Below, in pieces: positions 1 to 32,000 of a DNA stretch of 32,000 nucleotides. Position numbers and translations under genes: made by a program. Each line of letters starts with the position of its first letter. Within the stretch, counting starts at the first letter, position 1. The stretch comes from Wallemia ichthyophaga EXF-994. Its lineage: Eukaryota > Fungi > Basidiomycota. The notes under the pieces were generated by a model, which saw nothing but the letters and a program-made list of their open reading frames with translations, did no database searches and was not told the origin of the DNA. The DNA lies in the NCBI RefSeq assembly GCF_000400465.1, contig NW_008806274.1, positions 390,244 through 422,243 on the forward strand. Direction: 5' to 3'.

Positions 1-143
1 GGTCGAGGTACTTGTTGTGATCTACTCAACCGACCAACGAAAAGCTCAGTGTAGGGATCCTCAATATATCCCTTTTGTATTGCTGACAACCTGCTTAGAA
101 TTGCATCCATATCCGTCATCCTCGTCGCATCATCACTCGTCAT
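1..143 (-). CDS. PPM1: Leucine carboxyl methyltransferase 1 (PP2A methyltransferase), N-terminal part, runs off the window edge
   Basis: Not in the ORF track. Manual translation from the ATG at 143 gives MTSDDATRMTDMDAILSRLSAIQKGYIEDPYTELFVGRLSRSQQVPRP, which matches the recognisable LCMT1/Ppm1 N-terminus (TD.DA..SRLSA...GY..DP). Confidence 0.8.
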   Translation of the reverse strand, partial: MTSDDATRMTDMDAILSRLSAIQKGYIEDPYTELFVGRLSRSQQVPR

Positions 144-195
144 AGTTCAGTGAGAAGCATGCCTCAGTCCAAACCCTCATTGACCAAAAGTGATA

Positions 196-1305
196 ATGGG
201 AAACAATTCTGACAGCTCTTTGTCACCGCCACCACCTTCTATTTCACCACCACGCAAACGGCAAAAAGGCAGCGCCACAAATAAGTTTATGTCTGACTCT
301 ACGAAGCCTCCGTCCAAATCAAAGTACAGAATACCAAAATACGTTAAAGACAATTGCGAATTTGTACAACGTTTGGATACATCGCATAAGATTGGTTCAC
401 ATTGTTCAGCAGCAGGTGGGGTATATAAGGCGGTGATAAATGCGGCTATCAACGGTTCTAATGCATTTGCATTGTTTTTGAGCAACCAAAGACAATGGAA
501 GTCGAAACCTCTATCCCAAGATGACATTGATCACTTCAATAATACTTTGATTGAACACAATTACGATAGAAGCTTGATTTTGCCTCATGGCAATTATCTT
601 ATTAACCTTGGTAATCCCAATGATGATACTAGGCAGAAATCGCTTCAGTGCTTCATTGATGAATTACACAAATGTGAACAGCTTCGATTGCCTTTTCTTA
701 ATTTCCATCCGGGTTCGACGGTTGGTTTAAGTACGGTTGAAGAATGTTGTAAGAAAATCGGTGAATCTATTTCACTGGCATTGAACGAAAGCAGGAATGT
801 CACTATCCTGATTGAAAATATGGCTGGTCAGGGATCTACGGTCGGAAAAAGTTTCGATGAGTTGAGAATGATAATAGACAGCGTCAAAGATAAATCGAGG
901 GTTGGTGTTTGCCTTGACACATGTCATCTATTTGCCTCAGGATACAATATCAGCACATATCAAGCATACTGCAACACATTCGAAAGCTTCGATGAAATTG
1001 TTGGCTTTCGCTACTTGAAAGCTTTGCACTTGAATGACTCACTAACGCCTTGTAATTCAAAGAAGGACAGGCATCACAATATAGGTGTTGGATGCATCGG
1101 GTTAAACGCATTCGAATTCATCATGAACGACGACAGGCTAACTAATATCCCAATGATACTCGAGACGCCTGCCAGTGAAAATGGAGAAGATATTTGGTCG
1201 CTAGAAATTGATCTTTTGCATTCACTTCAGCGTAAAGAAGTTAATCAAGATAAGATACACCGCTTAAGAAGCTTAATTGAGAGTTATTCGAAATTTGTAA
1301 AGTAG
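196..1305 (+). CDS. APN1: AP endonuclease, endonuclease IV family, single exon
   Basis: Motifs IGSHCSAAGG, NAFALF, PHGNYLINLGNP, FHPGS, ENMAGQG, CLDTCHLFASGY, HLNDS, DRHHNIG and ILETP. First ATG is at 196; the track starts at GTG 190. Confidence 0.95.
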   Translation: MGNNSDSSLSPPPPSISPPRKRQKGSATNKFMSDSTKPPSKSKYRIPKYVKDNCEFVQRLDTSHKIGSHCSAAGGVYKAVINAAINGSNAFALFLSNQRQWKSKPLSQDDIDHFNNTLIEHNYDRSLILPHGNYLINLGNPNDDTRQKSLQCFIDELHKCEQLRLPFLNFHPGSTVGLSTVEECCKKIGESISLALNESRNVTILIENMAGQGSTVGKSFDELRMIIDSVKDKSRVGVCLDTCHLFASGYNISTYQAYCNTFESFDEIVGFRYLKALHLNDSLTPCNSKKDRHHNIGVGCIGLNAFEFIMNDDRLTNIPMILETPASENGEDIWSLEIDLLHSLQRKEVNQDKIHRLRSLIESYSKFVK

Positions 1306-1392
1306 CTTTTGCCCTTTCTGCTGTTTTATTTCCAATTATAAATTAGTCGTATACGTCAACCATCTCTTCAACTAAAACGGTCAGGTGCTGAA

Positions 1393-2474
1393 ATGCCATC
1401 TGTCAGTATCATAATCGTTTAAGTACACGTAGGACTAATATCCATCGATATAGTATTCGGAATTGATTCAAATGGCAAAAGCCAACTCCGAGAGAGGCGC
1501 ACAGCATCTTGAAGACATGAAGAGGCACAAAGAGGAGCAAGACGAGCATGCAAGAGCTCAATCAAAACGGAAGGAGGATGAGCGGAGGCGAGCCCAAGAT
1601 GAAATCTCAAAACGGCGCAAGACAACGGAGTTACGTAATAAGGAGGTCGAAGCTGATCGCTTGAATCAACGTAAGAAAGCTAGATCTATGCAAAGCCATA
1701 GTCAAAATGTTACTAGTAGTCTTGCTTCTAGGAATAGAGCATCATCTTCCGATAAAAGTACAAAACCTGCCAAGGTGTGTACGAAATCGACTTAACTACC
1801 CATTGCTTATACATGAACAGCAACAGGAAGTACTTACCCGTGAAGAAAAGCGTAACATTAAGCAAAAGAAAGATTTCGGTGAATACGGTGCGCGACAGAA
1901 ATCGAAGTCACAACAAAAACCACATCAAGACAACTACCAATCAGGGGGTCTAATTGCACTCAATACAAAGAAGAGAGATACGAGAACAATCGAAGAAATT
2001 CAACACGATTTGAAGTCAAAGAAGAGTATTGATAATGGACACAGCAAGAGTGACACCAGACAGTCTATATCTAAGAGAAAAGCACCGTCACTGCCAGATT
2101 TATCTAAAAGAAAAACTGCTTCTAAGGACTCTAAAAACGATATTGACAGCGATGATAGCATAAGTAATGATGTTGATAGTGATGGTGGTGATGGCTATAA
2201 CAGTCATGATATTTGGAGTCTATTTGGTAAAGACAAGGCTAAGTACCTCGAGCGCGATTACGACAGTAATGAGAGTGACGCTGATATGGAAGCTACGAAT
2301 GAAGACGTTATCGATGAAGAGCTTTCAAGGTAAGCCTTAAATGTTTCAGAAGAAAAACCACAGACTGAGGCGATAATCTTAAGCTCTCGTTTTGGCAAGA
2401 AAGAAGACGAAAGGGAAGCTGCAGATTTGCGACGTCATGAACTTGAAAAAAAGCGAAGGAAGCTAAACAAATAA
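1393..2474 (+). CDS. SPT2: Spt2-family histone chaperone/chromatin protein, about 309 aa; predicted exons 1393-1401, 1454-1774, 1821-2329, 2384-2474
   Basis: Three GT-AG introns join the track ORFs into one 930-nt frame starting MPSYSELIQMAK. The C-terminus DIWSLFGKDKAKY...ESDADMEATNEDVIDEELS SRFGKKEDEREAADLRRHELEKKRRKLNK resembles the SPT2 domain. Confidence 0.8.
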
Positions 2475-3124
2475 TCACCTTATGTCTCAGTTTGCTGTCG
2501 ATTCGCACGCACGTTGTAAAGTATCTTATTCTCATCCGGGCTGGAGGTAGTCTATATAAGTTTGCAGTTGGATTTCATGCTTACTTGAGGTAGAGCCCAT
2601 GGGCTTCGAAGATTATGTTCCGCGTTAAGATGTATAACATGTGAGGGATATGCCAACATTTCAAATGAAAAAATCATGTATGTCTTATAATATCCCACCT
2701 TAATTTGTACGCTCATCATTTATTTCAACATTTATTTTACTTATGCACATGTCTTATATATAGTTCTCATGTCATATTTAAGTGGTAATAGATGAAGTTA
2801 ATAACTCACTATACAAGATCCCCTTTTCTGGGTTGACTTTTAATTATGGAATAATACTTAACGATACATCCGACATAGCGGTTCTTGATTCAGATATATA
2901 ATCAAATCGGTTAAGAGAAAAAGAATAGGACTTCAAATAATATGAGACCTTCCAGTCATACCGAAAAAACCAAAAAATCTCAAAAACAAAGTATTAAAGC
3001 ACAAGGAATTCACAGCGACTCCAGAAAACTTGTTTGATTGTTAACAAAAATTGAAGAATTTTGAAATCGAAAATAACGTTGAAAAGTAAAACTACTACTT
3101 CATCGGTATTTCAAGAAGTGACCC
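1559..3124. repeat. Inverted repeat, left arm (1,566 bp)
   Basis: Exact reverse complement of 3819-5384 in every block I compared (position i pairs with 6943-i). The track gives identical translations for 1707-2333/4610-5236 and 2308-2535/4408-4635. Identity breaks at 1558/5385 and 3125/3818. Confidence 0.97.
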
Positions 3125-3818
3125 GCTTTTTTCTATCAATTCACGTATTGAATAGATCAAATTTTATTTTAGTCATGAACTATTTTTTGATGCATATGTG
3201 AATTACACGGGGAAAAGCGCTTCTTTAAGAGAAGTGTTGTTTTGAATTGTATCGGTTTAGACATCCTGATCCACCACTGTTATGACGACTTTCCAGCTCT
3301 CAGGTAAATTTTCGCGTTCCTTTTACTCGAATGTTGTTCCCCACAAAGAATTTGATATAGATGTTTTTATTTTTTCGTAAGGTAAAAAGCATTGAAATGA
3401 CACTGTTCATCGTTTAAACTTGAGTTCAACTTTCAAAAAGTTCTGAACATTGGGATAACCTTGCATATGCAAGCCGTTTATAGAAAACTTGATGGAAGAC
3501 GTTGAGTCAATAAAGGGTTGATTGATCTTAAATAGATTATTGACAACACAAAAGTTTACAGCCAAATGTAAACGAAAAAGCGAAGAGTACTTAGCTGTTC
3601 ATAGCTGCAAGACACTCGGAACTTGAGTTTATTTAAAGGATTTTATATAGGCGAAGAAATCGCGAAAGCCTACAGCTGGTAGCTTATTTTAATGATTAAT
3701 AAGCAAACGACTACGTAAATTTTTGATAATGCAGGTCTAGGACATAAACAAATGTTGTATGGATTTGGCATCTTTCATAGTTTGCAATCCTTTACCGTGA
3801 ATCCATTTAGTAAAAAAA
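3125..3818. other. Unique AT-rich spacer (694 bp) between the inverted arms; no ORF
   Basis: About 27-33% GC on sampled lines, with frequent stops in every frame I translated. Contains the 14-bp palindrome CTTGCATATGCAAG at 3460-3473. Confidence 0.85.
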
Positions 3819-5384
3819 GGGTCACTTCTTGAAATACCGATGAAGTAGTAGTTTTACTTTTCAACGTTATTTTCGATTTCAAAATTCTTCAATTTTTGTT
3901 AACAATCAAACAAGTTTTCTGGAGTCGCTGTGAATTCCTTGTGCTTTAATACTTTGTTTTTGAGATTTTTTGGTTTTTTCGGTATGACTGGAAGGTCTCA
4001 TATTATTTGAAGTCCTATTCTTTTTCTCTTAACCGATTTGATTATATATCTGAATCAAGAACCGCTATGTCGGATGTATCGTTAAGTATTATTCCATAAT
4101 TAAAAGTCAACCCAGAAAAGGGGATCTTGTATAGTGAGTTATTAACTTCATCTATTACCACTTAAATATGACATGAGAACTATATATAAGACATGTGCAT
4201 AAGTAAAATAAATGTTGAAATAAATGATGAGCGTACAAATTAAGGTGGGATATTATAAGACATACATGATTTTTTCATTTGAAATGTTGGCATATCCCTC
4301 ACATGTTATACATCTTAACGCGGAACATAATCTTCGAAGCCCATGGGCTCTACCTCAAGTAAGCATGAAATCCAACTGCAAACTTATATAGACTACCTCC
4401 AGCCCGGATGAGAATAAGATACTTTACAACGTGCGTGCGAATCGACAGCAAACTGAGACATAAGGTGATTATTTGTTTAGCTTCCTTCGCTTTTTTTCAA
4501 GTTCATGACGTCGCAAATCTGCAGCTTCCCTTTCGTCTTCTTTCTTGCCAAAACGAGAGCTTAAGATTATCGCCTCAGTCTGTGGTTTTTCTTCTGAAAC
4601 ATTTAAGGCTTACCTTGAAAGCTCTTCATCGATAACGTCTTCATTCGTAGCTTCCATATCAGCGTCACTCTCATTACTGTCGTAATCGCGCTCGAGGTAC
4701 TTAGCCTTGTCTTTACCAAATAGACTCCAAATATCATGACTGTTATAGCCATCACCACCATCACTATCAACATCATTACTTATGCTATCATCGCTGTCAA
4801 TATCGTTTTTAGAGTCCTTAGAAGCAGTTTTTCTTTTAGATAAATCTGGCAGTGACGGTGCTTTTCTCTTAGATATAGACTGTCTGGTGTCACTCTTGCT
4901 GTGTCCATTATCAATACTCTTCTTTGACTTCAAATCGTGTTGAATTTCTTCGATTGTTCTCGTATCTCTCTTCTTTGTATTGAGTGCAATTAGACCCCCT
5001 GATTGGTAGTTGTCTTGATGTGGTTTTTGTTGTGACTTCGATTTCTGTCGCGCACCGTATTCACCGAAATCTTTCTTTTGCTTAATGTTACGCTTTTCTT
5101 CACGGGTAAGTACTTCCTGTTGCTGTTCATGTATAAGCAATGGGTAGTTAAGTCGATTTCGTACACACCTTGGCAGGTTTTGTACTTTTATCGGAAGATG
5201 ATGCTCTATTCCTAGAAGCAAGACTACTAGTAACATTTTGACTATGGCTTTGCATAGATCTAGCTTTCTTACGTTGATTCAAGCGATCAGCTTCGACCTC
5301 CTTATTACGTAACTCCGTTGTCTTGCGCCGTTTTGAGATTTCATCTTGGGCTCGCCTCCGCTCATCCTCCTTCCGTTTTGATTG
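3819..5384. repeat. Inverted repeat, right arm (1,566 bp)
   Basis: Reverse complement of 1559-3124. No target-site duplication at the outer ends. Confidence 0.97.
4469..5384 (-). pseudogene. 5'-truncated identical copy of SPT2 (lacks promoter, exon 1 and the first ~35 codons of exon 2)
   Basis: Mirror of 1559-2474, including two introns and the stop codon. First in-frame ATG is at 5255 (MQSHSQ...). Confidence 0.85.
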
Positions 5385-5692
5385 TTTGATAGAAGATTAA
5401 GAGCATTGTTCTTCCAACTGAAGCTGAATAATATCCATTATAGTAACAGAACAAACATATCATGTATTATTTCAGAGATATACTAATTTCATCTCAATTA
5501 TGTCATAAGCAGGACGTGCAGGGAAACGGCGACAATCAACTAGTCATAAAACAGGATTCATGTGAAATTTCAATCGTTATAAAGTATGCAAGATTGAAAG
5601 AAGTGATAATGTATTCATATCATGCTCAAGTGATGAGTTGGTAAGAGATTGAATTGGTATCTGATTAGAATTGTTATGCAGAATCTTGATTA

Positions 5693-7668
5693 TCAATTAT
5701 TAATTTCGTCATCTAGTGGTAGGTAGGTAAAGAGTTCCATGACAGTTTTGCCATTCCGTCTAGAAAGAATGACGCATTTCTCTTCAGTGAAAGCTAATCG
5801 CCAAATAGATTCCCCTCTTTCAGAGAGATCTCTTATACGTTTGCCGGTTTCAAAGTCCCATAGCTTAATTCTACCGTCATTCCCAGCGGAAACGATAAAG
5901 CGTTCATCGAACTGTAATGAAGTGACGGAGTTACTGTGAGCATCAATCCTATGTAGACATTCATAGTTTTCTAGGTTATAAACTATGACTCTACCATCAC
6001 TACCACCAGTTACGAGAATGTTGTCGGTTAATTGTAGAGTACCAATCAGAGCCGTATGACCTTGTAACATTGCTAAGCATTTCTTCTGAGAAGCAGACCA
6101 AATTCTAACCGTATTATCCATCGAACCAGTTGCAATTTTATCGCCATTGAAAGCGATTGAGTAAATTTGATGAGCATGACCTTGAAATGTGAACAAGCAT
6201 TCACCAGAATTTAAATCCCATAGCTTTATCAAGAGAATAAGGAAATATAAGTGGTAGCTGAGGGATAACTTACTTTACTTGTGCAGTCATAAGAACCAGA
6301 AACAATTTTATCACCAGAGACATCCAGAGATCTGACAGAATGTTGATGTCCTTGCAAGATATGAATGAGAGTACCGTTTTCGATATTCCAAACTCTAATT
6401 GTAGCATCTCTTGAACCGGAAACAGCTATCGGTTTACCAGGGATAACTTTAACACATCTAATAGTAGAAGTATGACCGGACAAAGTGTGTAAACAAAGAC
6501 CTGATTCGGCATCCCAAACTCTAACATGTCTATCGCAGCTTCCAGAGACAACAATGGTACCGTTTTGACCCCAACCTTTGACAGCTCCACAGATGGATTT
6601 ACCATCGTTAGCGAAATTATTACCTCTAAAGATTTTAGAAAAGTGCTTCCTACGCTGCTTGGAAGATGAAGACGATGGATTATTAAAATCAGTTGAATTG
6701 GATCTTTGATATTGATCATCATTCAGTTGGTTAAATGAAGTTGAAGGAAAAGAGTTATGATTTGATAGTGGAGGTCTAATAAAGTCGAAGTCAAAGCCTA
6801 AACCGAACTCTTGTTTTGGAGTGTTTTGAGTTGAAGAAGAGTGAGGGGAGGGAGGGTAATTAGAGGAAGATAGGTGAGGAATGTTAGAAACCAAGACTAA
6901 ACACCAAACACCTTGAATGTGACCTTGTAAAGCACACTTCCATCTACCAGTAGTAGCGTCAAAAATGTGAATGTTAGAGTTTGACATTCCAATAATGATA
7001 AAGTTATCATCCATGACAAGGGATGTGACTACGGCATCTTCAGGGGAGACATGAGAGGAGATAAGTCTACCGCCTTTTCTCCAATTAGATTCAGTTAAAT
7101 AGGAGTGTTTAAAATGTTTCTTGTAGGAAAATTGTTGAATAGGTTGTTGAGAGGTCCAGAAGGAATTGTCGTAGTTTAAATCCAAGGAGTTTCTCCTGAC
7201 AATAGAATTAGATCTGTAAAAATTAACTCTATGTTGTAAAGAGGAAGAAGAAGGTTTATAACGATGTTTAAAGCACATATCTTTCCAATTATTTTCATCT
7301 TCGACAATGTCTCTCCACCATTTAGAGACTTGAGAGCATCTAGCGAGGGTGTTTGGGTGGTTAATGAAAGAGAGAATATGTAAGGATAATTCAAGAGGTA
7401 GTTCCTTTAAGAAATCTCTCTTAAGTCTTGGGGCTAATAAGTTGTTGGCGTGTATAACTTGAGGGATGGAGAGAGAAGGAAGGATAAAATTCAAAGCCAA
7501 GAGTTTATCGTTGAAGGAAAGGCAATTAAATTGATTAAATATGGAAGATATGTTGTCATTAGTGTGAGTGTTATAAGAGGAGGTAGTTGGAGTAGGTGGA
7601 GTTGAGGGATTTGATCTTAAATTGTTCGATTTGATGGAGATGGGCGTTGTTGATAGGTTATCGTCCAT
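5693..7668 (-). CDS. F-box/WD40 SCF substrate receptor, Cdc4/Fbw7-like, about 641 aa; exons 7668-6274 and 6223-5693
   Basis: F-box DFLKELPLELSLHILSF...SQVSKWW and multiple WD40 repeats (SGSCDRHVRVWD, SGSRDATIRVWN, TGSMDNTVRIWS). A 50-nt GT-AG intron at 6273-6224 restores the frame. Confidence 0.88.
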
Positions 7669-7697
7669 TTCTTATAAATCAACTTTATAATAAAACG

Positions 7698-8261
7698 ATG
7701 ACTGTCAACGATCGACAGCTTAGATTAATAAAAAGTCAAAATGATTTGATAATAAAAATAAATAATAAAAATTACAAGTTTCAAATAGAGGACAGTATTA
7801 GCTTGGTTTTATTAAGCAGTTTGAGTAGTGGATGTTATAGTGATATTTTACTGGAGTGGATTGCTAGCGAAGGATTACAAGTTGAATTTAATAACAACAA
7901 TTTAATAATTTTGTTCAAGTCTTCAAATCATCAAAATATTTCAAGTGTAGATTACAAGTTGGTAGACGATGATTATAAGCTATTCCAATTGAAGCCATCA
8001 AGCGTGGCATTAAGTAAGGAAACTTCAAATGATTTAGAATTGGAAGCCAGTCTACTAATTCTATCAAATGAGTTGGTACTTTCAAATGATATTCAATCGA
8101 GTCGAGTTATGAATTACAACTGCAATTTAACTAGAGGCAAACAAATAAATATAAATCCAGCCAATCAGCTTGATAATCAATTACTCAAATTATTCTCAAA
8201 GAACAATCGGCCACCACCTACGTTTGACAGAATAAACTTCATTCAATCTAATAAATTGTAA
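7698..8261 (+). CDS. Hypothetical protein, 187 aa, no family recognised
   Basis: 564-nt stop-free frame in DNA of roughly 25% GC, unlikely by chance. First ATG is at 7698. Confidence 0.6.
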   Translation: MTVNDRQLRLIKSQNDLIIKINNKNYKFQIEDSISLVLLSSLSSGCYSDILLEWIASEGLQVEFNNNNLIILFKSSNHQNISSVDYKLVDDDYKLFQLKPSSVALSKETSNDLELEASLLILSNELVLSNDIQSSRVMNYNCNLTRGKQININPANQLDNQLLKLFSKNNRPPPTFDRINFIQSNKL

Positions 8262-8288
8262 TTGTAATTCTAGTTATAAAATTTTATC

Positions 8289-9158
8289 ATGGTATCTAAA
8301 CCCACTCACACCCACTCAAACTCGCACCTCCACCACCCACTATCAATGAACACACAAGTTATTCATAAGTCAATAAAAAGTTTAAATAATCTTATAAGCA
8401 AGGATAGTTCGAATTTAATTGAAGATGTCGACTTTTTATACTTGATTATTACTCTAAACTCAATGAAATCTCATATCAACAATAAAACTTTAAACATTCC
8501 TATAAAGAACACCCTCATTGATCCAAGATCTGATAACATTTGCTTATTGGTTAAAGATCCTAAGCAAGATTCTATCTCAACCTTAGAAAAATCTAATATC
8601 AACTTCATCTCTGAAATCGTCTCTTGTCAAGAATTGAAAGGTAAATACAAATCGTTCGAATCTCAAAGATCTTTATTCTCTCAATTCGATTTATTCCTCG
8701 CTGATGAATCTATTTTGCACTTATTACCTAGATTCATCGGTAAACATGCCTTCTCATCTAACAAACCAATTGGTGTAAATCTCAAATCAAATGACTTGAA
8801 GAATCATATTCAATCTGTTATAAACTCTACTCACTACACTCCATCAAAAGGTGTCTGTCAATCTATTAAATTCTCTTCCACAAATCACACTATAGATCAG
8901 CAAATTGCAAACTTAGAAACCGTTTTAGATCATTTCACAACAAAACTCACCAATTTAAATGAAATTAAGTCTATTAACATCAAGCTATCCTCGTCTGATG
9001 CCTTACCTATTTACATCAACGACTCCTTTAAGCCAAAGACTCCAACTGAACAATTAGATAAGAGGAAGAAGTCATCCACCTCGACAAAATCAAAGTCAAA
9101 GAAACAAATTACTGGTGATAAGTCAACAAAACCAAGTAAGCCTGTTAAATCAAATTAA
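8289..9158 (+). CDS. Ribosomal protein L1 domain-containing protein (Cic1/Utp30/RSL1D1 family)
   Basis: ICLLVKDP, LKGKYKSFESQRSLFSQFDLFLADESI..LLPRFIGK, IKSINIKLSSSDALPIY, and a Lys-rich tail. Confidence 0.88.
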   Translation: MVSKPTHTHSNSHLHHPLSMNTQVIHKSIKSLNNLISKDSSNLIEDVDFLYLIITLNSMKSHINNKTLNIPIKNTLIDPRSDNICLLVKDPKQDSISTLEKSNINFISEIVSCQELKGKYKSFESQRSLFSQFDLFLADESILHLLPRFIGKHAFSSNKPIGVNLKSNDLKNHIQSVINSTHYTPSKGVCQSIKFSSTNHTIDQQIANLETVLDHFTTKLTNLNEIKSINIKLSSSDALPIYINDSFKPKTPTEQLDKRKKSSTSTKSKSKKQITGDKSTKPSKPVKSN

Positions 9159-9174
9159 GCTATTTATCATACAA

Positions 9175-9874
9175 TCATCTTAACTTTTTCTCATTAAAGA
9201 AACCTCTCAAATGGGTTGACTGCCAGTAACATGCACCCGCTATGACTATCATCTGTAAAATTGACCAGGTTATAGTTCTCTTATTCGTCATATCTGATAT
9301 CTCCCTAAATTCTACTTCTCTATCTCTTTGGAATTGCTGCTCTTTACGAACATCAATCAGCTTTGCATTTAGATCCCTTATCCTATTAGTCAATGATTGA
9401 ATGTGGTTTAAATCTGCTGATTCATCGTGTTTAATTGCACCAATTGCCATATCCAAATGAATTCTAATTGATGGATTTCCTTGATACCAACCTGTGTTGA
9501 TTGAGCTATTAGTTGATAAGCAAACTGTATGATCTCCAGCGAGGTGTGAAGTGAACATAAATGAACCTGTGGAAGGACCTTTACTATTAACAACCGGGTG
9601 CTTCTCCTCAGTCTCTTCAACTTGAATCAAAACACCAATATCATTGGCAGTAACCCATTCTTTAGTCTGTAAATTGAATTCTTCTGCTTTGTATTTACCT
9701 GTGGAACAATATATGTCACTACATAATCCAATCACAAATGCCAGACACACCACTAACAAGAGTATCAGCTGGCACCTCTTCTAAGAAGCATTTACGATCA
9801 TTGCTATCCATGTAAAAGTGCAAGCCATAAGATAATTGGAACATTGCTACTAAAATTAAAATCAATTTCATCAT
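9175..9874 (-). CDS. p24/emp24/gp25L cargo receptor, alpha subfamily (Erp1-like), 215 aa; exons 9874-9751 and 9698-9175
   Basis: Signal peptide then LHFYMDSNDRKCFLEEVPADT, GOLD domain (FTSHLAGDHTVC), REVEFR, a transmembrane segment and a C-terminal KKLR ER-retrieval motif. 52-nt intron at 9750-9699. Confidence 0.9.
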
Positions 9875-10194
9875 CGTTGTATGTGTGTGTATCGATTATT
9901 GGGCAAGCCCTGGGTTACAAAAGCCGAAAAAAAAAAAAACCATTGCTCCCTCAAAACATCTTTGTGATTGCTTGAATCTTTAGTACTACATCACATTACG
10001 ATATCATTCCTTGAGATGTTAGGATTCATCTCAGCGACTGTTTTATAGGGCTTTGTCAGCCCAGCTGTTTCGTTATTGCTTTCTAAAATTTAAGTAGAGC
10101 AAAAGCTCCTAGACATGTGTGCTGCATAAATAATGGATTAGTACTTATTCATTATACTCACGCCCAACGTCCATCATCCATCATCACCAGCATA

Positions 10195-12138
10195 ATGGGC
10201 TCAATTTATTATAAATTTAAATCGTCAAAGATCACTTCAAGGGTTAATATCGATGGTACCTCTTTATCTGTTTTCGATTTAAAGAGAGAAATCTTGTTAT
10301 CTAATCGTATGGCTATAAATAAGGGAAACGATTTCGATTTGATTTTATTAAGAGACACTCCTGGTCAAGAAGGTATTTCGTATTCTACTCACTATCCTCA
10401 CTTTACTCACTAGCTCATTCTCACTCAGAGTATCATGATGATAATGAAATGATTCCTCGTTCTACTTCAGTTTTAGTTAAAAGGTCTCCACCTAAAATTC
10501 CGAATAGAGGCTCTGCTGCTAAATACACCGCCGATGCTCCTGTCATGGCTGACTCAAATTCATCCCAACCAAAACCACCATTACCTGTTTTAGGCTCTAT
10601 GTCCAAACGTTTTGATGGAAAGGATGAAAACAAGTCACAACAGCTTCTCAACCAATCTGTTTGTTGCCTATTCATCCCTTCTTCTTCCCTCTGATCAAAA
10701 ACAGTCTGAATCTGGTCAGCAAGAATCTGAACAAGACGCCATTTCTGCCATGTTCAAAGCATCTGAACAGCAATGGGAAGAAACTCAACAGCATATGTCT
10801 ATGTAGGTAATCTCATTGTCATCTACTAATATTCAATCCATTCACAGGGCCACCCCTGTCTACACCAACATGAGGCCTCAAGTAAGAAAACCAATTCCTC
10901 AACCAACTGCTACAGGTGACTCTGCGCCGTCCACATCCCAACCTCAGCCGCAATCTCAACCCCAAGAGTCATCCATGTCCAATGCTATGCCTACCCCACC
11001 TGGCTATGTCTGCTACAGATGTGGAGAGAAAGGTCACTGGATTCAAGATTGTCCCACCAACGGTGATCCTAACTATGAGAACAAACCACGATTCAAACGT
11101 ACAACTGGTATACCAAAGTCATTCTTAAAGACTGTTGATCCTTCTACAGCAGCATTAATGACTAACAATGGTACAAACAACTCTCAAGGTGTAATGATTA
11201 CACCCGATGGTAGTCACGTAATTGCAACTCCCGACATAGCGACCTGGGAAAAATCTAGATCGATCAAATCATCAAAGCTCACTGTCAACGATATCAGAGA
11301 TTCTGAACCCAAGCTACAAGAATTGAAATGTGGCTTGTCTGGTAAACTTCTCAACAATCCTGTCACCTTGCCTTGTTGCAACCTTTCCTTCTCAGATGAT
11401 TACATAAATCACTACCTAATTGAAAATGACTTATTTTGTCCAAATTGTCATTCAAACGTTGGATCTTTAGAGAACTTGAAATCTGACCTAGAACTCAAGC
11501 AGAAGGTCATTGAGTACATCAACGAGGAGCTCCGTCTTGATAAATTAAAAAGAGATGAGAACAATAAAGACGGTGATTCTAACAACCAAACTGATTCAAG
11601 TGACGACACTCAAAAGGATCATTTCCAACAGGCTGATAGAAGGTCGCTATTTCACGATGATATTATTAAGGTGAACAAGATAATACACGACTGTCAATTT
11701 GCAATTATGGCTATATTCGAAGCACTGAAGAATAATGAGGTTAGTTTACTGTTTTGATCGACAGTTCATAGCTTACTTTCAAGTAGCTCGATGACAAGAC
11801 CAAGTACAAATTTCAAACTCAATTGGTGCAGATAAATGTAAGCAAATTCCCATTCAAACATTTTTGGCTAATCATATAACTAGCAAATCATGAACCTGCA
11901 ACAAGGTCAAGTAATGATGATGATGAATGGAATGGATCCTAAAGTCTTTGGAATGCCACTTTTACCACAGATAAGTGAGTTTGTTTATGACACTCATTGA
12001 TCACAACACTAACTACCCACACCAGATCAAAAGGAGCAACAGGATATCAATCAGACAAAAATCACAGAGCCATCTACCGGACAAAAGAGACAGAATGATG
12101 ATGATAATTACAATAATGAAAGACCTTCAAAGCGTTGA
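10195..12138 (+). CDS. MPE1: Cleavage/polyadenylation factor Mpe1 (RBBP6-like), multi-exon
   Basis: DWNN domain SIYYKFKSSK...LSVFDLKREI, PRSTSVLVKR, zinc knuckle CYRCGEKGHWIQDCP, RTTGIPKSFLK and a RING-like C..C/CPNC region. The 3' exons were joined by eye. Confidence 0.88.
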
Positions 12139-12313
12139 TTATCATCTCATTGATTACCAGCCCTGCCTCTGAGTGAGCACATTCAAACATATCGAACTGT
12201 ACAGATGTAATTTATAATCGCATAAATCATATTCCTGCTCTTTGTAACATGAATGAGCGTGCAATGATAATAGCATTAAAGAATACAGTAGCGTTGTTAC
12301 AAAAAAAATCAAG

Positions 12314-14050
12314 TTATACCAAGCTGGTCATTTCAATCGCACCCAGCTTCAGCAATACTTTCACAGCATTCGCGATGATTTTTTGCGAATTCTTTCTGTT
12401 TAGACAGCTGTGCTTTCATTTTTGATCTTCTGACAACTTTTCCAGGCATTTACTATAAATCATATTTAAGAAAAGCATGTTGCACAGCGTTCTAGCCGAT
12501 TTGTCAAATTTTCCCATAATCCTTAATATTGCGTAGCAGTATGAAGCATCTGAAGTGACTGTCCTTCAGTTGAGTGACTGAAAGTATTACCGCTTTACTG
12601 ATCATACCCTCTACAGCTTCAGCTAATCCTCATACAGATAACGAACATTAGCTGAGTTAAACGCGCTCGAGAAAGGCTTGGCTCATCTCAATGTCATGAA
12701 TGACAGCGACATGACGAGCAACAGATGAAAGCTTGGCAGGCAATTCCATTCTTTCGTTCTCTATATTGCACACAAACTACTCATTGAATTTAAATAAGTA
12801 ATGAAATGCTCACAGCCAGCTTGTACAATGAAACCTAAAAGTAATAGCAAGTAAGAAGCCCAAATAATCGTGAGTGTGTGCTTTTTTACTAGGTGTACCT
12901 TATTTGAGAGTTGTGCATGCGCATCTTCCAAATCTCTTTTCATAACGTGGGCTTGTGCTGCTAAATATCTAAGTACCAACTCTGTATTAGCTCTAGTTGC
13001 TTGTAACTTCTCCCTTTTGATATCCTTAATTGATAGACTGCTGGTCTGATATAATTTTCATTGATTAGCTCGACTCCTATGCTAGCATAAGACAAGGAGG
13101 GCAAGTTGACTCCAACTGGGTCTCTGTGTACAATGTAAATTAGTATAAAGGTGAATTCGAGTAGTATAATTAAAGTTGGTAATTAATAGTAGTTTTTCAG
13201 CGCATCCATTCACCTCAATCTACCAAACTTCCGTCAGGAGAGGGATTGTCACCAAGAATGACCCTAGCTCGAACCAGTTATCTTCCTTGCCTTTATCAGT
13301 AAGTAAACATTCTTCCTACAAAGCTAGCTTGGAAGATGTAGCGTCTACATGGCGACTATTGTAGACAGATTTGGCAATGAGAAGCAAACAAGGATATATA
13401 CTTGATTTCCGCTCTCATTCCTTACAGATGGTATTTCGGCATGATCTGCGGTGAGTGGTACGTAATTGAATTCTTTGTCTAGCTCGTGCATCTTGGTAGC
13501 AGAGCTCCACGCATCACCACTTACAACATCTGAGCAAGTGGATTCAGCCAAAGCAAGCAGAAGTAAGTCTGTATCGCCGTTTTTCTTTGCGATGTCTGCT
13601 CTTACCTTGAAGCAAGAGGATGGTACATCACTAATCTCAGCTGCCAGTGGAATTGATAGAACCACTCAGTGCGTTTCTTCTTCTTGGTATCAGTAATGGC
13701 ACGTTTGAGCAAAAGATGTGCGAGCCAAGAGCTCCTCGCTGATGCGATTCTTATGAGAAGTGCATATGTTTCGAAGAGGTAGTTCTCGAGAAGAGACTTT
13801 GCTTTAAGAGATCGCTGGTTTAGTTATAGAGAGTTTAAGCTAAGCCTATTCTAGAGATCATTCCTTGTGTCTGTGTGGGACCAGGCAGATTTAGACTGGC
13901 TTTGTAAGATATAATTGCGAGATAACAACAATGATGATATTCCGCGAGCAGATCGTTTTGGCTGTCTACAGAGGCAAGGAAGCTATCTGCGTAATATGAG
14001 TAAACCGCTGCAAGAGCGAATAATTGTGAATGCTGCGTGCGTCGTGCCAT
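12314..14050 (-). pseudogene. Decayed full-length paralogue of the SCC4/MAU2-like gene at 28343-30339
   Basis: Collinear protein similarity from start to end: HCCYLAIISYKASLNLPG vs HCCYLAILSYKSSLDLPG; LLKRAITD...EWFYQF; AAQAHVMKRDLEDA vs AAQVHIMRREMEDA. The 3' DNA also matches (acccagcttcagcaatactttcacagc vs acccagtgtcagcaatactatcacagc). In-frame stops at 13835 and 13820, frameshifts near 13650 and 13385, and an intron remnant at 13267-13220. Confidence 0.9.
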
Positions 14051-14516
14051 AGGTGATGGGATGATGAAATCAAGTGACGCAATGCAGTGCTCGATAAGCA
14101 GACATATGATAAAGCGCGTAGAGAATTGTGATGAGGCCTTGTTGTACACGCTTTGAGATCATTTGCGACCGCAAAATCGTGTCACAGCGAATCAATGTCG
14201 CATAAGAAAACAAGAAGACGCGGTAGAGACTGTGATACAAGCCGAATAACACGCTGTAAGTTTAATTACATTTACAAACTCATTTTATATCAAATAAACG
14301 AGGTATGTAAGTGACTGAGCCAAGACAACCGAGGTGCACGCAACCGAAACTGAGAAGTATCGCTGAGCAGTTAAGCAGGGAAAAGCACAACGGGAGGTAT
14401 CCAATTACTAAGCCTCACCTATTCAAACACACTAAATAAAATTTTGTAGTCTGACTCAATCATCTCCGATATAATCATCTTCTTCGCTGTAATCGGTCGA
14501 AACTAAAATTAAAAGG

Positions 14517-16620
14517 ATGCTGCCTAGAAGTGCATTTGCGAAGGCCATCGCTAGCAATACAAGACGCTGCATTTATTCTAACAAGGCTACCGGCTCTCGT
14601 TTCATCAGTTCGAAGCCACCGGCCAAGGATGCAGCAAGCATGTAAGCAGCTTCTAAAACGCTCTCGAAGCACATCTAATTCTGTTACAGCCGCCCACAGC
14701 CATCCCCCGCCTTCCAGCAGTCGCCACCTCCCAAGGCTGTTGGAAAAGAAGTTCAATCGAATACAAAGATAATGCCTTGGGATCTTGACGACTCATTCGT
14801 CGGTATGAGCGGTGGTGAAATATTCTCGGAGCTCATGCTTCGTCACAAGGTCAAGCACGTTTTCGGTTACCCAGGCGGTGCCATTCTTCCTGTTTTCGAT
14901 GCCATTTACAATTCACCTAACTTCGAATTCATTCTGCCACGCCATGAACAAGGTGCTGGTCATATGGCTGAAGGTTACGCTCGTATCACGGGCAAACCAG
15001 GTGTCGTACTCGTCACTTCCGGTCCTGGAGCAACCAACACCATCACTGCAATGCAGGACGCTCTCTCTGACGGTATTCCAATGATTGTTTTCACCGGTCA
15101 AGTCGCTACATCTGCTATCGGCTCTGATGCTTTCCAAGAGGCTGATGTCATCGGCATTTCGAGAAGTTGTACAAAGTGGAACGTTATGATTCAAAACGTT
15201 TCTGAAATCCCAAGAAGAATCAATGAGGCTTTCAAGATAGCGACATCAGGTAGACCAGGTCCTGTCCTCGTCGATTTACCAAAGGATGTTACAGCTAGTA
15301 TCTGCAAAGACGCAATCCCTTCACGCTACACCCAACCACAAGCCCTTCCTCCTCTTCCAAACCCACCTGTTCTATTTCCATCTGATACTGGCCCTGATCT
15401 CAGCTCAATAAAAAGCGCAGCAGAATTAATCAACATAGCTAAACGCCCTGTAATCTACGCCGGTGCCGGTATTCTCAACAGCGAAGATGGTCCAGCAAAA
15501 CTTCGCGAACTTTCTAACAATGGGAACATCCCTGTAACCACTACCCTTCAAGGTTTGGGTACTTTTGACGAACTTGATCCAAAATCTCTTCACATGCTTG
15601 GTATGCACGGATCAGCATACGCCAACTTGGCCATGCAAGAAGCAGATCTTATTATTGCACTTGGTGCACGTTTTGACGATCGTGTTACTGGTAAAGTTGA
15701 TACATTTGCACCAGCAGCCAGAGCTGCTGCCCTTCAAGGACGTGGAGGTATCGTCCACTTTGAAGTGATGCCAAAGAATATCAACAAAGTTGTTCAAGCT
15801 AATGTAGCAGTCGCTGGCGATGTAACACAAAACCTCGGTCATCTTATACCTCACGTTCGCTCAAAGCCACGCGAAGAATGGTTTGACAAAATCGCTGCAT
15901 GGAAGGAAAAGTATCCATTCATCTTTGAAAAGTCTGCTAGCAATTCGATCATGATGAAACCACAAGAAGTAATCGAAGAGCTTGACAAGCAGAGTCGCGG
16001 TAAGAAGGATGACTTTATTCTCACTACTGGTGTTGGTCAGCATCAAATGTGGGCTGCTCAACATTATAGATGGACCGCTCCACGCACCATGGTGACCTCA
16101 GGTGGTCTCGGAACAATGGGTTTTGGTTTACCTGCTGCGATTGGTGCCAAGGTTGCTGCACCAAACAAGACAGTCATTGACATTGACGGTGACGCTTCTT
16201 TCTCGATGACTGCAATGGAATTGCAAACTGCATCTCAGTTCAACATTGGTGTCAAGGTTATTGTTCTTGACAATGCTTTCCAAGGTGAGTTATGTGTTGG
16301 CTATGAAAGCTCATTTTAATACATCTTTAGGTATGGTTCTTCAATGGCAAGATCTTTTCTATGACAACAGATATTCGCACTCCCAAATGATTAATCCAGA
16401 CTTCTGCATGTTAGCCAACGCAATGGGAGTACACGCTATTAAGGTTGAAACTCTTGCAGACTTACCAAAGGCCATGGAAGAGTTCCTGGCACATCCAACC
16501 GACAGACCAGTGTTACTGCACGCCAAGGTCGTCAAGAACGAGCACTGTTATCCAATGGTTGCCGCAGGTAAAGCCCTTCACGAGCAAACTTTGCATCCAC
16601 TTTTAGTGAAAAAGGATTAG
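14517..16620 (+). CDS. ILV2: Acetolactate synthase catalytic subunit, mitochondrial; exons 14517-14641, 14690-16284, 16331-16620
   Basis: FGYPGGAILPVFD, RHEQGAGHMAEGYAR, TSGPGATN, MLGMHG, SGGLGTMGFGLP and the TPP motif DGDASFSM. Exon 1 encodes an Arg/Ser-rich targeting-like leader. Confidence 0.96.
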
Positions 16621-16760
16621 ATACGATCAACGCAGATATTTCTCAGCTATATTATAAACATTTGGGTGTAAGGTTTCATTTTCATAAATTTCTTTACGAT
16701 ATCTCATAAAATTGCATTAATTTTAAATGTGAAATGGAGTATAACTTTATATCATTACGA

Positions 16761-19700
16761 TTAACGTCTCCTGCCTTTTGACTTGGACTCGGCTTCTTCC
16801 TCGCCACCCTTATAGTGTTTGCGATCACTCTTCTCAGCGCGGCGCTCAAGCGCATCCCAAGATTCACCAGATACCTCTGACGCATCAGAAGCGTCAGACT
16901 CTGAACCTCCATCTGAATCATCAAAGTCGTCGCTACCTTCATCATCATCGTCGGATGCATCCTCGGACATATCATACGTAGATTCAGGCTCAGATTCGTC
17001 ACTGCCTTGTTCAGCTTCACCCGATCCACCAAGGAATGTCCATCCACCAGACTCGAAAAAGTCCTTTGGATCTTCGTTGACTGTCTTCATAACAGCTCCC
17101 CAGTTCAATGAAGCAGGACCTTCAGAAAGTGGAATGTCGGATGAATCAAGCCATTCCTTGACGTTGTCGAGCTGAGATGCTTGGATAGAGTTGATGTGCA
17201 TCACCGGTTTGGTGAAGTCTGAAAACACAAAGACGATATCAAATGTCTTCAAACCAAAACTGACTCTTTCCAAGTGTGCCAACTCAACTTCTGCCAATGT
17301 AATTATGGTGAAAGGTGGGTCAGTAAGTTGAACTAAACATTCAGTCGTTGGCTGCAAAAGTACACCAGTTCTGTTTGGTACACCCTGGAAACCAAGCTCA
17401 CGGTATGGGATATCAACGTCGAATCTATCCTCCGAGGCTTCGGCGACTTTCTCAGCAAAGGCTTTAAATTCTTTGTTGAGAGCATTGCGACGTCTACGTT
17501 CTTCCTGTTCCAACTCAATTTCATCCTCATCACCGTATCTAATTTTACGTTTGCGATTACCAGTATCATCGAAAGATGCATCGCTTGCTTCACGGTAAAA
17601 TTGAACATCCTAACAATTGTCAAAAGTTATCAGTTGATTCGTGTGTATACATCTCGAAACCCACCCTAGTTTTCTTTTTACCTATCATGATTGGCGCCTT
17701 GAGGTGGAAGTGAACAAGAACGACTAATTCATGTTCACATGGTTGGAAGAAGAAGTGCTTGACGTTGCTGAAAAGAACATCTATTTTTTGATCCCTCGTT
17801 GGCGTCGTGTATCTTACACCGTTGGCGTGTATGTCAAGATCACCAGCCAGACGCTTTCCCTCGATTGGACGAGCAAAAACCTCACCTAATCTAGTTGGTC
17901 TGCGGCCCCTTATCTCCGTAAGCTTCTCTTGTTCAACAACGTCAGCCATTTCACGTTTTTCGGCTGCGCGCTTCGTAGACAACTTCTTCAATTCGTTGAT
18001 GTCCTTATTTAAGTCGGAGAATCTCAACTTATCAGTAGATCTGAATGTGACCGACCTAATAAACATAGAATCAGGATCTTCGAACACCATGTCTTCCTTC
18101 TTACCAACAGATTGGCCTGGGGTAATGAAGTTAATTCTCAAGCTAGTGTAGTCACCCTCCTCTGTCTTGCTGGTGTTCTTGATTGTTGAAACATGAACAG
18201 GTACAATGAACCCGTTGATTGGAATAATTACAGTTTGTGCTTTAGTGTCCACTAAAATCTACCACAAAGTTAGCAGATAGACTAGCAAAACAGGATCAAC
18301 CCACTCTCAAATCTCTGTTGATAGGCACTTGTTGCTCGCGCTTGTAAGAGTCGAACCTCCTGAACACACCGGGTTGGGAGCCATTTGAAGAATCTTTACC
18401 ACCAGCGAAACGTTGAAGGCCTTCTTCGTTCTTAGCCTCATGGAGGATTCTTTGGTGCTCCTTGATTTTGTGGGAAGTGGATTGGTCAGTCTCACGGCCA
18501 GCGTTACGAGTCTTACCGCGCAACATCCTGCTACCAACAACAGCCCCGTCAAGATCACCCGAAGGTCTCTTCTTCTTTGGTGAGCTGGCTTTCTTTGGTT
18601 TTACCTCTACATCGGTATCTTCCTCGTCGTCGTTCTCCATGAAAAGCATGACATCTCTGTTTGACTTGTTACCCTCAGTCAGGCAATTACCACCTTCATC
18701 TGTGACCAAGACAGTATCGATGAGCGACAAAGCGTAGTTCTTTCCGGATGACTTTGGATCCTTGATATCCGTGAAACCAATCGCCAAGTTGAAAACCATC
18801 CCTTTGGAAATCGTTCTTGTTGATTTTTGACTTATCATAAATGTGGAATCGCGGAAGTAAATACCAGTAGCAAAACCTAAGTTTTTACTCAGCTTGTCTA
18901 AAAGGTCTGGTTTGGTTTTGCGTATAAAGTCGACGGCTGTTTCATATATAGTGGATAATTGGGTTCCTGGCGTCATCTTGCTAAGTACGCGCTTTTGAAG
19001 TTCGAGTAAGAAGGTGTAGTTCTCTTCCTGTGATTTGTGAGGATCGATGAAGAAAGTTCTTCCGATATTAGAGCAATACGACTTGTATCTCATACCCAAA
19101 GAAGCGGTAATAACACCTGCTTTGAGATTGTTTTCGTTTGACATTGCAGATGGCTTGAGGTTGTATTCACCGCCTGACTGTATGATTGGAGTGTAGACTG
19201 TTTCGCTGGAGCTATACTCAATCTGAGTGGTGTTAGCTGGTATAACGTGCAGTGATTAAGTCAAACTGACCTCATTAAAGTTCTTAAGTTTCTTCCAGAA
19301 TGTCAAATCATTAGCATCTGTATGATCTTCATTTTTTGCAGCCTTGCGCTCGATCAATTCCGCAACGGCAAAGTGGTTTATCTTCTTCTCAGAGTCGATG
19401 TAACCCATAATCTTATCAATACCCCATTTAAGGAGATGAGAAGAGAGCTGTGAAGCGTACTTGTGATTCCTCTGCTCATTCAGATCTTTTGGCGCGGTGA
19501 CTGAAGCCATAGCGGGAGTGATATCGACCTCTTGACCAAATTTACCGCTGCTAATGTTATTCCAATCCTCGATGGATTTACCGGTGGCTTCCTCTTTCAT
19601 GAAAAGACCAATAGTCTTGCCTGAGAGCTTGTCGACTACACCCTCCAAAGCTTTTTTCGTTGCTTCTTGGTCTTTAGTCTTTGTGACAAGTTCTACGTTG

Positions 19701-20157
19701 ATATCTGCAGCGTTCTCGAGCTGCTTGAGAATTTTGGCTGTGGAAACGCGTCAGTTTGGCCTGTGATTTGGGAGTGTATACCAACTTTTGGTGTTTGATG
19801 CGATAAATATAATTGTGTTATCTGGTAAAAAGACTGAGATAGTAGTTGGGAATTCATATCCTAGTAACCAGTTCTGTTGTGCGTCTTGTAAGTGCGCTGT
19901 ACGCCTCAAAATGCTTATCTTACGCACCTGAAGCGACGTAGACTTTCTGAAAGTTGAGTCTTCATCCAGATCACCGACTGGGACTATTATTGCCTCCACA
20001 TTACGAAATGCTGCATAGTCCTCATTCTCTGTATCCTGAGATGGCATGTTAAACGGGTAATACGCGATACCTAAATTTACTATCTCACATGCCATGCTGA
20101 CTGGATCTTTTTGTAGCGCTTTTCAAACGATTTTACGTCCAACTCGTAGCCCGACAT
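16761..20157 (-). CDS. SPT16: FACT complex subunit Spt16, multi-exon
   Basis: [70 protein letters not shown] and an acidic tail. ATG at 20157 ([14 protein letters not shown]) found by joining exons. Confidence 0.95.
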
Positions 20158-20257
20158 GATGGCTGCTCACTGAGATAGACTCAACGCGTTTTTTGCAGAT
20201 AAAATACAATTGCAGAAGAAATCAATTACAAGCGAGAATAATACGTCTAATTTTATC

Positions 20258-23108
20258 TCAAAATCCCATTAAGTTCATCACATGATTCCAGTCCGTATCC
20301 TTAGGCGGGGTCGATGAAGTGTGCGTGGTGTTGGTGGTGTTGGTAGTGTGAGTAGAGTATGCAGGTTGTGTAGCGTTTCCTGAGCGTGATGGTTGCACTG
20401 GTTGTTGAAGACTTTGAGGTGGTTGCCCCGATTGAGCAGCATTTGACCAAGCATTAAAAGAATTAATTTGAGGAAAATAGCAATTGTCACTAGAAGAGTT
20501 AAGCTGTGGAATTGGTTTGTTACTTCCGGAAAAGTCCCATAGACTATTGAACATCTCCGTCGAACTCGTACCCGCTGAAGTCTGCAGCAGTGCCTCGTAG
20601 ATCTGATCGGGGGTGTTAGATGAACTGAGCATAACATTAGGATTGAAAGTAGAAGTCTGTGGGAGAGGTTGAGAGTGACTTTGTGGGTGAATAGGTGTAT
20701 GGGTGTTCTGTGGACTAGTCGCAGCTCCGTTATCTCCCTCGTCTCCTTCTCCACTTTCTCCACCAACAAATAAGCCCCTGCGTCTAGATTTTCCGCGAGA
20801 ATTGTTCACCTCATCACCCTCTTGGCCATAATCTTTGTAATTTGGGTAAAACTTAGGTGCCGCGCTGTCACTAATAGGGCTATTCCAGAGGGCATCATGA
20901 GGATCAGCTTTCGACTGAGGAACACGAGTCTGCACGCTATACGATCTCGATCTAGCCGGTGTCCTGATACGAGTTTCGTGACCTTTATTGACAACTCTCG
21001 AGCCCAACCCGAGGAGAACGAGGTGTTCGTCATCAATCCCCTCATCCTCCTCACTGCGCATTGTCCCACGCGCCTCGAGGTGAGCCATACAACGAGCATG
21101 AGCCTTCTTACGCAGCTTATCGAGGGCGGGCACGAAAGCATTCGCACGTTTTCCCGCCGTTGGCAAAGCGCACAAGTCGATGATCTCGCAAAGATCTTTC
21201 CACGCCTCCGATGCCATCGCCGAGCCAGGCGAGAGAATGCACGATGCCGCAGCGCAGATGCCACAAGAGAATAGATGATGGAAGAAATACCAGTGGCGTG
21301 TCGATAACTCCGGAATAAGCGTGTGGATACTGCGCACGAGCGCTACTATTACCCGACAACACTCCATAACGGCGACGTAAGACTGTGAGAATGGAGACCG
21401 AAGTGGGTCCTGAGGATACGTTTTGAGTGCGTGTGCAAAGTATCGCCGGTTCAGATAGAGTAAGCACTCATTCACGTTAAGCGCAAGCGTGTGCTGTTGG
21501 AGTGCTAGCTTCTCACTAAACCCCCCTGAATCCTCTTCGATAGGGTAATTGGAGGAGTTTCTCACAAGCGAAGCAGCCTTACATCGAAGATGAGGCGGTA
21601 TGTTCTTTTCAAACTCCCTAATTCCCCTGTCAACATGAATGACAGTTTCATAGGGAGGCGGGTTGACACCGTAGATATCATCACTGATCCTACAGAGATG
21701 CTTGACGAGCTTGAACTTGAGCGTATGGAAACCGTATCCCTCATCTTTGCCACCGATGTGGAAGTTACGCGCCTCTTCATCCATAGGAAACTCGCAATCG
21801 ATGTGCCTAGCGTGGGTTGAGTACGGTCTGCCGAAACAAATTGACTGAAAAACATCAATAGTGTGAGATTCCCAGAATGTCCTACGACGTTCATTTAGCT
21901 GACGCTGGTCAAATCCCCACCTAGCACCGTCTCTGTGTAAACCCATTGCTTGTATGATGCGCATCTGGACACCTAAAAGTGGCCAGTACGAGTCAGCACC
22001 ACTCAACCTATTCCTATTTAAAAGGTAGCTGCCCATCAAATGAAGTGTCTGCGCGGTGGCTAGTGAGCACTTTGTCATAAATTCGGATGCATTGAGCAGT
22101 GTCTTGGCAGAGCAAAAGTACTTGTGGCAGTCAGGATGACCGAATGGCTCGTCAACGTCGCAGTGTAGACCGATAGCAAGAATCATATACAGCCGAGCGA
22201 GCTGATGAGCGAACTTGACATCAATAGGACCACTATAGATGATTTCAAAGTCTTCATCGAATATTTCCTGAGGGATGACGTAGTACCTGAGTGAGTCAGA
22301 ATGAATGCGTGGCACTGGGAGCAATAAGACGCACAAGCAAGAATCGTAGTCGAAGTACTTGTCGCTTAAACGTCTGGCTTTGTCTATCGGTGGCAATTGC
22401 GACCACATCTGAGTAATGACAGACTCATTAGTGGCACCAGGGAAAGGGAAATCTGAAGGCGGAGTATTCGGGCTGTCTAAATTAACGGGAGAGCCCTCAT
22501 TCAATCTCTCAGATTCCAATTCGTTGTCGCTGATTTGAGCTTCCTGGAATTAATCAGCTCCTATCAGATCGGATGCAGTTACGACTAACATTTTGGAGCC
22601 ATTCAGATCCTGCGCTTGGACCAACGTATCTAGCTTGCCCGGAGATACCGAGAGTCAAGGACCCAAAGCTCTCTGCAAAGTCTTCCTCGTGAAAGGTTTG
22701 TTCCTGAAGTGGTGGAGGCGAGTTGAACGCGTATGCGGCAGAACTGATGATTGGTTCAGTTGGCGGCGGTACTATTTCACCGGCATTTTTTAAGGCACTT
22801 TCAAGCTGATCGATTCTGGTTAGGAGTGATGCCGTATTCGAAACCAAAGCCGTCCTGGACATAGTACCGCCTTTGAGAGTACCATCTGGGCAAATAGCCG
22901 CACATCCACGCTTCTTACACGATGTGCATGGCCATTCTCTATCGCACTAGATATTGTCAGATGGCGCAGAGATTATTGCTGGAGATAACCCACCTTAAGC
23001 TTTAGTCTTCTGCATTCTAGCACATGTCAAGGAATATACAGGCACTATCACAACAAACTCACCGCCACAGCTGAGATTCTGCCTACTCCTTTTCTTTTGG
23101 TTGTTCAT
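20258..23108 (-). CDS. Zn(II)2Cys6 fungal transcription factor with fungal-specific middle homology region
   Basis: Small 5' exons missed by the track splice to MNNQKKRSRQNLSCGECRRLKLKCDREWPCTSCKKRGCAAICPDG. Downstream motifs include AMGLHRDG...ERRRTFWE and DCEFP. Confidence 0.9.
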
Positions 23109-23182
23109 CTATATGACGATTGTGATTAGCGAGGTATTTTACCGAGGAGGCCCACGAATTATATTGTTGACTTTACAAAATT

Positions 23183-25058
23183 TTAAGCTTTCTCCATTAA
23201 ATCTCTCATTTCATTGGCAGACTCTGTAAGGCAGTGGCCAAGCTCCTTGCCTTCTCCGTTAGTGCACGTGATGGTCCACCTTATCGACTTGTCCTGAATG
23301 GCGTAACCCAAACCAAATCCATCCGGAGTAACTTCACTGAATCCCCAGCCATCGAATAGTGGTGAGCTGAGTTGTGATGTACTCAATTCCCACTTGCTCG
23401 ATCTCGCCAATGCTGCATCTTTCAATGCGGGGTGAATATCTTCACCTTGCTCAATGCAATTTTTGAGACCGTAGATATGTCTATCTACTGCTACTCCATT
23501 GGCTGCCCATCCTGCATATTTCAGGTGACGTTTTGCTGCTGCGTGGAGTGCGCTAATGCGATCGGCATCCTGATTACATCTAGTGAGCTTAATTAATCGT
23601 AAAACACTCCAGCTCACACTCGCATTAACATCTCTCATTAGATGCACAAATTTTGTACTTTCATTCGAAGTTGGACGAATAACTTCAGTGCGTCCATACA
23701 GGAACTTGCGGGTCTGGCAACTCTCGTAAACCCCAGGTGCACGTCCACGTAGCTTCCAGAATGCGAGTTGTTTGATCATTTGTACCCAAGCATCTGGAGA
23801 TATCTTGTTTGATTTGATGAGATTAGCACCGTAGCCATCGTATTGAATTACCTATAATGAGCGGATTAGAGGGGTTTATGTAATAAATGGCCTCTTACAT
23901 CCATAGTGTGAGCACCCATTATAGCGTCGTGATGCTTCTCTGCGTTGGTGATGTAATCAAGTGCCTTTGAATCAAGTTCAAATGGCAATTCCTCAACATC
24001 GGACTGCTTAACAGAACTCTTCTCACCAAGCGTAATCTTCTTGCTAGCTAAAGTGCCCATAATAAACTCATTAAGACGAAGAGTGATCATACCGTCCATA
24101 GTGGAATGTTCAGCGTTGAATGCTGATTTACCGTTCTTGTAAACGATTACTAGTGAGAGTGTTATAACGCGGGTAAAAACAATTCTGAAAACTCACTTTG
24201 ATGCTTATCAAACCATCTATTACGGCCGTCACCAACCCAAGCACCCCAGCTAGCCTTATCACGGCTTATAGGAGAAGAACTATCGAGAGCAACAATTAAA
24301 GCAGCAGAATCGATTTGTTTGAGTGAGTTTGAATTTGAATTTGAGAGGGATTGAATGTGTTGACGTGCATCTGACCAAGTGTCTCTGTTTTCGGTGGTGA
24401 GAGCACCAACAGCATCACCAGTTCTATCGTATGAGATTTTTATAATGTGATCAAGTTGTGATTCTAAATTATCAGAGTTATTAACGTCCAACTTGAAGAA
24501 TCTGTTATTTGATAAGACAACGACGTGTTGATTAGATTGGTCGAATTTGACAACTTTATCAGAATTCTTGAGTGGAACGCGTGAGCTATTGAATAAGAAT
24601 TGATAAGTTTCAGTACATAAAGGTGTACCTTTGATATTCTCAGGTTCAAGCTGTTCTGAATCAACGAGATGTTTAAAAGCAAGAGTAGCTTTGATAAGTG
24701 AAGCAGCAACAGTTGATTGATTGTTACCAATCAAATGACGATGATAAAAGTAGTAATTAGAGTATGGAGTAACTGGATCACGTGGTTCCAAGTAACCTTG
24801 AGAATTCCACCAATCAATCAGCCAATTCTCCTTCTTTGTAGATCTGTCAAGCAATCTCTGTTGAAGTGTAACCCCTTGGCCCGATTTGAAGTTGTCAACA
24901 AGCTGCTTTGACCTCTTCAACTCATCTGCATTGAGGAATGGCTCTGCAGATTCCAAATACTTTTCTAAAGTCTCCTCTAAAGCTGGAACGGGTAATCTAG
25001 GTAATTTAGATTGTTGCGCGTATAATTTCTTTGTCATTTGAGTGAGTGTTGAACGCAT
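23183..25058 (-). CDS. Carnitine O-acetyltransferase (Cat2-like), multi-exon
   Basis: LPRLPVPALEETLEKYL, NWLIDWW, VGALTTENRDTW, NRWFDK, AEHSTMDG, YESCQTRKFLYGRTE and GFSEVTPDGFGLGY. Confidence 0.92.
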
Positions 25059-25360
25059 TAGAGTGGGAATGTCATTAGCCGTTCGGATGAGCTGTTAATG
25101 TCAATCCGGCATTACCCGGTGGTCATGAGATTTATTTATTAGCTTAAGGCTACTTATTAAAACGCAAGTGAGTAACAGTAGCAGTAGCAGTAGCAGCAGC
25201 AATCACACCAGCAACATTACATCACCAAGAATTCAAACTTAATATATTATTTATTGATTGTTACTAATTTTAAATTTATTTAACGCGTTGTATATTTCCG
25301 TTAATTCGCGTGAAATCGCGTCTACACTTAGAACATCCATCAACCACCCACACAACAAAC

Positions 25361-26933
25361 ATGCAGACTATAAGTCTATCTGATGATGGAATCGAGCATA
25401 GAAAAGCTTTAGATAGCCTAAATTCTAAAATTATTAAATCTAGGCGAATAATCGTCGTATCTGGTGCAGGCATATCCTGTAGCTCTGGTATTCCGGATTT
25501 TAGATCAAAAGAAGGCTTATACGACCTCGTAAAGGACAAATTCTCAGGGAATCTATCTAAAGGTCAGGATTTATTCGACGCTCAACTTTTCAGAGACGCA
25601 TCGACAACCTCCTTCTTCTACTCGTTCATTGCTCAACTAAAATTAGCCTCCGATAGAGCACTTCCCTCCCCAACTCACAAGTTCTTTAAAAATTTGGAGA
25701 CAAAGGGTAGATTACTGCACTCGTACACTCAAAATGTAGACGGTTTGGAGCAACGCGTTGGTCTTAACAACCTCATCAACTTACACGGCTCTTTAAACCA
25801 AGTTAGATGCGCTAGTTGTTCTTTTGTTGGTGATATGTCCTCAGAATACCTTCAAGTCTTCGCAGGCGGTCAATCTCCAAAGTGTCCTCTATGCGCTCAA
25901 AGAGGTGCGTCATATTTCCCTTATTACCCCCCTTCTCACTCCTTCACAGCCACTGAAAGGAAAGCCCTCGGAAAAAGACCACTAGCTGTTGGCTGTTTAC
26001 GCCCAGGCATCGTTCTCTACAATGAAAACCATTGGTCGGGCGATTCTATTGCCAAAGCTCAATCCTCTGACGTGAAAAAGAAGCCTGATTGTGAGCTTCC
26101 TTTCTAAATACTCTACTTCATCTAACTCTCATCAAGTACTCATCGTCATGGGCACTTCACTCAAGGTTCACGGCCTTAAGCAGCTCGTTAAAGGCTTTTC
26201 AAGAACTATACATCAAAACAATCTAGAAGCGATCGGAAATTCACGCAAAACCACAGGCAGTGTCGTTTTTGTTAATGCTACTCCCGCAGCAGGCAAAGAA
26301 TGGTCGCAGGATTTTGATTATTTTGTCCATGGCACTTCGGATGAATTTGTCAACAAGCTAACGGAGCAATGGAAGTCAACCAGACCTCAAGACTGGCAAA
26401 TACAGACAACAATCACTCATGCACACAGATCTACCAAGAAGAATACCGTCAATGCAAAGAACACAGCAAAGTTACACGAAATACCTCCTCATAACGATGG
26501 CGCGGCTAACAAGTCAAGCATCAACTCAGTCAATTCCAACATGGGGTCTCCTCAACCGACAGTGACGGCACAATTGGCAGACCAAACATCATCTCCAGTA
26601 CTTAGCACACGTATAACCCAACCAATACAAGAAACCAATCACTTTCCACCCCTCCCGAACAAGTCAGACGTTTCACCCAGATCGAGAAAGAGGAAAACAA
26701 CGACTACGTCCACGATCAAGCGATCAGTATCATCAACGCAGAAGGGTATTGTGGATGTGAGCATTCTCAAGAAAAACAAGAGCGAGGACCTTTCACTTAA
26801 CTTTGATCTCAAGCTGGGTGATGGATCAGAAACCGAGCCTGAGGAAGATAATATTCCAGTACCAACGCCAACACCTTCTAACGCTAGAAGAAGCGTACGT
26901 ATTAGGAACTCCACTATAGCTGCTGCTGCATAA
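25361..26933 (+). CDS. NAD-dependent deacetylase, sirtuin class Ic (Hst3/Hst4-like)
   Basis: GAGISCSSGIPDFRS, YTQNVDGLE, LHGSL, CxxC...CxxC zinc site, LRPGIVLYNE and GTSLKVHG. Introns at 25905-25949 and near 26091-26136. Confidence 0.92.
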
Positions 26934-27229
26934 GCGCAGGTTGTATAAAACCAATCTACTTAATTCTGTACCATAGTGTAAATGATTAGTACAATTATAT
27001 TTTTTGTATATTGAAATCGTTTTTATCGATCGTATCACTGCAATCTCTTGCCTCAATTCCACTTATCATTTGCTATAAAAATTCTCACCATCATCATGAC
27101 TTGACTCTCAAATGGCTAAAAAGCTTTTGTAATAATTACAAATTTCCTGAACTACTAAGCATTCGACAGAGCAGCTGAGTTTATTTAAAAAAAAAAATAA
27201 ACTCATTGATGTTGATGTTGATGGAATCT

Positions 27230-27904
27230 AAATATATTGTTTAGATAGATAGAAATCATAATATATAGTCAAAAGTGTTACAACGATTAATAATCTCAAC
27301 CTATCTATACTACTTGTGCATTGAAAGCTGACGATTGTAACGACTCAAAGGGATGCGGTTCTTGGCATGTGTGCCGTAAATTGGGAGGTAACTACGTGGA
27401 GCTACGGGAGGCGCGCGGGTGGGTGCTGAGCTGGCTTTTAAAGAACTCGTAGAGAGCTTTGAGAGCTTCTTCATTTGAAAGCATATATTTCATCTCGAAC
27501 CTTAACCCCAATCCATATATCCTCCTCCTCAACGATAATCTTGCTTAATCGAACTTCCTAAATCTGAAAATCCTGTCTGTGATACTGTCTACTTCATTGC
27601 GCTTGCTACAAAGTGGTGAGTCGGACAGTTTGAGTCGGAATCGGTAAGACTTGGCAGTAGGGAAGTGGCCTGAGCGGATCTGTGTGGCCACACTTCGCGT
27701 GCCACGGGGAAGCTTGTTGAGCATCCTGGCCGCCTGTGTAGAAGTCATCCTACCCATTACTCTCTCTGTATCTTTCGACTCTGGTCCTGGTAAAATACGT
27801 GCATCTACTCTCAAGAGAGCAGTGTGTCGCTCGCGCAGGCGTCTATGGAAAGCGAAGAGAACCGGCTTGAGAGTGAAGTCAATAGGGATCAAATATATTG
27901 TTTA
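27230..27904. repeat. 14-bp target-site duplication AAATATATTGTTTA at 27230-27243 and 27891-27904
   Basis: Exact direct repeat directly bracketing the LINE fragment. Confidence 0.88.
27244..27890 (-). mobile_element. 5'-truncated non-LTR retrotransposon (LINE) fragment: ORF2 C-terminus plus 3' UTR
   Basis: TQIRSGHFP...SDSPLCSKRNEVDSITDRIFRF is a degenerate form of the QLRTGH plus CCHC zinc-knuckle end of fungal LINE ORF2. The frame continues past a TAA at 27545 to a TAG at 27392. The 3' end is CTATCTATC, and the element is flanked by a 14-bp direct repeat. Confidence 0.8.
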
Positions 27905-28099
27905 AGACGATACATGTTAAAACTGCGTCCATCAATACTTCTTAGAGCACGAGGAGTCAAAGTGGGTGTCCAATTAACTGGAAGCATTTCTTGACTAGCG
28001 TTGTAAAACTTTATTGAGAAATCTCCCAGCAATCTGCGTAATAAAACTTAATCGTTAATAATAAGAGACTGTTGTTACTTTTTCAAAACTTCAGTATAA

Positions 28100-28181
28100 G
28101 TCGATGTAGCTCAATTGGCGAGAGCGTACGACTGAAGTTGTTGCATTCGTAAGGTTGGGCGTTCGATTCGCCCCATCGACA
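28100..28181 (+). tRNA. tRNA-Phe(GAA) with an 8-nt intron (28138-28145)
   Basis: Acceptor stem GTCGATG/CATCGAC, D stem GCTC/GAGC, anticodon stem TACGA/TCGTA with CT-GAA-G, and T arm GGGCG-TTCGATT-CGCCC. TTTT at 28187-28190 is a likely Pol III terminator. Confidence 0.95.
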
Positions 28182-28342
28182 TGAACTTTTGCCTCTGAAC
28201 CAAATCTTCGAGGATCAATCTTTTTTTGTTAGCAGCTTCAGGCAATTTGTTTCTATTTCTTTGCACTCACTTCATTCTTTTAACACGATTGCATTAACAG
28301 ATTGGACATTACAGAATCAAGCTCAAGTGCCGCTAGCGCAAA

Positions 28343-30339
28343 TTATACAGTAAGTTGGATACTCTTGGTATACCCAGTGTCAGCAATACTATCACAGCAC
28401 TTGTGATAAAACTTAGTGTATACCTCTTGCTTTCTCAACTCCGCTTTCATATTTGACCTCTTGTAATAGTTCTCTAACGACTGACTGTATATGAGGTTCA
28501 GGAATGGCATACCAAAATTCTTCCCATTAGCCTGTTCAACCTTACCCATTTTCCTTGATATTGCGTACCCAGTTTGAATCATTTGCAGTGCCTGGTCTTC
28601 ATGTGAGTGTCTGAAAACTTCATTTAGCAGTGCAAACAGGAATGCACGTATGTAATTGTCATGTGATTGTGATGATAATGTCAATGACTGAGTGAAAAGA
28701 TGTTTCGATCTCGTTATTATACCCTTACTGAGGATCCCTTCAACCATCTTCATGATAGCATGAATGGATGGTGAGCATTGAACATATCTCATGCGCTCGT
28801 TCACAGCTTTTACAGCCTCATGATCGCATCTGTTCATTCCAACCTCTAAAGTCATCGCTGAAATCCTGGCTGTTACCTCCATCTCGTCATTCTGTAGTTC
28901 CTCTACATTGCTGCTATTCACATGAAATAAACTAGTAAATGTGTTCGCATTCTTCCCACACAATATTGCCACTGCTTCATAGTAATTCTTCGCTGCCTCT
29001 TCTTCGTTACTAGCTTGTAAAAGGAACCCTTCAAGCATTAGCAACCAAGGAGCCCACAGCTTCATCACTTTGTGCTCTCGCGCCAACTTAACCATTTCGA
29101 GTAGCTGTTCACGAGCATCTTCCATCTCTCTTCTCATAATGTGCACTTGAGCTGCAGAGCACCTGATTGCTAGCTCCACGTTCGAGCGGTCCGACTTGCT
29201 AACCTCAACTTCCGACCCTGCTTGATGATGGATACCACCTCCAATGTCATCTTTCATGAAAGCTAGTCCCTCTCTGACACAAATTAAAGATACCGGCATC
29301 GATCCAACTGGATCTTTATGCGTTATACAATTCAACACAAAGCTGAATTCTAGTATTTGTCTTTGATTCGGTGCTCGATACTTCACTTTGTCGACGCATC
29401 CGTTCACTTTCATCTAATGAGATTTGTGAGTCAACAGTGTCCACAATTTAAGCTAATTCTCACTTCAAAAAGACTTCCATGCCCACCGCAATTATGGACA
29501 AGCTCGTTTACTTCCTCCAAGCAACTCTTGGCCAATGTAGCCTCCGTGTTACGACCAGTGAAAATGGTTTTGACCATAAGAAGCACAAGGAGGATGTATG
29601 ACCGAACACCACTTTCCTTTCTGATAGACGGTTCTTTAATATCTTCATCCATTGCGTCTGGGTTGGATTGAGTACGAGTAGTCGCTTCTTCTTTCAGTGG
29701 CACATATCCAATCTCATTCTCCAGTTCCTCTATATTTGCAGCACAGCTTCTCCAATCCCCGCTGTGAGCCAATGAGCGAGCCAGCTCCACCAAAGCAAGT
29801 AAATGCAGATCGGCATCGTCATTCCTCTTAGCAGCTTCAATAACCGCTTTGAAATAATTAGTCGGATTGCTTGTGAGCTTAATAGCCAATAAATTGAATT
29901 GATAGAACCACTCCTGGCGCTTCTTCCTCTCGGCATCTTTGATAGCACGTTTGAGGAGGAATTGAGCGAATCTGAGATTCTTTGCAGAGGATATACGTAT
30001 ATGAAGTTCGTAAGCTTTGAAGAGATAGTCATCAAGGCTGTCGTCTTCGCTTGCTTTTGATAGCGCCCGGCCAGCTGTGTGCTCGGCGTCGGAGATATCA
30101 GTGGTATAGTCGTAGAGTGCTTGGCCCAGTCCCAATCTGGAGTTTAGCTCTTGCTGTGGAGCTAGCCCAGGTAAATCTAAGCTGGATTTGTAAGATAGAA
30201 TCGCGAGATAGCAGCAGTGTTGGTACTGAGAGACGAGATGCGTTTGACTATATAAAACTGCAGCAATTTCTTTACACTTGGTGTTATAGCCTTCTGCTAA
30301 AGCCAGTAGCCGCGAATGCTGCTGCCTCCTTTGTGCCAT
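28343..30339 (-). CDS. Cohesin loading factor Scc4/MAU2-like TPR-type protein, about 648 aa; exons 30339-29464 and 29413-28343
   Basis: The N-terminal pattern LLALAEGY...QELNSRLGLGQALYDYTTD..DAE...EWFYQF resembles the fungal cohesin-loader domain. A 50-nt GT-AG phase-0 intron at 29463-29414 joins the two track ORFs. Confidence 0.75.
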
Positions 30340-30710
30340 CTTGATAGTGAGTTAATAGGAGCTGTTTGGCAGTCGCAGAATGACAAGTAGTTTTTCAATT
30401 AAAAAATATTGGTTAGTGTAACAACGAAAACTATTAATACATCTAGCCTATGCCGTATTCGCAACTGATGAAAGACGCGTCAACTACGCTGAATACTTGA
30501 GCTAATTGGATGTTTGCGTAGGACACAGAACAGCAGAGGTGGGATATACTTTGAGTAATTATACATTTGAATCGATTGGCACACGAGTTTAATCTCACCT
30601 GCGTGCCTTCTTTTGGCTGTGTGACTTTGCTCAACATCATCAATAGATTTTACAGTGAATCAAAGGAATTAAGAGTCTTTTTGACACATCTAGCCGCTCT
30701 TGATTCGTTA

Positions 30711-30834
30711 GCCGCGTGACTAGGAACGAGGGTAGCCGGGTTGGCGAAACACAACAAACACAAGGCGCCAGTCACGTGATTATCGGCCGTCGCTGCGGTA
30801 TTTAAGCAGCCTACACACCCTTCCTCTTTTCCTT
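30711..30834 (+). promoter_or_regulatory. Putative Pol II promoter with no recognisable downstream protein gene
   Basis: CAGTCACGTG at 30769-30778 (E-box/HomolD-like), an inverted GCGTGAC at 30714-30720, TATTTAA at 30799 and a pyrimidine tract CCCTTCCTCTTTTCCTT at 30818-30834. Confidence 0.35.
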
Positions 30835-32000
30835 GCGGTTCGCCGTCTTGGGGGCTATAGTAAGGTGGGTATAGCCCTTCCCTGTAAATATTCTGCGCTA
30901 CTCTCAGTAAGCTTTATATCCACTTGTTTAACTCTCTCTGACCTTCAACAAAGACCTAGAAGGCCGTTTACATTTCGCTATGAGCATTAACCCTAGTACT
31001 TTGCTATCATCACTTGGTCTATCTAAACTTCACCAAAACGAGACAATCCAGACGATTATAACCTGAGCGGCCTGAATATCATTCAGAAGCAAATAGTTGT
31101 GCTAAAACCTTCACGATATCTATCTACTGATGCTTTTATTATCTGCTTAATATCTGAGTATACTCGACAACCTGCGAAGCAACAAAATCACTATAGCCTT
31201 GGACTTGCTTGTATCACCTCTCGCTTATAAGCTTGTAGCACTATAAATTTTCGTTCTGGTTTTCCTCTGGGCATTGTGAATGCGTGGTGAATCATGGCAT
31301 GTGGGAGTTTAGTAAGAGCCTAACCTAGCATCAAATTAGCCACTAGGCTTGGATGGTTTTTCCTATACGCGTCTATTCATTGAGCTATCTGTATCGAGTT
31401 AGTAAAAAGTCTCGAGCGGCTTTGAGACTGGTTAAGACGGGTTGAAGTATAAAAGTGTAAAAAACAACACCTAAATAAACACACTGAAATCTAAATGCTT
31501 CACAAATCCTCATTTATCTCACTTTACAGCATTACAATTGATAGTCGCATAACAGCAACAGCTCAGAGACTGCCGATCACTCACAAAACTCAACAGTAAG
31601 GACAAAATCAAGATAAATACATGCAAAATTTAATCTATCTGGCTTATCCCCTAATTCTCACCATATCACAAAAGTGAAGCACGTCGTCATCTCCAAATCG
31701 AGAATGGCATGCACAATGACGTATTCTTCATGACACTGTTATTAATGCAAACAAGAGCAATAATGGTTTTATTCTGTAGCGATTAATTGTGATATTAATT
31801 TGCGAGTGTATTTGTTGTGAAAAGCCTTGTGTGGCGCTCTGTAATTGTCTATTTAGATGTGGTATGCCTCTTGTAGAGCATTTTGGACCTTTTACAATTT
31901 CCGAACAGCCTACAGAGCGTGATTAGAGGCTCAGGGATATAATTCTGGTGACATCTTGTGTAACTCAATCACGGCTGTTTTTCAAGCTTCTTTATTTGGA

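Follow-up and report, generated by a model that had tools for sequence, protein, structure and literature searches.

A small palindrome with identical arms and a divergent centre at the SPT2 locus of Wallemia ichthyophaga

Results

Genes and features of the locus

The window, i.e. the whole 32,000-nucleotide stretch of Wallemia ichthyophaga EXF-994 DNA that was analysed, carries an AP endonuclease gene (APN1; 99% identity to W. ichthyophaga E3P86_02633), an SPT2-like gene, an inverted repeat with a unique spacer, and an F-box/WD40 gene (Table 1). The SPT2 exon model is the only splice combination with an open frame, matches the SPT2 family (Pfam PF08243, E 1.3e-10), and agrees with the GenBank EXF-994 'Protein spt2' (EOR04790.1) across the shared part. 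Codons 1-29 fall outside the repeat; the left arm begins at codon 30 (Gln), runs through both introns and the stop codon (2474), and extends a further 650 nt into non-coding 3' DNA. SPT2 exons and introns thus make up 916 of the 1,566 nt of each arm (58%), in line with an earlier reading of the sequence alone (hereafter the sequence-only reading), which had described arms that include introns and non-coding DNA. The left SPT2 is the only complete copy, and it is oriented toward the core.

Table 1. Features of the SPT2 locus (window coordinates)
Feature	Position	Strand	Basis or detail
AP endonuclease (Apn1/endonuclease IV family) gene	196..1305	+	Pfam AP_endonuc_2, E 1.9e-57
SPT2-like chromatin protein gene, 300 aa	1472..2474	+	exons 1472-1774, 1821-2329, 2384-2474
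Left (ancestral) arm	1559..3124	+	0 mismatches to right arm; gene model; APN1->SPT2 synteny
Unique spacer (core)	3125..3818	.	694 nt, 33.6% GC
Right (derived) arm	3819..5384	-	exact reverse complement of 1559-3124; outer junction in L010, L011, L021
5'-truncated inverted SPT2 copy, codon 30 to stop	4469..5384	-	read directly from sequence
Unique non-coding flank, right arm to F-box/WD40 stop	5385..5692	.	6 differences/308 nt between lineages
F-box/WD40 (Fbw7/Cdc4-like) gene, two exons	5693..7668	-	Pfam F-box-like + WD40; 641-aa GenBank models P0253-P0255

The truncated SPT2 copy has no ATG, is preceded by an in-frame TAA five codons upstream of the junction, and follows the F-box/WD40 gene downstream, 308 nt away and in the same orientation. 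The EXF-994 annotation joins the two through a predicted intron (5743-5322) into a single protein, EOR04791.1. This F-box::SPT2 fusion is confined to the 846-aa EXF-994 model and is probably spurious; the 641-aa F-box proteins in the SPT2 cluster, also considered as fusions, are not. Exact-protein look-ups returned no match for APN1 (369 aa), the F-box exon ORF (479 aa) or a 52-aa spacer ORF, nor for 8 of 10 small ORFs.

Geometry of the repeat and its gene-free middle

A base-by-base mirror comparison of 1559-3124 with 3819-5384 gave zero mismatches, an exactness that could in part be a by-product of one collapsed consensus placed twice if the window is a short-read assembly; in the k-mer graphs of other read sets the arms are nevertheless identical or nearly so. 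Beyond 1559/5384 the similarity ends abruptly, and the first mismatches inward are at 3125, 3126 and 3132, so that the arm length, spacer length and junctions (3818/3819 and 5384/5385) of the sequence-only reading proved exact. This is the sole inverted repeat that a repeat search found in the whole 32-kb window (1559-3135 / 3808-5384), where the figure of 1,577 nt at '100%' consists of the 1,566 nt plus 11 positions with 3 mismatches. Chance cannot account for a perfect repeat of 1.5 kb.

Between the two SPT2 stops (2475-4468) there is no ORF longer than 55 aa, no Pfam match and no tandem repeat beyond trivial ones; the spacer has no ORF longer than 52 aa and no RNA family, and Rfam at E<=1 gave no match across 1-9000. 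The GC content of this middle is 33.7% vs 40.9% window-wide, but a coding stretch at 7.0-9.7 kb is lower still (31.9-32.6%). The description of the middle as gene-free therefore stands, as does its AT-richness relative to the window, but it is not the window's most AT-rich 2 kb. The tight packing claimed for other convergent gene pairs was also borne out, at 16 bp (9158/9175) and 140 bp (16620/16761). The idea that the spacer is the decayed inner part of a longer palindrome was rejected, its self-reverse-complement score being 28 vs 27.3 +/- 4.9 for shuffles. JGI metagenome scans with a spacer block conserved in both lineages (see below) and with an SPT2 coding block gave 0 matches.

Presence across strains and read sets

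The inverted duplication is common to many W. ichthyophaga strains, with the same junctions. One Logan contig (L001, ERR15373361) corresponds to window positions 1559-2524 and starts exactly on the outer boundary; the junction of flank A with the left arm is spanned by L014, L015, L016, L019 and L020, and that of flank B with the right arm by L021. A-side contigs L008 (GenBank GCA_004918755.1) and L009 (SRR25393947) stop at 1606, and B-side contigs L010 and L011 stop at its mirror position, 5337, because the right-arm edge carries variants at 1567 and 1576 and k=31; an odd k, a shorter repeat and a variant at 1607 were considered for these ends and rejected. Collapsed-arm contigs (L017, L018, L022) begin at 1577. 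This is the start expected with k=31, given that the arms of that lineage last differ at 1576. Toward the centre, one observation counts against this picture: L017 continues out of the collapsed arm into spacer sequence and shows no branch at 3124/3125, where one was expected. L017 is the only contig to reach the spacer, and it starts within the collapsed arm, unanchored in unique flank. The A-side anchored L015 ends at 3112, 12 nt short of the spacer junction.

In at least 18 GenBank strain assemblies, 'partial' SPT2 proteins start with QSKRK, i.e. at codon 30, with which the repeat opens, and are located on stand-alone contigs of 1,457-1,558 nt. The right arm must be present in the EXF-994 reference, since the F-box::SPT2 model would otherwise be impossible. 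Its presence in other strains, which the sequence-only reading had wanted compared, is thus documented by junctions in several SRA runs and by these assemblies.

Ancestral state and concerted evolution of the arms

By synteny the left arm is the ancestral copy, because a sister-species contig (L007) keeps the APN1->SPT2 order of the window and shows no further SPT2 over the 2.87 kb that follow. At the syntenic position in the sister species, at least 2.87 kb of DNA is gene-free and could not be aligned; so long a gap is unusual for a genome this compact and hints that the region may matter.

A second W. ichthyophaga lineage (S type) allowed the history of the arms to be followed. Its arms differ from those of the window at 41 of 1,549 sites (2.6%), and the same alleles occur in its left-arm contigs, its right-arm contig and its collapsed contigs. 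Within a lineage, the arm-to-arm differences number 0 in the window and 2 in the S type (both in the outer 18 nt), where the left and right S-type arms come from different SRA runs, each possibly an isolate or a mixture. Some 41 arm-to-arm differences would be expected without conversion, vs 0 in the window (P ~1e-18). Paralogous arms within a genome are thus closer than orthologous arms between lineages. This sharing of alleles shows that the arms undergo concerted evolution, kept identical by arm-to-arm gene conversion, with only the outermost 18 nt escaping conversion, in one lineage. Homogenization of the arms by gene conversion had been suggested before, and the 41 second-lineage substitutions, present in both of its arms, support it.

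Divergence rises toward the centre

Divergence between the two lineages is about 0.4-0.5% in the flanks (0.42%, with no 300-nt stretch exceeding 5 differences, across 17.7 kb of the window), 1.0% in the genic part of the arms, 4.9% in their non-coding part, and 15.6% in the spacer (84% identity, 540 nt compared). The core has evolved at least 10 times as fast as other intergenic DNA in the window. The spectrum of changes is transversion-rich (Ts:Tv 35:49, with 27 A<->T changes); this spectrum and the still identical arms led us to reject repeat-induced point mutation (RIP) as the source of divergence. A 694-nt spacer should make hairpins or cruciforms rare, and they do not readily explain the hypervariability.

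Short similarities occur at the junctions. The inner junction has 8 of 11 inverted matches (P ~0.004), and at the outer junction the motif TTTGAT[T/A]G occurs twice (P ~0.001). These similarities are weak, and the spacer is too changed for the event to be reconstructed.

Discussion

We favor, as the probable explanation, an old, species-wide inverted segmental duplication, i.e. a small palindrome, with an unstable centre and no need of a dedicated function. The 1,566-nt segment from SPT2 codon 30 to the stop, plus 650 nt, would have been copied in reverse, likely through a fold-back or template-switch replication error, and the inverted copy inserted 694 nt downstream, beside the 3' end of the F-box/WD40 gene. 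Since then, repeated intrachromosomal conversion from arm to arm has carried the substitutions of each lineage into both arms. The right copy, which lacks a start codon and presumably a promoter, would keep its frame open only because it is constantly corrected by the left copy, which is under selection. Substitutions gather far faster in the spacer and inner arms than in the surrounding DNA, probably owing to breaks and error-prone repair synthesis concentrated there, and no dedicated cellular role would be required. Palindromes of the primate X chromosome likewise combine arm-to-arm conversion with instability focused on the spacer and inner arms (PMC8327919). This primate precedent for centre instability is one of rearrangements and deletions, not of a tenfold excess of point substitutions, and the hypervariability could instead stem from a long-standing balanced polymorphism or point to a function, for instance as a centromere core.

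A literature search found no description of this Wallemia repeat. The locus places an ancestral copy, a truncated copy, both junctions, two lineages and a recombinant haplotype in less than 4 kb, which makes it a compact natural case of concerted evolution with a complete record. It also explains why SPT2 is broken in every short-read W. ichthyophaga assembly, why orphan 1.5-kb contigs carry a 'partial' SPT2 annotation, and how the F-box::SPT2 reference model came about. The climb in divergence from 0.4% to 15.6% within 2 kb toward the symmetry centre is unusual and, if mutational, would make the locus a tractable system for palindrome-centred mutagenesis.

The most interesting alternative, albeit an unlikely one, is a small regional inverted-repeat centromere, in which CENP-A chromatin would occupy the 694-nt core and extend over the non-coding inner arms (~2 kb in all), and the homogenized arms would help to define or maintain it, after the manner of centromeres in Komagataella phaffii, Candida tropicalis and S. 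pombe (imr-cc). The architecture of near-identical inverted arms flanking a unique core fits, and the middle ~2 kb has no genes, in contrast to the 16-140 bp that separate convergent genes elsewhere. The accelerated core also agrees with the rapid change typical of centromeres, and the gene-free, unalignable gap at the syntenic site in the sister species points the same way. No described Wallemia centromere contradicts the idea, our search of the literature on Wallemia centromeres and telomere-to-telomere assemblies having found nothing relevant. To our knowledge, no inverted-repeat centromere is known in Basidiomycota. If the centromere reading were true, this would be the first centromere of Wallemiomycetes and the first inverted-repeat centromere of the K. 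phaffii type outside Ascomycota, caught with one arm visibly recruited from a neighboring gene.

The centromere reading nevertheless has to accommodate arms largely taken up by a conserved and apparently functional gene, with the left one holding most of the sole complete SPT2, whose direction of transcription is toward the core. The inverted repeat of K. phaffii is, over its full length, a transcription cold spot devoid of genes (PMC5010909); here only the middle 2 kb is gene-free, and the arms bear genes. The AT content is also unexceptional, as the middle is not a GC minimum even of the 32-kb window and so does not form a GC trough of the Malassezia type there (33.7% vs 31.9-32.6% in the coding 7.0-9.7 kb). 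The prior is low, at a few percent for a given 32-kb window in a 9.6-Mb genome, and non-centromeric palindromes pair arm conversion with centre instability too (PMC8327919).

More doubtful still is a regulatory inverted repeat, in which a flip of the spacer would turn a promoter within it toward either the functional SPT2 or the dead copy (an antisense switch), or read-through from the F-box/WD40 gene over right arm, spacer and left arm would yield a long hairpin RNA acting back on SPT2. Inversion of the spacer is plausible in itself, as perfect inverted homology over 1.57 kb gives recombination ample room and naturally occurring flips are known for the K. phaffii centromeric inverted repeats (PMC5010909). 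The structure is also kept in both diverged lineages, and read-through is favored by the position of the right copy, on the strand of the F-box/WD40 gene and close downstream of it, and by the fused transcript of the EXF-994 annotation. Against this, the spacer yielded no promoter, ORF or RNA element, and its lack of conservation (84% identity) argues against a sequence-specific element. The fusion would depend on splicing at a weak donor (GTCATG) and on an intron of 422 nt, against a genome-wide mean intron length of 68 nt (PMC6738226), and population annotations carry the unfused 641-aa F-box model. A search of the literature on Wallemia RNAi found nothing relevant.

The two remaining alternatives, both of which the sequence-only reading had allowed for, are highly improbable. 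Perfect arm identity is the expected product of an assembler re-using one consensus, but an artefact, whether a fold-back chimera or two placements of one collapsed repeat, is effectively refuted. Independent Logan assemblies from several SRA runs, as well as GenBank assemblies built with another assembler, again show the outer junctions, the collapsed arm and the arm-spacer junction (the outer junctions and collapsed arm in at least 18 GenBank strain assemblies), and a chimera cannot explain why the right-arm edge of another lineage has two variants of its own. A very recent, strain-specific template-switch duplication, with arms identical for want of time, would suit the zero mismatches over 1,566 nt and the short similar motifs at the junctions, but is contradicted by the same junctions in at least 18 further strains and in a lineage differing by 0.4-0.5% in flanks, 2.6% in arms and 15.6% in spacer, the duplication being older than the split of the two lineages. 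A transposon or foldback element with terminal inverted repeats was rejected, there being no target-site duplication (1551-1558 vs 5385-5392) and no ORF or Pfam match between the arms, which are themselves a host gene in its syntenic place; a mating-type flip-flop cassette was rejected as well, as the invertible part has no gene and the window no MAT genes.

Comparison with known systems

The centromeres of K. phaffii, with arms of ~2 kb, a core of ~1 kb and a base composition that is 'not exceptional', come from a class named in only three fungi (PMC5010909). Like them (and like those of C. tropicalis and the imr-cc of S. pombe), the Wallemia locus has near-identical inverted arms, a unique core, sequence unique to the locus and an unextreme composition, and the K. 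phaffii arms are presumably homogenized by recombination as well (PMC5010909). The K. phaffii repeats are gene-free, untranscribed, Cse4-bound and present once per chromosome; the Wallemia arms differ in being 58% gene.

The Wallemia palindrome also resembles fold-back or template-switch inverted duplications in its layout of an original, a short unique spacer and an inverted copy, with one breakpoint within a gene and short imperfect similarity at both junctions. Such duplications are usually recent and often unstable rearrangements. The Wallemia repeat, in contrast, is fixed, old and maintained, with weak junction microhomology and a diverged spacer.

In the plastid inverted repeat, copy-correction likewise maintains two identical inverted copies, and the single-copy region between them can change orientation through recombination. 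Unlike the Wallemia locus, it is organellar and multicopy, with arms of tens of kb that carry rRNA genes, and it evolves more slowly than single-copy DNA, whereas the small nuclear arms of Wallemia evolve faster than their flanks.

The palindromes of the primate X and Y chromosomes share with the Wallemia locus arms that are >99.9% identical, a unique spacer, concerted evolution, a protein-coding gene in the arm, and change focused on the symmetry centre, i.e. on the spacer and inner arms (PMC8327919, PMC3723533). The Wallemia palindrome is smaller by one to three orders of magnitude (arms of 1.6 kb vs 10 kb to 1.5 Mb), lies in a haploid, compact fungal genome, and has the complete gene in only one arm. 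The centres differ in kind as well, with an excess of point substitutions (15.6%) in Wallemia, and deletions and rearrangements in primates.

Results

Architecture and gene context of the inverted repeat

A repeat search of the first 10 kb of the window returned one long inverted repeat, and a search of the full 32 kb likewise only one. In a position-by-position mirror comparison, the left arm (1559-3124) and the reverse complement of the right arm (3819-5384) showed 0 mismatches over 1,566 nt, with the first mismatches at 3125, 3126 and 3132, and beyond 1559/5384 the similarity between the arms stopped immediately; the coordinates and sizes proposed in the sequence-only reading of this DNA were therefore exact. 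The figure of 1,577 nt at 100% given by the repeat search comprises these 1,566 nt plus 11 positions with 3 mismatches.

Genes in and around the repeat
Feature	Position	Strand	Remarks
APN1 (AP endonuclease)	196-1305	+	first in gene order
SPT2, 300 aa	1472-2474; exons 1472-1774, 1821-2329, 2384-2474	+	Pfam SPT2 domain
F-box/WD40	5693-7668	-	third in gene order

The SPT2 reading frame is open in one splice combination only. Since the repeat begins within SPT2 at codon 30 (Gln, 1559) and takes in both introns and the stop codon before continuing for 650 nt more, the left arm is the SPT2 gene in its own place. The SPT2 copy in the right arm is without a promoter and the first 29 codons, and upstream of the junction its frame has a TAA five codons away and no ATG; it shares its strand with the F-box/WD40 gene, which ends 308 nt upstream of it. 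The DNA belongs to W. ichthyophaga (Basidiomycota, Wallemiomycetes): the AP endonuclease shares 99% identity with E3P86_02633 of that species, an acetolactate synthase of the window is 94% identical to the W. hederae enzyme, and the SPT2 and F-box proteins match EXF-994 EOR04790.1 and EOR04791.1, respectively, across their shared parts.

The middle of the structure (2475-4468) had been described as gene-free, and our scans of it agree: no ORF exceeded 55 aa, the ORFs had no Pfam match, no Rfam family was found at E<=1, and no meaningful tandem repeat was detected. Other convergent gene pairs in the window are spaced 16 and 140 bp apart, also as described. The GC content of the middle is 33.7%, vs 40.9% for the window, and coding DNA at 7.0-9.7 kb (31.9-32.6%) is more AT-rich still. 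A perfect 14-nt palindrome, CTTGCATATGCAAG, lies at 3460-3473, 5 nt from the point (3471.5) about which the whole structure is symmetrical; comparison with shuffled sequence gave it no significance, and it is not conserved, as the spacer of a second W. ichthyophaga lineage (S type, read from SRR2539xxxx contigs) has CTTACACATGCAAG in its place.

Several features elsewhere in the window were also recorded. The most AT-rich 2-3 kb (7000-9700, GC 30-33%) is coding, with strong GC skew, and spans the low-complexity N-terminal region of the F-box protein together with two Asn/Ser/Lys-rich ORFs (7647-8261, without a Pfam match, and 8289-9158). Broken short ORFs on the minus strand (12761-12979, 13345-13665, 13835-14149) resemble an SCC4/MAU2-like gene 16 kb away (28343-30339, minus strand), and 13650-13723 pairs with 29896-29969 at 77% in the repeat search; 12700-14200 appears to hold a degenerate paralogue or pseudogene on the same strand, a putative remnant that would account for the apparently gene-poor 11.76-14.77 kb. 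The 82-nt length of a tRNA-Phe(GAA) at 28100-28181 suggests an intron after the anticodon.

Independent assemblies break at and cross the repeat junctions

The inverted repeat is real. Among contigs from Logan assemblies of SRA runs and from GenBank strain assemblies, L001 (Logan, ERR15373361) is identical to 1559-2524, its first base being the first base of the repeat. On the APN1 side, L008 (GenBank GCA_004918755.1) and L009 (Logan, SRR25393947) stop at 1606, and on the F-box side the mirror position, 5337, is where L010 and L011 (SRR25394091, SRR25393947) stop. Over their terminal 48 nt the APN1-side and F-box-side contigs match one another in inverted orientation, with only two exceptions, 1567 (A left, T right) and 1576 (G left, A right). 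Edge variants extending to 1576 and a k of 31 place the contig ends at 1606 (1576+30) and the start of a shared contig at 1577, which is exactly where the collapsed-arm contigs L017, L018 and L022 begin. Contigs from other runs, each spanning one junction, cross into the repeat: L021 reads 52 nt of F-box-side flank and then 1,142 nt of right arm, and L014, L015, L016, L019 and L020 enter the left arm from the APN1 side. The right arm, whose presence in other strains had been put forward as a point to compare, is thus reached by L010 and L011 and entered by L021. In addition, partial SPT2 proteins starting QSKRK (codon 30) occur in at least 18 GenBank strain assemblies, built with IDBA-Hybrid from >200x BGISEQ data (PMC6738226), where the contigs bearing them stand alone and measure 1,457-1,558 nt, as is typical when a 1.57-kb repeat collapses in assembly.

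At the inner boundary, L017 (SRR25393947) passes from collapsed arm into spacer without the graph branch expected there and has GC at 3113-3114 where the window has AA; the left-arm contig L015, from a different run, stops at 3112. The perfect repeat of the S lineage may have its inner boundary some 12 nt outward of that in the window.

The arms evolve in concert

The S type differs from the window at 74 positions in 17.7 kb (0.42%), with at most 5 per 300 nt. Within the arms 41 of 1,549 sites differ, and the same S allele is present at all 41 in left-anchored (L015, L016, L019, L020), right-anchored (L021) and collapsed (L017, L018, L022) contigs, the left and right arms being read from different SRA runs, which are isolates or possibly mixtures; both window arms carry the window allele. 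Had there been no copy-correction, ~41 differences between the arms would be expected, against 0 in the window (Poisson P ~1e-18) and 2 in the S type, where bubble-popping in assembly could mask rare ones. Both S-type differences fall within the outermost 18 nt, which are seldom reached by conversion tracts. The homogenisation of the arms by gene conversion suggested earlier is thereby borne out. Exchange between haplotypes also occurs, since L014 (SRR25393958, corresponding to window 183-2369) is a mosaic with window alleles at 1607, 1913 and 2110 and S alleles at 2204, 2349, 2352 and 2353, a switch within SPT2 that is a sign of the two haplotype classes having recombined or undergone conversion. 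Collapsed arm contigs in GenBank carry amino-acid variants specific to particular strains (proteins P0257, P0258, P0263), which agrees with this.

The centre is hypervariable

L017 reads on past the arm through 540 nt of spacer. Against the window it diverges by 1.0% (9/898) in the genic and 4.9% (32/650) in the non-coding part of the arm, and by 15.6% in the spacer (84/540, with 4 gapped positions only). The two spacers are orthologous, since they align collinearly and directly adjoin the same end of the arm. Unique non-coding flanks differ by 1-2% between lineages, and elsewhere in the 17.7 kb no 300-nt stretch exceeds 1.7%. The spacer changes comprise 35 transitions and 49 transversions, 27 of them A<->T, a spectrum that excludes RIP-like C-to-T mutation. 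Candidate causes of the divergence peak are local hypermutation, in which breaks and error-prone repair would act around the symmetry centre; an old polymorphism whose forms are held apart by differing orientation; and fast turnover of the centromere type.

A sister species carries the left arm arrangement

A contig of a sister species (L007, SRR25399871) has the same APN1->SPT2 arrangement, with 79% DNA identity across the two genes. In the 2.87 kb beyond its SPT2 stop (8985-11853) we found no inverted SPT2 copy or inverted repeat, no ORF >77 aa and no Pfam match, and nothing is alignable past window position 2514. The left arm is therefore ancestral, and the duplication arose on the W. ichthyophaga branch, after the split from the L007 species. 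As L007 ends before any next gene, the gene-free gap downstream of SPT2, syntenic with that in the window, is at least 2.87 kb long, an unusual size in such compact genomes.

A fused gene model at the right arm

In the EXF-994 reference, an 846-aa 'F-box/WD repeat-containing protein 7' (EOR04791.1) runs from ...RRNGKT into the SPT2 sequence TTELRNKEV..., so the right arm must be located in the reference as in the window. The fusion requires an intron of 422 nt (5743-5322, minus strand) with a GTCATG donor; W. ichthyophaga introns average 68 nt (PMC6738226). Population annotations give an unfused F-box model of 641 aa; in the reference, the repeat has probably misled gene prediction into a fusion.

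Discussion

The inverted repeat is real, a small palindrome that is both old and species-wide, and it explains recurring assembly breaks and mis-annotations across all published W. ichthyophaga genomes. We infer that it originated by replication error: fold-back or template switching would leave a segment, a short spacer and an inverted copy, with a breakpoint inside a gene. The similarity at the apparent junctions is weak, with 8 of 11 positions matching inverted at the inner junction (chance ~0.004) and TTTGATTG followed directly by TTTGATAG at the outer one (chance ~0.001); the original junctions are not reconstructable because the spacer has changed so much since.

The palindrome is a legitimate but unproven centromere candidate, and our literature search found no account of Wallemia centromeres or of this repeat. 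Fast evolution of the core, and a gap without genes at the syntenic position in the sister species, hint at a centromere, but the arms are genic and the prior is low, and on balance we regard a centromere here as unlikely. A regulatory role, as a flip switch or through hairpin RNA, seems to us slightly less likely again. That the structure is an assembly or amplification chimera, as had been raised, is highly improbable, given that the same breaks and crossings recur in several SRA runs and that at least 18 strain assemblies have stand-alone arm contigs. A very recent duplication, the other alternative raised, is just as improbable: the same junctions in both lineages mean that the repeat predates their split, and the two lineages differ from each other at the 41 arm sites.

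An architectural parallel is found in K. phaffii, where each chromosome has one centromere, in which a core of ~1 kb is flanked by inverted repeats of ~2 kb that are all but identical, with the Cse4 maximum on the core, a coincident gene-free transcription cold spot, polymorphic core orientation and unexceptional base composition (PMC5010909). The Wallemia repeat shares the layout of matching inverted arms around a unique core, but it is gene-free in the middle 2 kb only, its arms being genic. An unstable centre is also found in non-centromeric palindromes: those of the primate X chromosome are likewise unstable in the spacer and inner arms, although the changes there are rearrangements and deletions (PMC8327919), whereas in the Wallemia repeat they are substitutions.
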